From: Polaromonas sp.
Lineage (GTDB): Bacteria > Pseudomonadota > Gammaproteobacteria > Burkholderiales > Burkholderiaceae_C
Assembly (NCBI GenBank): GCA_031410335.1
Contig: JANNYZ010000030.1
Coordinates: 543-64,542 of the forward strand
Direction: 5' to 3'
Length of the DNA: 64,000 bases
The notes beneath the pieces were generated by a model. That model did not search any database, had not been told where the DNA came from, and worked only from the letters and a program-made list of their open reading frames with translations. Shown piece after piece: positions 1 through 64,000 of the stretch. The position numbers and the translations under genes were made by a program. Each line of letters begins with the position of its first letter. Position 1 is the first letter of the stretch.

Positions 1-2
1 CT

Positions 3-242
3 GAAGCGCAGCAGTTCCTGGACTTTTTAAACGACTGGACGCGCCTGACCACGCTGCTCAATGAAATGTCGCGCAGCATGGGGCAGCCTGATTTTTACCC
101 GTTTGTGTTGCCACGCGTGGTGGTGGCCAAGCTGCACTTCATTCATTTGCTGGTCACATCGGGTGGCAGCCCACCGCCAGCAACTGCCGAACTGGATGCG
201 GTGCAGGCGCAGACTCAGAGTCAACTTCAAATCGCTATTTAA
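3..242 (+). CDS. 3' end of a putative zinc-binding metallopeptidase (DUF2248/Peptidase_Mx-like), truncated by the window start
   Basis: Hand translation of frame 3 (absent from the ORF track): ...WTRLTTLLNEMSRSMGQPDFYPFVLPRVVVAKLHFIHLLV...QIAI*. LN-x-x-RSMG-x-x-D-x-YPFVL...KL-x-FIH is the C-terminal signature I recall for this family. Confidence 0.65.
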   Translation, partial: EAQQFLDFLNDWTRLTTLLNEMSRSMGQPDFYPFVLPRVVVAKLHFIHLLVTSGGSPPPATAELDAVQAQTQSQLQIAI

Positions 243-287
243 TCAATAGCTGCTCACGCACGTATCTATTGGCTTGGAGCCATAAAT
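234..287 (+). repeat. Dispersed ~55-bp repeat, copy 1
   Basis: GCTAT-TTAATCA-ATAGC head followed by TGCTCACGCACGTATCTATTGGCTTGGAGCC. Shares an exact 19-mer (GCACGTATCTATTGGCTTG) with the copy at 30.75-30.80 kb. Confidence 0.8.
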
Positions 288-294
288 AAGCATT

Positions 295-310
295 AAAAAG
301 GCCTTTTTTT
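295..310. terminator. Possible bidirectional intrinsic terminator between convergent genes
   Basis: Perfect palindrome AAAAAGGCCTTTTT (295-308) with A and T tracts; the GC stem is very short. Confidence 0.3.
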
Positions 311-380
311 CTCAAAATAAAGGCTCAAAACAAGCTGTCAAGGCTCCGGTGAGACGGCCATCGCCAGTTCTGCAAGCGTT

Positions 381-2909
381 TCAAACCGTTTCCAGTTCGC
401 CCTGAATATCAGCTTGCTGCACAGAGTCTTGTGCTGAAAGGTGTTGCGCCGTAGCACTGAGCGTTACCGCATCCAGCGCCTGCGCCACCACGCCCTGGGT
501 ATCCACAGGCCGGAGCAGCCGCTGCGCAATCAGTTTTTCGCAGCTGCGTTTGGTCATTGAATGGGGTCGCCCGCCATGGCTGATGAACATGAACAGCGTG
601 CCATGGCTGCTGGCCCACACCAGCTGGGCGCGCAGCCACTGGCGTTTGGAATACAAGTCCACCCAGCGGCCTGTTCGCAGGCTTTGCAAGACAAGCGAGG
701 CCTGCTCTTTGGCGTCAGGCGCGTTGTGGTCGAGTGTTAGTAATTCGGGCGTTGGTTCAAGCTCCGCTTCGGCGTCCCGGTTTTCCTCAACTGTCCGGTC
801 ATCCATCAGCTCGTCGCTGCCCAGCTCGGCAGGTGCCGTCGGCTGCGTGTCTTCAAAGCCCGCAGCGTCGAGGTCATTGCGGCCCATCCACAACGGCGCG
901 TCTCCTTTAGCGCGCAGTTTCTCCAGCCGCTCGGCGGGGCTGACGGGTGCTTCTTCGGGTTCCAGCAGCGCTGCGCTTGATTCTTGAGCGTCGCGCTGGC
1001 TTTTGAGCCGCCTCAGCTTGAGCACCGGGCGGTGCAGTTTCATCAGGGATTCAAAAAATGCTTCGTTCTCTTTCGGGTCCTGGCCCAGCAACGCCAAGCC
1101 GCTGTGCAGCTTGTCCAGCAGGCCAGGAATCATCTCAATCAGTTTGGCAGGCTGCTTGAGGGTTACGTCGCGTTTGACGCTCCACACCAAATCAGGCACC
1201 ACCGAGCCATAGCCCTCGGGGTCAATCTGGTTGCGGGTGTCCGTCAGCCGGGCGTGGGCCATGGCCAGTGCCCAGGGGCCAAACAAAAAGTCCAGCACCC
1301 TGCCGGGTACTTTTTCCAGGTCAGACCGGGCGCTCAGGTCAAACGCAATCTGGTCCGCTGTGCTTTGGCGCTCTTCTGCAAAACGCAGCGCCTGCAAGAC
1401 CTGCTGGCGTCTTTCAAAGTCCTGCTGGTCTTGCGTAGCCCAGGTTTGCTCCAGCGCGGCCAGCGCCATGCCGAAAGGCTGAATGTCGTCAATCGCGCTG
1501 GCATTGAGCTGCTTGAAGCTGCTGCTGATGTCCTGAAAAAACGCGGCGAATTCAGGGCTGAACTCGTCGTTGTATTTGAAGCTGCGCTGAGCCACCCGCT
1601 CCATTAACTGGCGGCCTGCATGACGATCGTCGCTAAAAAAGCGTGGGTCGACCAGCGCCAGCCGCAGCAGCGACGGTTCCAGTGCCACGATGGCCTCACG
1701 CACCGGCGCCAACAGGCGTGGGTCTTGCGCCACCTGGTTAACAAGCTGGCGCACCACGTCCAGACCCAGCGCCTGACTGACTTTGGTGGCTTCTTTTTTG
1801 AGCTGTGTGCGTACCAGGCTGCGTGCACGTGATGTGCCGTACGGGCCCCACACCTGTTCGCTCAAGGGCGTGGACGCATCGACTGCGCGCTGCGGCCTGT
1901 CCACCGCAGGGATGCGCGCCAGCCGTTCCTGCGCGGCGGCTGAAAAGGGCGCGGCGCTGGACGCAGGTGCGGCTTTCAGGTCGGCCAGTTCCTGCTCAAT
2001 GTTGTCATAGTAGGGCGCAGCCAGGGCAGGGTCCGGGCGTTGGTGATGACCGCGAAAGTCAGGTGACAAAAAGTCCTGCAAAAGCCGCGCTTTGAGATGC
2101 TCGTCCGACAGGTCAGACTCAATGTATGGTGGCTTCGCTGATGCGTTGCCCGCGCTGCCCATGACCAGGTCACCAGGCCTGTCGGTCAGCTGATGAGACT
2201 GGCTGAAGTCTGATTTGGGGGCTGTTTTGGGCGCTACAGCCTGCACGCGAAACTGGTAGCCGGCCGAGCGAATCTGGGCCTGCTTCAGGGTCTGGGTGCA
2301 TTGGCGATAAATTTTGTCCAGTTCCTCGCCCAATGGCTTTGCCAGCAGGCCAAACGACAAACTGGTGGCTGCGTTGTCTTCCACAGTGACTGTCATCAGG
2401 CCTTGCAGGAGGCGGGCCATCACAGCAGGCCTCAGAGGATTGCGCTCAGGGGCTACATAGCCCAAGCCCATGGCCGAGCAAACCAGCGGATCGAGTTCGG
2501 CCAGAGCCTGCTCCACCACGGGCATCAGGTCTTGCAGCAGGCGCTGGCCGCGAATCACCTGAGTCATGTCGTCTTCAGCGACCAGACCTACCGCATCCAT
2601 CTTGAAACGGCCTGAGACTGCGGGCCGCGCAGGCAGCACTTGACGGTCGGCTGCATTGGCCTCTTTTGAAATCGCCTGGTTCAGTTCTGCCAGCAGGCTC
2701 TCGGCAAAGCGGGCGGGCCATTCGGTTTTGCGGGCATCGAGGTAGCGCCAGCTGTTGCCAAGCGCATCACGTTCGTTCACCTGCATGCAGCGTATTTCGC
2801 TGGTTTGCAGCTCTGCAATGGCACGCACCATGCAGCGCTCGAGTGCCGGCCGGGCTGCGCTGGCGGCGTCCTGAAAGCATTGCAGTAGCAGGTCGGGGTG
2901 TGCGGTCAT
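381..2909 (-). CDS. DUF1631 family protein
   Basis: 842-aa largely helical ORF: LAELDPLV...NPLRP, IVALEPSLLRLALVDPRFFSD-x-x-HAGRQL, and C-terminal GRWVDL...AQLVWAS-x-x-GTLFMF typical of DUF1631. Confidence 0.8.
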   Translation of the reverse strand: MTAHPDLLLQCFQDAASAARPALERCMVRAIAELQTSEIRCMQVNERDALGNSWRYLDARKTEWPARFAESLLAELNQAISKEANAADRQVLPARPAVSGRFKMDAVGLVAEDDMTQVIRGQRLLQDLMPVVEQALAELDPLVCSAMGLGYVAPERNPLRPAVMARLLQGLMTVTVEDNAATSLSFGLLAKPLGEELDKIYRQCTQTLKQAQIRSAGYQFRVQAVAPKTAPKSDFSQSHQLTDRPGDLVMGSAGNASAKPPYIESDLSDEHLKARLLQDFLSPDFRGHHQRPDPALAAPYYDNIEQELADLKAAPASSAAPFSAAAQERLARIPAVDRPQRAVDASTPLSEQVWGPYGTSRARSLVRTQLKKEATKVSQALGLDVVRQLVNQVAQDPRLLAPVREAIVALEPSLLRLALVDPRFFSDDRHAGRQLMERVAQRSFKYNDEFSPEFAAFFQDISSSFKQLNASAIDDIQPFGMALAALEQTWATQDQQDFERRQQVLQALRFAEERQSTADQIAFDLSARSDLEKVPGRVLDFLFGPWALAMAHARLTDTRNQIDPEGYGSVVPDLVWSVKRDVTLKQPAKLIEMIPGLLDKLHSGLALLGQDPKENEAFFESLMKLHRPVLKLRRLKSQRDAQESSAALLEPEEAPVSPAERLEKLRAKGDAPLWMGRNDLDAAGFEDTQPTAPAELGSDELMDDRTVEENRDAEAELEPTPELLTLDHNAPDAKEQASLVLQSLRTGRWVDLYSKRQWLRAQLVWASSHGTLFMFISHGGRPHSMTKRSCEKLIAQRLLRPVDTQGVVAQALDAVTLSATAQHLSAQDSVQQADIQGELETV

Positions 2910-3021
2910 GAGGGGCGAACGTCGGTTGTCGGCTATCTAGAGTAGCGAGCAATGATGCAAAACCGCCCATCTTCTGCAAACTCTTTCAACGCTTGCGATT
3001 GCACACACTTTTTATGGGACC

Positions 3022-3558
3022 TTAACGGTCCGCGCTGTGCAAAACCCAAGGCGTTGCCAGTACGGCCAGCAAACGAATGAGTGCAATATCGCTCGGTAGC
3101 CACTGTGCGCAACCACCGAGTACATTGAACGTTGCGGCGCAACGACCGTCGATCAGAAGCGGAACATTGACCACGCTATGCAGGCCCAGCGCCATGATGC
3201 GCGCGTGGTCGTCAAACGCCTGCGCAAGCGCAGCATCACCTTCACCCACAAAAACGTCATGATGCAGGAGCAGTTGGCGTGACCAGGGTGTCAGCGTTTT
3301 ACGCTTCAGCCCCGCCACTGGATATGCGTGCAAGTTGGATGACCACAGGCGCTGCAGCTCAAACCCGTCCGCGTTGGCAGGCAGCGTGCAGACCTTGTTG
3401 ACAGTTAACAGTCCATCGCCCAGCATGGCCTGCCGTACGCGTTCGATCACTGCCAGTGCGGCATCAAAACTACTGGAGCGGGGTAGCGCCTCGCATAGCA
3501 AGACACATACTGCAGCCGGGAGTCGCAGGTCTTCTGATGCTGGATCTGCTTTGTTCAC
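3022..3558 (-). CDS. Stand-alone GAF domain protein
   Basis: 178 aa; LWSSNLHAYPVAGLKRK...FDDHARIMALGLHSVVNVPL...ATFNVL is GAF-like. Starts 7 nt after the Bug gene stop. Confidence 0.7.
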   Translation of the reverse strand: MNKADPASEDLRLPAAVCVLLCEALPRSSSFDAALAVIERVRQAMLGDGLLTVNKVCTLPANADGFELQRLWSSNLHAYPVAGLKRKTLTPWSRQLLLHHDVFVGEGDAALAQAFDDHARIMALGLHSVVNVPLLIDGRCAATFNVLGGCAQWLPSDIALIRLLAVLATPWVLHSADR

Positions 3559-3564
3559 TTCGTC

Positions 3565-4551
3565 TTACTCGTTTTTGATACCCAACTCACGGATGACTTT
3601 GCCGTAGCGGTCTGCGTCACGCTGCAATACGCCTGCAAAGTCTTGCGGTGTGCTTCGCACCACCTCAACGCCAATGGCGTCCATGCGCAATTTGATGTCG
3701 GGTGAAGCCATGACTTTGTTGATTTCGGCATTCAGCCTGCTGGCCAAATCTCTGGGCAAACCAACAGGTCCAAAAGCGCCGTACCAAACGCTCATCTCGT
3801 AGCCTGGCAAGGCCTCGCCTACTGTCGGTGTATCAGGCAGCAGGGCCGATCTTTTAGACTCTGTCACGGCCAGCAGGCGCAGCTTGCCTGTCTTGACATG
3901 CGGCAGCGTTTGCGTGCCGGCAGAAAACAGCACCTGGGTCTGATTGCCCACCGTGTCGAGCACGGCAGGTGCCCCGCCTTTGTACGGCACATGCAGCATT
4001 TCAATACCTGCGGCTTTTTCAAACAGCACCGCGGCAAGGTGGTTGGTTGAGCCAGCACCGGCTGACGCGTAGGCCAGCTTGCCCGGGTTGGCTTTGGCGT
4101 AGGAAATGAATTCTTTGACTGTTTTAACAGGCACGGATGGGTTGACGACCATGGTGTTGACCACGTTGGCAATCTGTGCAATCGGAGTGAAGTCGTCAAC
4201 CCCTTTAAAAGGCATGTTGGGCATGAGTGCCGGGTTCATGGCGTGCGTGCTCATGGAGCCGACCAGCAACGTGTACCCGTCTGGCTTGGCTTTGGCCACC
4301 ATGTTCGAGCCAATATTGCCCGAAGCGCCCGCCTTGTTGTCAACAATGACGGTTTGGCCCAGCGACTTGGTCAGTTGCTCACTGAGCGTACGGGCCAAAA
4401 TATCGGTCGAGCCACCAGGCGCCCACGGCACGATGAGGGTGATCGTGCTTTCGGGCCAGGCAGCGTGTGCCCACGGCGAAACGCTGCCCATCAAGGTGGC
4501 CGCAGAGGCCAGCATGGCATGGCGACGAGTGACTGAAAAAGAAGGCGACAT
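3565..4551 (-). CDS. Bug/TctC tripartite tricarboxylate transporter substrate-binding protein
   Basis: Signal peptide, PWAPGGSTDILAR, VDNKAGASGNIG, YASAGAGSTNHL, HVPYKGGAPA. Confidence 0.95.
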   Translation of the reverse strand: MSPSFSVTRRHAMLASAATLMGSVSPWAHAAWPESTITLIVPWAPGGSTDILARTLSEQLTKSLGQTVIVDNKAGASGNIGSNMVAKAKPDGYTLLVGSMSTHAMNPALMPNMPFKGVDDFTPIAQIANVVNTMVVNPSVPVKTVKEFISYAKANPGKLAYASAGAGSTNHLAAVLFEKAAGIEMLHVPYKGGAPAVLDTVGNQTQVLFSAGTQTLPHVKTGKLRLLAVTESKRSALLPDTPTVGEALPGYEMSVWYGAFGPVGLPRDLASRLNAEINKVMASPDIKLRMDAIGVEVVRSTPQDFAGVLQRDADRYGKVIRELGIKNE

Positions 4552-4605
4552 CGTAAAACTCCTTGGTTTGAGAATAATGTGTTTGTTGACTCAGGTCGAT
4601 GAGAA

Positions 4606-6441
4606 CTAGCGCCCCACCGCATAGCCCTGCATGCCGCGCGGATTGGCGGCTGCCCGCAGCACGAGCCGGCCCTGCGCATCACGGCTGCGGCTGCAAGCCG
4701 ACAGGCGACTTTCAGACCAGGGTTCTCCGACTTTCACGTCATGCCCGGCGGCGCGCAGCTCGTCCAGTACCGCAGGCGAAAAACGCGACTCAATCGTCAA
4801 GCGGTTAAGCGCTGTCGAACGCGGCCAAAAAGACGAGGGTCCGTGGTCTACATGCCAGGCGGGTGCGTCGATGGCCTCCTGCAGGTTCATGCCGTGCACT
4901 GCGTGACGCAGAAAAAATGCGGCAGACCACTGGTCTTGCTGGTCGCCACCCGGCGTGCCAAACACCATGTAGGGCTCACCATCACGCAAGGCAAGCGTCG
5001 GCGACAGCGTGGTGCACGGTGCAACGCCAGGGGCAAGGCTGTTGGGCAGACCGTCATCGAGCCAGGTCATTTGCAGGCGGGTGTTGATGGCAAAGCCAAG
5101 TGCGGGCACCACCGGGCTGGACGACAACCAGCCGCCTGATGGCGTCACGGCCACCATGTTGCCGTCCTTGTCGATGACATCAATGTGGCAGGTATCGCCC
5201 ACAAACACTTCGCGCTCGGCCCATTCGGACACGGGCGGAAGTGCTGCAAATGTAGGCTCACCGATGCCAAAGCGGGTGTCTGCCGTCAGCAGTGTGCGCA
5301 GGCTCACATCAAGGTCGGGCAGGCGCGCTGCGTTGGCGTTGGGGGTGCCCGGTTGCAGCCCTTGTGAGGCACGTTGGCCAACACCTTGCCAGCGTTTGAG
5401 CAGATAGTCATTCGACAACAACGCCGTCTGGTCTTGCGCCGACGACTCCAGCGCAGTGCCATACCAAGCCAGCCGGTCGGCCAGTGCCAGCTTCGCAGCT
5501 TCTGCAATGCGGTGTACAAACCCGGCGCTGTCAGGTGCGTGGTTTTCAAGCCCCGCATGTTTGAGCATGCCCAGTTGCTCCAGCAGGGTTGGCCCCTGGC
5601 TCCAGAAGCCGCATTTGGCCAGCGTGTAGCGACCAAAATCAAGGCACAAGGGCGCTTCAACTTTTGTTTGCCAGCGCGCCATGTCTTCATAGCGCAGCAG
5701 GCCGCTGTGCGCTTGCCCTGTACCGTCCATGATTTTTTCAGTGCGGTAAAAATGATCAATTTCTTTGGCCACAAAACCCTGGTACCAGGCTGTGCTGGCG
5801 GCATCAATCACTTCACTGCGGGTTGAGCCTTCACTTTGGGCAAGCTTAATTAACTTCTCATACGTGGCCGCCAGAGCAGGCTGCGTGAACAATGCGCCGG
5901 GTGCGGGGACTTTGCCATCAGGCAGCCAGACCCTTGCTGATGACGGCCACTGCTGTCTGAACAATTCTTGCACCGCTACGATGGCCTGCACGGCGCGCCC
6001 AATGAGTGGATAGCCATCACGTGCATAACCAATTGCAGGAGCCAGCACATCGGCCAGTGACCAAGTGCCGTGGTCACGCAACAGCGTCATCCAGGCGCCG
6101 AAAGCGCCGGGTACGGTGGCTGGCAGCAGGCCAAGGCCGGGCACTTGCTCCAGGCCCATGGCGCGAAAGGCCGCGCTGCTCGCAGCCATGGGAGCAACGC
6201 CCTGGCCACACACCGACAGCATCCGTTTTTCGCGCTCGCTCCATAGCAACATGGGCGCTTCGCCTCCCGGGCCATTCAGATGCGGTTCCACTACCTGAAG
6301 CACGAAGCCGCCTGCCACCGCTGCGTCAAAGGCATTGCCGCCACGCTCGAGCACACCCATGGCAGTTTGTGAGGCTAGCCAGTGCGTGGACGCGGCAACG
6401 CCAAAGGTGCCAGTGATCTCGGGGCGGGTGGTGAAACGCAT
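4606..6441 (-). CDS. Gamma-glutamyltransferase-family Ntn hydrolase (cytoplasmic)
   Basis: Start placed at the ATG at 6441 (MRFTTRPEITGTFG); GGNAFDAA motif, nucleophile Thr in GDTCHIDVIDKDGN, FGTPGGDQQDQW. No signal peptide. Confidence 0.9.
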   Translation of the reverse strand: MRFTTRPEITGTFGVAASTHWLASQTAMGVLERGGNAFDAAVAGGFVLQVVEPHLNGPGGEAPMLLWSEREKRMLSVCGQGVAPMAASSAAFRAMGLEQVPGLGLLPATVPGAFGAWMTLLRDHGTWSLADVLAPAIGYARDGYPLIGRAVQAIVAVQELFRQQWPSSARVWLPDGKVPAPGALFTQPALAATYEKLIKLAQSEGSTRSEVIDAASTAWYQGFVAKEIDHFYRTEKIMDGTGQAHSGLLRYEDMARWQTKVEAPLCLDFGRYTLAKCGFWSQGPTLLEQLGMLKHAGLENHAPDSAGFVHRIAEAAKLALADRLAWYGTALESSAQDQTALLSNDYLLKRWQGVGQRASQGLQPGTPNANAARLPDLDVSLRTLLTADTRFGIGEPTFAALPPVSEWAEREVFVGDTCHIDVIDKDGNMVAVTPSGGWLSSSPVVPALGFAINTRLQMTWLDDGLPNSLAPGVAPCTTLSPTLALRDGEPYMVFGTPGGDQQDQWSAAFFLRHAVHGMNLQEAIDAPAWHVDHGPSSFWPRSTALNRLTIESRFSPAVLDELRAAGHDVKVGEPWSESRLSACSRSRDAQGRLVLRAAANPRGMQGYAVGR

Positions 6442-6499
6442 AGGATGGGACGACAGTAGGAAGTGATGCCGCCAGGCTCTGTCAGTGTACTTACGAAAT

Positions 6500-7921
6500 T
6501 CAGTGCATGGCATCTCTTAACCGCGCAAACACCTTCCAGAACGCCGCATCCTGGGTGGTGGCAAAGTTGATCCGCATCAATGTTCCGGGCTGCTGGGTAC
6601 TGTGAAACAAGGCACCGGGCGCCAGCAAATAGCCCTCGTCCAGCATGCGCTGGGCCAGCGCCTCGGTGTCGGTTCCCGTATCAACCCAGCCGAAAAGACC
6701 TGCGGGTTCTGCGGCAAAGGTGCAGCCGTGCGCCAGCGCCAGCCGGGCCGACCGGGCCCTGGCAACGTCCAGCCGGTTGCGAATTCGCTCTGCGTGGCGG
6801 CGCAACTGGCCTTGGTCAATACACCAGGCCAGTGCTTTTTCAAGCAACGCGGGCGTGGTCAGCGAGGCTAGCAGTTTGGTGTCGAGCAGGCGCTCAAACA
6901 GATGGGTGGGCGCGGCGATGTAGCCTACCCGCCAGCCAGGCGCCAGTATTTTGGCGAAACCGCTGACGTAAATCGTGCGCTGCAGACCGTCCAGCGCGCA
7001 CAGACGGGTGGCGTGCTCGGCCGCCAGGTGGCTGTAGGTGTCGTCTTCCAGAATATGAAAGTCATGCAGGGCGGCCAGCTGAAGCACACGGTGGGCGCTG
7101 CCGGGGGTGAGGCAATAGCCGGTGGGGTTGTGCAGCACGCTGACGCTGACAAACAGCTTGGGCGCATGCAGTTTGCAGTAGCTCGCCATCACGTCGAGGT
7201 CAGGCCCGGCAGCAGTGCGCGGCACCGGCAAAATGCGCATGCCCAGTGCATTGAGCCGCGCAAATTCAATCGCCCAGCCCGGCTCTTCCACCATCACGAA
7301 GTCGCCAGCGCGCAGCAGGGTGCGGCTGACAATGTCCAGCGCATGGGTGGCGCCGACGGTGGTGATGATCTGCTCGGGCGCGGCGTGAATGTTCAGGGCA
7401 TCCAGCTTTTTTGACAAGGCGCGGCGCAGGCCGCTGTCGCCCGCAGGCTCGCCATAGTGCAGCGACAGGTCATGAAGTGCCTTGGCGCCGGTGTAACGCC
7501 GCACGGCAGAGGCTAAAAACGTGGTCTGCAGCCAGTCGGACGGAAACACGCCCATGCCGGGCTGCGGCTTGGTACTGACACCATGAAACATGCCGCGAAT
7601 AAGCGCCGTGGCGTTGATGGGGTTGTGCTGGGGCGGGGAGTTGTCTGCTATTGAATCAGGAGCTGGTCGCGCATGATTTTGTTGGTCTGCAGCTATATTT
7701 CGCACATAAAAACCACGGTTTTTGCGGGCTTCAACAAGGCCTTGAGCCAGCAACTGGTCATAGGCGGCCACCACGGTGGATGCGCTCACGCCCTGCTGCT
7801 CGGCGCATTGGCGTACTGATGGCAGGCGCGCGCCGCTGGCCAGCAGCCTGCTTTTGATGCGTTCGGCAAAGCGGTTGGCCAGTTGCTCGGTCAGCGACTG
7901 GGAGGCGGTTCTCATTAGCAT
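6500..7921 (-). CDS. MocR/GabR-type GntR regulator (wHTH plus PLP aminotransferase-like domain)
   Basis: RLPSVRQCA...VSASTVVAAYDQL wHTH; LHNPTG, EDDTY, SGFAKILAPGWRVGY. Confidence 0.95.
   Translation of the reverse strand: MLMRTASQSLTEQLANRFAERIKSRLLASGARLPSVRQCAEQQGVSASTVVAAYDQLLAQGLVEARKNRGFYVRNIAADQQNHARPAPDSIADNSPPQHNPINATALIRGMFHGVSTKPQPGMGVFPSDWLQTTFLASAVRRYTGAKALHDLSLHYGEPAGDSGLRRALSKKLDALNIHAAPEQIITTVGATHALDIVSRTLLRAGDFVMVEEPGWAIEFARLNALGMRILPVPRTAAGPDLDVMASYCKLHAPKLFVSVSVLHNPTGYCLTPGSAHRVLQLAALHDFHILEDDTYSHLAAEHATRLCALDGLQRTIYVSGFAKILAPGWRVGYIAAPTHLFERLLDTKLLASLTTPALLEKALAWCIDQGQLRRHAERIRNRLDVARARSARLALAHGCTFAAEPAGLFGWVDTGTDTEALAQRMLDEGYLLAPGALFHSTQQPGTLMRINFATTQDAAFWKVFARLRDAMH
7647..7698 (+). 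repeat. Dispersed repeat, copy 2, inside the MocR interdomain linker (antisense to the gene)
   Basis: GCTAT-TGAATCA-GGAGC-TGGTCGCGCATGATTTTGTTGGTCTGCAGC matches the repeat consensus. Confidence 0.65.
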
Positions 7922-7954
7922 AAGGCTGTCCTTTCAGGCTGGGATTGCTCGCCG

Positions 7955-8009
7955 TGTATCGCTATCTCCACCAGCACAGTTTTGATAAATGTATCTCGAA
8001 CTGTATTGG
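7955..8009. promoter_or_regulatory. Candidate MocR operator in the divergent promoter
   Basis: TGTATC (7955, 7990) and TGTATT (8002) direct repeats, plus imperfect inverted repeat CCAGCACAG (7971-7979)-N21-CTGTATTGG (8001-8009). Confidence 0.35.
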
Positions 8010-8042
8010 TAGTGTGTTGATAACAACTATAAAGTCAAACCC

Positions 8043-9011
8043 ATGAACGGGCAACTCCCTCACCTGACCGGCGCTGACCGCATGACAACAGAAGCGGTCA
8101 AGGCTGCGGCTATCTCCAAAGGCCTGTGGATGGGCTTTCTGGGCATTGTGATTTTTTCAGTCACTCTGCCCATGACGCGGCTGGCTGTGGGCACGCCTGA
8201 AGCACCTCAAATGTCGGGCCTGTTTATCGCCATGGGGCGAGCCACGGTGGCGGCCGTGTTGTCCGCTGCGCTATTATTTTTTACCCGCGCGCCCTGGCCT
8301 GCGCGTGCTGACTGGCTGCCACTGGCCGTGACTGCTGGTGGGGTGGTGTTTGGTTTTCCGCTGCTGACCTCTGTGGCCATGCGTCATGTCGAGGCCATGC
8401 ATGCCAGCGTGATAGTGGGGGTGCTGCCGCTGGCCACTGCTGCGGTGGGCGCGTTGCTGCATCGCCAGCGGCCATCGACCGGCTTCTGGCTTTGTGCAGC
8501 AGTGGGCAGCGCGCTGGTGGTGGTGTTTGCGGTGCTGCGGTCGGGTCAGGCAAGCAGCATGATTGCCATCAGTTTTGCAGACTTGCTTTTGCTGGCGGCC
8601 ATGCTGTGCGCAGCGGTAGGTTACTGCTATGGGGGAAAGCTGGCAGGCCACATGCGCGCTGAGCATGTGATTTGCTGGGCGCTGTTGCTGTCCTTGCCGC
8701 TAACCCTGCCGCTGGCTGTGCTGTCCTGGCCCGATCATGCAGTCAAGCCAATAGCCTGGCTGGGCTTTGCTTACCTGGCTGTATTCTCCATGTGGCTGGG
8801 ATTTTTTGCCTGGTACCGTGGGCTGGCGCTGGGCGGCGCGGTACGGGTCAGTCAGGTGCAATTGGTGCAGCCGTTTTTGTCCATGTTGTTTGCGGTGCCC
8901 TTGCTTGGCGAAAAGCTTGATGCGGTCACTTCTGGTTTTGGTCTGGCAGTCATTGCCACCGTTTTTATCGGCAGAAAGATGCCGGTGGGTACGTCAAATG
9001 GAAGGAAATAA
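8043..9011 (+). CDS. DMT/EamA family transporter
   Basis: About 10 hydrophobic segments in two repeats; FSVTLPMTR, VSQVQLVQPF. The start may be 8082. Confidence 0.9.
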   Translation: MNGQLPHLTGADRMTTEAVKAAAISKGLWMGFLGIVIFSVTLPMTRLAVGTPEAPQMSGLFIAMGRATVAAVLSAALLFFTRAPWPARADWLPLAVTAGGVVFGFPLLTSVAMRHVEAMHASVIVGVLPLATAAVGALLHRQRPSTGFWLCAAVGSALVVVFAVLRSGQASSMIAISFADLLLLAAMLCAAVGYCYGGKLAGHMRAEHVICWALLLSLPLTLPLAVLSWPDHAVKPIAWLGFAYLAVFSMWLGFFAWYRGLALGGAVRVSQVQLVQPFLSMLFAVPLLGEKLDAVTSGFGLAVIATVFIGRKMPVGTSNGRK

Positions 9012-9013
9012 AA

Positions 9014-10192
9014 ATGAAATGGACACAAGCGCAGCGCGCTGAAAAAATGAACCCCTCGGTGATCCGGGAGATCCTGAAGGTGGCTGAAAAGCCCGGCATC
9101 ATCAGCTTTGCGGGTGGCTTGCCATCGCCCAAAACATTTCCGATCGATGCGTTTGCAGCCGCCTGCGCCAAGGTGCTGTCCACCGATGGTAAGGCAGCGC
9201 TGCAGTACGCCGCCAGCGAAGGCTATGCGCCGCTGCGCGAATGGGTAGCCGAGTCCTTGCCGTGGGAGGTCGACCCTGCGCAGGTGCTGATCACCACAGG
9301 CAGCCAGCAGGCGTTGGACCTGATCGCCAAAATTTTGATCGATAAAGACTCAAAGGTGCTCGTCGAAACGCCCACGTATCTGGGCGCCTTGCAGGCATTC
9401 ACGTCAATGGAGCCCGAGTATGTCAGCGTGGCCAGCGACGCCGAAGGCGTTGACATTGGCGACTTGAAAGCCAAGGCAACAGACGGCCGTTTTTTATATG
9501 TGTTGCCCAACTTTCAAAACCCAACGGGTAACTCAATGAGCGAGGCGCGCCGCGCAGCGCTGAGTGCCGCCGCTGCGCAACTGGGTCTGCCGATTGTGGA
9601 AGACAACCCCTATGGTGATTTGTGGTTTGACACGCCACCGCCGTTGCCGCTGGCGGCGCGCAATCCCGACGGCTGCATTTACATGGGCAGCTTCAGCAAA
9701 ACACTGGCGCCGGGCCTGCGGTTAGGTTTTCTGGTCGCACCCAAAGCGCTTTACCCCAAGCTGCTGCAAGCCAAGCAGGCCGCAGATTTGCACACGCCCA
9801 GCTTTAACCAGCGCATGGTGGCTGAGGTACTGAAAGACAACTTTCTGGATCACCATGTGCCGACCATTCGTGCGCTATACAAATCGCAGCGCGATGCGAT
9901 GCTGGCCGCATTAAATACCCATCTGGCAGACACCGGAGTAAGCTGGAACACGCCCGACGGCGGCATGTTTTTATGGCTTAAATTGCCTGTTGGCATGAAT
10001 GCTGTTGACCTGCTGCCCCAAGCCGTTGCGCGCAATGTCGCCTATGTGCCAGGCGCAGCTTTTTATGCCGATACCCCTGAACACAACACGCTGAGGCTGT
10101 CTTTTGTGACGGCAAGTGTTGATCAAATCAATACCGGCATGGCCGCACTGGCCGATGTTTTCAAAGCACACATGAAGGAACAAAAATTATGA
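9014..10192 (+). CDS. PLP-dependent class I/II aminotransferase (LysN/ARO8-like)
   Basis: ISFAGGLPSP, LPNFQNPTG, EDNPYGDL, GSFSKTLAPGLRLG (PLP lysine). Confidence 0.92.
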   Translation: MKWTQAQRAEKMNPSVIREILKVAEKPGIISFAGGLPSPKTFPIDAFAAACAKVLSTDGKAALQYAASEGYAPLREWVAESLPWEVDPAQVLITTGSQQALDLIAKILIDKDSKVLVETPTYLGALQAFTSMEPEYVSVASDAEGVDIGDLKAKATDGRFLYVLPNFQNPTGNSMSEARRAALSAAAAQLGLPIVEDNPYGDLWFDTPPPLPLAARNPDGCIYMGSFSKTLAPGLRLGFLVAPKALYPKLLQAKQAADLHTPSFNQRMVAEVLKDNFLDHHVPTIRALYKSQRDAMLAALNTHLADTGVSWNTPDGGMFLWLKLPVGMNAVDLLPQAVARNVAYVPGAAFYADTPEHNTLRLSFVTASVDQINTGMAALADVFKAHMKEQKL

Positions 10193-10815
10193 GCCAGCTC
10201 AAAATCTGGGGCCGCATGAGCTCTATTAATGTCAAAAAAGCGGTCTGGACAGCGCAAGAGCTGGGCCTGGACTTTGAACGTCATGAAGCTGGTGGTGTAC
10301 ACGGTGTCGTGAAAACACCTGCGTATGTCGCGCTGAATCCGAATTCACAAATCCCGGTTCTGGAAGATGGGAATTACGTTTTGTGGGAATCGAATGTCAT
10401 CACGCGCTACCTGTGTGCCAAATATTCACCGGGTAGTTTTTATCCGATGGATTTGCAAGAACGCTTTGACGCCGAGCGCTGGATGGAATGGCAGCAAACC
10501 ATGGTGAACCCTGCCAGTCGCAACGGCTTTTGGCATTTGATCCGCCTGCCTGCCGAGCAGCGCGACATGGCTCTGGTCGCGCAGTCGAATGCACTGGTCG
10601 AGCCGTTGATGGCGATACTGGACGCGTACTTGGCAACGCGCAGCTTCATGGTGGGTGAGCGTTTCACGATGGCCGATATTCCGCTGGGCTGCGAAGTACA
10701 GCGCTGGTTTGGCTTGCCGCAAACGCGTGAAAAGCGGCCCCATATCGAGCGCTGGTTTGCATCGCTTTTAGACCGGCCTGCGGCCAAGGGTGTGCTGGAT
10801 TTGCCATTGGCTTGA
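10189..10815 (+). CDS. Glutathione S-transferase (GstB/YliJ-like)
   Basis: KIWGRMSSINVKK, NPNSQIP, LWESNVI, FTMADI. Confidence 0.9.
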   Translation: MSQLKIWGRMSSINVKKAVWTAQELGLDFERHEAGGVHGVVKTPAYVALNPNSQIPVLEDGNYVLWESNVITRYLCAKYSPGSFYPMDLQERFDAERWMEWQQTMVNPASRNGFWHLIRLPAEQRDMALVAQSNALVEPLMAILDAYLATRSFMVGERFTMADIPLGCEVQRWFGLPQTREKRPHIERWFASLLDRPAAKGVLDLPLA

Positions 10816-10825
10816 AAGGTTCTCC

Positions 10826-11740
10826 ATGCAGCAACGCCCCTTCAAACAAATCGACGTTTTCACGTCCACCCCCTACCTTGGCAACCCTGTTGCCGTGGTG
10901 TTGGCAGGCGACGGTCTGAGCGACACGGAGATGGCCAGCTTTGCCCGCTGGACAAATCTGTCTGAAACGACTTTTGTACTGCCGCCCGTCAACACATCGG
11001 CCGACTACCGCCTGCGCATCTTCACGCCGGGCAGTGAATTGCCCTTTGCCGGCCACCCTACGCTGGGTAGTTGCCATGCCTGGCTGGAGGCAGGCGGGCG
11101 GCCCCGAAACAAAGACTTCATCGTGCAGCAGTGCGCGAAAGGCCTGGTCAAAATTCGCCGCGATGGGACGGGCAAGCGCCTGGCATTTGCAGCCCCTGAA
11201 TTGAGCCGTGCTGCCCCCAGTCCGGTGGTGCTGGCCCAGGTTGCGGCAGCGCTTGGCATCAAGGCAGCGCAGGTGACAGCGGCTCAGTTGCTGGACAACG
11301 GTCCGGTGTGGCTGGGCTTGCTGCTGGACAGCCCCGAGACGGTTTTGCAAATCACGCCCAATCACCAAGAACTGGCCAAACTGGGAGTCAAGGTGGGTGT
11401 GGCAGGCGTTTATCCGGTGGATGCAGCAGCGCCCCTGATTGCCAGGGCCAACCGGGAGGCCAGGGCTTTTGCGCAGGACAAGCCTGACATCATCCCCAAT
11501 CTGGAAGTTCGGGCCTTTGCGGCCAGCATCGGCATCAACGAAGACCCTGTGACTGGCAGCCTGAACGCCAGTCTGGCGCAATGGCTGATGGCTGATGGTG
11601 TCATGCCAGCGCAGTACACCGCCGCGCAGGGCGTATGCCTCAGACGCGCGGGACAAATTGACTTACAGCGCGACGCAGATGGGCAAGTATGGGTCGGTGG
11701 GCAGTCGGTGACGTGCATCGACGGGACAGTAACGCTGTGA
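10826..11740 (+). CDS. PhzF-family epimerase/isomerase
   Basis: Start at ATG 10826; QIDVFT...GNPVAVV, NLSETTF, ELPFAGHPTLG, EDPVTGSLNA. Confidence 0.92.
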   Translation: MQQRPFKQIDVFTSTPYLGNPVAVVLAGDGLSDTEMASFARWTNLSETTFVLPPVNTSADYRLRIFTPGSELPFAGHPTLGSCHAWLEAGGRPRNKDFIVQQCAKGLVKIRRDGTGKRLAFAAPELSRAAPSPVVLAQVAAALGIKAAQVTAAQLLDNGPVWLGLLLDSPETVLQITPNHQELAKLGVKVGVAGVYPVDAAAPLIARANREARAFAQDKPDIIPNLEVRAFAASIGINEDPVTGSLNASLAQWLMADGVMPAQYTAAQGVCLRRAGQIDLQRDADGQVWVGGQSVTCIDGTVTL

Positions 11741-12423
11741 CAGCGCACGTCGATCACCTGGTCGTCGCCGCCAGCACGCTTGACGAAGGCGTGGCCTGGT
11801 GCGAGCAAACGCTGGGCATCACCCCCGGCCCTGGTGGTGAACACCCGCTGATGGGGTCGCACAACCGGCTTTTTAAAATTGCATCAGCCCAGTACCCAAG
11901 CACCTATTTCGAAATCATTGCTATTGATAAAGGAGCTGCTTGTGCGCGTAAAAACGCCGAGAAGCGCTGGTTTGATCTTGACAGTGAGGCACTGCAACAG
12001 CAGTTGAAGCGATGCGGGCCGCAACTGGTTCATTTTGTCGCCAGCACGCTGCGTGCTGCACCTGCCCTGCAAGCGCTGGCTGCACTAGGCATAGGCCGCG
12101 GCGAGCTACTAGAGGCATCGCGCATGACACCGCACGGCATGCTGTCCTGGAAGATCACCGTGCGCGCAGACGGTCAGCGGCTGATGAACGGTACGCTGCC
12201 CACGTTGATCGAGTGGGCGGGCGTGCACCCCACAGGCAACATGCCCGCCAGCGGCATCACCCTGCAATCGTTGGCGGCAAGCCAGCCCGATGCAAAAACC
12301 TTACAAGCCGCTTATGCCGCCATTGGCCTGCAAGGCGTGTCGGTCAGCCAGGGGCCAGCCAACTTGATAGCCACCCTGCAAACGCCACGCGGCGTGGTCA
12401 CGCTCGAATCCAGAGGCGTCTGA
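11737..12423 (+). CDS. VOC/glyoxalase-like domain protein
   Basis: GTG start in a GTGA overlap; DHLVVAA, GGEHPLMGSHNRL, EIIAID, RWFDLD, PTLIEW. Confidence 0.85.
   Translation: MTAHVDHLVVAASTLDEGVAWCEQTLGITPGPGGEHPLMGSHNRLFKIASAQYPSTYFEIIAIDKGAACARKNAEKRWFDLDSEALQQQLKRCGPQLVHFVASTLRAAPALQALAALGIGRGELLEASRMTPHGMLSWKITVRADGQRLMNGTLPTLIEWAGVHPTGNMPASGITLQSLAASQPDAKTLQAAYAAIGLQGVSVSQGPANLIATLQTPRGVVTLESRGV
11920..11970 (+). repeat. Dispersed repeat, copy 3 (degenerate, in-frame within the VOC gene)
   Basis: GCTAT-TGATAAA-GGAGC-TGCTTGTGCGCG, read as AIDKGAACAR. Confidence 0.55.
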
Positions 12424-12476
12424 CCCCCGACACGCTGGCGACAGGTTTCAAGTGACACCCGCCGCACAATAACGGC

Positions 12477-13145
12477 ATGGGAACCCTCTATTTAGTGCGC
12501 CACGGTCAGGCCTCGTTTGGCGCTGACGACTACGATGTTCTGAGCCCCCTGGGCCACAAGCAGGCGCTGCGTCTGGGCGAGTATTTCAAAACCAGAGGTA
12601 TCACTTTTGATGCTGCCATGACGGGTACTTTGCAGCGACAGATCAGCACCTTTGAGGGAATTTGCAAAGGGATGGGATCGCCGATTGAGGTATTACAGTG
12701 GCCGGGTCTGAATGAATACGACAGCCACGCTGTGATTGCCACCGTTTACCCGGGCAAACTTGAAAAACCAGACTCGCCCGAGCAGTATCGTCACCACTTT
12801 CGCTTGCTGAAAGATGGTCTGAAGCAATGGATGGACGGTGTGGTCAGCCCGCATGACATGCCCAGTTACAGCGACTTTGTGCGCGGCGTGACAAGTGCGC
12901 TCGACCATGTCCGCAAAGCCCATGACGGAAAGGTGCTGCTGGTGTCCAGCGGCGGCCCTATTTCAACGGCGGTGGGTCATATTCTGGGTTGTAGCCCTGA
13001 GGCGACGATTGAGCTCAACCTGCGCATCCGTAATGCGTCAGTGACCGAGTTTGCCTTTACTCCAAAGCGCCACATGCTGGTGACGTACAACACGCTGCCG
13101 CACCTGGACGCGCCTGAGTATGCTGACTGGGTGACGTACGCCTAG
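12477..13145 (+). CDS. Histidine phosphatase family protein
   Basis: LVRHGQAS catalytic motif; SSGG; NASVT. Confidence 0.9.
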   Translation: MGTLYLVRHGQASFGADDYDVLSPLGHKQALRLGEYFKTRGITFDAAMTGTLQRQISTFEGICKGMGSPIEVLQWPGLNEYDSHAVIATVYPGKLEKPDSPEQYRHHFRLLKDGLKQWMDGVVSPHDMPSYSDFVRGVTSALDHVRKAHDGKVLLVSSGGPISTAVGHILGCSPEATIELNLRIRNASVTEFAFTPKRHMLVTYNTLPHLDAPEYADWVTYA

Positions 13146-13993
13146 TGGACAGAGCGCAGGGTATCGGCAGGCAACTGGTCAATTTCACTTAGCAACGCGG
13201 CCAAGCTGCGGCCTGCCGCCTTCAAAATCTTGAGGCCTTTCTCAGCCGTTGCCGCGGCTGCATTGCCTGCTGCACCGTGCTGGTTGTAGTCCTGCATTTG
13301 CCAGGCGAGTTTGGCGCTTTTGCCATTGCCCAGAATGCTGAATTTTTCAGCCCGGTCCTGCGCGCTTGAACGGAAATTTTGCGCCTGGTTCATGTCCACC
13401 AGTTCGGGTTTCAAGGCCAGCATCATGGACGTCTCGATGTCGCCGCCATGAATGCCAAAGCGGTGCTCCTCAGCGCTGAAGAGGTCGTTCACCGACTCGC
13501 CAAGTTCAGTGACCAATGGCAAATTAAACCAGCTCACGCTGTACACCAGCATGCCTAAACGGGTCCGAAGGTCACGCGCCACCACATCCAGCAAGCTGAC
13601 CTGCCCGCCGTGTGCATTGAGCAGTACGAGTTTTTGAATGCCGCTGGCGTGGACCGACTCGGCAAGTTCTGTCCACAGTGATATCACCGTGGTCGCCTTG
13701 AGCGTTAAGGTGCCATGGAATGCCGCGTGCTCAGGGCTCAGGCCAACGGCCTGCGTTGGCAAAAAAAGAACGGGTAAATCGGCAGGCAAATGGGATAGCG
13801 TGGCGGCCACAACGCCGTCAACCAGTGCAGCGTCAACGTTGAGTGGCAGGTGCGGACCATGTTGTTCCATAGCCGCTACGGGCAACACGGCGATGCACCG
13901 GGGCAGATCGATGCCAGCGAAATCCGGACTTTTAAGATCAGCCCAGAACCGCGACAGGGCGACGGTTGGAGCATGAGTAGGTAGAGGATTCAT
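13142..13993 (-). CDS. Creatininase/creatinine amidohydrolase family protein
   Basis: EQHGPHLP-x-x-x-D, NAHGG, HGGDIETSMML metal-binding motifs. Confidence 0.92.
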   Translation of the reverse strand: MNPLPTHAPTVALSRFWADLKSPDFAGIDLPRCIAVLPVAAMEQHGPHLPLNVDAALVDGVVAATLSHLPADLPVLFLPTQAVGLSPEHAAFHGTLTLKATTVISLWTELAESVHASGIQKLVLLNAHGGQVSLLDVVARDLRTRLGMLVYSVSWFNLPLVTELGESVNDLFSAEEHRFGIHGGDIETSMMLALKPELVDMNQAQNFRSSAQDRAEKFSILGNGKSAKLAWQMQDYNQHGAAGNAAAATAEKGLKILKAAGRSLAALLSEIDQLPADTLRSVH

Positions 13994-14244
13994 GTATATC
14001 GATTGATAGGTTCAGAAACGGTTGAATTCGTAATCACAGGCCTGCGGACGCTTGTCAAACTCCTCCCGTCGTTCATTTCGTCGGTCTTGTGCAGTTCAGC
14101 CTTTAGCCTACATGCAAACGGGCGCAACGTAAGAGTCAGTCAAAGCAAGCCTCGCCTAGCATGTTAATGATTCGGCAAGCGGGCCGTGCATTTATCTGTC
14201 CATCTGTATCTCGCAACTCAAACCGCATAGTCAATGGAGTCCTA

Positions 14245-14460
14245 ATGAGGTATCTTAGTGTTTTAATGATGACGATTTCGCTGTTGGCGTGTGGCAAGCC
14301 AGCGCCTCCAGGCCCGCCTGGTGAGCCTGGCAAGCCGGGCAAGGCTGGGGCAGCAGGGCTGCCCGGGCCACCCGGGAAACCTGGGAAACCCGGAGCCCCA
14401 GGCAAACCCGGTGTCGCTGGCCCGTCAGGCCAGTCTGGCGACCCCGGACCACCCCCTTAA
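14245..14460 (+). CDS. 71-aa collagen-like lipoprotein
   Basis: GGAG RBS before ATG 14245; [16 protein letters not shown] lipobox, then 16 uninterrupted Gly-X-Y triplets up to the stop. Confidence 0.8.
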
Positions 14461-16055
14461 TGTGGGGCAGGCGGCTCTTGACCTCGATGGCTGGGCTGGT
14501 GTTGCTGATTCAAGTGTCTGGCTTGGCGGTCAGCTCTTGACGATGTGCTGCGCGCGCGCTGCGAGGTTCGCGTTCGAGCCAGCAATTTCTCAAGGCAATG
14601 TGGACGGGACCGAGCTCCGCTGGCAACGTAGTCTGCCAGCAACGCCGACTGTACTTGGTCAACTGGCAGTACCAACTCCATGCTGAGGTAGTCAAATAGC
14701 AAATCAACCAGCTTTTCCAGCGCAAACTCGTGCGTCTTGCCTGTGGTTTGCCAAAGCCAGTCGCTGAAACTCAGGAAGTGATGGAAAGCTGAGCCGCCGT
14801 TCATGAGCAGCTTCAATCCATTGCCAAATCGCCCATCATTGACCACCAGGTCCCAGTAGCGTGCAAAGCGTTTGATGCGCTGCATGGTGACAAAGTCGAC
14901 GGTGGAGTTTTGCAAAATGGTGTACGGCGTTTGCGGCTCGTACACCATGGCGTAGTCGCTGGTGTGACGGGTAATCGGCGTGCCGCGAAGCCGCTTCAAA
15001 ATGCCGAACTGGATTTCATGGGGGGCCAATTCGTACAGCTTGTCAAAGCCCTCGGCGAAGCTTTCCAGTGTCTCACCGGGCAGGCCGAAAATCAAATCGG
15101 CATGCACGTGAGCGTTACTTTGGCCCACCAACCAGCGCAGGTTGTCAGCGGTTTTGAGGTTGTCTTGCCTGCGTGAAATGCGTTGCTGCACATCGGGGTT
15201 GAAGCTTTGAATGCCCACTTCAAACTGCAACGAACCCGCCGGGAACTGTGCAATCAATTCTTTCAGTTTGTCATGCAGGCTGTCCGGAACGACTTCAAAA
15301 TGGATGAACAAGTCAGGTGTCAATCTGCTGAGAAAAAACTGCAAAATTCGCACAGAAAAATCCACCTTCAGATTAAACGTCCGGTCTACAAATTTAAAGT
15401 TGCGTGCGCCGCGCTTGTAAAGCGTGTCCATCTCGGCCATGAAAACGTCCAGATCAAACGCCCAGGCGGTTTTATCGAGCGAACTCAAACAAAACTCGCA
15501 CTTGAACGGACAGCCACGCGATGCCTCTACGTACAACAGGCGCTTGGCCAGGTCTTCTGCTGTGTATTCCTTGTAGGGCAGCGCAATACGTTCTAGCGCG
15601 GGTTGCTCGCCAGCGATGACTTTCATCAAAGGCTGCGGACCATCCAGCAAAGCCCGGCACAGCTTTGGAAAGCTCACATCGCCCCAGCCCGTCACCACAT
15701 GGTCAGCCAGGTGGCAAATTTCCTGGGCTTCAGTTTCAAAACTCACTTCTGGCCCACCAAGAACGATTTTGATGTCGGGCCGCAAGGCTTTGAGCAAAGC
15801 GACGACTTGCGTGGTTTCCACCACATTCCAGATGTAGATGCCCAGACCAATGATGCGGGGCTGCATGGCCAGCAGCTCTTCCACAATCTGCAACGGCCGC
15901 TGCGCAATGACAAACTCACGCAACCGGGTTTGGGCCTTCAGACCCGTCCCGCCATGCACATCCATATTGGCCAGCAGGTAGCGCAGGCCCAGCGACGCAT
16001 GAATGTACTTGGCATTCAGGGTGGCTAAGACAATGGAGCATGTTGCAGTGGGCAT
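14457..16055 (-). CDS. B12-binding radical SAM protein (DUF4080-type)
   Basis: N-terminal [16 protein letters not shown] and GIYIWN cobalamin-binding domain; CPFKCEFC motif; FKFVDRTFN. Confidence 0.88.
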
Positions 16056-16154
16056 CGCCTTATTATCTAAGCTTGTAAGAAATACGCCTGTTATCAGACT
16101 AAACGGGTAAACCTGCCGGAACTATTGCCCACGCCACCTGCTCAAATTTTGACC

Positions 16155-18314
16155 ATGAATTTTCGCCTTTTAAAAAACGCTCTGCTTTTTATAGCTGCTT
16201 GCGCACATATTCATTGGGCTACAGCCCAAATTAATCCCTTAAATGCGCCTCCAAAGGCTGCTAGCAGTGTTGTTGCAACGGACCAGGTGCGTGCCGAGCT
16301 GATGGCCTTCGCCCCCGACGGCGTGGGGCCAGGAAAACAGATTTGGCTGGGCTTGCAACTGGCACACCAGCCAGATTGGCACACTTACTGGAAGAATTCG
16401 GGCGATTCTGGCTTGCCCACAGTGCTTGAATTCAAACTGCCTGCGGGCATTGACCCCGGCGAGATTGCATGGCCGACGCCTAAAAAAATTCCCATTGGGA
16501 CGCTGGCCAACTATGGCTACGAGGGCACGGTGCTGCTGCCTGTGCCGCTGACGGTTGCGCAAAACTTCAACGCGGGGCAGCTCGACATCAAGCTCAAAGC
16601 CGCCTGGCTGGTGTGCAAAAAAGAATGTATTCCGCAAGAAGGCGACTTTGCCCTGAGTATTCCCGCCAAAAGCTCAACGGCCATCAACGCTGCCGTTTTT
16701 CAGGCGGCGTTTGATGCCAGCCCCAAAGCTCTGAAGACAAGTGCCAGCCAGATTGAAGTCGCTGGGAACACGATCAAAGTGTCATTGAGCGATTTGCCTG
16801 GCACCATGACCGGAAAGACCTTGGCGTTTTTCCCGGAAACAGGCAATGTGATCGAGCCCGCCGCGAAGTGGACGCAAAGCTGGCAGGGCAATGTGTGGAC
16901 TGCTCAAGTTCCGCTATCAGGCCAGCGCACTGAAAGCCCCACCGTCATGCCGGTCGTCGTGGCACTGGACAAAATCGCATACCGGATTGAAGCGCCTGTC
17001 AAAGGGGAATGGCCCAAAGTCGCGGCAGCCGCCCAAGTGCCGCCAGCGCTGGAGGCCGCTTTAAAAGCCAACGCCACCAGCGGTGCAGCGCCGATTCAGG
17101 CAGCCGCTACATCGCTGACTTTCTGGGCCGCTTTACTGGGCGCCTTCATCGGAGGCATGATTTTGAACCTGATGCCCTGCGTGTTTCCCGTGCTGGCCAT
17201 CAAGGTGGTGAGCTTTGTGAACGTCAAAGACCAACGCACCCGGGTTGCCACCGGGGTGGCCTACACCGCCGGTGTCACGCTGTCATTTTTAGCCTTGGGC
17301 GCACTACTGCTGGGCCTGCGCGCGGCGGGCGAGCAACTCGGCTGGGGCTTTCAATTGCAAAGCCCTGGGGTCGTGGCTGGGCTGGCCGTGCTGTTCACTC
17401 TGCTGGGTTTGAACCTGGCGGGCTTGTTTGAGTTTGGCAACTTTTTGCCCAGTCGCGTAGCCAGTTTGCAGGCCAGGAACCCGACAGTTGATTCGTTTTT
17501 ATCAGGCGTGCTGGCCACGGCTATTGCATCGCCCTGCACCGCGCCGTTTATGGGTGCATCGCTGGGCTATGCGGTCGGTTTGCCTGCGGTGCAGGCGCTC
17601 GCCGTGTTTGCGGCGATCGGCCTGGGCATGGCGCTGCCGTACCTTGCTGCCAGCGCCGTGCCGGCCATTGCACGGACCCTGCCGCGCCCTGGCGCGTGGA
17701 TGGTGACGTTCAAGCAGCTGATGGCTTTCCCGATGTTTGCCACGGTCGTCTGGCTGGTCTGGGTGCTCGGCCAGCAAAGCGGTATTGATGGTGCGGGCGC
17801 GCTGCTGGGCTTGCTGGTGCTGATGGCTTTGGCCATTTGGGCTTTGACCTTGAAGGGCCGTACGCGAACTGTAATTGCTACATTTTCAATATCAGCTCTC
17901 GCCGGTGGAATATGGTCTGTAGGGCCAAACATTACCAAATTACAGGACATTGGCACGCCTTCTTTTCAGTTAGCGAACGGCTGGCAAGCCTGGGAGCCGG
18001 GCCGTGTAGACCAGCTCACGTCAGCAGGTCAAAGCGTGTTCGTTGACTTCACGGCTGCTTGGTGCGTGACCTGCCAGTACAACAAGAAGACCACCCTGAG
18101 CAATGCGTCTGTACTGGCCGATATTGCCGCCAAAAAAGTGGTTTTGTTGCGCGCCGACTGGACACGCCGTGACCCTGCCGTGACCGCCGCCCTGACGCAA
18201 CTGGGTCGCAGTGGCGTGCCGGTGTATGTGATTTACAAGCCGGGCCGTGCGCCTGTCGTTTTGAGTGAGATTTTGTCTGTGGATGATGTCAGGGCTGAAC
18301 TGGCCAAACTTTAA
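16155..18314 (+). CDS. DsbD/ScsB-type membrane electron transporter
   Basis: Start at ATG 16155; WHTYWKNSGDSG and CKKEC N-domain; MPCVFP and SPCTAPFM membrane cysteines; C-terminal thioredoxin WCVTC. Confidence 0.9.
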   Translation: MNFRLLKNALLFIAACAHIHWATAQINPLNAPPKAASSVVATDQVRAELMAFAPDGVGPGKQIWLGLQLAHQPDWHTYWKNSGDSGLPTVLEFKLPAGIDPGEIAWPTPKKIPIGTLANYGYEGTVLLPVPLTVAQNFNAGQLDIKLKAAWLVCKKECIPQEGDFALSIPAKSSTAINAAVFQAAFDASPKALKTSASQIEVAGNTIKVSLSDLPGTMTGKTLAFFPETGNVIEPAAKWTQSWQGNVWTAQVPLSGQRTESPTVMPVVVALDKIAYRIEAPVKGEWPKVAAAAQVPPALEAALKANATSGAAPIQAAATSLTFWAALLGAFIGGMILNLMPCVFPVLAIKVVSFVNVKDQRTRVATGVAYTAGVTLSFLALGALLLGLRAAGEQLGWGFQLQSPGVVAGLAVLFTLLGLNLAGLFEFGNFLPSRVASLQARNPTVDSFLSGVLATAIASPCTAPFMGASLGYAVGLPAVQALAVFAAIGLGMALPYLAASAVPAIARTLPRPGAWMVTFKQLMAFPMFATVVWLVWVLGQQSGIDGAGALLGLLVLMALAIWALTLKGRTRTVIATFSISALAGGIWSVGPNITKLQDIGTPSFQLANGWQAWEPGRVDQLTSAGQSVFVDFTAAWCVTCQYNKKTTLSNASVLADIAAKKVVLLRADWTRRDPAVTAALTQLGRSGVPVYVIYKPGRAPVVLSEILSVDDVRAELAKL
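16179..16232 (+). repeat. Dispersed repeat, copy 4, encoding the DsbD signal peptide core
   Basis: GCTCT-GCTTTTT-ATAGC-TGCTTGCGCACATATTCATTGGGCTACAGCCCAAA = ALLFIAACAHIHWATAQ. Confidence 0.75.
17877..17931 (+). repeat. Dispersed repeat, copy 5 (degenerate), encoding a DsbD membrane segment
   Basis: By hand count, 35 of 55 positions match the 27281 copy without gaps; same reading frame (ATFSISALAGGIWSVGPN). Confidence 0.45.
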
Positions 18315-18333
18315 TTTTCAAGGAGTCCTGATC

Positions 18334-18954
18334 ATGTTGAATCGCCGAACGTTTTCGTCTTCTGTGGCCCTGGCGACTTTCGCTGCTGGAACGCAACAAG
18401 CGCATGCCGCCGCTGCTGTCGGTCAGGCTGCGCCTGACTTCACGGCGACCGATACCTTGGGTAAAACCCACAAGCTGAGCGACTTCAAGGGCAAGCACGT
18501 GGTGCTGGAATGGACCAACCCCGGCTGCCCGTTTGTTGTCAAGCATTACGGCGGCAACATGCAGGCGCTGCAAAAAGAATTTACTGAAAAGGGCGTGGTC
18601 TGGCTGTCCATCACCTCCACCGAAAAAGGCAGCTACGAGTATTTCCCGCCTGCCAAAATGGCGAGCTGGGTCAACGACAAGCAGGCCAGGCCCACAGCGC
18701 TGCTGATGGACGAGCCAGGCAAAATTGGCCAGCTTTACAACGCCAAAACAACGCCGCACATGTACATAATCAACCCGCAGGGCGTGCTGGTGTACTCGGG
18801 CGCGATTGACAGTGTGTCCTCGGCCAGGGCAGAGGACATCAAAACCGCGACCAACTATGTGCGACAGGGATTAAATGAAGCCCTGAGCGGTAAGGCCATC
18901 AGCGTGGCGTCAACCCGCTCGTACGGTTGTTCCGTTAAGTACAAAGACGCATAA
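18334..18954 (+). CDS. Exported redoxin/peroxiredoxin-like protein (thioredoxin fold)
   Basis: AGGAG RBS; twin-arginine-like MLNRRTF leader; GQAAPDF, EWTNPGCPFV, AKTTPHMY, C-terminal YGCSVKY. Confidence 0.88.
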   Translation: MLNRRTFSSSVALATFAAGTQQAHAAAAVGQAAPDFTATDTLGKTHKLSDFKGKHVVLEWTNPGCPFVVKHYGGNMQALQKEFTEKGVVWLSITSTEKGSYEYFPPAKMASWVNDKQARPTALLMDEPGKIGQLYNAKTTPHMYIINPQGVLVYSGAIDSVSSARAEDIKTATNYVRQGLNEALSGKAISVASTRSYGCSVKYKDA

Positions 18955-18958
18955 AGCG

Positions 18959-19378
18959 ATGACACCCGGCCAGACCATCCAGCACATTCTGGCCGACTGC
19001 CACACTATCGCTGTGGTGGGTCTGTCGCCCAAGCCCCATCGCGTCAGCTTTGACATTGCCCGCTACATGCAGGCCTGCGGCTATCGTATCGTGCCCATCA
19101 ACCCGAACGCAGCCGTCCCGGAAATATTGGGCGAGAAGGTCTACGCCACATTGCGGGAAGCCAGCGAGGTTGAAAAGATCGATCTGGTCAATTGCTTCAG
19201 AAACAGCCCGGACATTCCCCCTGTTGTTGATGAAGCAATAGCCATCGGTGCCAAAGCCGTGTGGATGCAGCTGGGAATTTCCCACCCCGCAGCCGCCGCC
19301 AAAGCGCAGGCGGCAGGCTTGTGGGTGGTGCAGGACCGCTGCCTGAAAATTGACCATCGGGCCCTGCCTGCCGCCTAG
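18959..19378 (+). CDS. CoA-binding domain protein (YccU-like)
   Basis: TIAVVGLSPKPHRVS, IVPINP, VWMQLGI, VVQDRC. Confidence 0.9.
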   Translation: MTPGQTIQHILADCHTIAVVGLSPKPHRVSFDIARYMQACGYRIVPINPNAAVPEILGEKVYATLREASEVEKIDLVNCFRNSPDIPPVVDEAIAIGAKAVWMQLGISHPAAAAKAQAAGLWVVQDRCLKIDHRALPAA

Positions 19379-19428
19379 TCAGCCGCAGTGCTGACTGAAA
19401 ATCAGCCTAAAGGTCGTTAAAGTAAGGC

Positions 19429-20190
19429 ATGCCAAGCCTGCTGAACCATCACCCGCGTATCAAGCAAGGCCGGACGGGGATGGTTTGCCTGCTGACACTG
19501 TTACTCGCCGGCTGCGGCGTCGCTCCCCCCGCACCTACCTCGCGCGGCGAAGCGCCTGCCGCGCCCATGACGTCGAGTGAGTTGGCGCAGTCCGATGTCA
19601 ACCGCATGGCCACACTGGGCATGCGTGACAACCTGGCCAGCTTGAACTTGCTGGCCGACAAGCTATACCGCCGCAATCCTGCCGAATGGCGCAAGGTTCA
19701 ACCGACGCGCGAGGCTGCGTTGGCCAAGCTCAAAACGGCCATTGACACCAACATGCCGTGGCCCGAGTTGCAAGGCAAACGTGACATCGCGGCACTGTCG
19801 CTGGCCCTTGGCCCGGACTTCAAGGGCGACAGGGTGGCTGCCTTTATCGCGGCCAGTGCAGACATGCTGGTGACAGCTCACGGAAACAAAACCACCTTTT
19901 ACCTGACCGACCCGCTCGACGCGCAATACATTTATAACGCTGCCCGCAACATTGAAATTGCGGTGTGGCTGTTGGCCAGCCGCAAAAATGCACAGGGCCT
20001 GCCCCTGTTACTGTCTGACGAGATCAATGACCGCGAGCGCAATCTGAGCTTTGAGCGCGAGTTTGGCAAAATCATCGGTAGGCTGGATTTGCTGTCTGCA
20101 GTGCTGACAGAAAAGTACCGCCGCGCGGTCATTACCTATGTGCAAAACCTGCTGGGCGGCACCTTCTTACAATTCTTGCCTGTACGCTAA
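19429..20190 (+). CDS. Hypothetical lipoprotein
   Basis: Lipobox LLLAGC followed by a helical domain; coherent codon usage. The start may be 19480. Confidence 0.7.
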
Positions 20191-20242
20191 GGCGCACGCT
20201 CAACATTACGCTGAAAATCCACCCCAAGAGACAAGTCACAAC

Positions 20243-21340
20243 ATGTACGCACCGCTCCAAAACGACACCTTCATCCGCGCGTGCATGCGCCAGGCCACCG
20301 CCCATACGCCCGTCTGGCTAATGCGGCAAGCGGGTCGCTATTTGCCTGAATACCGGGACACCCGCGCCAAGGCCGGCAGCTTCATGGGCCTGGCCACCAA
20401 TACCGACTACGCCACCGAGGTCACGTTGCAGCCACTGGAGCGCTACAAGCTGGACGCGGCCATTTTGTTCAGCGATATCCTGACCATCCCCGACGCGATG
20501 GGCCTCGGCCTGAGTTTTGCCTTGGGCGAAGGCCCCAAGTTTGCCCACAACGTGCGCGACGAAGCCGCTGTTGCCAAGCTGGCTGTGCCCGACATGGCCA
20601 AGCTGCGCTATGTGTTTGATGCGGTCACGTCCATCCGCAAAGCTCTCAATGGCCGTGTGCCGCTGATCGGCTTTTCAGGCAGCCCATGGACGCTGGCCTG
20701 TTATATGGTCGAAGGCGCAGGCTCTGACGACTACCGGCTGGTCAAAACCATGATGTACCAGCGGCCTGACCTGATGCACAAAATGCTGGCCATCAATGCG
20801 GACTCCGTGGCTGCTTACCTCAATGCTCAAATTGAAGCCGGCGCGCAAGCGGTGATGATTTTTGACAGCTGGGGCGGTGTGTTGGCCGATGCGGCGTTCC
20901 ATGAGTTCAGCTTGGCTTACACCAAGCGCGTGCTGTCCCAGATCAAGCGCAGCCATGACGGCGTAGTCATTCCGCGCCTGGTGTTTACAAAAGGCGGCGG
21001 ATTATGGCTGGAGGCCATGGGTCAGCTCGACTGCGAGGTGCTGGGTCTGGACTGGACAGTGAATTTGGGCAAGGCGCGCGCTCAAGTGGGCCACAAGATG
21101 GCCTTGCAGGGCAACCTCGACCCCAATGTGTTGTTTGCCAACCCGACTCAGGTCGAAGCCGAGGCGATCAAGGTGCTGGACAGCTTTGGCAAACCCCACA
21201 CGGATGCCCAAACCACAGGCCCCACCCATATTTTCAATCTTGGCCATGGCATCAGCCAGTTCACGCCGCCTGAAAACGTCGCTGTGCTGGTTGACGCGGT
21301 ACATGCGCATTCGCGCAAAATGCGTGCTGCTGCGGCCTAG
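20243..21340 (+). CDS. hemE: Uroporphyrinogen decarboxylase
   Basis: Start at ATG 20243; [44 protein letters not shown]. Confidence 0.97.
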
Positions 21341-21726
21341 CTTGCTAGCTATTTGTGACCAAGCACATCCTGCATGCATTTTTCAGGCGCCCCTAGCACA
21401 CATATGGGCAAGGGTGTTGTGACTTATGCACAAAATTTGTGCTGCAGTGCAGTAGGAAAGCGCCTACAGTGCTTCTATCGCTATCAAAGCCATAGCGCTT
21501 CTAAGTTGTTGATTTATATAGACTTCTTAAAATGCTTTTTTTACGGGCAATCTGGCGAAAGCCTTGATTTACAAGGCCTTCAGCGGTATGGGGGTAATCT
21601 ATCAACAAAGTTATCCACAGAAAAAGTGGGCTTCTTCAAAGCACTTGTAAATCAAGCACTTAGCGCGCTCTTTGCATGTGTTTCCAAAGAAGTGCCAACA
21701 ATTTCACACCAATTTGAACTCTGCGT
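21341..21726. other. Candidate chromosomal replication origin (oriC)
   Basis: Perfect DnaA box TTATCCACA (21611-21619), one-mismatch box TTATGCACA (21424-21432), two perfect IHF consensus sites (21502-21514 on minus, 21650-21662 on plus), one near-perfect site (21557-21569) and an AT-rich stretch at about 21500-21545. Confidence 0.6.
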
Positions 21727-23826
21727 ATGACCCATTGGCTAAGCGTTGTGGTGGCGACGCCTGCCCACAGTGCGGTTGCGGGGCCTCTGACCTACAGAAG
21801 TGAGTTGCCACTTGCCCCCGGCACTTTGGTGCGCGTACCCCTGGGCCGGCGTGAAGTACTGGGCGTGGTCTGGGAAAGCGCTGCCGACAGTGGCGGCCTG
21901 CTGGAAATGCAGACCAAAAACGTCGCGGGTGTGCTCGACGGCCTGGCGCCACTAAACGCGAACTGGCGGGCACTGGTCAGCTTTACAGCCAGTTACTACC
22001 AGCGCTCTTTGGGTGAAGTGGCGCTGGCCGCGCTGCCGCCGCAGTTGCGGGAACTGACCGGCCTACAACTCGCCAGGCGTTTGAAACGCCCTGTTCTAGA
22101 CACCAGCCACGCGCCGGGCGCGACTGACCTCATCGCGCTAAGCGCACAACAACAAACGGCCCTGACCGGATTCGAGGCTGAAAACAGCGAAAAAAAGCGA
22201 CCCGCACTGCTGTTTGGCGCCACAGGCAGCGGCAAAACCGAGGTGTATCTGCGTCTGGCGGCCCAAGTACTGGCGCAAGATTCGTCAGCGCAGGTCTTGG
22301 TGATGGTGCCCGAGATCAACCTCACACCGCAGCTGGAAGCGCGCTTTGCAGAGCGCTTTGCCCACCTAGGTAGCGAACGCGTGGTGGCGCTACACAGCGG
22401 CCTCACGCCCGCCCAGCGCCTGAAAAGTTGGTTGGCCGCCCATTCAGGCAACGCCCGTTTGATCTTGGGTACCCGCATGGCTGTGCTGGCGTCCATGCCC
22501 AGCCTCAAACTGATCGTGGTCGATGAAGAGCACGACCCCAGCTACAAGCAGCAGGAAGGCGCACGCTATTCAGCACGTGACCTGGCGGTGTACCGCGCCA
22601 GCATTCACGATGATTGTCGGGTGCTGCTGGGTTCAGCCACGCCGTCTCTGGAGAGTTGGCAGGCGACGATCAGCGGCAAGTACCAGCTCTTGAAAATGGA
22701 TGAGCGGATTGGCTCAGGCATTGACTCCGGCGGTTTGCCAACAGTCCGGGGTGTCGACATGAACCACCAGCCCAAGCACTGCGTGATTGCCCCGCCGCTG
22801 GTCAAAGCCATTGAAGAACGCATCGATAGAGGCGAGCAGTCGCTGATTTTTCTCAACCGCCGCGGCTATGCCCCCGTGCTGGCTTGCCAAGACTGCGGCT
22901 GGAAGAGTGAATGCCCGCATTGCAGCGCCTACCGCGTGTTTCACAAAATCGACCGCACCCTGCGCTGCCACCACTGCGGCTTTACCGAGCGCGTGCCGCG
23001 CGCCTGCCCTGCCTGCGGCAATATCGACATTGCACCTGTGGGCCGTGGAACGGAACGACTGGAAGAACACCTGGCCGAGTTGCTGGCTAACGTCAAGCGA
23101 CCCGACGGCAGCCCCGTGTGCATCGCGCGGATTGATGCCGACAGCACCCGATTAAAAGGCGCCCTGCAATCACAGCTGGCCAGCGTGCATGCTGGCGAGG
23201 TCGATGTGCTGGTCGGTACCCAGATGATCGCCAAGGGCCACGACTTCAGGCACATCACGCTGGTGGCCGCCATCAACCCCGACGGGGCGCTTTTTTCAAG
23301 CGACTTTCGGGCGCCTGAGCGTTTGTTCAGCCTCTTGATGCAAGCCGGTGGTCGGGCCGGCCGCGATGCCGCCCGCAGCGGCGCAAGTGAAATGTGGGTA
23401 CAAACCTTTCACCCCACACATCCGCTGTTTGCAGCGCTTAAAACGCACGACTACCGAAAATTTGCCGCCCAGCAACTGGAAGAACGCCAAGCCGCAGGCT
23501 TGTCACCGTTCGGCTTTTCAGCATTGATCCGCGCCGAAGCCAAAGCACAGGACGTGGCGCAGGGCTTTTTAAACGCAGCGATAGCCGCAGCGTTGGCGGC
23601 TGAGCTGGAAGGCCACAATCACATCACCGCCTACCCGGCAGTCCCCATGACCATCCAGCGAGTCGCCAACATCGAGCGCGCACAAATGCTGGTGGAAAGC
23701 GCATCACGCACTGCCTTGCAACGCTTTTTAGCCGCGTGGCAGCCCGTGCTGTTCGAGACGCGAAAGCAGGGCGACTTCAAGAGCCTGATTCGCTGGGCGA
23801 TTGATGTGGATCCACTGGCGATTTGA
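21727..23826 (+). CDS. priA: Primosomal protein N'
   Basis: GATGSGKTEVY, VPEINLTPQL, DEEHD, two CxxC pairs of the Zn region, GTQMIAKGHDF. Confidence 0.97.
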   Translation: MTHWLSVVVATPAHSAVAGPLTYRSELPLAPGTLVRVPLGRREVLGVVWESAADSGGLLEMQTKNVAGVLDGLAPLNANWRALVSFTASYYQRSLGEVALAALPPQLRELTGLQLARRLKRPVLDTSHAPGATDLIALSAQQQTALTGFEAENSEKKRPALLFGATGSGKTEVYLRLAAQVLAQDSSAQVLVMVPEINLTPQLEARFAERFAHLGSERVVALHSGLTPAQRLKSWLAAHSGNARLILGTRMAVLASMPSLKLIVVDEEHDPSYKQQEGARYSARDLAVYRASIHDDCRVLLGSATPSLESWQATISGKYQLLKMDERIGSGIDSGGLPTVRGVDMNHQPKHCVIAPPLVKAIEERIDRGEQSLIFLNRRGYAPVLACQDCGWKSECPHCSAYRVFHKIDRTLRCHHCGFTERVPRACPACGNIDIAPVGRGTERLEEHLAELLANVKRPDGSPVCIARIDADSTRLKGALQSQLASVHAGEVDVLVGTQMIAKGHDFRHITLVAAINPDGALFSSDFRAPERLFSLLMQAGGRAGRDAARSGASEMWVQTFHPTHPLFAALKTHDYRKFAAQQLEERQAAGLSPFGFSALIRAEAKAQDVAQGFLNAAIAAALAAELEGHNHITAYPAVPMTIQRVANIERAQMLVESASRTALQRFLAAWQPVLFETRKQGDFKSLIRWAIDVDPLAI

Positions 23827-23850
23827 TCCGCGGGTCAAACCCAAACTGCA

Positions 23851-24804
23851 TCACGTTAACAGCGCTACCGCGCCAGAAAAAGTAAAAAACGCCAACACCG
23901 TTGACAGCAAAATAATCCGCGCAATCCGCCCGTTGTCGGCGTTAAAGCGCTCGGCCAGCAGGGCCACGTTGCTGGCGCTTGGCAGGGCTGCTACCAGTAC
24001 CACCACTGTCAGGGCGAAATGGTCCAGCGGCAAACCCATGCGGATAGCGGTCAGTCCCATCATCAGCAGCAATACAGGGTGCAGCACCAGCTTGATCAGC
24101 ACCACCGGCAAATAATCATCAAGCGGTGTTCCACGCGTGCTGTTGGCTTGCGACCGGGCCAGCACCGCACCAATCGTGAACAATGCCACCGGCGATGCGG
24201 CATCGGCCAGCAGGCCCACGGTTTGCATCACGGGCAGCGGCAGCGTCAATTCAAAAGCCGACGCCAGTGCGCCACCCAAAATCGCCCACGGCATCGGGTT
24301 CATGGCCACGCCTTTGAGCGCGGTTTTAGCCGCCACACTCGCACCATGGCTGCCTGCTGCATCCAACCGCGACAGTGCAATGCACAGCGAGCTTGTCACC
24401 ACCAGGTCAATCACAATCGTCACAATTGCCGGGCCTGCCGCCTTAGCCCCCAGCAAAGCCACCAGCAGTGGCACGCCCATGAAACCCGTGTTGGGGAAGG
24501 CGGCCACCAGCGCGCCAAACGAGGCATCGTTCCAGCCGATATGGCCCCGGTGCGTGACGGCAGTCGTGAAACCCACCATCACCAGTGCACAAGCCAGGTA
24601 TACCGCCACCAGACTGCCATCGAGCAACTGCGCAATCGGCGTGCTGCTGCCAAAGCGGTATAGCAGACATGGCAGCGCAAAGTACAGCACAAAGGTGTTC
24701 AAACCCGGAATCGCCACCTGCGGCAGCCATCCGCGCCGCGCCGCGACATAGCCGCACAAAACCAGCGCAAAAAAGGGAAAGGTGACGAGAAGAATGGCGA
24801 GCAT
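23851..24804 (-). CDS. AEC (auxin efflux carrier) family transporter
   Basis: FALPCLLY, FPNTGFMGVP, ALPSASNV; about 10 TM segments. Confidence 0.9.
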   Translation of the reverse strand: MLAILLVTFPFFALVLCGYVAARRGWLPQVAIPGLNTFVLYFALPCLLYRFGSSTPIAQLLDGSLVAVYLACALVMVGFTTAVTHRGHIGWNDASFGALVAAFPNTGFMGVPLLVALLGAKAAGPAIVTIVIDLVVTSSLCIALSRLDAAGSHGASVAAKTALKGVAMNPMPWAILGGALASAFELTLPLPVMQTVGLLADAASPVALFTIGAVLARSQANSTRGTPLDDYLPVVLIKLVLHPVLLLMMGLTAIRMGLPLDHFALTVVVLVAALPSASNVALLAERFNADNGRIARIILLSTVLAFFTFSGAVALLT

Positions 24805-24840
24805 GTGGAAAAAGCGGTGATTTGGGTAATTTGTTGTAAC

Positions 24841-24894
24841 GCTATCAAATAAATAGCTGCTCGCGCACGATTTTATTCGTCTGAAGGCCTAAAA
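24841..24894 (+). repeat. Dispersed repeat, copy 6 (intergenic)
   Basis: GCTAT-CAAATAA-ATAGC-TGCTCGCGCACGATTTTATTCGTCTGAAGGCCTAAAA. Confidence 0.8.
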
Positions 24895-25112
24895 CAGGGG
24901 TGAAAAGACCAGTTTTCGGGCTTTTTGGCGCGTTCAGGGCCTGCCAGGCTTGTTTCAGGCGCTCCTACACGGTCGCCAGACCGTCATTTGTGTCTGGTGT
25001 CAGTGACAGCAACCCATGGGCAGCACCAACTGCCCGTTATGATTTGAAGCCAGCCCTTATGAATCTTTCTGCAGCGTCCCCGCCAGAACCCACTCCCGAA
25101 TCGACTCCCTGA

Positions 25113-27251
25113 ATGCTTGAACCCCTGGCCGACGGCCTGAACTTGGCCCAGCAAGAAGCTGTTAACTATTTTGAAGGCCCTTGCCTCGTGCTGGCTGGTG
25201 CTGGGTCAGGCAAAACGCGGGTGATCACCCACAAGATTGGGCGACTGATTCAGTCGGGCCTGAAGGCTGAGCAGATCGCGGCCATCACCTTTACCAACAA
25301 AGCCGCTGCCGAGATGCGGGAGCGGGCCAAAAAACTGATTGGCCGGCCCGCCAAGGGCGTACTGATTTGCACTTTTCACTCGCTGGGCATGCGCATGCTC
25401 CGGCAAGACGGCGAGGTGCTGGGTTTAAAGAAGCAGTTTTCGATTCTGGACACCGACGACGTGACCAGCATCATCAAGGACGCGGGTGGCGGCACCGATG
25501 CAGCCACCGCGCGGCAGTGGCAGTGGACGATCAGTCGCTGGAAGAACATGGGGCTCAATTCATCACAGGCCGCAAGCATTGCCAGCGGTGAAGAAGAAGC
25601 GCTGACCGCCCGCATCATGGCGCGCTATGAAGAGCGCTTGACGGCCTACCAGAGCGTGGACTTTGACGACTTGATTGGCTTGCCGCTCAAGCTGCTGAAA
25701 GAGCACGATGCGGTGCGTACCAAGTGGCAGGAATCGTTGGGTCATGTGCTGGTCGATGAATACCAGGACACCAACGCCACCCAGTACGAGGTGCTGAAGT
25801 GTTTGGTGGGCGAACGCGGCCGATTCACCGCTGTGGGTGACGATGACCAGTCGATCTACGGCTGGCGCGGTGCCACGCTGGACAACCTGAAAAAACTGCC
25901 GGTGGACTACCCGAATTTGAAAGTGGTGAAGCTGGAGCAAAACTACCGCTCGACCAGCGCTATTTTGCGTGCCGCCAACAACGTGATTGGCCCCAACCCC
26001 AAGCTCTTTTCTAAAACGTTGTTTAGCGAGCTGGGTGAAGGCGAGCCGGTGCGGGTGGTGGATTGCGACAGCGAAGAACACGAAGCCAGCCGCGTGGTGG
26101 CGCGTATCCAGAGCCTGCGGGCTGAGGGCACGCTGCAAGCCGCAGGCGGCCAATACCGCGAATGGAAAGACTTTTGCGTGTTGTACCGCGCCAACCACAT
26201 GGCCAAGCCGTTTGAAAAAGCTTTTCGCAAAGCCAACATCCCGTACAAGGTGTCGGGCGGGCAAAGCTTTTTTGACCGGGCCGAGATCAAGGACCTGTGC
26301 TGCTGGCTGCGCCTGCTGGCCAACAACGACGACGACCCGGCCTTCATGCGCGCCGTGACCACGCCCAAGCGCGGCATTGGCCACACCACGCTGGGCACGC
26401 TAGGCACCTTTGCCAGCCAGTACAAACTCAGTTTGTTTGAAGCGCTGTTCAGCCACTCGCTCAGCTCGGTGCTGCCTGCCAAGGCGCTGGCGTCGCTCAA
26501 TGAGTTTGGCCGCTACCTGAACGACCTGGAATACCGCGCCAAACGCACGGTGGGAGCAGAGGATGCGCTGGTGTTTTTAAAAGACTGGCTGAAAGAAATC
26601 GACTACGAAAAGAATCTGTACGACGGCGAAGACAGCGAAAAAATAGCCGCCGCCAAATGGACCAACGTGATGGACTTTTGCGAATGGATGGCGCAGCGCT
26701 GTGGTGGGCAGGACGATGATGAAGCTGTGGGCGCTGTGATGGCCAAACCAACCAAGACCATGCTCGAAGTCGTGCAAAGCATCGCGCTGCTGTCAACCCT
26801 GAGCGAACGCGAAGGCGACCAGAACGTGGTGACCCTGTCTACCCTGCACGCCGCCAAGGGGCTGGAGTGGCCGCATGTGGTGCTGGCGGGCGTCAACGAA
26901 GGCTTGCTGCCCTTCAAGATGGACGACGACGATGGCAACAATACGGACGACATCGCCCTGCGCCTGCAGGAAGAGCGCCGTCTGATGTACGTTGGCATCA
27001 CGCGCGCGCAACGTACCCTCAGCGTGAACTGGCTGCGCCGCCGCAAAAAAGGCCGCGACACAATTGCCGGATTGCCCAGCCGGTTCATTGCCGAGATGGC
27101 GCTCAATAAGGACACGGTGCGTGAAGACCCGCGCGAAAAAATCAAGGCGTTGCGGGCTGAATTTGCGCAGCGTGCGCTGGATGCCGCCGCTGCCCAAGCG
27201 ACGACCCAAGCTGCGACGCTGGAGACAGCGCATGGTCCTGCTTGGGAATGA
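25113..27251 (+). CDS. rep: ATP-dependent DNA helicase Rep (UvrD/Rep family)
   Basis: AGAGSGKTRVI, TFTNKAA, VDEYQDTN, VGDDDQSIYGWRGA, LEQNYRS, EERRLMYVGITRA; located near priA. Confidence 0.9.
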   Translation: MLEPLADGLNLAQQEAVNYFEGPCLVLAGAGSGKTRVITHKIGRLIQSGLKAEQIAAITFTNKAAAEMRERAKKLIGRPAKGVLICTFHSLGMRMLRQDGEVLGLKKQFSILDTDDVTSIIKDAGGGTDAATARQWQWTISRWKNMGLNSSQAASIASGEEEALTARIMARYEERLTAYQSVDFDDLIGLPLKLLKEHDAVRTKWQESLGHVLVDEYQDTNATQYEVLKCLVGERGRFTAVGDDDQSIYGWRGATLDNLKKLPVDYPNLKVVKLEQNYRSTSAILRAANNVIGPNPKLFSKTLFSELGEGEPVRVVDCDSEEHEASRVVARIQSLRAEGTLQAAGGQYREWKDFCVLYRANHMAKPFEKAFRKANIPYKVSGGQSFFDRAEIKDLCCWLRLLANNDDDPAFMRAVTTPKRGIGHTTLGTLGTFASQYKLSLFEALFSHSLSSVLPAKALASLNEFGRYLNDLEYRAKRTVGAEDALVFLKDWLKEIDYEKNLYDGEDSEKIAAAKWTNVMDFCEWMAQRCGGQDDDEAVGAVMAKPTKTMLEVVQSIALLSTLSEREGDQNVVTLSTLHAAKGLEWPHVVLAGVNEGLLPFKMDDDDGNNTDDIALRLQEERRLMYVGITRAQRTLSVNWLRRRKKGRDTIAGLPSRFIAEMALNKDTVREDPREKIKALRAEFAQRALDAAAAQATTQAATLETAHGPAWE

Positions 27252-27754
27252 CCATGAAGCGCCAGACATTCAAATCAATTGCTATATTGTTAATAGCTGC
27301 TAGCGCACATATAAATTGGGCTAGAGCTCAAAACAACCTCCAAAACCAGCTCAAACCAGCCTGTCCGGCGCCCAAAACCGTCAAAGCGCAGCAGCTCTAT
27401 GGTGTTTGGCAAGTCACCTTCACTGACCCGCCTGCTGGAATGCCCGCCAGGGCCGTCATGCTGCTGGAAAAGCATGAAGAATTTGCCGACAGCCTGGCGG
27501 GCATCGTCAGCCGTGACCCGGTCACGGCCACCGGTCATGCCGCCAAGGCCGCCTTGGCAGGTGATGTCGACGACGGCTTTGTGATTCTGGACGAGTCCAG
27601 CGACAACATCAGCATTTCTGGCACCTGGAACGGCGAGCTGGTGCAAAGCAGTTGTGGCCGTGAAGTCAAAGGCGTGTGGAAAGACACCAGTGCCACTGCA
27701 TTGCCTGATGCGCCCGATGTGCCGTTCACCATGGTCAAGCGTCCGGGCTGGTAA
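27248..27754 (+). CDS. Hypothetical exported protein
   Basis: ATGA overlap with the rep stop; signal peptide ending ARA|Q; beta-rich domain (LYGVWQV...ISGTWNG). Confidence 0.7.
   Translation: MTMKRQTFKSIAILLIAASAHINWARAQNNLQNQLKPACPAPKTVKAQQLYGVWQVTFTDPPAGMPARAVMLLEKHEEFADSLAGIVSRDPVTATGHAAKAALAGDVDDGFVILDESSDNISISGTWNGELVQSSCGREVKGVWKDTSATALPDAPDVPFTMVKRPGW
27281..27335 (+). repeat. Dispersed repeat, copy 7, encoding a signal peptide core
   Basis: GCTAT-ATTGTTA-ATAGC-TGCTAGCGCACATATAAATTGGGCTAGAGCTCAAAA = AILLIAASAHINWARAQ. Confidence 0.8.
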
Positions 27755-27796
27755 TTTGAGGCTGACGCGGCTGCTCTTGGCAGCGCTTGGCAATGA

Positions 27797-29299
27797 TCAG
27801 CGAATCACCGCAAAGTCAATAAAGCCGCGCTCCACGTTGGTGCCCACCAGCTCAACCTGTACCCGGTCGCCGACCTTGAGGTCGTGCGGGTTTGAGATGA
27901 CTCTGCCCTCTGCAGGCGGTGAGAGTACGCGCACCCATACGCCGTCAGGGCTGCTACCGGTGACGATCGCGGAGAAATGCTGACCGATTCGGGATTCGAG
28001 CAGCATTGCCGCTTCTGATTTGCGCAAATGCCGCTCTACTTTTTGTGCCGCATCTTCCTGTTGTGTGCAATGCAGCGCCAAATGCGCCAATTCGCCCGCG
28101 CTGTAGGGCGGCGGGTTGCCTGCTAGCAGGGCCTTGGTAATGCGCTGGGTGATGAGATCTGGAAACCGACGATTGGGTGCGGTGGCATGGGTGTAGTCAC
28201 GCACGGCCAGACCAAAGTGGCCGATGGGCAGGCCGCCTTTGGCCTGCACCACGTACTCGCCACGGCCCATTAATTTGACGACCACCAGCGACAAATCGGG
28301 AAAGCGCAGCGGGTCTGCGCGGCGGCGCTTTATCAAGAAAGCTTCCAGCGCCATCGCGTCGGGTTGCGGGGGTAGCGTCACGCCATAGTCGTTGGCCAGC
28401 GCCACGATGCGCAACCAGCGTTCGGGCGAACGCACCACGCGCCGAAGTGAGGCTGCGCCTTTTGATGCCAGATAACGCGCTGCACAGCCGTTGGTCGCGA
28501 TCATGATTTCTTCAATCAGCTGGCGAGCCCTGTTTTGCACTTGCTGGGCAATGGACACGACCCGATCACCATCAAACACAGCCCGTGGCTGAAAGGTCTC
28601 AAACTCAAGTGAGCCAGCAGCGTGGCGCTGACTGCGCAGTTGCTGGGCCAACGCATCTTGCGTCCGCAGTTGGCCGTCGAGGCCAGGTACCGCTGCGGCA
28701 GCGTCAGGCAGTGCGGCACTGCCTTCCAGCCAGGCGCTGACCGCGTCGTATGCCAGTTGCGCTTTATTACGCACTCTGGCGCGGTAAATGGTGGCGCTCA
28801 CCAGGGCGGCAGACGGGCTGAATATCATTTCCGTGACGATGGCCTGCCGATCCTGCCCGGGGTTGAGCGACGTCAGGTCGCATGACAAGCGCTCGGGAAG
28901 CATGGGAAATATTCGAGCCGATGTGTAAACGGAGGTCGTATTGGCGTGCGCATGGTCGTCAATGGCGCTGCCTTTTTTGACCAGCGCATCGACATCGGCA
29001 ATGGCTACCAGCAGCTTGATGGCGCCATGCGCCTTGCCTTGCGTCAAGACCTCACAAGTCGTCAGCTGGTCGAGGTCCCGCGAGTCGTCGTTGTCGATGG
29101 AGCACCACAACAAATCGGTCAGGTCGGTGATGGGCTGTGCTTGACCTTCGTCGGCGGTTGCAGCGCCTTTCAGGCCTTCGAATGAATGCAGCTGCTGCGC
29201 GACACGGTTTGAAAATTCGGGTTGCAAACCGCGCTCTGCCATGACGTGTGTCGCAATACGCATCAGATCAAGGCGGCTGTGATGACGGCGGTGAGTCAT
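27797..29299 (-). CDS. Short RNB-domain (RNase II/R family) ribonuclease
   Basis: SIDNDDSRDLDQ, VAIADV, TSVY, HFGLA...YTHATAPNRRFPDL, C-terminal S1-like domain; no N-terminal cold-shock domains. Confidence 0.88.
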   Translation of the reverse strand: MTHRRHHSRLDLMRIATHVMAERGLQPEFSNRVAQQLHSFEGLKGAATADEGQAQPITDLTDLLWCSIDNDDSRDLDQLTTCEVLTQGKAHGAIKLLVAIADVDALVKKGSAIDDHAHANTTSVYTSARIFPMLPERLSCDLTSLNPGQDRQAIVTEMIFSPSAALVSATIYRARVRNKAQLAYDAVSAWLEGSAALPDAAAAVPGLDGQLRTQDALAQQLRSQRHAAGSLEFETFQPRAVFDGDRVVSIAQQVQNRARQLIEEIMIATNGCAARYLASKGAASLRRVVRSPERWLRIVALANDYGVTLPPQPDAMALEAFLIKRRRADPLRFPDLSLVVVKLMGRGEYVVQAKGGLPIGHFGLAVRDYTHATAPNRRFPDLITQRITKALLAGNPPPYSAGELAHLALHCTQQEDAAQKVERHLRKSEAAMLLESRIGQHFSAIVTGSSPDGVWVRVLSPPAEGRVISNPHDLKVGDRVQVELVGTNVERGFIDFAVIR

Positions 29300-29405
29300 A
29301 CGGTGAATATAGCGTGTCCCGTGGCGTGCGCGCGAGTCTGAGCCTAACGCCTACAGGCAGCATCGCCCTTGTTGCACATGCATTCCAGCAAATTGGCTCT
29401 ATTCT

Positions 29406-30719
29406 GTGCGGATGATTGAACCAGACGCCTTTACCCTCGGCTGCATCATTGTTGGCATGCTGCTGATTGCCAAAACGCTTGGCGGCTCTTTCATTGCTAG
29501 GCTGCCACTCAGTGCCGCGATGTTGTACCTGGCGGTCGGCGTGGCGATAGGGCCCTGGGGCTGGGGGCTGCTCAAGCTGGATGCTTTTAAAAACACCGTA
29601 TTACTGGAGCGACTCACCGAGGTGGCGCTGCTGATATCGCTGTTCACAGCTGGCATGAAGCTGGAGCTGCCGCTCAAGGACAGGCGCTGGCGCATCCCGG
29701 TGCAGCTGGCGACGGCCTCGATGCTGCTGACGGTGGCGGCCGTCACGGGTGCAGGCGTCTGGCTTTTGAATCTGCCACTGGGCGCCGCCGTGTTGCTGGG
29801 CGCGATTCTGGCGCCGACTGACCCGGTACTGGCCTCTGATGTGCAGGTGTCCAACCCGGGTGATCGTGATCGGCTGCGCTTTGGTCTGACGGGGGAGGGC
29901 GGGCTTAACGACGGTACGGCTTTTCCACTGGTCATGCTGGGGCTGGGCTTGCTCGGCCTGCATGAACTGGGCGACCTGAAGTGGCGCTGGTGGTCTGTGG
30001 ATGTGCTGTGGGCGGTGGCAGGGGGTCTGGCTTTGGGTTATGCCCTCGGTACGCTGGTGGGGCGCGCCATCATTTACTTGCGGACCCAGCGGCTTGAAGC
30101 GCTGGGCTCGGATGAGTTCATCGCACTTGGCTTGATTGCGTTGACCTACGGGCTGGCACTGCTGACGCTCACTTACGGGTTTTTGGCTGTGTTCGCCGCC
30201 GGGCTGGCGCTCAGGCGCATTGACGAGCCAGATGCCGTTGCAACACCAACGGTCAACACAGAACTCAGTGCTGAAGACCGGCGCGCCACGGGCAGCCATG
30301 CGCCTGCCCATATGATGCGGCAGGTGGAGCGCTTTAACAGCCAGTTGGAGAGCTTCGCGGAAGTCGCCATCGTGCTTGTGGTGGGTGTGCTGCTGGCCAG
30401 TGTCAGGTTTCATACCGCAGTGTGGTGGTTCGTGCCGCTGCTGTTTTTGGTGATACGGCCGGTTGCCGTGGCGATTGGCCTGTTGGGTACCGATGCGCAA
30501 CCCGCCCAGCGCCGCCTGATGGCCTGGTTTGGTATACGCGGCATTGGCTCGTTGTATTACTTGCTCTACGCCATCAGCCACGGTATTGAGGTGCCGCTGG
30601 CCAGGCAGTTGCTGTCCATCACGCTGGCCGTGATCGTGACGTCTGTGATTGCGCACGGTGTTTCGGTCACGCCGTTGATGAAACGATACGAAACGCGCAA
30701 AAGCGCCAGAAAATCATAG
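29406..30719 (+). CDS. CPA1/NhaP-type cation:proton antiporter
   Basis: LAPTDPVLAS, GEGGLNDG, WFGIRGIGSLYY; multiple TM helices. Confidence 0.9.
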   Translation: MRMIEPDAFTLGCIIVGMLLIAKTLGGSFIARLPLSAAMLYLAVGVAIGPWGWGLLKLDAFKNTVLLERLTEVALLISLFTAGMKLELPLKDRRWRIPVQLATASMLLTVAAVTGAGVWLLNLPLGAAVLLGAILAPTDPVLASDVQVSNPGDRDRLRFGLTGEGGLNDGTAFPLVMLGLGLLGLHELGDLKWRWWSVDVLWAVAGGLALGYALGTLVGRAIIYLRTQRLEALGSDEFIALGLIALTYGLALLTLTYGFLAVFAAGLALRRIDEPDAVATPTVNTELSAEDRRATGSHAPAHMMRQVERFNSQLESFAEVAIVLVVGVLLASVRFHTAVWWFVPLLFLVIRPVAVAIGLLGTDAQPAQRRLMAWFGIRGIGSLYYLLYAISHGIEVPLARQLLSITLAVIVTSVIAHGVSVTPLMKRYETRKSARKS

Positions 30720-30749
30720 AGAAAGCGAAAAGCACCGTTTTCAGGTGAC

Positions 30750-30803
30750 GTTTCGTGTTTCAAGCCAATAGATACGTGCACTAGTAGCTCCTGAATAAAT
30801 AGC
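30750..30803 (-). repeat. Dispersed repeat, copy 8 (intergenic, between convergent genes)
   Basis: Reverse complement: GCTAT-TTATTCA-GGAGC-TACTAGTGCACGTATCTATTGGCTTGAAA. Confidence 0.8.
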
Positions 30804-30820
30804 GTCTGAATTTGCTAAAT

Positions 30821-31609
30821 TCAGTGCATTTCAGCCAGCATGCCCATCCCCGGCAACTTGTCATCAATGCCCAGCCTGCGCATGGCCAGCCAGTAGGTCG
30901 CCACGTTCACGCCAATCAGCGGCTTGCCAAACCTCTTTTCAATCTCAGGCGTCATGCTCGACACAGGCAGGTTGGTGCCGACGTGGATCAGTGCCTCGGC
31001 CTCGGGGGTGTTGGTAGCTTCAAAGCCCTGCATGATCTGCTCGCGTGTGAAGCGGGCCACGGCGGTAGGGCCAACCGACTTCAAGCCGTGCGTGGCCACC
31101 ACGTCGTAGCCGCAGGACCTGAAAAAATCAGCAATCATGTTGTCTGCGGGCGGCCAGTAGGGCGTGAGGATGGCAATGCGTTTGGGGTTGCCGATCGCCT
31201 GAAGGCCCGCCAGTACCGCGCGTGACGGCGTGATGAAGGGCACGCCGCACAGGGCTTCAAGCCGCTTTTCTTCATCAATCGCGCGCTGACCGTCACCGCG
31301 AAACGAGTGGATGGAATGGCCGTGCGCCACGACGTGCGGCTCGCACACCATCACCAGTTTGAGGGCGTCTTCCAGATTACCCTCTTCAGTTTCGAGTGCT
31401 TTTTTGTAGGCGTCCTGATCGTCGTAGGGGCGCGGTGGCAGGTGCATGCGGGTGACGTGGTTGGTCACACCCGGCGGGCGCATGGCCTCCATTTCGGGCT
31501 GCACCACGGTATTGGTGGCGGGTACCACCACAGCGACTTTGGCGCGGTAGGCAATCGTGTCGGTGCTGGGAGCGCGTGCTATGGAATGGGTCACATGTGG
31601 GTCAGTCAT
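30821..31609 (-). CDS. Asp/Glu racemase-maleate isomerase-AMDase superfamily protein lacking the usual catalytic Cys
   Basis: Start at ATG 31609; VVVPATNTVVQPE, RIAILTPY, VGTNLP, KPLIGVNVATYW. Confidence 0.8.
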   Translation of the reverse strand: MTDPHVTHSIARAPSTDTIAYRAKVAVVVPATNTVVQPEMEAMRPPGVTNHVTRMHLPPRPYDDQDAYKKALETEEGNLEDALKLVMVCEPHVVAHGHSIHSFRGDGQRAIDEEKRLEALCGVPFITPSRAVLAGLQAIGNPKRIAILTPYWPPADNMIADFFRSCGYDVVATHGLKSVGPTAVARFTREQIMQGFEATNTPEAEALIHVGTNLPVSSMTPEIEKRFGKPLIGVNVATYWLAMRRLGIDDKLPGMGMLAEMH

Positions 31610-31613
31610 TGAC

Positions 31614-32615
31614 TTATTCAATTTTGAGGTTGCTGGCTTTGGCGGCCTCGGCCCAGGTGGCTGAATCCGCACGCAGGGTATCGGCAAACTGCGCGGGTGT
31701 ATCGCCAATCGCATCGACGCCCAATTGCCACAGGCGCGCACGCATTTCGGGCTTGCTGACGGCGGACTGCACGGCTGATGCGACGCGGTTGACGATGGCA
31801 GGCGGTGTGCCAGCCGGCGCGACGATACCGTTCCATGTCAAAGTCTTGAAGCCCGGGTAGCCTGATTCTGCCAATGTAGGGACGTCAGGGATCTGTTTGG
31901 CGCGGTCAAGGCTGGACACAGCGATGATGCGGATCTTGCCGCCCTCTGCATGCGGCGCAAGCTCGGACAGGTTACCGAAATACATCTGCACCTGGCCGCC
32001 CAGCAAATCAGCAACGGCAGGGCCGCCACCCTTGTAGCTGATGTGGGTCATGTTGATGCCGGCACGCTTGAGGAAGAGCACGGGCGACAGGTGCGACACG
32101 CTGCCGGAACCGCCCGAAGCAAAGTTGAGCTTGCCGTCGTTCTTTTTGGCGTAGGCCACAAACTCTCGCACATTTTTGGCGGGGACAGAACTGCTGATGG
32201 CCATCACAAACGGGTTGCTGCCAACATTGCTGACGGGGATGAAATCACGCGCGGGATCGAACTTGGTTTTGGTGATGGACGGCAGTATGGCCAGGACCGG
32301 CATCGCCGCCATGAGCAGCGTGTAGCCGTCAGGCGGTGACTGGGCCACAAAGTCTGCAGCAATGGCCCCGTTGGCACCGGCTTTGTTTTCAACAAGGACA
32401 GGCTGGCCCAACGACTGGGAAATACGCTCGGCCGTCAGGCGCGCAATGCCGTCGGTGTTGCCACCGGCTGCAAACGGCACGATGATCTTGATGGGGCGCT
32501 GCGGCCAGTTGCCTGTTTGGGCTTGGCCCAGTTGGGTGGCGCCCAGTAACCCCAGCGCGATGCAGCTGAGGTGAAGGCGACGCGATAAATGGCGTATTGG
32601 GTTGGGGTTGGTCAT
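31614..32615 (-). CDS. Bug/TctC substrate-binding protein
   Basis: Start at ATG 32615; PFAAGGNTD, VENKAGANG, FASGGSGSVSH, YKGGGPA. Confidence 0.95.
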   Translation of the reverse strand: MTNPNPIRHLSRRLHLSCIALGLLGATQLGQAQTGNWPQRPIKIIVPFAAGGNTDGIARLTAERISQSLGQPVLVENKAGANGAIAADFVAQSPPDGYTLLMAAMPVLAILPSITKTKFDPARDFIPVSNVGSNPFVMAISSSVPAKNVREFVAYAKKNDGKLNFASGGSGSVSHLSPVLFLKRAGINMTHISYKGGGPAVADLLGGQVQMYFGNLSELAPHAEGGKIRIIAVSSLDRAKQIPDVPTLAESGYPGFKTLTWNGIVAPAGTPPAIVNRVASAVQSAVSKPEMRARLWQLGVDAIGDTPAQFADTLRADSATWAEAAKASNLKIE

Positions 32616-32638
32616 GGCGGCCTTTTTGAAGCAAAAAA

Positions 32639-33859
32639 TCACGTTATTGCATTCGCACGTTTGATGCTGTTGATCATGGATGACATCAGCAAATACTCAC
32701 GCGTCTTTTGCGGGCTGGCCGCTGTGTCCCGCAGTTCGGCAAATCGTTTTAACCGGGAAGGCAAATCTTTTTCTTCCAGGTTTTGCTTGTTCTTGATGGA
32801 GGCGTTTTGCACGTATTCCATCGCTACCGTGCGCCGCTGTCTTTCATACAAATTCAGCAAGTCATGGTTTGCAGAACCCTGCACAACACGTGCCAGCTTG
32901 TCACCCAAGTTGATGGCGTCATGAATGCCGCTGTTCAAACCAAAGCCGCCCAGTGGGTTGTTGACGTGCGCCGAGTCCCCCGCCAGCAGCACTCGGCCGG
33001 CGCGGAACTGATTGGCTACCCGCTGATGGACGTTGTAAACGCTTTGATGAACGATGGGATAAACAGTCGTTGCCGGCGCGTTGATGGCGCGGTTGATGGC
33101 GTTTTGTGCAAACGCAGGTGCCAGCACTTCTTCGTCTGTCGTGTCGGGCTGTACCGGCAGCGTCATGCGCCACAGGCCGGGCGGCCCTTTGTCCGGCATG
33201 CGGAAAAATGCCAACCACTGCTCTGGGTCACTGATGTAGGCGTTGTCGGCATAACCTGCGGGCGCAAAGTCGTGCGTCGTGCTGATCACGCTATACCGCT
33301 CTGGCCAGGTGTAGCCATCAAACCCTATGCTGGACGCCTTGCGCACCAGGCTGCGGCCACCGTCTGCACCAATCAGCCAGCTGCCAGTCATCTGTACCTC
33401 GCCTTGCGGCGTTTTGGCCACTGCCGTCACGCCGTCGTCGGCTTGCGTTAGCGACACAAACGCATGCGAGAACAGGACTGTTGCGTGACTGTGCTCAAGA
33501 AGCATCTTGAGCAAAATGGGCGTCAATCGGTGCTGCTCCAAGTGCAGCCTGAAAGGAAATAGCGTGTCATCTTTCAACACCGACAAGTCCCACTCCACAA
33601 TCAGGCCGTACTCGCGGTCACGTGACTGCCAGCGCGGCACCTGAATGCCGATGGCCATCATCGCGTCTGTCACGCCGGATGCTTGCAGCATCTCCAGCGT
33701 AGGCGGGTGAAAGGTTCCGGCGCGAAGGTCAATGGTGGTAGCGGGTTCGGCTTCAATCACCGTGACAGCCACGCCCCGACGTGCCAGCTCAAGTGCGCAC
33801 AGCAAACCCACCGGGCCCGCGCCCACAACGATGACTGGGGATGGTTTTTGTATGTTCAT
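32639..33859 (-). CDS. FAD-dependent monooxygenase (class A, PheA/MhpA-like)
   Basis: Start at ATG 33859; VVGAGPVG, LIGADGGRS, LAGDSAHVNNPLGGFGLNSG. Confidence 0.88.
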   Translation of the reverse strand: MNIQKPSPVIVVGAGPVGLLCALELARRGVAVTVIEAEPATTIDLRAGTFHPPTLEMLQASGVTDAMMAIGIQVPRWQSRDREYGLIVEWDLSVLKDDTLFPFRLHLEQHRLTPILLKMLLEHSHATVLFSHAFVSLTQADDGVTAVAKTPQGEVQMTGSWLIGADGGRSLVRKASSIGFDGYTWPERYSVISTTHDFAPAGYADNAYISDPEQWLAFFRMPDKGPPGLWRMTLPVQPDTTDEEVLAPAFAQNAINRAINAPATTVYPIVHQSVYNVHQRVANQFRAGRVLLAGDSAHVNNPLGGFGLNSGIHDAINLGDKLARVVQGSANHDLLNLYERQRRTVAMEYVQNASIKNKQNLEEKDLPSRLKRFAELRDTAASPQKTREYLLMSSMINSIKRANAIT

Positions 33860-34746
33860 TGCAGCGTCACGCGGGCTTCGATGCCAATGTGCCCCGTGTT
33901 GTTGGTTGACCAGAGCTGCCATACCTTCGCCTCGTCGGTTTTGGAGGCATGCAGGTGAAAACCGCTCAAGTCAAAGGTAGGCCGCATGGCCCGAAAGTCA
34001 AACGACTGGATGAACACGCCAGGTGCGATTTGGTTTTCAATGAAACCCAGCAGCAGTGTGGCAATGAGCGGCCCGTGCACCACCAGGCCCGGATAGCCTT
34101 CAACTTGGCGGCAATAGTCCACGTCATAGTGGATGCGGTGGCCATTGAAGGTGGCTGCCGAGTAGCGGTACAGCATCACGGCATCGGCTTTGACGGGCTG
34201 GCTGTGCTCGCCCTGGCGCTCAAAGCGGTGTTCGCCTGCCTGGATTTGCGCGGCGACTGCTTGCAACGCTTCTTTCTCAAGCTCACTGGGCATGCCCCGG
34301 TAAACAATGTCGTGCTCCTCAAGCAGCAACAAGCCTTGGGAGTCTGCGTAGCGATGCGCAACAGTCACAAACACCATCTCGCCCGTGCGGCCACTCTTTC
34401 GATTCACGCTGATGATCTCAGACGCTTTGTTGACGCTGGACCCAACATGAAGGGCGCGATGCCAGGTCAGCCGGCCGCCTGCCCACATGCGGCGTGGCAA
34501 GTCTACCGGTGGCAAAAAAGTGCCGCGCTGCGGGTGGCCGTCGTCACCGAGCAGGGACTGCACCTCCAGCGGGTTGAAGTACAGCCAGTGCCAGCCTGCA
34601 GGCAAGGGCGCAATGTCTGGCTGCTGCATGCGTGCGGCATCATTCAGCGTTGCCGCCATCTGGCGCACCTGAACCGGGCTGATGGTGTCGGTGACGGTTT
34701 GCTGTCGGCCTACCCAGTCTTCAAGGGCCGGTGTTGTAACTGTCAT
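33856..34746 (-). CDS. Double hot-dog MaoC/FAS1-like acyl-CoA hydratase (Meh/Ich-like)
   Basis: Start at ATG 34746; GWHWLYF, DGHP, RRMWAGG, YSAATFNGHRIHYD, GLVVHGPL. Confidence 0.88.
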   Translation of the reverse strand: MTVTTPALEDWVGRQQTVTDTISPVQVRQMAATLNDAARMQQPDIAPLPAGWHWLYFNPLEVQSLLGDDGHPQRGTFLPPVDLPRRMWAGGRLTWHRALHVGSSVNKASEIISVNRKSGRTGEMVFVTVAHRYADSQGLLLLEEHDIVYRGMPSELEKEALQAVAAQIQAGEHRFERQGEHSQPVKADAVMLYRYSAATFNGHRIHYDVDYCRQVEGYPGLVVHGPLIATLLLGFIENQIAPGVFIQSFDFRAMRPTFDLSGFHLHASKTDEAKVWQLWSTNNTGHIGIEARVTLQ

Positions 34747-34747
34747 G

Positions 34748-35917
34748 TCAATACGACCTCGGCATACCCAGCACGTGTTCGCCGACGTACGACAGGATGA
34801 GGTTGGTTGAAATCGGTGCCACCTGGTAAAGCCGAGTTTCCCGGAACTTGCGTTCAATGTCGTATTCGGCGGCAAAGCCAAATCCGCCGTGCGTTTGCAG
34901 GCACACGTTGGCGGCTTCCCACGACGCATCAGCCGCCAGCAGTTTTGACATGTTGGCCTCTGACCCGCAAGGCAAGCCGGCATCAAACAGCTCGCAGGCC
35001 CGATAGCGCATCAGGCTGGCGGCTTCCACGTTCACAAACGCGCGAGCAATCGGGAATTGCACACCCTGGTTTTTGCCAATCGGCCTGTCAAATACCACGC
35101 GGTCGTTGGCATAGGCGCTGGCTTTCTCGACAAACCAGTAACCATCGCCCACGCATTCGGCAGCGATCAAAATACGCTCAGCGTTCAGACCGTCCAGGAT
35201 GTACTTCAGGCCCTGGCCTTCTTCGCCAATCCGGTTTTCAACCGGGATGCGCAGGTTGTCAATGAAGATTTCGTTGGTCTCATGGTTGACCATGTTGCGG
35301 ATCGGCCGCACAGTGATCGACTTGCCGATTTCTTCACGCAAGTCCACCAGGAAAACCGACAGGCCTTCGGTCTTCTTTTTCACATCAGCCAGCGGCGTGG
35401 TGCGTGCCAGCAGCAGCATGTAGTCTGAATGTTGCAGGCGTGATGTCCAGACTTTTTGACCCTGCACCACGTAATGGTCGCCCTTGAGTGTGGCGGTGGT
35501 TTTGAGTTTGGTGGTGTCGCTGCCCGTGGTGGGCTCGGTCACCGCCATCGACTGCATGCGAATCTCGCCGCTGGCGATGCGCGGCAACAGGTCCTGCTTT
35601 TGCTTGGCAGAACCATGGCGCACCACGCAGCCCATCACATACATCTGGCCGTGGCAGGCACCTGAATTGCCGCCGGCACGGTTGATCTCTTCCATCACCA
35701 CGCTGGCCTCGGTCAGCGACAGGCTGGAGCCGCCGTATTCCTCAGGAATCAATGCAGACAGCCAACCTGCGTCGGTCAGGGCCGTGACAAACTTTTCAGG
35801 AAACGCGCGCGCCTCATCGACCTCTTGCCAATAGCGCGAGTCAAATTGCGTGACCACCGCGCGAACGCCTTCGCGCAGCTCGGTAAATTCGTATTTATGG
35901 TTGTTTTGCTTGATCAT
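34748..35917 (-). CDS. Acyl-CoA dehydrogenase
   Basis: IPEEYGG, AVTEPTTGSD, GQKVWTS, HGGFGFAAEYDIER. Confidence 0.93.
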   Translation of the reverse strand: MIKQNNHKYEFTELREGVRAVVTQFDSRYWQEVDEARAFPEKFVTALTDAGWLSALIPEEYGGSSLSLTEASVVMEEINRAGGNSGACHGQMYVMGCVVRHGSAKQKQDLLPRIASGEIRMQSMAVTEPTTGSDTTKLKTTATLKGDHYVVQGQKVWTSRLQHSDYMLLLARTTPLADVKKKTEGLSVFLVDLREEIGKSITVRPIRNMVNHETNEIFIDNLRIPVENRIGEEGQGLKYILDGLNAERILIAAECVGDGYWFVEKASAYANDRVVFDRPIGKNQGVQFPIARAFVNVEAASLMRYRACELFDAGLPCGSEANMSKLLAADASWEAANVCLQTHGGFGFAAEYDIERKFRETRLYQVAPISTNLILSYVGEHVLGMPRSY

Positions 35918-35937
35918 GAAACGTTTGGAAAATAAAT

Positions 35938-36717
35938 TTATTGGGGTGTGGCGTACATCTGCCCGCCGTCGACGTTGATAACCGTGCCCGACAAATAGCT
36001 GGACAGTGGGGAGCAGCTGAAGGCCGTGAGGTCTGCAATTTCCTGTGGCTCGGTCATGCGGCCAAAGGGCATTTTGGCGGTCAGTTCCATCCAGCGATTT
36101 TCATCGCCCAGCTTTTGCGTGGCCTGCGCGCGCAGCATGCCCTCCATGCGGTCACTGCGGGTGGGTGAGGGGTTGATGCCAAACACGCGCACGCCTTTGC
36201 GCGGGCTGGTCGCTCCTACAGCTTGTGTAAACGCCATCAGCGCTGCATTGGCGGTGGAGCCGCAAATGTATTCAGCACGCGGCACGGCACCGGCCATGCC
36301 AATGATGTTGGCAATCACACCGCTGCCGCGCTGCTCCATCTGCGGCAACACGGCGCGTATCAAGTTGATGTAGCCAAAGAGTTTGAGCTCCCAGGCGGCG
36401 CGCCATTTGGCATCGTCTACCGCAGCCAGTGCACCGCCGGGAATCGCGCCTGCGTTGTTGACCAGAATATCAATGGCGCTCGCACCAGACATTAGCACGT
36501 CAATACCGGCCTGCGTGCCGAGGTCAGCAGCGACTGTCCCCGCTGTCACTCCTGTAGCCTGCCGGATGCTGGCCACCGCTTTGGCCAAAGATTCAGCCGA
36601 GCGCGACACGATGATGGGCACAGCACCTTCACGCGCAAAGGTGGTGGCAATCGCCAGGCCAATGCCCTTGGAGCCGCCCGTGACCAGCACGCGCTGGCCT
36701 TGAAGTTTTAAATCCAT
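35938..36717 (-). CDS. Short-chain dehydrogenase/reductase
   Basis: VTGGSKGIG, LVNNAG, INVDGG; the usual YxxxK is not obvious (EYICGSTAN). Confidence 0.85.
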   Translation of the reverse strand: MDLKLQGQRVLVTGGSKGIGLAIATTFAREGAVPIIVSRSAESLAKAVASIRQATGVTAGTVAADLGTQAGIDVLMSGASAIDILVNNAGAIPGGALAAVDDAKWRAAWELKLFGYINLIRAVLPQMEQRGSGVIANIIGMAGAVPRAEYICGSTANAALMAFTQAVGATSPRKGVRVFGINPSPTRSDRMEGMLRAQATQKLGDENRWMELTAKMPFGRMTEPQEIADLTAFSCSPLSSYLSGTVINVDGGQMYATPQ

Positions 36718-36732
36718 TTTTTAAATCTGTAG

Positions 36733-37611
36733 TTAGTGTGAAGGAGCGGCCACCTGCGCGGTGTACCAGTCGGCAATGTCATGGCCCTGCATGAAGCAAA
36801 CGCCGGGTGTTTTCATCAGCAAGTCGAGCATCTGCTCAAACGAGCCAAAGCGGTGCGGTACACCGATCAGGTGCGGGTGCAGGCCCAGTGTCAGGACTCT
36901 AGGCCGGGTTTTGGCTTCACGCTCGAACAATGCCACCGTGCGTTTGAGGCGTTCCAGCATTTCATCGGACGAATGTTTTTCAACCGCGTAAATGATGGAG
37001 TCGTTGATCTCCAGGTTGTACGGCAAGCTCAGCAGCGGGCCGCGCGTCGTCGTCATCCAGTTGGGTACATCGTCCACCACCCAGTCAAACACATAGTCAA
37101 TGCCTGCGGCTTTCAGATTTTCAGGTGTGTCGTGGCTTTCCCGCAGCCCTGGGCCGAGCCAGCCGCGTGGGCGTGTGCCGGTGAACGCTTCAATCATGTC
37201 AAGGCTGGTTTTGATGACGTCCTGCTCTGCTCCAGCGTGGTTCAGCGCCTTTTGATGCACGCCATGGCCAATGAATTCCCAGCCTGCGCTGTGCATGGCC
37301 TCAGCGGCGCGCGGGTAGGCGTCAATCACGCTGGCGTTGAAGCTTGTCGACGCGGTGAGGCCGCGCGAGGTGATGGCATCAATGATGCGCGGCAGGCCGC
37401 AACGCATGCCGTAATCGACCCAGCTGAAGTTGGGCACATCGGGCACGGTTTCCTTGCCGTGCGGCGGCGTGATGATGGTGCGCGGCATGGGCGCGTCAAA
37501 CGACCAGTGCTCCACGTTCACCACCAGGTGCACCAGAATGTTGCCACTTGCGGTTGCCTTGAGTGGTGGGCCTTCGTTAGAAAAGCGGTACGGGATGCGC
37601 GGGTTGGCCAT
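36733..37611 (-). CDS. Polysaccharide-deacetylase-fold amidohydrolase (PuuE-like)
   Basis: LVVNVEHW, DYGMRCG, WEFIGHG, GWLGPG, DWVVDDVP, LGLHPHLIG. Confidence 0.8.
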   Translation of the reverse strand: MANPRIPYRFSNEGPPLKATASGNILVHLVVNVEHWSFDAPMPRTIITPPHGKETVPDVPNFSWVDYGMRCGLPRIIDAITSRGLTASTSFNASVIDAYPRAAEAMHSAGWEFIGHGVHQKALNHAGAEQDVIKTSLDMIEAFTGTRPRGWLGPGLRESHDTPENLKAAGIDYVFDWVVDDVPNWMTTTRGPLLSLPYNLEINDSIIYAVEKHSSDEMLERLKRTVALFEREAKTRPRVLTLGLHPHLIGVPHRFGSFEQMLDLLMKTPGVCFMQGHDIADWYTAQVAAPSH

Positions 37612-37630
37612 AAATGTTGTGAATGAAAAT

Positions 37631-38380
37631 TCAATGTCTGATCTGCTGCAATATCTCGCGTTTCATCGCGTTGAACGCTTCAGATGTAGTGTCTTCAATG
37701 GTGCGCGGTCTGGCCAGCGGTACCGTCATGCGTGCCTGAATTCGGCCGGGGCGGGCCGACATCACGTAAATGGTGTCGGCCAAAAATAGCGCCTCGTCAA
37801 TGTCATGTGTGACAAACACAATGGTTGGCTTGAGCTGCTGCCACACCGACAGCAACAGCTCTTGCATGGTCAGTCGGGTTTGTGCGTCCAGTGCACCGAA
37901 AGGCTCGTCCATCAGCAGCACGCGTGAACCGAGTGTCAGGATGCGCGCAATACCTACCCTTTGGCGCATGCCACCGGACAGTTGCACAGGCAGGTGATTT
38001 TTAAAATCAGACAAACCCACAATATGCAGCATCTCGTTGGCGCGCTCAACATAGTCCGTGGGCGACTGGCCCTGGGTTTTGGGGCCGAAGATCACGTTTT
38101 CCCACACGCTGAGCCACGGGAAAAGCGCCGCCTCCTGAAACACCACGCCACGGTCTGGCCCGGGTTTGTCAACTGGCTCGCCATGCACTAGCAGCGTGCC
38201 ACCGCTGGCTTGTTCAAAGCCAGCCACCAAATTTAAAAGTGTTGACTTGCCGCAACCCGAAGGCCCCAACAGCGCGACAAATTCACCATCGCCGACCTCC
38301 AGGTCGATCTTGTCGAGCGCATGGACGGGCGGCTGTGCCGGGTAGGTCTTGTCGAGTTTTTGAATGCTGATTGCGGACAT
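37631..38380 (-). CDS. ABC transporter ATP-binding protein (TauB/SsuB-type)
   Basis: GPSGCGKST, LSGGMRQRV, LLMDEPFGALD, VTHD. Confidence 0.95.
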   Translation of the reverse strand: MSAISIQKLDKTYPAQPPVHALDKIDLEVGDGEFVALLGPSGCGKSTLLNLVAGFEQASGGTLLVHGEPVDKPGPDRGVVFQEAALFPWLSVWENVIFGPKTQGQSPTDYVERANEMLHIVGLSDFKNHLPVQLSGGMRQRVGIARILTLGSRVLLMDEPFGALDAQTRLTMQELLLSVWQQLKPTIVFVTHDIDEALFLADTIYVMSARPGRIQARMTVPLARPRTIEDTTSEAFNAMKREILQQIRH

Positions 38381-38395
38381 ACGGACTCGAAAGTT

Positions 38396-39196
38396 TTAAT
38401 GGTTTTGAAGAATGCGCCAACGCAGGACGCGCTGCTCTGCAAACACAATCAGGCGGTCACTGAGGTAGCCCATGACGCCAATCGACACCATGTCGGCCAG
38501 CACGATGTCCATGCGGCCCACGTAGTAAGCGTCCCACAGCACATAGCCCAGGCCGGATTTGACAGCTACCATTTCAGACACGATGACGGCTGTCCATGAA
38601 ATGCCCAAACCAATACGCAGACCCGTAAATATCGACGGCATGGCCGACGGAAATACCACCCGCCGCAGCAGTTGCATGCGGGTCGCGCCCATCATCATGG
38701 CGGCGCGCATCAGGTTGCGTTCTACATCGCGCGCACCCTGCGTGGTGTTGACGACGATGGCGTAAAACCCACCCAGGAAAATCAAAAAAATCGAACCCAT
38801 GTCACGGATGCCAAACAGCGCAATTGAAAACGGCAACCAGGCAGTAATGGGGATGGGCCGCAGGCCCTGAATGAAAGGGTCAAACATTTGCGAGGCCAGT
38901 TTGCTCCAGCCAATCATCAAGCCCAGCGGCACACCCAGCAGCGTTGCCAGCGCAAAGCCCTGCGCCACGCGCATGGCTGAGTACTGCACATTGGCCAGCC
39001 AGGTGCCCAAATAAGGATTCAGCCCCATGCCCGGCTTGCCGAACACCCACTGATTAAAGCCCTCCAGCACGGCCAGCGGCGTGGGCACAATGCCGGCCAT
39101 GTTGGGCTGGCTGCCGGCGACTTGCCAGAACACCAACACAGCCACAGGCACCACCGCGCCAAGTAAGAGTTGCTTCATGCGTGACATGGATGACAT
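38396..39196 (-). CDS. ABC transporter permease (TauC/SsuC-type)
   Basis: LRPIPITAW, EAA-like region, SEMVAVKSGLGY. Confidence 0.93.
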   Translation of the reverse strand: MSSMSRMKQLLLGAVVPVAVLVFWQVAGSQPNMAGIVPTPLAVLEGFNQWVFGKPGMGLNPYLGTWLANVQYSAMRVAQGFALATLLGVPLGLMIGWSKLASQMFDPFIQGLRPIPITAWLPFSIALFGIRDMGSIFLIFLGGFYAIVVNTTQGARDVERNLMRAAMMMGATRMQLLRRVVFPSAMPSIFTGLRIGLGISWTAVIVSEMVAVKSGLGYVLWDAYYVGRMDIVLADMVSIGVMGYLSDRLIVFAEQRVLRWRILQNH

Positions 39197-39208
39197 TTGT
39201 TGTTCAGA

Positions 39209-40186
39209 TCAGCGCTTGATCTCGCGCACCATGCTGTCGTCATATAGCGCAGCGGCATCAGTTGCAACATCCTTTTGTACGATACCTTGCTTGAAGGCAG
39301 CATCAGCCTGCAGTCGCACCTGTTCTTTGGTCAGCACGCCGCCCAGCTTGATGATTTTGGATGACTCTTTGGTCACCGCAATCGGCAGGCCGGTGTACTT
39401 TGAATACGCATCGGCAAACGCATCGTTGTTTTTGGCCATCTGCTCTTCAGCATTCATGTACACCCACAAAAAACGGCGAATGGCTTCTTTCTTATTGGTC
39501 ATGGCCTCACGCGATGCGGCCAGCATGCCCAGCTCTGCACCGACTGACTTGGCCTGACTGTATTCCAGACTCTTTGCAAAGTAGGCATCGCCTTCAGCCA
39601 CGGCTTGCGACTCAAACGGCTCCCAGAGCACCATCGCGTCAATATCGCCACGCTTGAGCGCCTGCAAGAAAGCTGTGCCGCCACCCTGAATATTGACCGG
39701 TGTGAAGGTGCTGTAGGGCACTCCTTTTTCAACCATGGTCATGGCCCACTGAAACCACACCGCAGAGCCGGGGGCAATGCCAATCTTTTTACCCGCCAGA
39801 TCTTTCCAGTCATTGATGACCACGCCTTTGCGCACCACCAGATTTTTCAGCGAGCCCCCTACACCTGTCAGGCCCACCAGGTTCTTGCTGCCTTGCGATG
39901 CTGCAATGGCCAAGTCACCAGGGCCGACAGCCGACACATCTACCGAGTTGGACAGCAGGGCGGTCCGTGCGTCGGCGTAGCGCACAAATTCAGCGCGCTT
40001 GACATCGATGTTGAATTTTTTAAGTTCTTCTTCAATGTTGAGCATGGGCGACAAGTGCCCCACTTTGACGAAGCCAACCGTTAGCGTTTCACGCTGTGCC
40101 AGGGGTGCAGGTGCAGGCCCGATGGCCTGAACGGCGGTGGTGATGGCCGTCATGAAGACGGCTGTTATCGCTGCAAAAAGTTTCAT
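39209..40186 (-). CDS. ABC transporter substrate-binding protein (TauA/SsuA/NMT1-type)
   Basis: Signal peptide; DLAGKKIG, GDIDAMVLWEP. Confidence 0.88.
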   Translation of the reverse strand: MKLFAAITAVFMTAITTAVQAIGPAPAPLAQRETLTVGFVKVGHLSPMLNIEEELKKFNIDVKRAEFVRYADARTALLSNSVDVSAVGPGDLAIAASQGSKNLVGLTGVGGSLKNLVVRKGVVINDWKDLAGKKIGIAPGSAVWFQWAMTMVEKGVPYSTFTPVNIQGGGTAFLQALKRGDIDAMVLWEPFESQAVAEGDAYFAKSLEYSQAKSVGAELGMLAASREAMTNKKEAIRRFLWVYMNAEEQMAKNNDAFADAYSKYTGLPIAVTKESSKIIKLGGVLTKEQVRLQADAAFKQGIVQKDVATDAAALYDDSMVREIKR

Positions 40187-40233
40187 GATTCAAACTCCAT
40201 TCAGGTTAAAAAACACACAAGGAAATCCAGACA

Positions 40234-41010
40234 CTACTGACCATTGAAATTCGGTACCCGCTTTTCGGCAAACGCCTTGCGGCCTTCCGCATAGTCGCTG
40301 CTGGCAAAACAGGCTTTGACTTGTCTATCTACTGTCTGCACATCAGCATCGAGGCTCCCTGAAAGCAGCGTACTGAACGCGTTCTTGGCCGTTGCAATGG
40401 TCATGGGGGCGTTGCTTGCAATTTCTGCACCCGTTTGCGCAGCATAGGCAAATACATCCTCATGCACTGAATTGATCACACCCATGCGTTCTGCTGCTGC
40501 AGCGTCCAGTACACGGGCCGTGTAAAACACTTCGCTGGCGCGCGCTACCCCCAGCACATCGAGCAGCCGTTTCATACCCTTGAGTGCATAGCCCAGGCCC
40601 AGCCGCGCGGCAGGCATTCGAAACCGTGCATTGGGTGCAGCGTAGCGCATGTCGCATGCCATCGCCAGGCCCAAACCACCGCCATAACAAATACCGCTGA
40701 TGGCGGCAATCACCGGGCGCGGAAACTGCGCAAGGGCTGTCTGGGCGCGGTCAACTGCCGCATCGTAAGTAGCAACATTGGCGGGGTCGTTGCGCTGCGT
40801 ATCAAACTCGCTGATGTCAGCGCCCGATACAAAAGCCTTGTCGCCATCACCGCGCAAAATAACACAGCGAACCGATGTGTCGTTGCGCAATATCTCCAGC
40901 GTGTCGCCCAGCTTTGCCCACATCGCCATCGACATGGCGTTGTGTCGGCTGGGGTTAGACAGCGTGATGGTCGCCACGTGGCTTTCAATCTGGTGGGTCA
41001 CATCAGCCAT
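40234..41010 (-). CDS. Enoyl-CoA hydratase/isomerase
   Basis: Start at ATG 41010; AFVSGADISEF, GICYGGG, DYAEGRKAFAEKRVPNF. Confidence 0.92.
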   Translation of the reverse strand: MADVTHQIESHVATITLSNPSRHNAMSMAMWAKLGDTLEILRNDTSVRCVILRGDGDKAFVSGADISEFDTQRNDPANVATYDAAVDRAQTALAQFPRPVIAAISGICYGGGLGLAMACDMRYAAPNARFRMPAARLGLGYALKGMKRLLDVLGVARASEVFYTARVLDAAAAERMGVINSVHEDVFAYAAQTGAEIASNAPMTIATAKNAFSTLLSGSLDADVQTVDRQVKACFASSDYAEGRKAFAEKRVPNFNGQ

Positions 41011-41014
41011 ATTT

Positions 41015-42211
41015 TTAAACGACTCCGTTTGAATGAAACTGTTCAATGTCAGTTTCAGAATAACCGGCTTCAGCCAACACCTCGTCGGTGTGTTGTCCCC
41101 AACCTGGTGCCTGCGCCACCACTGTTGCCGGGGTGCGCTGTAGCACCACTGGCTGGTTGATGTAGTGCATTTCCTTGCCGAAGTCAGTTACCAAGGATGT
41201 CGTCACACCCAGGTGCTGAACCTGCTCGTCTTCAAACACCTGGGGTACGGTGTACACCGGACCGGCGGGGACGCCTGCATCGTTGAGCAATTTGACCCAA
41301 TGCTGCACGCTTTGGGTTTTGAAAATATCAGCCAGCAGGGGGGTGAGCCTCTCACGGTGCTTGACGCGCAGTGGCTCGGTTTTAAACTCTTCGTCGTTCA
41401 ACCACTCAGGGCGATACAGCAGCTTGCACAAGCGGATCCAATTGCCTTCGCCCGATGCGCCGAGGTTAAACACGCCGTCGGCTGCTTCAAACAAACCCAT
41501 CGGGCTGCTGGTCGGGTGGTCGTTGCCGACTTGTATCGGCAAGTCGTTGTCGTTCAAATAGCGCGCCATCTGGAAATCCATCATGGCGATTTGGGAATGG
41601 AGCAGCGACGCATGCACCCACTGGCCCTTGCCGGAGACTTCGCGCTCCAGTAGAGCCGTCAAAATACCCAGCGCGGCATACAGACCAGCGCTCATGTCAG
41701 CCACTGCCAGCCCGGCGCGTACCGGGCCATGGCCGGGCAAACCTGTCACGGACATCAGCCCGCCCATGCCCTGCACGATCTGGTCGAAGCCGGGGCGACC
41801 CGCCAGCGGGCCATCCTGGCCAAAGCCTGAAATACTGGCCAAAATAATCCGTGGATTCACAGCCGCCAAAGATTCGTAGTCAATGCCGAGCTTGGTTTTG
41901 ACATCGGGCCGCCAGTTTTCAACCAGCACATCGGCGTCTTTCACCAGGCGCATCAACACATCACGCGCGCCTGGTTTTTTCAGGTTGAGCGTCATCGACC
42001 GCTTGTTGCGGTTGATGTTCTGAAAGTCTCCGCCCTCGCGGTTGGCGGCAAACATGGCTTCGTTTGGATCAATGCCGGGGGGTGGCTCGATGCGAATCAC
42101 GTCGGCACCAAAGTCAGTCAGCATGCGCACGCAATTGGGGCCAGCGCGCACGCGGGACAAGTCAAGGACGCGAAACCTGGCCAGCGCGCTGGAAGCCTGA
42201 ATTTTGGGCAT
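41015..42211 (-). CDS. Class III (CaiB/BaiF) CoA transferase
   Basis: RVLDLSR, FGADVIRIE, NRNKRS, ENWRP, SGFGQDGP, catalytic-type D in VADMSAG. Confidence 0.93.
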   Translation of the reverse strand: MPKIQASSALARFRVLDLSRVRAGPNCVRMLTDFGADVIRIEPPPGIDPNEAMFAANREGGDFQNINRNKRSMTLNLKKPGARDVLMRLVKDADVLVENWRPDVKTKLGIDYESLAAVNPRIILASISGFGQDGPLAGRPGFDQIVQGMGGLMSVTGLPGHGPVRAGLAVADMSAGLYAALGILTALLEREVSGKGQWVHASLLHSQIAMMDFQMARYLNDNDLPIQVGNDHPTSSPMGLFEAADGVFNLGASGEGNWIRLCKLLYRPEWLNDEEFKTEPLRVKHRERLTPLLADIFKTQSVQHWVKLLNDAGVPAGPVYTVPQVFEDEQVQHLGVTTSLVTDFGKEMHYINQPVVLQRTPATVVAQAPGWGQHTDEVLAEAGYSETDIEQFHSNGVV

Positions 42212-42224
42212 GTTTAGGATTTAC

Positions 42225-42259
42225 GTATATTTATTAAAATGTTATAAATATAAATATAC
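42225..42259. promoter_or_regulatory. AT-rich palindromic candidate GntR operator
   Basis: TATATTTAT (42226-42234)-N9-ATAAATATA (42244-42252) is a perfect inverted repeat in the 88-bp divergent intergenic region. Confidence 0.5.
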
Positions 42260-42299
42260 AGCAATAAAAGATACATGGCAACATGAGAAACTCGCATCC

Positions 42300-43040
42300 A
42301 TGAAACCCGCCAAAAAGCCTGTGACTCGCGCCAAAACAGCCAAAGCCATCAAGCCTGCGACTGCTGACGCCAAGTTCACCAAGGCCAGCGACAAGATACG
42401 CCTGGACATTGAAACCGCCATCAAAGACGGCGCACTGCTGCCAGGCGACCCGATTGACGAAGCCCAGCTGGCCAGCCAGTACAAGGTGTCACGCACGCCG
42501 ATACGGGAGGCATTGATCCAGTTACAAGCCCAGGGCATGCTGACCAGCTTGCCACGCGGCGGTATGGTAGTGGCCAAGATGGACTTGCAGCAGCTGCTGC
42601 AACTATGGGAGCTGCTGGCCGAGCTCGAAGGCGTAGCGGTGCGCCTGGCGTGCCAGCGCATGAGCACCGAGGAGCGCGAAGCCATCGCCCAGCACCATGC
42701 CAAAAGTCGCGCTGTGGCCGAGGCCGACGACATGGCGGGCTGGCAACAAAGCAACCTGCAGTTTCACGAGCTGATTTACCGCGCCTGCCGAAACCCCTAC
42801 CTGCGCCAGGAGGTGCTGCGCATGCGGGCCCGCACTGGCTACTACCGCCGCCACGCCTTTGGCGCGCTGGGTCAGGTCAAGGCCTCATTCGAGCAGCATA
42901 CCCAGATCGTCGACGCTTTCAACAAAAGCGATGGCGAAGCAGCCGCCCAAGCCATGCTGGCCCACATGCGCCCAGCCAGTGATGCCAAGGGGTTGACAGA
43001 CTTTATTGTGAATTTGCCGAAGGAACTGCTGGCACGGTGA
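42300..43040 (+). CDS. GntR family regulator with FCD domain
   Basis: Start at ATG 42300; LASQYKVSRTPIREAL wHTH; NLQFHELIY...NPYL; EHTQI-like FCD motif. Confidence 0.93.
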   Translation: MKPAKKPVTRAKTAKAIKPATADAKFTKASDKIRLDIETAIKDGALLPGDPIDEAQLASQYKVSRTPIREALIQLQAQGMLTSLPRGGMVVAKMDLQQLLQLWELLAELEGVAVRLACQRMSTEEREAIAQHHAKSRAVAEADDMAGWQQSNLQFHELIYRACRNPYLRQEVLRMRARTGYYRRHAFGALGQVKASFEQHTQIVDAFNKSDGEAAAQAMLAHMRPASDAKGLTDFIVNLPKELLAR

Positions 43041-43048
43041 TGCTTATT

Positions 43049-43102
43049 GCTCTTATTTTAAGAGCTGCTACCGCATGTATCCATTGGTCTGGAGGCTTAT
43101 TT
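43049..43102 (+). repeat. Dispersed repeat, copy 9
   Basis: GCTCT-TATTTTA-AGAGC (compensatory variant of the head), then TGCTACCGCATGTATCCATTGGTCTGGAGGC. Confidence 0.78.
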
Positions 43103-43293
43103 GGCAGCTAAAAATGGCCTAAAAACCTCCGTAAATCGCGCAAAGTGCCAAAAAGTGCCGCTAAACCATGCCTGACATGGCTTAAAACCGACAAAAAAAA
43201 GCTACTACTGAGTTGGGAAATAGACGCGTTGGTATTTATGTGGCAATATTTGGGGGTTAGTTTTTAAACCCCACTATCGATAACGAGATCAAC

Positions 43294-43611
43294 ATGAACA
43301 ACACTACACGCCGCGTATTTTTTATGCAGGTTGCCGCTGGTACTTCGGCGCTGGCAGCAAGCCAAGTCATGGCCCAGGCTCCTGCCATGGTCAATGAAAA
43401 AGATCCTGCTGCCGCTGGTTTGGGCTACGTCGCTGACACCACCAAGGTTGATGCCAAGAAATACCCAAAGCACGCCAACGAGCAAATGTGCAGCAATTGC
43501 CAGCTGTACGCCGGTAAAGCCAAGGAAGCAGCTGGCCCATGCCCACTGTTTGCTGGCAAGCAGGTCGCGGCCAAAGGCTGGTGCAGCGCTTACGTTAAAA
43601 AAGCCGCTTAA
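43294..43611 (+). CDS. High-potential iron-sulfur protein (HiPIP), Tat-exported
   Basis: TTRRVFF Tat leader; LGY, CSNC...C...GWCSAY four-Cys HiPIP pattern. Confidence 0.93.
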   Translation: MNNTTRRVFFMQVAAGTSALAASQVMAQAPAMVNEKDPAAAGLGYVADTTKVDAKKYPKHANEQMCSNCQLYAGKAKEAAGPCPLFAGKQVAAKGWCSAYVKKAA

Positions 43612-43630
43612 GGTTCAACTTGGCTGTCTG

Positions 43631-43666
43631 GCGCTAGCCAGCTCGCAGGAGCTGCTAGCGCTTTTT
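43631..43666 (+). terminator. Intrinsic terminator after HiPIP
   Basis: GCGCTAG(C)CAGCTC-GCAG-GAGCTGCTAGCGC hairpin followed by TTTTT. Confidence 0.7.
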
Positions 43667-43942
43667 GCATTTGATTACGAGGTCAGCCACATGAGCAACG
43701 CCAGCAGCCGTTAAGAAAAGGGCAATGCCTTGTGTTTGTTTTGATAGAGCGCACCACACGGCCATCATCAAAAACAAGCCTGAAATCACGTTCCAAAGGT
43801 AATCCTTCGGGGCAATCCCTCGACCAGTCATACGGTGATGAACCAACAGCACAAGGACTTCCAAGGCTGTGACGACCATGACCAATTGCAACAGCTTGCC
43901 GCTCAGTACCCATTCATCCATGACCGCGTAAGCTGAGTTCAC
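43655..43942 (-). CDS. Small hypothetical membrane protein coupled to bchP
   Basis: About 3 hydrophobic segments; GTG start overlaps the bchP stop (GTGA). The start may be 43921. Confidence 0.7.
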   Translation of the reverse strand: MNSAYAVMDEWVLSGKLLQLVMVVTALEVLVLLVHHRMTGRGIAPKDYLWNVISGLFLMMAVWCALSKQTQGIALFLTAAGVAHVADLVIKCKKR

Positions 43943-45144
43943 ACTTTGGCCAGGCCCAGCAGATGGCCCATGTCCTTGATGAAAATGCGCACATGAGCCA
44001 TGGGTTTTTTGCGCACCAGCTTTTTATTCATGTAGGACTCAAAAGTCAGTTGCTGAACGTCACGGTCTTCGCACATTTTGACAAAGCGTTCGCGCCGCTT
44101 TTCGCTGCCATACCAGAACCACTGCATGACGCCCAGCACGCCAAAAACCAGGCCGTGGGCCTTCATAAAGCGTTTGCGGGCCAGCTTCAGGGTGCTAACG
44201 TCACCTGTCTGCAGCAGCTCATGCACCGATTGGGCAGCCAGCTGGCCGCCGTACATGGCGTAGTAAATGCCTTCGCCTGAGGCTGGAGCCACCACGCCAG
44301 CAGCGTCGCCTGCCAGCACCACGTCGCGGCCGTTGTCCCAGCGCTTGAGGGGCTTCATGGGCAGCGGCGCCCCTTCACGGCGCAAGACCTCGGCGGTTTC
44401 CAGGCCGGCGATTTGCCGCAACTGTCCCACCGCACCGCGCAGTGAAAAGCCTTTGTCGGCGCTTCCGGTACCAATACTCAGCGTATCGCCATGCGGGAAC
44501 ACCCAGCCGTAAAAATCAGGCGACAGCTTGCCCTGGTAGTACACGTCGCAGCGCGTGTCGTCATAGCCCGCAGGTTTGACGGCTGGGGCGCGTACGATCT
44601 CGTGGTACGCAAAAACACATTTGGGGTGGCTCGCGCCCGGCACGGTCTGGCGTGCCACTTCAGACCTTGCGCCGTCGGCGCCAATGATGCTGCGCGCGCG
44701 AACGCGGGCAGCAAAGCCCCCGGATTTTTGCGCATGTGAGCGTGCTTCAAAATGCACCACAGCCATGCCGTCGGGGTCACGCTCGATGCGTTCAAAAGTG
44801 CCAATTCGGCGTACTGCACCGCTGGTTGCAGCGCGCTCGCGAAGCCATTCGTCAAACTCTTCACGATTGACCATGCCCACAAAACCGTTGTCGATAGGAA
44901 TGTCGACCTGGTTGTTTTTGGGTGAAACCATGCGTGCCGATGTGGCGCGTGCAACCAGCAGTTTGTCGGGGATGGCAAAGTCTTTGATGAGGCGAGGGGG
45001 AATTGCGCCTCCACAGGGCTTCACGCGGCCTGCACGGTCAAGCAGCAAGACAGATCGGCCCCTCCGTGCCAGATCATGCGCCGCTGTTGCGCCAGCTGGA
45101 CCGCCGCCCACAATCACCACGTCAAAAGTTTCTGTCATGCTCAT
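43939..45144 (-). CDS. bchP: Geranylgeranyl reductase
   Basis: VVGGGPAG, KPCGGAIPP, YGWVFPHG, GDAAG...GEGIYYA; ATG 45144 has an AAAGG RBS. Confidence 0.96.
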   Translation of the reverse strand: MSMTETFDVVIVGGGPAGATAAHDLARRGRSVLLLDRAGRVKPCGGAIPPRLIKDFAIPDKLLVARATSARMVSPKNNQVDIPIDNGFVGMVNREEFDEWLRERAATSGAVRRIGTFERIERDPDGMAVVHFEARSHAQKSGGFAARVRARSIIGADGARSEVARQTVPGASHPKCVFAYHEIVRAPAVKPAGYDDTRCDVYYQGKLSPDFYGWVFPHGDTLSIGTGSADKGFSLRGAVGQLRQIAGLETAEVLRREGAPLPMKPLKRWDNGRDVVLAGDAAGVVAPASGEGIYYAMYGGQLAAQSVHELLQTGDVSTLKLARKRFMKAHGLVFGVLGVMQWFWYGSEKRRERFVKMCEDRDVQQLTFESYMNKKLVRKKPMAHVRIFIKDMGHLLGLAKV

Positions 45145-45162
45145 GTTGTTCACCTTTAGTGA

Positions 45163-46527
45163 CTATGCATTACTTGCTAGGGAGAAAGAAGTCGGTTGGT
45201 ACTGGCTTGCCGGCGCGTCGTTTTTGGCGGGGTTACCCACCCGCCAAGCCAACACCGCAGACAGCACAAACAGTGCTGCCTCAAAGCCAAACACGCTGGC
45301 ATAGGCCACGCCAGGCGATGTAATCAGCCAGCGCGCGATGTCACTGGCGGCTGTACCCATCAAACCACCAAGGCCAAAAGCCACCGCCTGCGCTGCGCCC
45401 CACAGGCCCATGCGCACGCCCTCGCGCGCATGCCGGCCCTGGTTGGCCAAACGCATCATTGAGCTGATGGCACCGATTGAAAACGCACCGTTCGCCACGC
45501 CGAGTGCAAAGACGGTTGTCTTGAGCGGCCAGCCAGGCCCAACAAAACCGGCGGCGCTCAAAGCTGACAGTGCCAGGGCTGATGCGATGCAGCCGCCCAC
45601 ACTCCACCCGCGCAAAGAGCCGATATGACGCAGACCGGGCTTGTGTGAGCAGCGGGCGCCCAGCACGCCCGCCAGTGCCACCAATAACATGCCTGCCAGC
45701 ACGCCGCCGTGCTGCAAGCCAGACAAAGACGTTGACGCACCCGGTGTGAAGCCAAATACGGTGCCAGCAAAGGGCTCCAGAATCAGGTCTTGCGCGCTGT
45801 AGGCCAGCATGGAAACAAACACAAAAATAGTGAACTGCCGGGCGGCTGGCTCGGCCCAGACCCCGGCCAGCGCCTGGACAAAGCCGGGTTGTCCCGCTTC
45901 GCTGGTCCGAGGCGTTTCAGCTGCCCTCGGCGCATGGCCTTCAAGCCCATAAATGGCGATCAGTGCAAGCACAAAAGCAGCGCTGCAAACCCCTGCGGTG
46001 ACCAGCACCAGTCTTAGTGGTGAATAAGGATCAAGCAGCTTGCCAGCCAGCCCTGACGTGACCGCAAAGCCAAAAATCATCATCATCCAGACAATCGTTG
46101 CGGCCGCTGCGCGCCTGCCTTCGGGTACACGCTTGGCTAGCATGACCAGCAATGACGTGCCACTGGCACTCACGCCCAAGCCGATCACGCAAAACGCCAA
46201 AACGGCCAGTGCAATGCCCGCGATACGGTTGCTGGCCATCCATGCCGTAGCCATAGACGCCAGCACACCACCTGAAGCCAGTACTGCCATGCCACCCACG
46301 ATCCAGGGCGTGCGACGACCGCCCACGTCAGAGCCAAAACCCATGCGTGGTCTGGCTAACTGCACGATGTAATGCAGCGCCACCAAGAAGCCGGGCAGCA
46401 GTGCAGGCAAAGCCAGCTCGACCACCATGACCCGATTCAGCGTTGAGGTGGTCAGGACCACCATGGCACCCAGCGCCGCCTGTACCAGGCCGACACGCAC
46501 GATCTGCAGCCAGCCAAATGGGATCAT
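45163..46527 (-). CDS. pucC: BCD/PucC-family MFS protein
   Basis: Start at ATG 46527 (MIPFGWLQIVRVGL); TSTLNRVMVVEL, SDVGGRRTPWI, QDLILEPF; lies between bchG and bchP. Confidence 0.85.
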   Translation of the reverse strand: MIPFGWLQIVRVGLVQAALGAMVVLTTSTLNRVMVVELALPALLPGFLVALHYIVQLARPRMGFGSDVGGRRTPWIVGGMAVLASGGVLASMATAWMASNRIAGIALAVLAFCVIGLGVSASGTSLLVMLAKRVPEGRRAAAATIVWMMMIFGFAVTSGLAGKLLDPYSPLRLVLVTAGVCSAAFVLALIAIYGLEGHAPRAAETPRTSEAGQPGFVQALAGVWAEPAARQFTIFVFVSMLAYSAQDLILEPFAGTVFGFTPGASTSLSGLQHGGVLAGMLLVALAGVLGARCSHKPGLRHIGSLRGWSVGGCIASALALSALSAAGFVGPGWPLKTTVFALGVANGAFSIGAISSMMRLANQGRHAREGVRMGLWGAAQAVAFGLGGLMGTAASDIARWLITSPGVAYASVFGFEAALFVLSAVLAWRVGNPAKNDAPASQYQPTSFSLASNA

Positions 46528-47435
46528 GCGCTGACTCCCGGCAAGCCTGCAGACAGGCTTCGCAATGCAAATGCGCTGATCATCATGCCCGCGACAAACA
46601 GCGGCACACCAAAGCCGCTGTACCACAGCGCACGCTGCGTGACGCTGGCCAAAAACCGCCACATCATCATGAGCTGGAGCACAACCAGAGCGGCAATGGC
46701 CAGTGCATGCCAGGGGCGTTCCCAGCCCAGCAGCAACACGATCACTACCAGCTGCGACACCACCATCACGGCGCATGCCACGCGGGCAGCATTTTGAACG
46801 CCCAATTGAACGGGCAGGGAGCGCACGCCCATCTGGCGATCACCCTCTACGGCTTTAAAGTCATTGAGCGTCATGATGCCGTGGGTGCCCACGCTGTATA
46901 GCGCCGCCAACAGCAGTGAACGGCTGTCAGGCATGATTCCGCCAGCCATCACAGCCGCACCGGTTACCCAGGCAATCCCTTCGTAGCTGAAACCGCAAGC
47001 AGCGTTGCCCCACCAACCATTTTCTTTCAGGCGCACGGGCGGCGCACTGTAGGCCCAGGCGAGCAGAAGCCCCACCATCGCTGCCCCAAAGCCCCAAGGC
47101 CCCAGCACGGTCGCCACCAGTAATGAAATCATGGTCCACAGCACCGCCAGATACAAACCCCAGCGCCCAGGCATTCGGCCTGAAGGAATCGGCCTTTGCG
47201 GCTCGTTGATGGCATCCACATGGCGGTCAAACCAGTCATTCACCGCTTGGCTGGTGGCGCAAACGAATGGTCCGGCCAGAGCGACGCCAACGACGGCCAG
47301 TATCCATTTGCCCTGCATGGCCATCCCGGAAGCCACCACGCCGCAAGTGAATGCCCACATGGGCGGAAACCACGTGATCGGCTTGAAAAGCTCAGCCACG
47401 GTAGACAGGCTGGGCCTGGGGTTGATTACAGACAT
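46524..47435 (-). CDS. bchG: Bacteriochlorophyll synthase
   Basis: KPITWFPPMWA, NDWFDRHVDAINEP-x-RPIPSGR, NDFKAVEGD. Confidence 0.96.
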   Translation of the reverse strand: MSVINPRPSLSTVAELFKPITWFPPMWAFTCGVVASGMAMQGKWILAVVGVALAGPFVCATSQAVNDWFDRHVDAINEPQRPIPSGRMPGRWGLYLAVLWTMISLLVATVLGPWGFGAAMVGLLLAWAYSAPPVRLKENGWWGNAACGFSYEGIAWVTGAAVMAGGIMPDSRSLLLAALYSVGTHGIMTLNDFKAVEGDRQMGVRSLPVQLGVQNAARVACAVMVVSQLVVIVLLLGWERPWHALAIAALVVLQLMMMWRFLASVTQRALWYSGFGVPLFVAGMMISAFALRSLSAGLPGVSA

Positions 47436-47438
47436 AGT

Positions 47439-47482
47439 TGTATTATTTGATTGACAATGTATAGTGTCAACTATTATTTACA
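47439..47482. promoter_or_regulatory. Tandem PpsR/CrtJ boxes in the bchG / ppsR-paralogue divergent promoter
   Basis: Two exact TGT-N12-ACA palindromes (47439-47456 and 47465-47482), 8 bp apart, each containing a TTGACA in opposite orientation. Confidence 0.85.
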
Positions 47483-47622
47483 CTGACATTGAATTTCAGC
47501 TCCGTCGAGCGGTTCAAGAGTTCAGTGCTGCAAATCAACCACAGCATGGCTGCCATCCAATTCATGCTGCGGGCCAGGGTCTATCGTGACCTGTTGGCCG
47601 CCAAATGGATGAAGGGGATGTG

Positions 47623-49029
47623 ATGACGACATCAAACAATGCCATGACTTTTTCACAGTCGCTGTCAGAGTGGGCGCCTGAACTGGCGCAGACCATGGTC
47701 AGTCTGGGCGGTGACATTGCACTTGTGCTCGACCAACACGGCATCGTGCGCCGCGTAGACCAGCGTGCATCAACACCTCTGGCCAGTGATGCCAACACCT
47801 GGATAGGCCAGCGCTGGACGGACACGGTCACCCTTGAGAGCAAGCCCAAGCTTGAACGTCTGATTGCCGAGGCTTCGGCTGATTGCGCAACGCGCAAACG
47901 CGAGGTCAATCACTCGGCTGACAACGGCACAACCATCGCCGTAGCCTACACCGCCATGCGGCTAGGAACGGGCGGTCCCATTTTGGCTGTGGGGCGTGAC
48001 TTGGGCATCAGCGCTGCGTTGCAGCAACGCTTTTTGGGTGCGCAGCAAGAAATGGAGCGCAACTACAGTCGCGCGCGCCAGTCTGAAGCGCGTTACCGGC
48101 TGCTTTTTCAGGTGGCTACCGATGCCGTTATTGTTGTTGACGGCACAACGCTTTGCATTGTTGAGGCCAACCAGAGTGCGACCGACTTGTTTGACCTGAC
48201 GGCGGCGCAGGTGGTTGGACAGAACGCTGAGTTTGCGTTTGAGCGCGAGTCGCGTCGCGTGATGACAGCTGGCCTGAAGGCAGCCCTGAGCAGCGGACAG
48301 TCCACACAAACACGCACCTTTTTGCGCGGCAAGGCTCGCAGCGCTTGTGTGACGGCCACACCCTTCAAGGTGCTGGACACCACACAGTTGCTGGTGCGAA
48401 TTCGCACGACCGAACAATTGGCCACCTCCAGCGATCTGGGTGCTACGCTGGCGCGACTGGTTGACAGTGCCACGGAAGGTGTGGCCGTGACGGATGTTGA
48501 CGGTTGCGTTCTGGTGGCGAACCCGGCATTTCTAAAGCTGGTGGAAGCTAGCACAGAGGCTTCAGTCAGAGGCCGGCCTTTGTCCGACTGGATCAGTCTG
48601 CCAAATGAACCCTTCACCGCGCTGCTGCATCAGGTCAAGCAGGAGGGCATGACTGACTATGCGCAGTCGCAGGTGATGCTCAGCAACGCCTTACTCAAAC
48701 CGGTTGAAGTTGCCGCAACGCTACTCAGTGAAATTGACCCGCCCTGCATTGGCTTCAGTGTGCGGCTGGTTGCTACGGCCAACGGTGATGTGTCTGCCAC
48801 GGTAGAGCCGGTGCAGGCAGCTGTCAAGGTGCTGTGCGATCAGGTGGGCAGTCAGGCTCTGCCAGAGCTGATGAGGCGCGCCGCAGACATGTTGCAGCGT
48901 AACTTTATTCGCCTGGCGATGGAGCGCGCAGGAGCCGATCTGAACAAGGCCGCGACGATTTTGGGCATTAACCGGCAGCAGCTTGAGATGTTGTACCAGC
49001 CTGGCACTGGGACGCAAAGTAACGGGTGA
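47623..49029 (+). CDS. Divergent PpsR paralogue (PAS domains plus Fis-type HTH)
   Basis: Aligns by eye with the neighbouring PpsR (DIALVLD, YRLLFQVA, C-terminal VG...L...AA-x-x-LG). The start may be 47605. Confidence 0.85.
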   Translation: MTTSNNAMTFSQSLSEWAPELAQTMVSLGGDIALVLDQHGIVRRVDQRASTPLASDANTWIGQRWTDTVTLESKPKLERLIAEASADCATRKREVNHSADNGTTIAVAYTAMRLGTGGPILAVGRDLGISAALQQRFLGAQQEMERNYSRARQSEARYRLLFQVATDAVIVVDGTTLCIVEANQSATDLFDLTAAQVVGQNAEFAFERESRRVMTAGLKAALSSGQSTQTRTFLRGKARSACVTATPFKVLDTTQLLVRIRTTEQLATSSDLGATLARLVDSATEGVAVTDVDGCVLVANPAFLKLVEASTEASVRGRPLSDWISLPNEPFTALLHQVKQEGMTDYAQSQVMLSNALLKPVEVAATLLSEIDPPCIGFSVRLVATANGDVSATVEPVQAAVKVLCDQVGSQALPELMRRAADMLQRNFIRLAMERAGADLNKAATILGINRQQLEMLYQPGTGTQSNG

Positions 49030-49059
49030 CAGGCTGCCCGATGCACAGGCTGAACGGAT

Positions 49060-50520
49060 TTAGCTGGTTGTTTCAGACAGGGCATCGCCCACGCCAAAAC
49101 GCCTGAGCTTGACGTAAAGACTTTGTCGCGAGAGGCCCAGCATTTCTGCCGCTGCAGCGCGGTTGTCGCCTGTCAGCTCAAGTGCTGCCTCGATGCACAG
49201 CTCTTCAATCAGATCGGTGGTTTCCCGAACGATATCGCGTAAAGGAACACGGCCGACTAGCTCGGTCATCTGACCGGGTGAACGTGGCATGTCCTTGCCC
49301 GCAACCTGTGTCTCGCCCATCAGGCGTCTGCCGACGTCGCGAATGGTGAAAGCCAGACACGCCTGGTCTCCAGTGCCAACGGATACTGCTGAAATCTCAA
49401 CATCAGCTTTGGCACCATACTCACCCTGCATCGTAGTGGCATACAAACGCACCGCACCGCGCTGCTTTAAATTTGACACCAGCACATTCATGTCCACTCC
49501 GCTACGACCCAGCCATTTTTGAAGCGACTCACCGCGAACCAGCGCGTCGCTGGCAAGCTGGGTCAGCTCCAGAAAAGCGCGATTTACCGACTGAACGCGA
49601 CCCTCAGCATCGGTCATTGCAAATGCGTCGGGGGCGTTTTCCAGCGCTTTGAGCAGTAACTGGGTCGCGCTGTTTTCGCTGGATTCAACCTGGGGACCGG
49701 TAGAGTTGATACGCAACAGCAGGTGGGTGGAATTCTCTTGCCTGAACAGCGATCCCGACAATGAAAACGCCTCGGCCAAGCCATCAAAACAAACGGTGAT
49801 GGGATCAGCACGACCATTACTGCGCAACGCGGCAAACAGCTGCTGTACGCCCGGAACACTCAAGGAGTCCAGACTGTCAGCAAATGTCCAGCCTGCGGTA
49901 CGTGCCCTGTCACCGAGAAGCTTGTAGGCAGCGGGATTGGCTTCTTCGAGTTTTTCTGAAGTGGCATCCAGAATCAGCACGGCCTCCGACGCCACCTGAA
50001 ATAACAGTCGGTAGCGGGTCTCAACATGGCGTAAGCGCCAGTAATCTCTCTCCATTGACAACTGTGCACTGACAAGGCGCTGCTGCAAAGCCACTTGCGA
50101 ACGCAGGTCCCGCCCGAATGCGACCGAATGCCGGCGTCCAGCCTCGCGCCTGATCGGCACAATCGTGTACGAAAGCGCCAGGTCGGCCTTGTTGACCGAG
50201 GGGTGGTTAATATGCCGCCACTTGGAACTGCCCCCTTGTGCCGCTTCCTTGAGCATTTCCTGAACTTTGGGTTGACTTTCAACCGTGACGGTTTGAAGCC
50301 AAGGCTTGCCCAGCCAGTCCGCGTCTGCGTGTTCTTTGAGTTCATCGCTGGCAAAAGCCATGTCCTGAATGACACCGGCTTCATCCAGAATAAGTGCGAC
50401 ATCAGCTGCAGCCGAAATCAGCGAGGCCGCAGTTTCCGCGTCCAGTCCTGCCAAAAACTGTTCGGGCTGATCAAAATGCCCAAGAACATTTTCTTTAGTC
50501 AACTGTAGGGTGGCATTCAT
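49060..50520 (-). CDS. ppsR: Transcriptional repressor PpsR/CrtJ
   Basis: SMERDYWRLRHVETRYRLLF; ETTDLIEELCIEAALELTGDNRAAAAEMLGLSRQSLYVKLRRFG. Confidence 0.95.
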   Translation of the reverse strand: MNATLQLTKENVLGHFDQPEQFLAGLDAETAASLISAAADVALILDEAGVIQDMAFASDELKEHADADWLGKPWLQTVTVESQPKVQEMLKEAAQGGSSKWRHINHPSVNKADLALSYTIVPIRREAGRRHSVAFGRDLRSQVALQQRLVSAQLSMERDYWRLRHVETRYRLLFQVASEAVLILDATSEKLEEANPAAYKLLGDRARTAGWTFADSLDSLSVPGVQQLFAALRSNGRADPITVCFDGLAEAFSLSGSLFRQENSTHLLLRINSTGPQVESSENSATQLLLKALENAPDAFAMTDAEGRVQSVNRAFLELTQLASDALVRGESLQKWLGRSGVDMNVLVSNLKQRGAVRLYATTMQGEYGAKADVEISAVSVGTGDQACLAFTIRDVGRRLMGETQVAGKDMPRSPGQMTELVGRVPLRDIVRETTDLIEELCIEAALELTGDNRAAAAEMLGLSRQSLYVKLRRFGVGDALSETTS

Positions 50521-51485
50521 TAAGTAGAGGGGGTTTTCGGCAAATCGCTGCTTTTGGGTTTACCCGACGATTGTGCCGCAACAAGTCGAGCGGCCAAAGT
50601 CGGGGCCTGCGCACCGTCGGTGGATGCTGCATCCGCGTTGACATAAGAAACGTACTCGGGATGAGCCAGAAACAAAGGTCCGCCAACAAGAATGCTGATG
50701 GCCGAGTTCAGTGCAGATTTTCGAATCTGTTTGATGCATTCAGCCAACGCGTCAAGCCGCGTGGCGTCGCCAAGTGAAAACCCCACCACATCGAACCACT
50801 CGCTTTGCACCATCATCACTGGATCGGCTCCCGCTTCCCAAGGGCCGCCACCAACATCCCAGCCAGCCCGTCGGAAAAACTCAGACACCATCACCAGGCC
50901 AAAAGTGTGTTGTTCTCCCGGGGCCGGCAGCAGCAGGGCTCGCCGACCATTGGCCTTGTGATGAGACTGGCTAAACGCGGGACTCAGCTCGCGCAAAACC
51001 TGATGCAATCGGCCCAGTCCAAGCGTGACTTCTGTGAAGTCGCACAAGTCTTCTTCCCACAACTCGCCCAGATACCGTGCAACAGGGGCCAGCAGGTCGG
51101 TATAAATTGTTTCCACCGATACACCGCTGCTGCGCATGGTTTCAATGCATGCGTGGGCTACGTTTTCATCAGGCGCAAGCACCAGTTTTGCGAAAGCGGT
51201 GACATCCTCAGCGCTGACTTTGGGGCTTGAAGACGGCGCAACGGCGAGGCAGTCCTCTGCCGTCGGATGAGCAAGCATCAAACGCGGAATGATTTCGTGC
51301 TCTATGGCACGCGAAAGTACAGCAAGCCGTAGTTCAACTGCCTCTCTATTTGCATCCGTTGCTATGCGCGCCAGTGCCTGGCTGCCGTTGGTATAGGTTT
51401 GGCTGACAGCTTCAGAATCTACAGACCTGTTCGCTGGGCTGGATTCACTGGATGTGATTGCCTGGTTGTTGGTGTAAGCGTTCAT
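50520..51485 (-). CDS. aerR: Cobalamin-binding antirepressor AerR/PpaA
   Basis: IEHEIIPRL, LGELWEED-x-CDF, PGEQHTFG, GWDV; TAATG-coupled to ppsR. Confidence 0.9.
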   Translation of the reverse strand: MNAYTNNQAITSSESSPANRSVDSEAVSQTYTNGSQALARIATDANREAVELRLAVLSRAIEHEIIPRLMLAHPTAEDCLAVAPSSSPKVSAEDVTAFAKLVLAPDENVAHACIETMRSSGVSVETIYTDLLAPVARYLGELWEEDLCDFTEVTLGLGRLHQVLRELSPAFSQSHHKANGRRALLLPAPGEQHTFGLVMVSEFFRRAGWDVGGGPWEAGADPVMMVQSEWFDVVGFSLGDATRLDALAECIKQIRKSALNSAISILVGGPLFLAHPEYVSYVNADAASTDGAQAPTLAARLVAAQSSGKPKSSDLPKTPST

Positions 51486-51763
51486 CGATTTGTCTCCTGG
51501 CGTCTACTATGTAGATTCCCTTGGCGGTTTTAGCGCTACAGCTCCGAACAATATCGTTGCATTTTTACGCTGCTTGTCATGAATACGCTTTACGTCGCCC
51601 GAAAGCGATATCGACGCGGGACCTCTATTTTGTAGGCCAAAAGCACGCCAGCTTGTCATCTCGCATCGGGTTGTACATGCTGCCACTGAATTGGTCAACC
51701 TAGTCTTTACTTACTTTGATGATCTTTTGAATTTAAAAGTGACTTTAGCGCGCACCATAAAAA

Positions 51764-51797
51764 TGTCAATTTAAATTTACGTCAATATAAGTTGACA
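51764..51797. promoter_or_regulatory. Overlapping near-consensus PpsR boxes upstream of bchF
   Basis: TGT-N12-ACG (51764-51781) and CGT-N12-ACA (51780-51797), one mismatch each. Confidence 0.7.
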
Positions 51798-51826
51798 CTT
51801 TCCAAAAGCACGGTTAAATTGGGGGC

Positions 51827-53625
<1,799 letters not shown>

Positions 53626-53634
53626 GAGCTACAG

Positions 53635-55195
53635 ATGCAGCTGACCCTCTGGACATACGAAGGCCCCCCCCACGTAGGAGCGATGCGCGTCGCGACTGCC
53701 ATGGAGGACGTGCACTACGTGCTTCACGCGCCCCAAGGCGACACCTACGCTGATTTGCTGTTCACGATGATTGAGCGCCTGCCCAAGCGCCCACCCGTGA
53801 CCTACACCACTTTTCAGGCGCGCGACTTGGGTGGTGACACCGCAGAGCTGTTTAAGACAGCCGCACGGGAAGCCTTTGAACGCTTTAAGCCTAAAGCCAT
53901 GCTTGTTGGCGCGTCATGCACGGCTGAGCTGATTCAGGACGATCCAGGTGGTCTGGCCAAGGCGCTTGATTTGCCGATCCCGGTAGTTGCGCTTGAACTC
54001 CCGAGCTATCAGCGCAAGGAAAACTGGGGCGCGTCAGAGACTTTTTATCAATTGGCGCGGTCGCTGGCCCGGCCAAAAACACAAGGAACGAACAGCGGAC
54101 GCAAGTCCTGCAATATTCTTGGCCCGACCGCGTTGGGTTTCAGGCATCGTGACGACTTGCGCGAAATCACGGGTCTGCTGGGCCAATTGGGTATTGACAT
54201 CAATGTCGTTGCCCCGTTGGGCGCAATGCCTGCAGACATGGCGCGCTTGGGTGATGCTGATTTCAACGTGGTTCTTTATCCTGAAATCGCTTCAGTGGCT
54301 GCCCAATGGCTCACGCGCACATTCGGCCAGCCCGCGACCAAAACGGTGCCCATCGGCTCTGGTGCCACACGCGACTTCGTCAACGAAGTTGCGCAATTGG
54401 CCGACATCGATGCCAGCAAGGTCGCTGCGTTGCTGGCCAGCGCAGATGCCAGAGCTCCCTGGTATGCCAAGTCAGTTGACTCTACCTACCTGACCAACAA
54501 GCGCGTGTTTGTGTTTGGCGACGCCACGCATGCCGTCGCTGCCGCGCGTATTGCCAGCCGCGAACTGGGTTTCACAGTGGTCGGCTTGGGCACTTACAGC
54601 CGCGAACATGCACGGGAGGTGCGCGAGGCTGCCAAGCTGTATGGCATTGAGCCCTTGATCACCGACGACTATCTGGAAGTTGAGGCCAAAGTGGCAGAGC
54701 TGCAACCCGAGCTTGTGCTGGGCTCACAAATGGAGCGGCATATTGCGAAGCGTTTGGGCATACCATGCGCCGTGATTTCTGCGCCTGTGCATGTGCAGGA
54801 CTTCCCGGCGCGCTACTCACCCCAAATGGGTTTTGAAGGTGCCAACGTCATGTTCGACACCTGGGTGCATCCTCTGATGATGGGTCTGGAAGAACACCTG
54901 ATTGGCATGTTTCGGGGTGATGCGGAATTTCATGAAGACGCCAGCCCATCACATCTCGGGAAATCAGCGATCGTCAGCAAAGCTGCCGTTGAGGTTGAAG
55001 CCAGCGAAGCTATTTCAAGCGCAGCCAAAACGTCAGCCGAGGCCATTGGACAGGTTGGCCACGCGGTTTGGGGGGCTGATGCGGAGAAAGAACTGAAAAA
55101 AATTCCGTTTTTCGTCCGCGGTAAAGCCAGACGGAACACCGAGCAATACGCCAAAGATATGGGTTTGCACACCATTACGCTAGAGACACTTTACG

Positions 55196-55221
<26 letters not shown>
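53635..55221 (+). CDS. bchB: Dark-operative protochlorophyllide reductase subunit B
   Basis: [25 protein letters not shown]-terminal PCP-red domain [15 protein letters not shown]. Confidence 0.96.
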
Positions 55222-60664
<5,443 letters not shown>

Positions 60665-60680
<16 letters not shown>

Positions 60681-62125
60681 AAATCCCAAGCTTTAAAAAC
60701 GGCATTCGCCGCCTTCCCATGCAGTACCTGCCATTTGCAGATGCGGCAAGTGCGGGCTTGCCGATGGGTCGACTGCTGCGGCTATCCCTGTTTCAGGTGA
60801 CAGTCGGCATGTCGGCTGCCCTGATGGTTGGCACACTCAATCGGGTGATGATTGTTGAGTTGGGTGTTGCGGCATGGCTGGTCGCGCTCATGGTGGCGAT
60901 TCCTCTGCTGGTAGCGCCGTTTCGGGCTGTCACGGGTTTTCGATCAGACACCCACCGGTCTGCTTTCGGGTGGCGGCGTGTGCCCTTCATCTGGACGGGC
61001 ACGATGCTTCAGTTCATGGGACTGACCTTCATGCCATTTGCATTGCTGGTGTTGACAGGGCAAGGCGATATACGTACGCCCGATTGGCTGAACCAGGCCA
61101 TTGCTGGCTTGTCATTTTTATGTGTGGGCATAGGCTTGCAAACCTCGCAGACGGCTGGTTTGGCGCTTGCCACGGATCTGGCCGATGAGCCCACCCGTCC
61201 CCGGGTTGTGGCGCTGATGTACGTTATGTTGCTGCTGGGTATGGTCGGTAGCAGTTTTGTCTTCAGTTTGATGCTGCAAGACTTCACGCCTAAAAAAATG
61301 ATTCAGGTCATACAGGGTCATGCAGTTCTGACGCTGGTTCTGAACGCGATTGCGCTTTGGAAGCAGGAGGCACGTGACCCGGTGCGAGCCGCAGCACTTA
61401 AATTGGAACCTGTGCCTGTCTTCAAGGATGCCTGGCAGCGTTTCATCAGCAACGGTAAGGCACGCCGGTTTCTGGCCATGGTGGCCTTGGGTACCGCCGC
61501 TTTCAACATGCAGGATATTGTCCTGGAGCCCTACGGCGGCGAGATTCTCAAACTCACTGTCAGCGCGACTACTCTGCTGACGGCGCTATTGGCCAGCGGC
61601 TCGCTGGTAGCGTTTGCCGTGGCCTCCCGCAAGCTGTCTCAGGGCATTGACCCCTGCCGATTGGCTGCATACGGCGTAGTGTGCGGCTTGCCTGGGTTCT
61701 CAGCGGTCATTTTTGCTGCTCCGCTGGACGCCACCTGGCTGTTTTATCTTGGTGTTTTTTGCATCGGCTTTGGTGCCGGGCTATTTTCTGTCAGCACCTT
61801 GGCAGCGGCCATGGGCATGGAGCGCAAAGAGTTTGTCGGCCTGGCGCTTGGTGCCTGGGGCGCTGTTCAGGCCACTTCCGCAGGAATCTCGATTGCCTTT
61901 GGTGGCGCGGCGCGAGACTTTGTGTCCAGCTTGGCCCTGCACGGCTCGCTCGGTCCCGCGTTGGCGGTCCCCGTTACGGGTTACAGCTTCGTCTACTACA
62001 CCGAGATTTGTCTGCTGTTTGTCACCCTCGTAGCCATTGGCCCGCTGGTACGGCGTGCCAGTTTGCCGTCTGCCAGTCAGCCCACAAAAAATGAACGTTT
62101 TGGCTTGGCTGACTTGCCGGGCTGA
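60665..62125 (+). CDS. lhaA: LH1 assembly protein (PucC family)
   Basis: LPFADAA...LLRLSLFQV, GTLNRVMIVEL, QDIVLEPYGG; lies between bchM and puhA. Confidence 0.9.
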
Positions 62126-62198
62126 GAGATTTTCAGCAAGTCCTTAACTGTTTTAACCGTTATCAAGCAACCGCAACCGCATTTTTAGGAGTCCCACC

Positions 62199-62972
62199 AT
62201 GCAACAAATAGGCGCCATCACAGGATATCTCGATCTGGCCCAGATCATTTTGTACATGTTCTGGCTGTTCTTTGCCGGCATCATTTTCTATCTGGTGCTT
62301 GAAAACCACCGCGAAGGCTATCCGATGGAGTCTGAAGGCCCGCCCGGCTCAGCCACCATCACGGGCTGGCCCATTCCTGCACCCAAGACGTTCAAGCTAG
62401 CAAGCGGCAAAGAGGTCACTGTGCCCGAGCTGAACCGTCCAGAGCCGCCACAAAACACGCGTCGCGACGGCGCGTCTTATGGCAACCCTTACATTCCAAC
62501 CGGTGACGTGATGACGTCTGGCGTAGGTGCAGGTGCTTACACCATGCGCGCTGATGTGCCCGACATGGACTTGCACGGCCACCCCATCATCAGGCCTTTG
62601 CGTGTGCTCGATGGATTTGATGTGTCCAAAAACGATACCGACCCGCGCGGCTTGCCTGTCGTCGGCACAGACAACAAAGTCGCTGGTAGGGTTGTGGACA
62701 TGTGGGTTGACACCTGCGAGATGATGTTTCGCTTCATTGAAGTAGAGCTGAATGCCGAAAACGGAGGTCGCCGCATCCTGCTGCCAGTACCTTTTGCCCG
62801 CATTAAATCGGGCAGCGTCAAGGCGCACAGCATTTACGCCGCCCAATTTTCGAACGTGCCTGCTACCAAAAGCCCTGACCAGGTCACGCTTTTGGAAGAA
62901 GAAAAAATCAGTGCCTACTACGGCGGCGGAACACTTTACGCAGATCCAACGCGTGCGGAGCCGCTGCTGTGA
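62199..62972 (+). CDS. puhA: Photosynthetic reaction centre H subunit
   Basis: GAITGYLDLAQ...ENHREGYP, PAPKTF, DPRGLPV, DQVTLLEEEKISAYYGGG. Confidence 0.97.
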   Translation: MQQIGAITGYLDLAQIILYMFWLFFAGIIFYLVLENHREGYPMESEGPPGSATITGWPIPAPKTFKLASGKEVTVPELNRPEPPQNTRRDGASYGNPYIPTGDVMTSGVGAGAYTMRADVPDMDLHGHPIIRPLRVLDGFDVSKNDTDPRGLPVVGTDNKVAGRVVDMWVDTCEMMFRFIEVELNAENGGRRILLPVPFARIKSGSVKAHSIYAAQFSNVPATKSPDQVTLLEEEKISAYYGGGTLYADPTRAEPLL

Positions 62973-63658
62973 ACGTTCAGGGCAACGGACACGAGCATGA
63001 GTTTGAAGCAGCTTATGGGCTGCCCGAGCCCTTGCCAAAAGGCGAAAGTATTTTGTGGCAAGGCGCGCCAGATTTTTATGATCTGGCAGTGCGGGTTTTT
63101 CACCTGAAAAAAGTGGCAGTGTATTTCGTGGTGCTGATGATCGTCAGGGGTACATTTTTGTATTCGTCTGACGCATCGCCCGTGACCATCCTGGCGGGCG
63201 TCTTGCTGGTGGTGGCGCTGGGGTTAACGGCCATGGCCGCTTTGGGCATATTGGCCTGGCTTACGGCTCGCACTACAGCCTACACCCTGACTGACCAGCG
63301 CGTGGTCATGCGCATCGGCATCGTGCTGACGCTGACCTTCAATTTGCCACTCAGGCGGATTGAAACCGCTGGACTGTTGCTGACTGGCAAAGGCTTTGGC
63401 GATATTCCTTTGGCCCTGAGCGGCGGTGACCGGATTGGCTGGCTGAATTTGTGGCCGCACGCAAGGCCATGGCGCCTTGGCAAGCCAGAACCGATGCTGC
63501 GTTGCATACCGCAGGCTCAAGCGTTTGCCGCCACATTGCAAAAAGCATGGACACAAGCCACCGGTAAAACCAGCGCGTCGGTCCATGCGCAGAGCGAGAT
63601 TGACAGTGCCAATGCTGACTTTTGGCAAACCAACGTATTGACCAACAAACCTGTCTGA
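62969..63658 (+). CDS. puhB: Photosynthetic complex assembly protein PuhB
   Basis: GLPEPLP-x-GE-x-ILWQG, YTLTDQRVVMRIG, LWPHARPW...EPMLR. Confidence 0.92.
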   Translation: MNVQGNGHEHEFEAAYGLPEPLPKGESILWQGAPDFYDLAVRVFHLKKVAVYFVVLMIVRGTFLYSSDASPVTILAGVLLVVALGLTAMAALGILAWLTARTTAYTLTDQRVVMRIGIVLTLTFNLPLRRIETAGLLLTGKGFGDIPLALSGGDRIGWLNLWPHARPWRLGKPEPMLRCIPQAQAFAATLQKAWTQATGKTSASVHAQSEIDSANADFWQTNVLTNKPV

Positions 63659-64000
63659 TGAACATGTCCAGCACAGCTTTTTCAAATCCTATGCCGACAC
63701 GCACCACTGACACTTTTCCGCGCTGGGTACTCTGGTCGGTCGCGGGCTTGCTCGCGTTCACGATAGGAGCTGTGGCTTTGGTTCGGATCACAGGCAATGG
63801 CCCCGACCAACTGGCCGCTGCCACCGCGGTCGAAAGACTGCTGCGCTTTGAAGACAGAGCGGGTGGAGGTGTTGCGGTGATTGACGGCGAAACAGGCCAG
63901 TTGCTGACCACCGTTACCGGCGAGCAGGGGTTTTTTCGCGGCGCGCTGCGTGCGCTGGCCCGGGATCGCATCGCCCGAAAAATTGGGCCGGAGCAGCCTT
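63658..64000 (+). CDS. puhC: Photosynthetic complex assembly protein PuhC (truncated by the window end)
   Basis: Hand translation from ATG 63658 (TGATG overlap): one TM helix, then LRFEDRAGGGVAVID and GFFRGALRALAR. Confidence 0.88.
   Translation, partial: MNMSSTAFSNPMPTRTTDTFPRWVLWSVAGLLAFTIGAVALVRITGNGPDQLAAATAVERLLRFEDRAGGGVAVIDGETGQLLTTVTGEQGFFRGALRALARDRIARKIGPEQP

Follow-up and report, generated by a model that had tools for sequence, protein, structure and literature searches.

What does a second PpsR-like gene do beside the repressor that it resembles? Bacteriochlorophyll-based photosynthesis has PpsR/CrtJ as its central repressor, and in the window, by which we mean the whole 64-kb stretch of DNA analysed, two genes of this family converge tail to tail: a PpsR2-like paralogue that we call PARA (468 aa, 47623..49029, + strand) and canonical ppsR (486 aa, 49060..50520, - strand). 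Their stop codons lie 30 nt apart (spacer 49030..49059), as a first-pass annotation of the sequence had described. Comparison with related genomes indicates that the locus is a variant of the known PpsR2/BphP arrangement, phytochrome-orphaned at this site. To our best explanation as a whole, observed facts and proposed mechanism taken together, we assign a probability of about 0.5; the observed part by itself we hold with high confidence. The mechanism, in which PARA would modulate PpsR by protein contacts, is put forward tentatively, at somewhat less than even odds.

The description of PARA draws on its open reading frame, TIGR02040, BLASTP, phmmer, an AF2 model and dN/dS. A second in-frame ATG at 47605 would give a protein of 474 aa (47605-49029); the homologues begin with MTTSNN and the Shine-Dalgarno sequence GAAGGGGA precedes 47623, therefore the start at 47623 is supported. 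PARA is 31% identical to the neighbouring PpsR over 446 aa (BLASTP, E 2e-60), a similarity far above chance. Residues 13-381 (369 residues) align by phmmer to R. sphaeroides PpsR (4HH2), and the PpsR-type architecture of N-PAS (47650-48000), Q helix (48001-48120), PAS1 (48124-48408) and PAS2 (48478-48768), all on the + strand, is retained, in agreement with the AF2 secondary structure. On the PpsR-CrtJ profile TIGR02040, PARA covers positions 3-433 of 442 and scores 263.2 bits, short of the 275.4-bit cut-off that the neighbouring ppsR, with 485.2 bits, exceeds.

Is such a pair peculiar to this genome? The first-pass annotation knew of no regulatory circuit of this kind in betaproteobacteria, but a two-PpsR layout is not unusual there: 494 matches to PARA were obtained at E <= 1e-3, and the genomes of 219 Burkholderiales species contain relatives of it. 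We kept 80 PARA loci, 22 of class A, the window's Polaromonas-like lineage, and 58 others; their labels are Polaromonas, Variovorax, Rhodoferax, Ramlibacter, Methylibium, Rhizobacter, Caldimonas and similar, and named members of the clade come from Azohydromonas, Calidifontimicrobium and Ideonella. DNA runs holding PARA are freshwater-sediment, sediment, soil and freshwater metagenomes, and no RNA run holding the gene was found. The surroundings of the gene recur as well. bchG, encoding bacteriochlorophyll synthase (46524..47435, - strand; NCBIfam TIGR01476/NF005742), is the first gene of a leftward bchG-pucC-like-bchP unit divergent to PARA and holds the same position next to it in every class A and class B locus. 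Immediately upstream of ppsR lies an aerR/ppaA-type gene for a B12-binding regulator (50520..51485, - strand; Pfam B12-binding and B12-binding_2), located in the same place in all class A and class B loci and in those of Rhodopseudomonas and Bradyrhizobium. The photosynthesis cluster is only partly in the window and extends past its right end.

A gene that falls below the cut-offs of both TIGR02040 and HTH_8, and whose ten-residue tail (459-468) is nearly neutral with an omega of 0.58, might be taken for a functionless decaying relic or for a recent local duplicate of ppsR. Selection and phylogeny, as read from the sequences, already refute this reading, which we consider hardly conceivable. 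An intact frame is shared by 23 class A sequences and 58 others. The dN/dS of PARA, 0.03-0.10, equals that of ppsR and bchG (these values are approximate, dS being near saturation at 1.3-1.8) and is lowest, 0.05, in the HTH-like part; the decay that the first-pass annotation had named as grounds for giving up its proposal is thus not seen. Nor does the local duplication that it had considered agree with the tree. The PARA clade is monophyletic with 100% bootstrap (NJ) and stands apart from the clade of PpsR and PpsR1. The neighbouring ppsR clusters with PpsR1 of alphaproteobacteria (99% bootstrap, 48% identity), and PARA, 31% identical to its neighbour, shows about 25-34% identity to each of the other PpsR groups, 25-29% to alphaproteobacterial PpsR2. 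The cis elements upstream of PARA are likewise conserved. Orthology of PARA with alphaproteobacterial PpsR2 is unsupported, as the two were grouped in 1% of replicates (NJ, 300 bootstraps); their equivalence is drawn from synteny and shared motifs, not from sequence phylogeny. In a tree of 145 sequences, 'ERHF' PpsR forms with an intact helix are basal to PARA, and one of these precedes bphP and hmuO. Very probably, as with the observed facts as a whole, PARA is functional and under strong constraint, and it belongs to a large PpsR-like clade of Burkholderiales.

What distinguishes the window from the relatives is the gene that follows. In all 58 loci outside class A a BphP1-type gene, bphP, lies directly downstream of the PARA stop codon, in nearly all of them starting 0-23 nt past it. 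The encoded protein is a non-kinase phytochrome of PAS_2-GAF-PHY-PAS9 composition; its best PDB match is RpBphP1 (4GW9, E 3.6e-164), and an alignment of 716 aa to full-length RpBphP1, the HOS region included, shows 44% identity. A heme oxygenase gene usually comes next; hmuO, on the opposite strand, was detected after bphP in 33 of the 58 loci (E <= 1e-10). Neither bphP nor hmuO was found in the 6-kb flanks searched in the 22 class A loci. Class A spacers between PARA and ppsR measure -4 to 287 nt; those of class B, at 2811-3042 nt, have bphP and hmuO (~2.8 kb) at the site of the window's 30 nt. The absence of a phytochrome from the window, pointed out in the first-pass annotation, was borne out by Pfam searches of the large ORFs and by tblastn with three BphPs (best E 2.5); hmuO is absent from the window too, and tblastn of the window and the class A loci revealed no trace of bphP or hmuO. 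Matches to the HmuO N-terminus (E ~1e-7) proved to be an artefact, the hmuO ORF of locus L024 having been drawn too long, so that it ran into ppsR at its 3' end. Given that bphP follows PARA in 58 of 58 outside loci, PARA appears to be a phytochrome partner by ancestry, and the comparison of loci indicates that the absence of the phytochrome is a derived state.

Was the photoreceptor lost or has it moved? PARA could still be a phytochrome partner, with the BphP1-type gene and heme oxygenase relocated in the genome and a circuit like that of R. palustris PpsR2/BphP1. The invariable coupling of PARA and BphP outside class A speaks for relocation, as does the fact that the window holds part of a photosynthesis cluster that passes its right end. 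Opposing it are the 22 of 22 class A loci with neither the genes nor remnants of them and, as a weak argument because a minority of matches are named, the lack of Polaromonas among the named proteins in the 120 closest homologues of a Rhodoferax BphP, where the names are Rhodoferax, Ramlibacter, Variovorax, Burkholderiaceae and Rhizobiales. Furthermore, PARA protein change was faster on the class A stem branch: the PARA distance between classes A and C is 0.97, versus 0.72 between B and C, the corresponding PpsR distances being 0.85 versus 0.82. Along this stem 25 substitutions were fixed at otherwise conserved PARA sites, as losing a partner would lead one to expect, and after it the constraint on PARA is the same as on ppsR. 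We consider relocation improbable.

The second difference concerns the C-terminus. The first-pass annotation stated that the paralogue lacks the redox cysteine, and this is correct for the canonical position, at which Phe428 of PARA (48904-48906, + strand; MLQRNFIRLAM) is aligned to Cys442 of PpsR (49195-49197, - strand; LIEELCIEAAL), which we take to be the equivalent of the redox-active CrtJ Cys420/PpsR Cys424. Taken for the whole protein the statement is not correct, for class A PARA has gained two new conserved cysteines, Cys88 and Cys405. Residues 397-458 (48811..48996, + strand) form what alignment, HTH_8 and AF2 describe as a degenerate remnant of a Fis-type HTH. PARA scores 17-19.6 bits on HTH_8, below the cut-off of 22, and matches profile positions 4-35 of 42 only; ppsR scores 40 bits. 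By alignment and AF2, the third helix, INRQQLEMLYQ (48967-48999, + strand), is short, 8 residues in the AF2 model, and uncharged. As the first-pass annotation had noted, the recognition helix is rewritten, LGLSRQSLYVKLRRFG facing LGINRQQLEMLYQPG in the alignment of PpsR and PARA: the helix of ppsR is LSRQSLYVKLRRFG (49093-49134, - strand), and that of PARA, NRQQLEMLYQPG, has a net charge of 0 and does not match the PpsR-type pattern SRQSLY[VA]KL[RN]R[YF]G. All 33 canonical PpsR carry a charge of +4 in this helix, and alphaproteobacterial PpsR1/2 one of +3 to +4; within the PARA clade the values are 0 for class A, -0.4 for class B and -3 to +5 for class C. Judged by its low HTH_8 score, the short predicted third helix and the lack of net positive charge, the HTH of PARA is degenerate.

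Does PARA nevertheless bind DNA? It might, like PpsR2 of R. palustris and Bradyrhizobium, still be a DNA-binding factor that recognizes TGT-N12-ACA weakly or a different motif. HTH_8 similarity is detectable, at 19.6 bits in PARA and at E <= 0.01 in 58 of 79 PARA C-termini; the AF2 C-terminus is a compact helical unit (pLDDT 75-84); the lowest omega of the gene falls in the HTH-like segment; the recognition helix of class A keeps its first Arg (NRQQL); and some class C members carry Arg-rich helices, e.g. SLxRRRRR. Given the HTH_8 similarity, the retained Arg and the strong constraint, PARA may make some contact with DNA. However, the class A and class B helices have no net positive charge against an invariant +4 in the canonical proteins, and the HTH_8 match ends at profile position 35 of 42. 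The helix varies widely between genera and 7 members of the clade lack helices 1-2, which one would not expect of a conserved surface that reads DNA; SRQSLYxKLxR is intact in alphaproteobacterial PpsR2 and in the basal 'ERHF' forms. We regard a DNA-binding PARA as unlikely, though a serious contender. The earlier suggestion that the paralogue may not bind TGT-N12-ACA fits the charge of 0 versus +4, the subthreshold HTH_8 score, the 8-residue helix and the clade-wide variation, all of which are consistent with weakened or lost reading of this box.

The DNA upstream of PARA carries conserved signals. In the divergent intergenic region between bchG and PARA two perfect PpsR boxes, TGT-N12-ACA, lie 8 bp apart (47439-47456 and 47465-47482) and overlap a sigma-70-like minus-strand promoter, TTGACA-17-AATAAT (47470 to 47442). 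Both boxes and their 8-bp spacing are present in 20 of 20 class A loci scanned, those with the region present, and class B loci have at least one box. The window as a whole shows no enrichment of TGT-N12-ACA (14 observed versus 16.5 expected); among its matches we attach meaning to the tandem pair at 47439-47482 alone. The boxes are followed by a structured PARA 5' leader (47539..47599, + strand) of two hairpins, 47542-47547/47564-47569 and 47572-47581/47588-47599. By RNAalifold and pair counts in 17 loci, pairing holds in 93.4% of cells, versus 45% or less when slid, and compensatory changes affect 12 of the 16 pairs. A covariance model of the leader matches only class A loci, among them 4 that had been held out, and no Rfam family corresponds to it.

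How, then, might PARA act? Because the whole clade has a degenerate recognition helix, it is plausible that PARA works via protein contacts and not by binding TGT-N12-ACA. PARA alone would no longer read this box, and its contacts would be made by the Q-linker, the PAS domains and the helical C-terminal remnant. We infer that the likeliest partner would be the co-encoded canonical PpsR, the two forming mixed oligomers with fewer DNA-reading heads; such mixing would tune repression at PpsR-box promoters, PARA serving as anti-repressor or modulator. The dominant-negative action through hetero-oligomers suggested in the first-pass annotation is likewise conjectural. Its activity would be phytochrome-gated in the relatives and gated otherwise in class A, possibly by thiol redox or by its own expression level, and the PpsR-box divergent promoter region together with the structured leader could place PARA in a feedback loop. 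We also considered the Q-linker as evidence for heteromerisation and rejected it: its 58% identity between PARA and PpsR is that of RpPpsR1/RpPpsR2, and the linker is the most conserved part family-wide, so it is non-diagnostic. A bolder and distinctly speculative proposal, which we think unlikely, is that class A PARA is a former phytochrome adaptor, put to a new use once its photoreceptor was lost, that does not bind DNA and poisons or remodels PpsR oligomers, with Cys88/Cys405 gating its activity and the leader gating its synthesis. If true, two paralogues would make up a self-contained PpsR/anti-PpsR feedback switch.

To our knowledge, work on the circuit of two PpsRs and a phytochrome has been confined to two alphaproteobacterial genera. 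Phototrophic Burkholderiales include freshwater and soil aerobic phototrophs, and the loci compared here show that a PpsR2/BphP-related module, with a PpsR-like partner whose DNA-binding helix is degenerating, is the rule among them. One abundant cold-freshwater lineage has dropped the photoreceptor from the locus but kept PARA, in a remodelled form. The PARA clade may thus offer a natural series from transcription factor to protein-level modulator, useful for understanding how light control over photosynthesis genes is rewired in aerobic phototrophs. PARA-type proteins also pose an annotation problem, the relatives being annotated as 'PpsR' or merely as 'PAS domain-containing protein'.

Among known systems the closest is PpsR2/BphP1 of Rhodopseudomonas palustris, with BrBphP/PpsR2 of Bradyrhizobium, where, as for PARA, a second PpsR-family gene accompanies a PpsR1-type gene within the photosynthesis cluster. 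The ppsR2-bphP-hmuO layout of these genera is the layout of PARA's relatives, with aerR and bchF beyond, whereas the window locus has neither bphP nor hmuO. The HTH Cys position is aromatic in both systems, Tyr in RpPpsR2 and BrPpsR2 (EQHYV) and Phe in PARA (ERHF in classes B and C, QRNF in the window). RpBphP1 binds PpsR2 under far-red light via HOS helices, and this binding lifts the repression (PMC6899989); that PpsR2 represses by binding DNA has been demonstrated (PMC6899989, PMC10569730). Going by its helix, in which PpsR2's SRQSLYAKLNRYG has become NRQQLEMLYQPG, DNA binding by PARA, unlike that by PpsR2, is doubtful. With canonical PpsR/CrtJ of Rhodobacter, of Rubrivivax gelatinosus and of the neighbouring gene, PARA shares the N-PAS/Q-linker/PAS1/PAS2 order and C-terminal helices; it differs from them in falling below the TIGR02040 and HTH_8 cut-offs, in Phe for Cys442 and in a helix charge of 0 versus +4. 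In Rvi. gelatinosus a single ppsR is reported (PMC4452267). Within Burkholderiales, the literature on a PpsR2-like/BphP module, Polaromonas included, yielded only one annotation remark: the photosynthesis cluster of Roseateles depolymerans holds a 'crtJ homologue (ORF350)' beside ppaA and ppsR (PMC10037100), a second PpsR/CrtJ-like gene and a possible member of the PARA clade. AppA, AerR/PpaA and LdaP alter DNA binding of PpsR/CrtJ by direct contact, and some PpsR anti-repressors are encoded beside ppsR (PMC4452267, PMC10890935, PMC6199135). Their analogy to PARA is functional only, the folds (BLUF-SCHIC, B12-binding and LOV) being unrelated; PARA is itself a PpsR homologue and therefore, in contrast to these proteins, would act not as a foreign ligand of the repressor, but by mixed oligomers with it.

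PARA, the PpsR-like paralogue (47605/47623-49029, plus strand, an ORF of 474/468 aa), and the canonical ppsR (49060-50520, minus strand, 486 aa) are convergent genes whose stop codons lie 30 nt apart, the arrangement that the first-pass annotation had described. The start codon that it had assigned to PARA, 47623, is likely the right one, because most homologues begin with MTTSNN and GAAGGGGA is found upstream of this ATG. Aligned over 446 residues, PARA and PpsR share 31% identity (E 2e-60). To the left of the two genes lie bchP (43939-45153, minus), a pucC-like MFS gene and bchG (46524-47435, minus); to their right lie aerR/ppaA (50520-51485, minus) and, beyond it, the plus-strand genes bchF-bchN-bchB-bchH and onward. 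The photosynthesis cluster continues past the right end of the window, and genes unrelated to photosynthesis occupy the window left of about 43.9 kb. The pucC-like ORF (45163-46776, minus) has no NCBIfam match at E <= 1e-10 and in its listed form shares about 250 nt with bchG; since a pucC-like gene directly follows bchG in related loci, its true start is probably further downstream. Between aerR and bchF, just upstream of the latter, AT-rich TGTCAATTTAAATTTACGTCAATATAAGTTGACA (51764-51797) contains two overlapping imperfect PpsR-like boxes, TGT-N12-ACG and CGT-N12-ACA. The closest relatives are MAGs labelled Polaromonas and one labelled Variovorax (protein identity 86-88%), and the metagenomes that contain this DNA come from freshwater sediment, sediment, soil and freshwater.

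A question arises, is PARA a decaying copy or a recent duplicate? A search of 5.8 billion proteins yielded 494 PARA matches, one group 70-95% and another about 50% identical, and when representatives at 50% identity were searched exhaustively, 559 proteins reached E <= 1e-30. With one genome searched per species, relatives are encoded in 219 species, the best 80 of which carry labels of Burkholderiales genera or broader ones. NCBI names members from Azohydromonas, Calidifontimicrobium and Ideonella 'transcriptional regulator PpsR' and those from Polaromonas 'PAS domain-containing protein'. On TIGR02040, the PpsR-CrtJ family model, PARA scores 263 bits, slightly below the cut-off of 275, with model positions 3-433 of 442 aligned; ppsR scores 485 bits. 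On HTH_8, the profile of the C-terminal helix-turn-helix (HTH; cut-off 22 bits), PARA reaches 17-19.6 bits in a match that stops at profile position 35 of 42, and ppsR 40 bits. In NJ trees with 300 bootstraps PARA is monophyletic (100%), while the neighbouring ppsR clusters with alphaproteobacterial PpsR1 (99%; 48% identity); PARA is 25-34% identical to each of the other PpsR groups. Judged by these relationships, PARA did not arise by local duplication of the gene next to it, an origin that the first-pass annotation had raised. Nor did its second proviso, decay visible in dN/dS, hold. Nei-Gojobori estimates against orthologues from class A, the loci with the window's gene order, indicate purifying selection on PARA (0.03-0.10) as on ppsR (0.04-0.10) and bchG (0.05-0.11); with dS at 1.3-1.8, near saturation, these values are approximate, yet clearly far below 1. 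Omega is 0.05 in the HTH-like segment (residues 406-458) and 0.58 in the last ten residues, the sole part nearing neutrality. Low omega and the NJ phylogeny exclude both a decaying copy and a recent duplicate; on this evidence PARA is to be regarded as an old, widespread and constrained gene.

The gene order of 80 related loci reveals what the window has lost. The window's order recurs in class A (L001-L022). About 14 loci, from Ramlibacter, Rhodoferax, Hydrogenophaga, Caenimonas and others, form class B, which shares this frame, with leftward bchG, rightward PARA, leftward ppsR and aerR and rightward bchF, and a PARA-ppsR gap of 2.8-3.0 kb. In class C (Variovorax, Methylibium, Rhizobacter, Caldimonas and others) acsF-like and puhE-like (DUF3623) genes precede PARA, as seen in the one locus inspected (L035), and the same extra DNA as in class B follows it. 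This DNA encodes a protein of 717-733 aa whose start overlaps or abuts the PARA stop, with domains PAS_2-GAF-PHY-PAS9 and no kinase, and then, on the opposite strand, a heme oxygenase (hmuO). The closest solved structure is RpBphP1 (4GW9, E 3.6e-164), and identity to full-length RpBphP1 is 44% over 716 residues, including the HOS output region. By tblastn, counting partial copies at contig ends, the phytochrome directly follows PARA in all 58 class B and C loci (hmuO was found in 33 of them) and in none of the 22 class A loci. The first-pass annotation had likewise seen no phytochrome in the window; Pfam detects none in its large ORFs, and three BphPs used as tblastn queries had no match below E 2.5. 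Because classes A and B cluster together (81% bootstrap, NJ) inside a clade whose remaining branches all have bphP, the phytochrome-less state is, on this tree, a derived loss. Class A PARA-ppsR spacers, -4 to 287 nt long, hold no remnant of bphP or hmuO. Relocation of the phytochrome elsewhere in the genome we consider improbable; it would be compatible with PARA as a modulator or as a DNA-binding protein. Among L023-L080, BphP is 60-75% identical, against about 45-53% for PARA between classes; as BphP is far better conserved across Burkholderiales, the PpsR-like partner is the fast-evolving half of the pair.

PARA's HTH has degenerated. Alignment pairs PpsR Cys442 with PARA Phe428 and PpsR LGLSRQSLYVKLRRFG with PARA LGINRQQLEMLYQPG, which agrees with the loss of the redox Cys and the replaced recognition helix (the third helix) noted on first reading. 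Canonical PpsR keeps LCIEAAL...LGLSRQSLYVKLRRFG, helix charge +4, invariant in 33/33 Burkholderiales sequences. Alphaproteobacterial PpsR2 retains the helix (SRQSLYAKLNRYG, +3) and reads EQHYV at the Cys position, a His/aromatic signature common to PARA (ERHF; QRNF in class A). The PARA recognition helix is NRQQL[ED]xLNQ in class A (charge 0), takes forms such as SRERLDLPP in class B (-0.4) and ranges from Arg-rich (SLxRRRRR, +5) to acidic (-3) in class C. Helices 1-2 are deleted in seven class C members (L051, L055, L056, L059, L064, L065 and L073), so that these have lost more of the DNA-binding domain than the rest of the clade; they still precede a full-length bphP. The AF2 model of PARA (mean pLDDT 73.5, pTM 0.34) comprises N-PAS, a long Q helix, PAS1 and PAS2, then C-terminal helices 397-406, 413-435 and 440-447 and an eight-residue third helix, 451-458 (pLDDT 75-84). 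The main rival reading, which we hold unlikely, is that PARA has kept its DNA binding, perhaps at another motif; HTH_8 similarity at E <= 0.01 in 58 of 79 members is consistent with it. Since the DNA-reading surface varies so much from genus to genus, with the PAS and Q parts conserved, the comparison argues against sequence-specific DNA reading as the function that the clade has conserved. In class A, the strong constraint on PARA in turn argues that its helical remnant serves something else, for which dimerisation or partner binding would be the obvious candidate. In a model of RpBphP1-RpPpsR2, phytochrome HOS helices contact the PpsR2 HTH domain (PMC6899989).

Relative-rate comparison shows that extra change in PARA fell on the class A stem: PARA distances are 0.97 (A-C) and 0.72 (B-C) substitutions per site, those of ppsR 0.85 and 0.82, with no excess, and divergence inside class A is equal for the two (0.28 and 0.29). 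Classes B and C share 197 conserved positions, and at 25 of these class A has a switched and fixed residue; among the changes are EGDQEC to EIDPPC (PAS2) and ERHF to QRNF. Two cysteines are class-A-specific, Cys88 (47884-47886, plus; 20/21 class A, Gly in 55/55 others) and Cys405 (48835-48837, plus; 21/21, with Ala, Thr or Ser in others), the latter shortly before the HTH-like helices; Cys375 is clade-wide.

The bchG/PARA intergenic region contains two perfect TGT-N12-ACA boxes (47439-47456 and 47465-47482), 8 bp apart, which overlap the -35 and -10 of a strong sigma-70-like, bchG-facing promoter on the minus strand (TTGACA-17-AATAAT). The pair is present in 20/20 class A loci scanned with the region present, and class B loci have at least one box there. 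A plus-strand TTGACA-15-TATTAT could serve PARA, but its spacing is short. Downstream of the boxes and ahead of the PARA start codon, the 5' leader (47539-47599, plus) carries a two-hairpin element with clear covariation: 93.4% of cells pair, against 45% or less in slid controls, 12 of 16 pairs show compensatory changes, and none of 500 shuffles attains the observed value. G.U pairs outnumber A.C pairs (24 vs 5), which favours the plus strand. The loop reads TATCGT, closed by invariant UC..GA pairs. The leader has no Rfam match; its covariance model recovered four class A loci that had been held out (E 1e-14 to 1e-19), with no match in class B, class C or alphaproteobacterial loci. PARA is thus preceded both by a region with PpsR boxes and by a structured leader specific to the lineage.

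The analysis establishes what PARA is and descends from, the loss of the photoreceptor genes, the degenerate HTH, purifying selection and the cis elements. For its mechanism, we propose that PARA itself does not read TGT-N12-ACA and would modulate PpsR by forming mixed oligomers or by some other protein contact; the phytochrome would gate this activity in relatives, and in class A a different input, possibly thiol redox or control of its own synthesis, would act on PARA. To the whole scheme we assign a probability of about 0.4-0.5.

In the searchable literature no account was found of the PARA clade, of its link to a phytochrome in Burkholderiales or of the Polaromonas-type variant orphaned from it. 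The sole possible trace is a remark on a 'crtJ homologue' beside ppsR in Roseateles depolymerans (PMC10037100); a single ppsR is reported for Rvi. gelatinosus (PMC4452267). Measured against canonical PpsR, PARA falls short on curated score, HTH_8 threshold, recognition helix and Cys. A representative basal to PARA, P0265, combines ERHF with an intact recognition helix and precedes a phytochrome and hmuO. A PpsR-like representative with ERDF and an intact helix belongs to the P0355 cluster, which includes members from Myxococcota MAGs; this hints at PpsR2-like forms in phototrophs outside Proteobacteria. Among known systems, PpsR2/BphP1 of R. palustris and Bradyrhizobium comes closest (PMC4452267, PMC6899989, PMC10569730). 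Loci found there through RpBphP1 homologues read ppsR1-bchG-pucC-bchP-tspO and, further along, rightward ppsR2 and bphP1, leftward hmuO and aerR and rightward bchF, the same module in the same neighbourhood as PARA-phytochrome-hmuO of classes B and C. In NJ trees with 300 bootstraps PARA joins alphaproteobacterial PpsR2 in 1% of replicates, and in the window it differs from this system in having no adjacent bphP, no hmuO and no intact helix.
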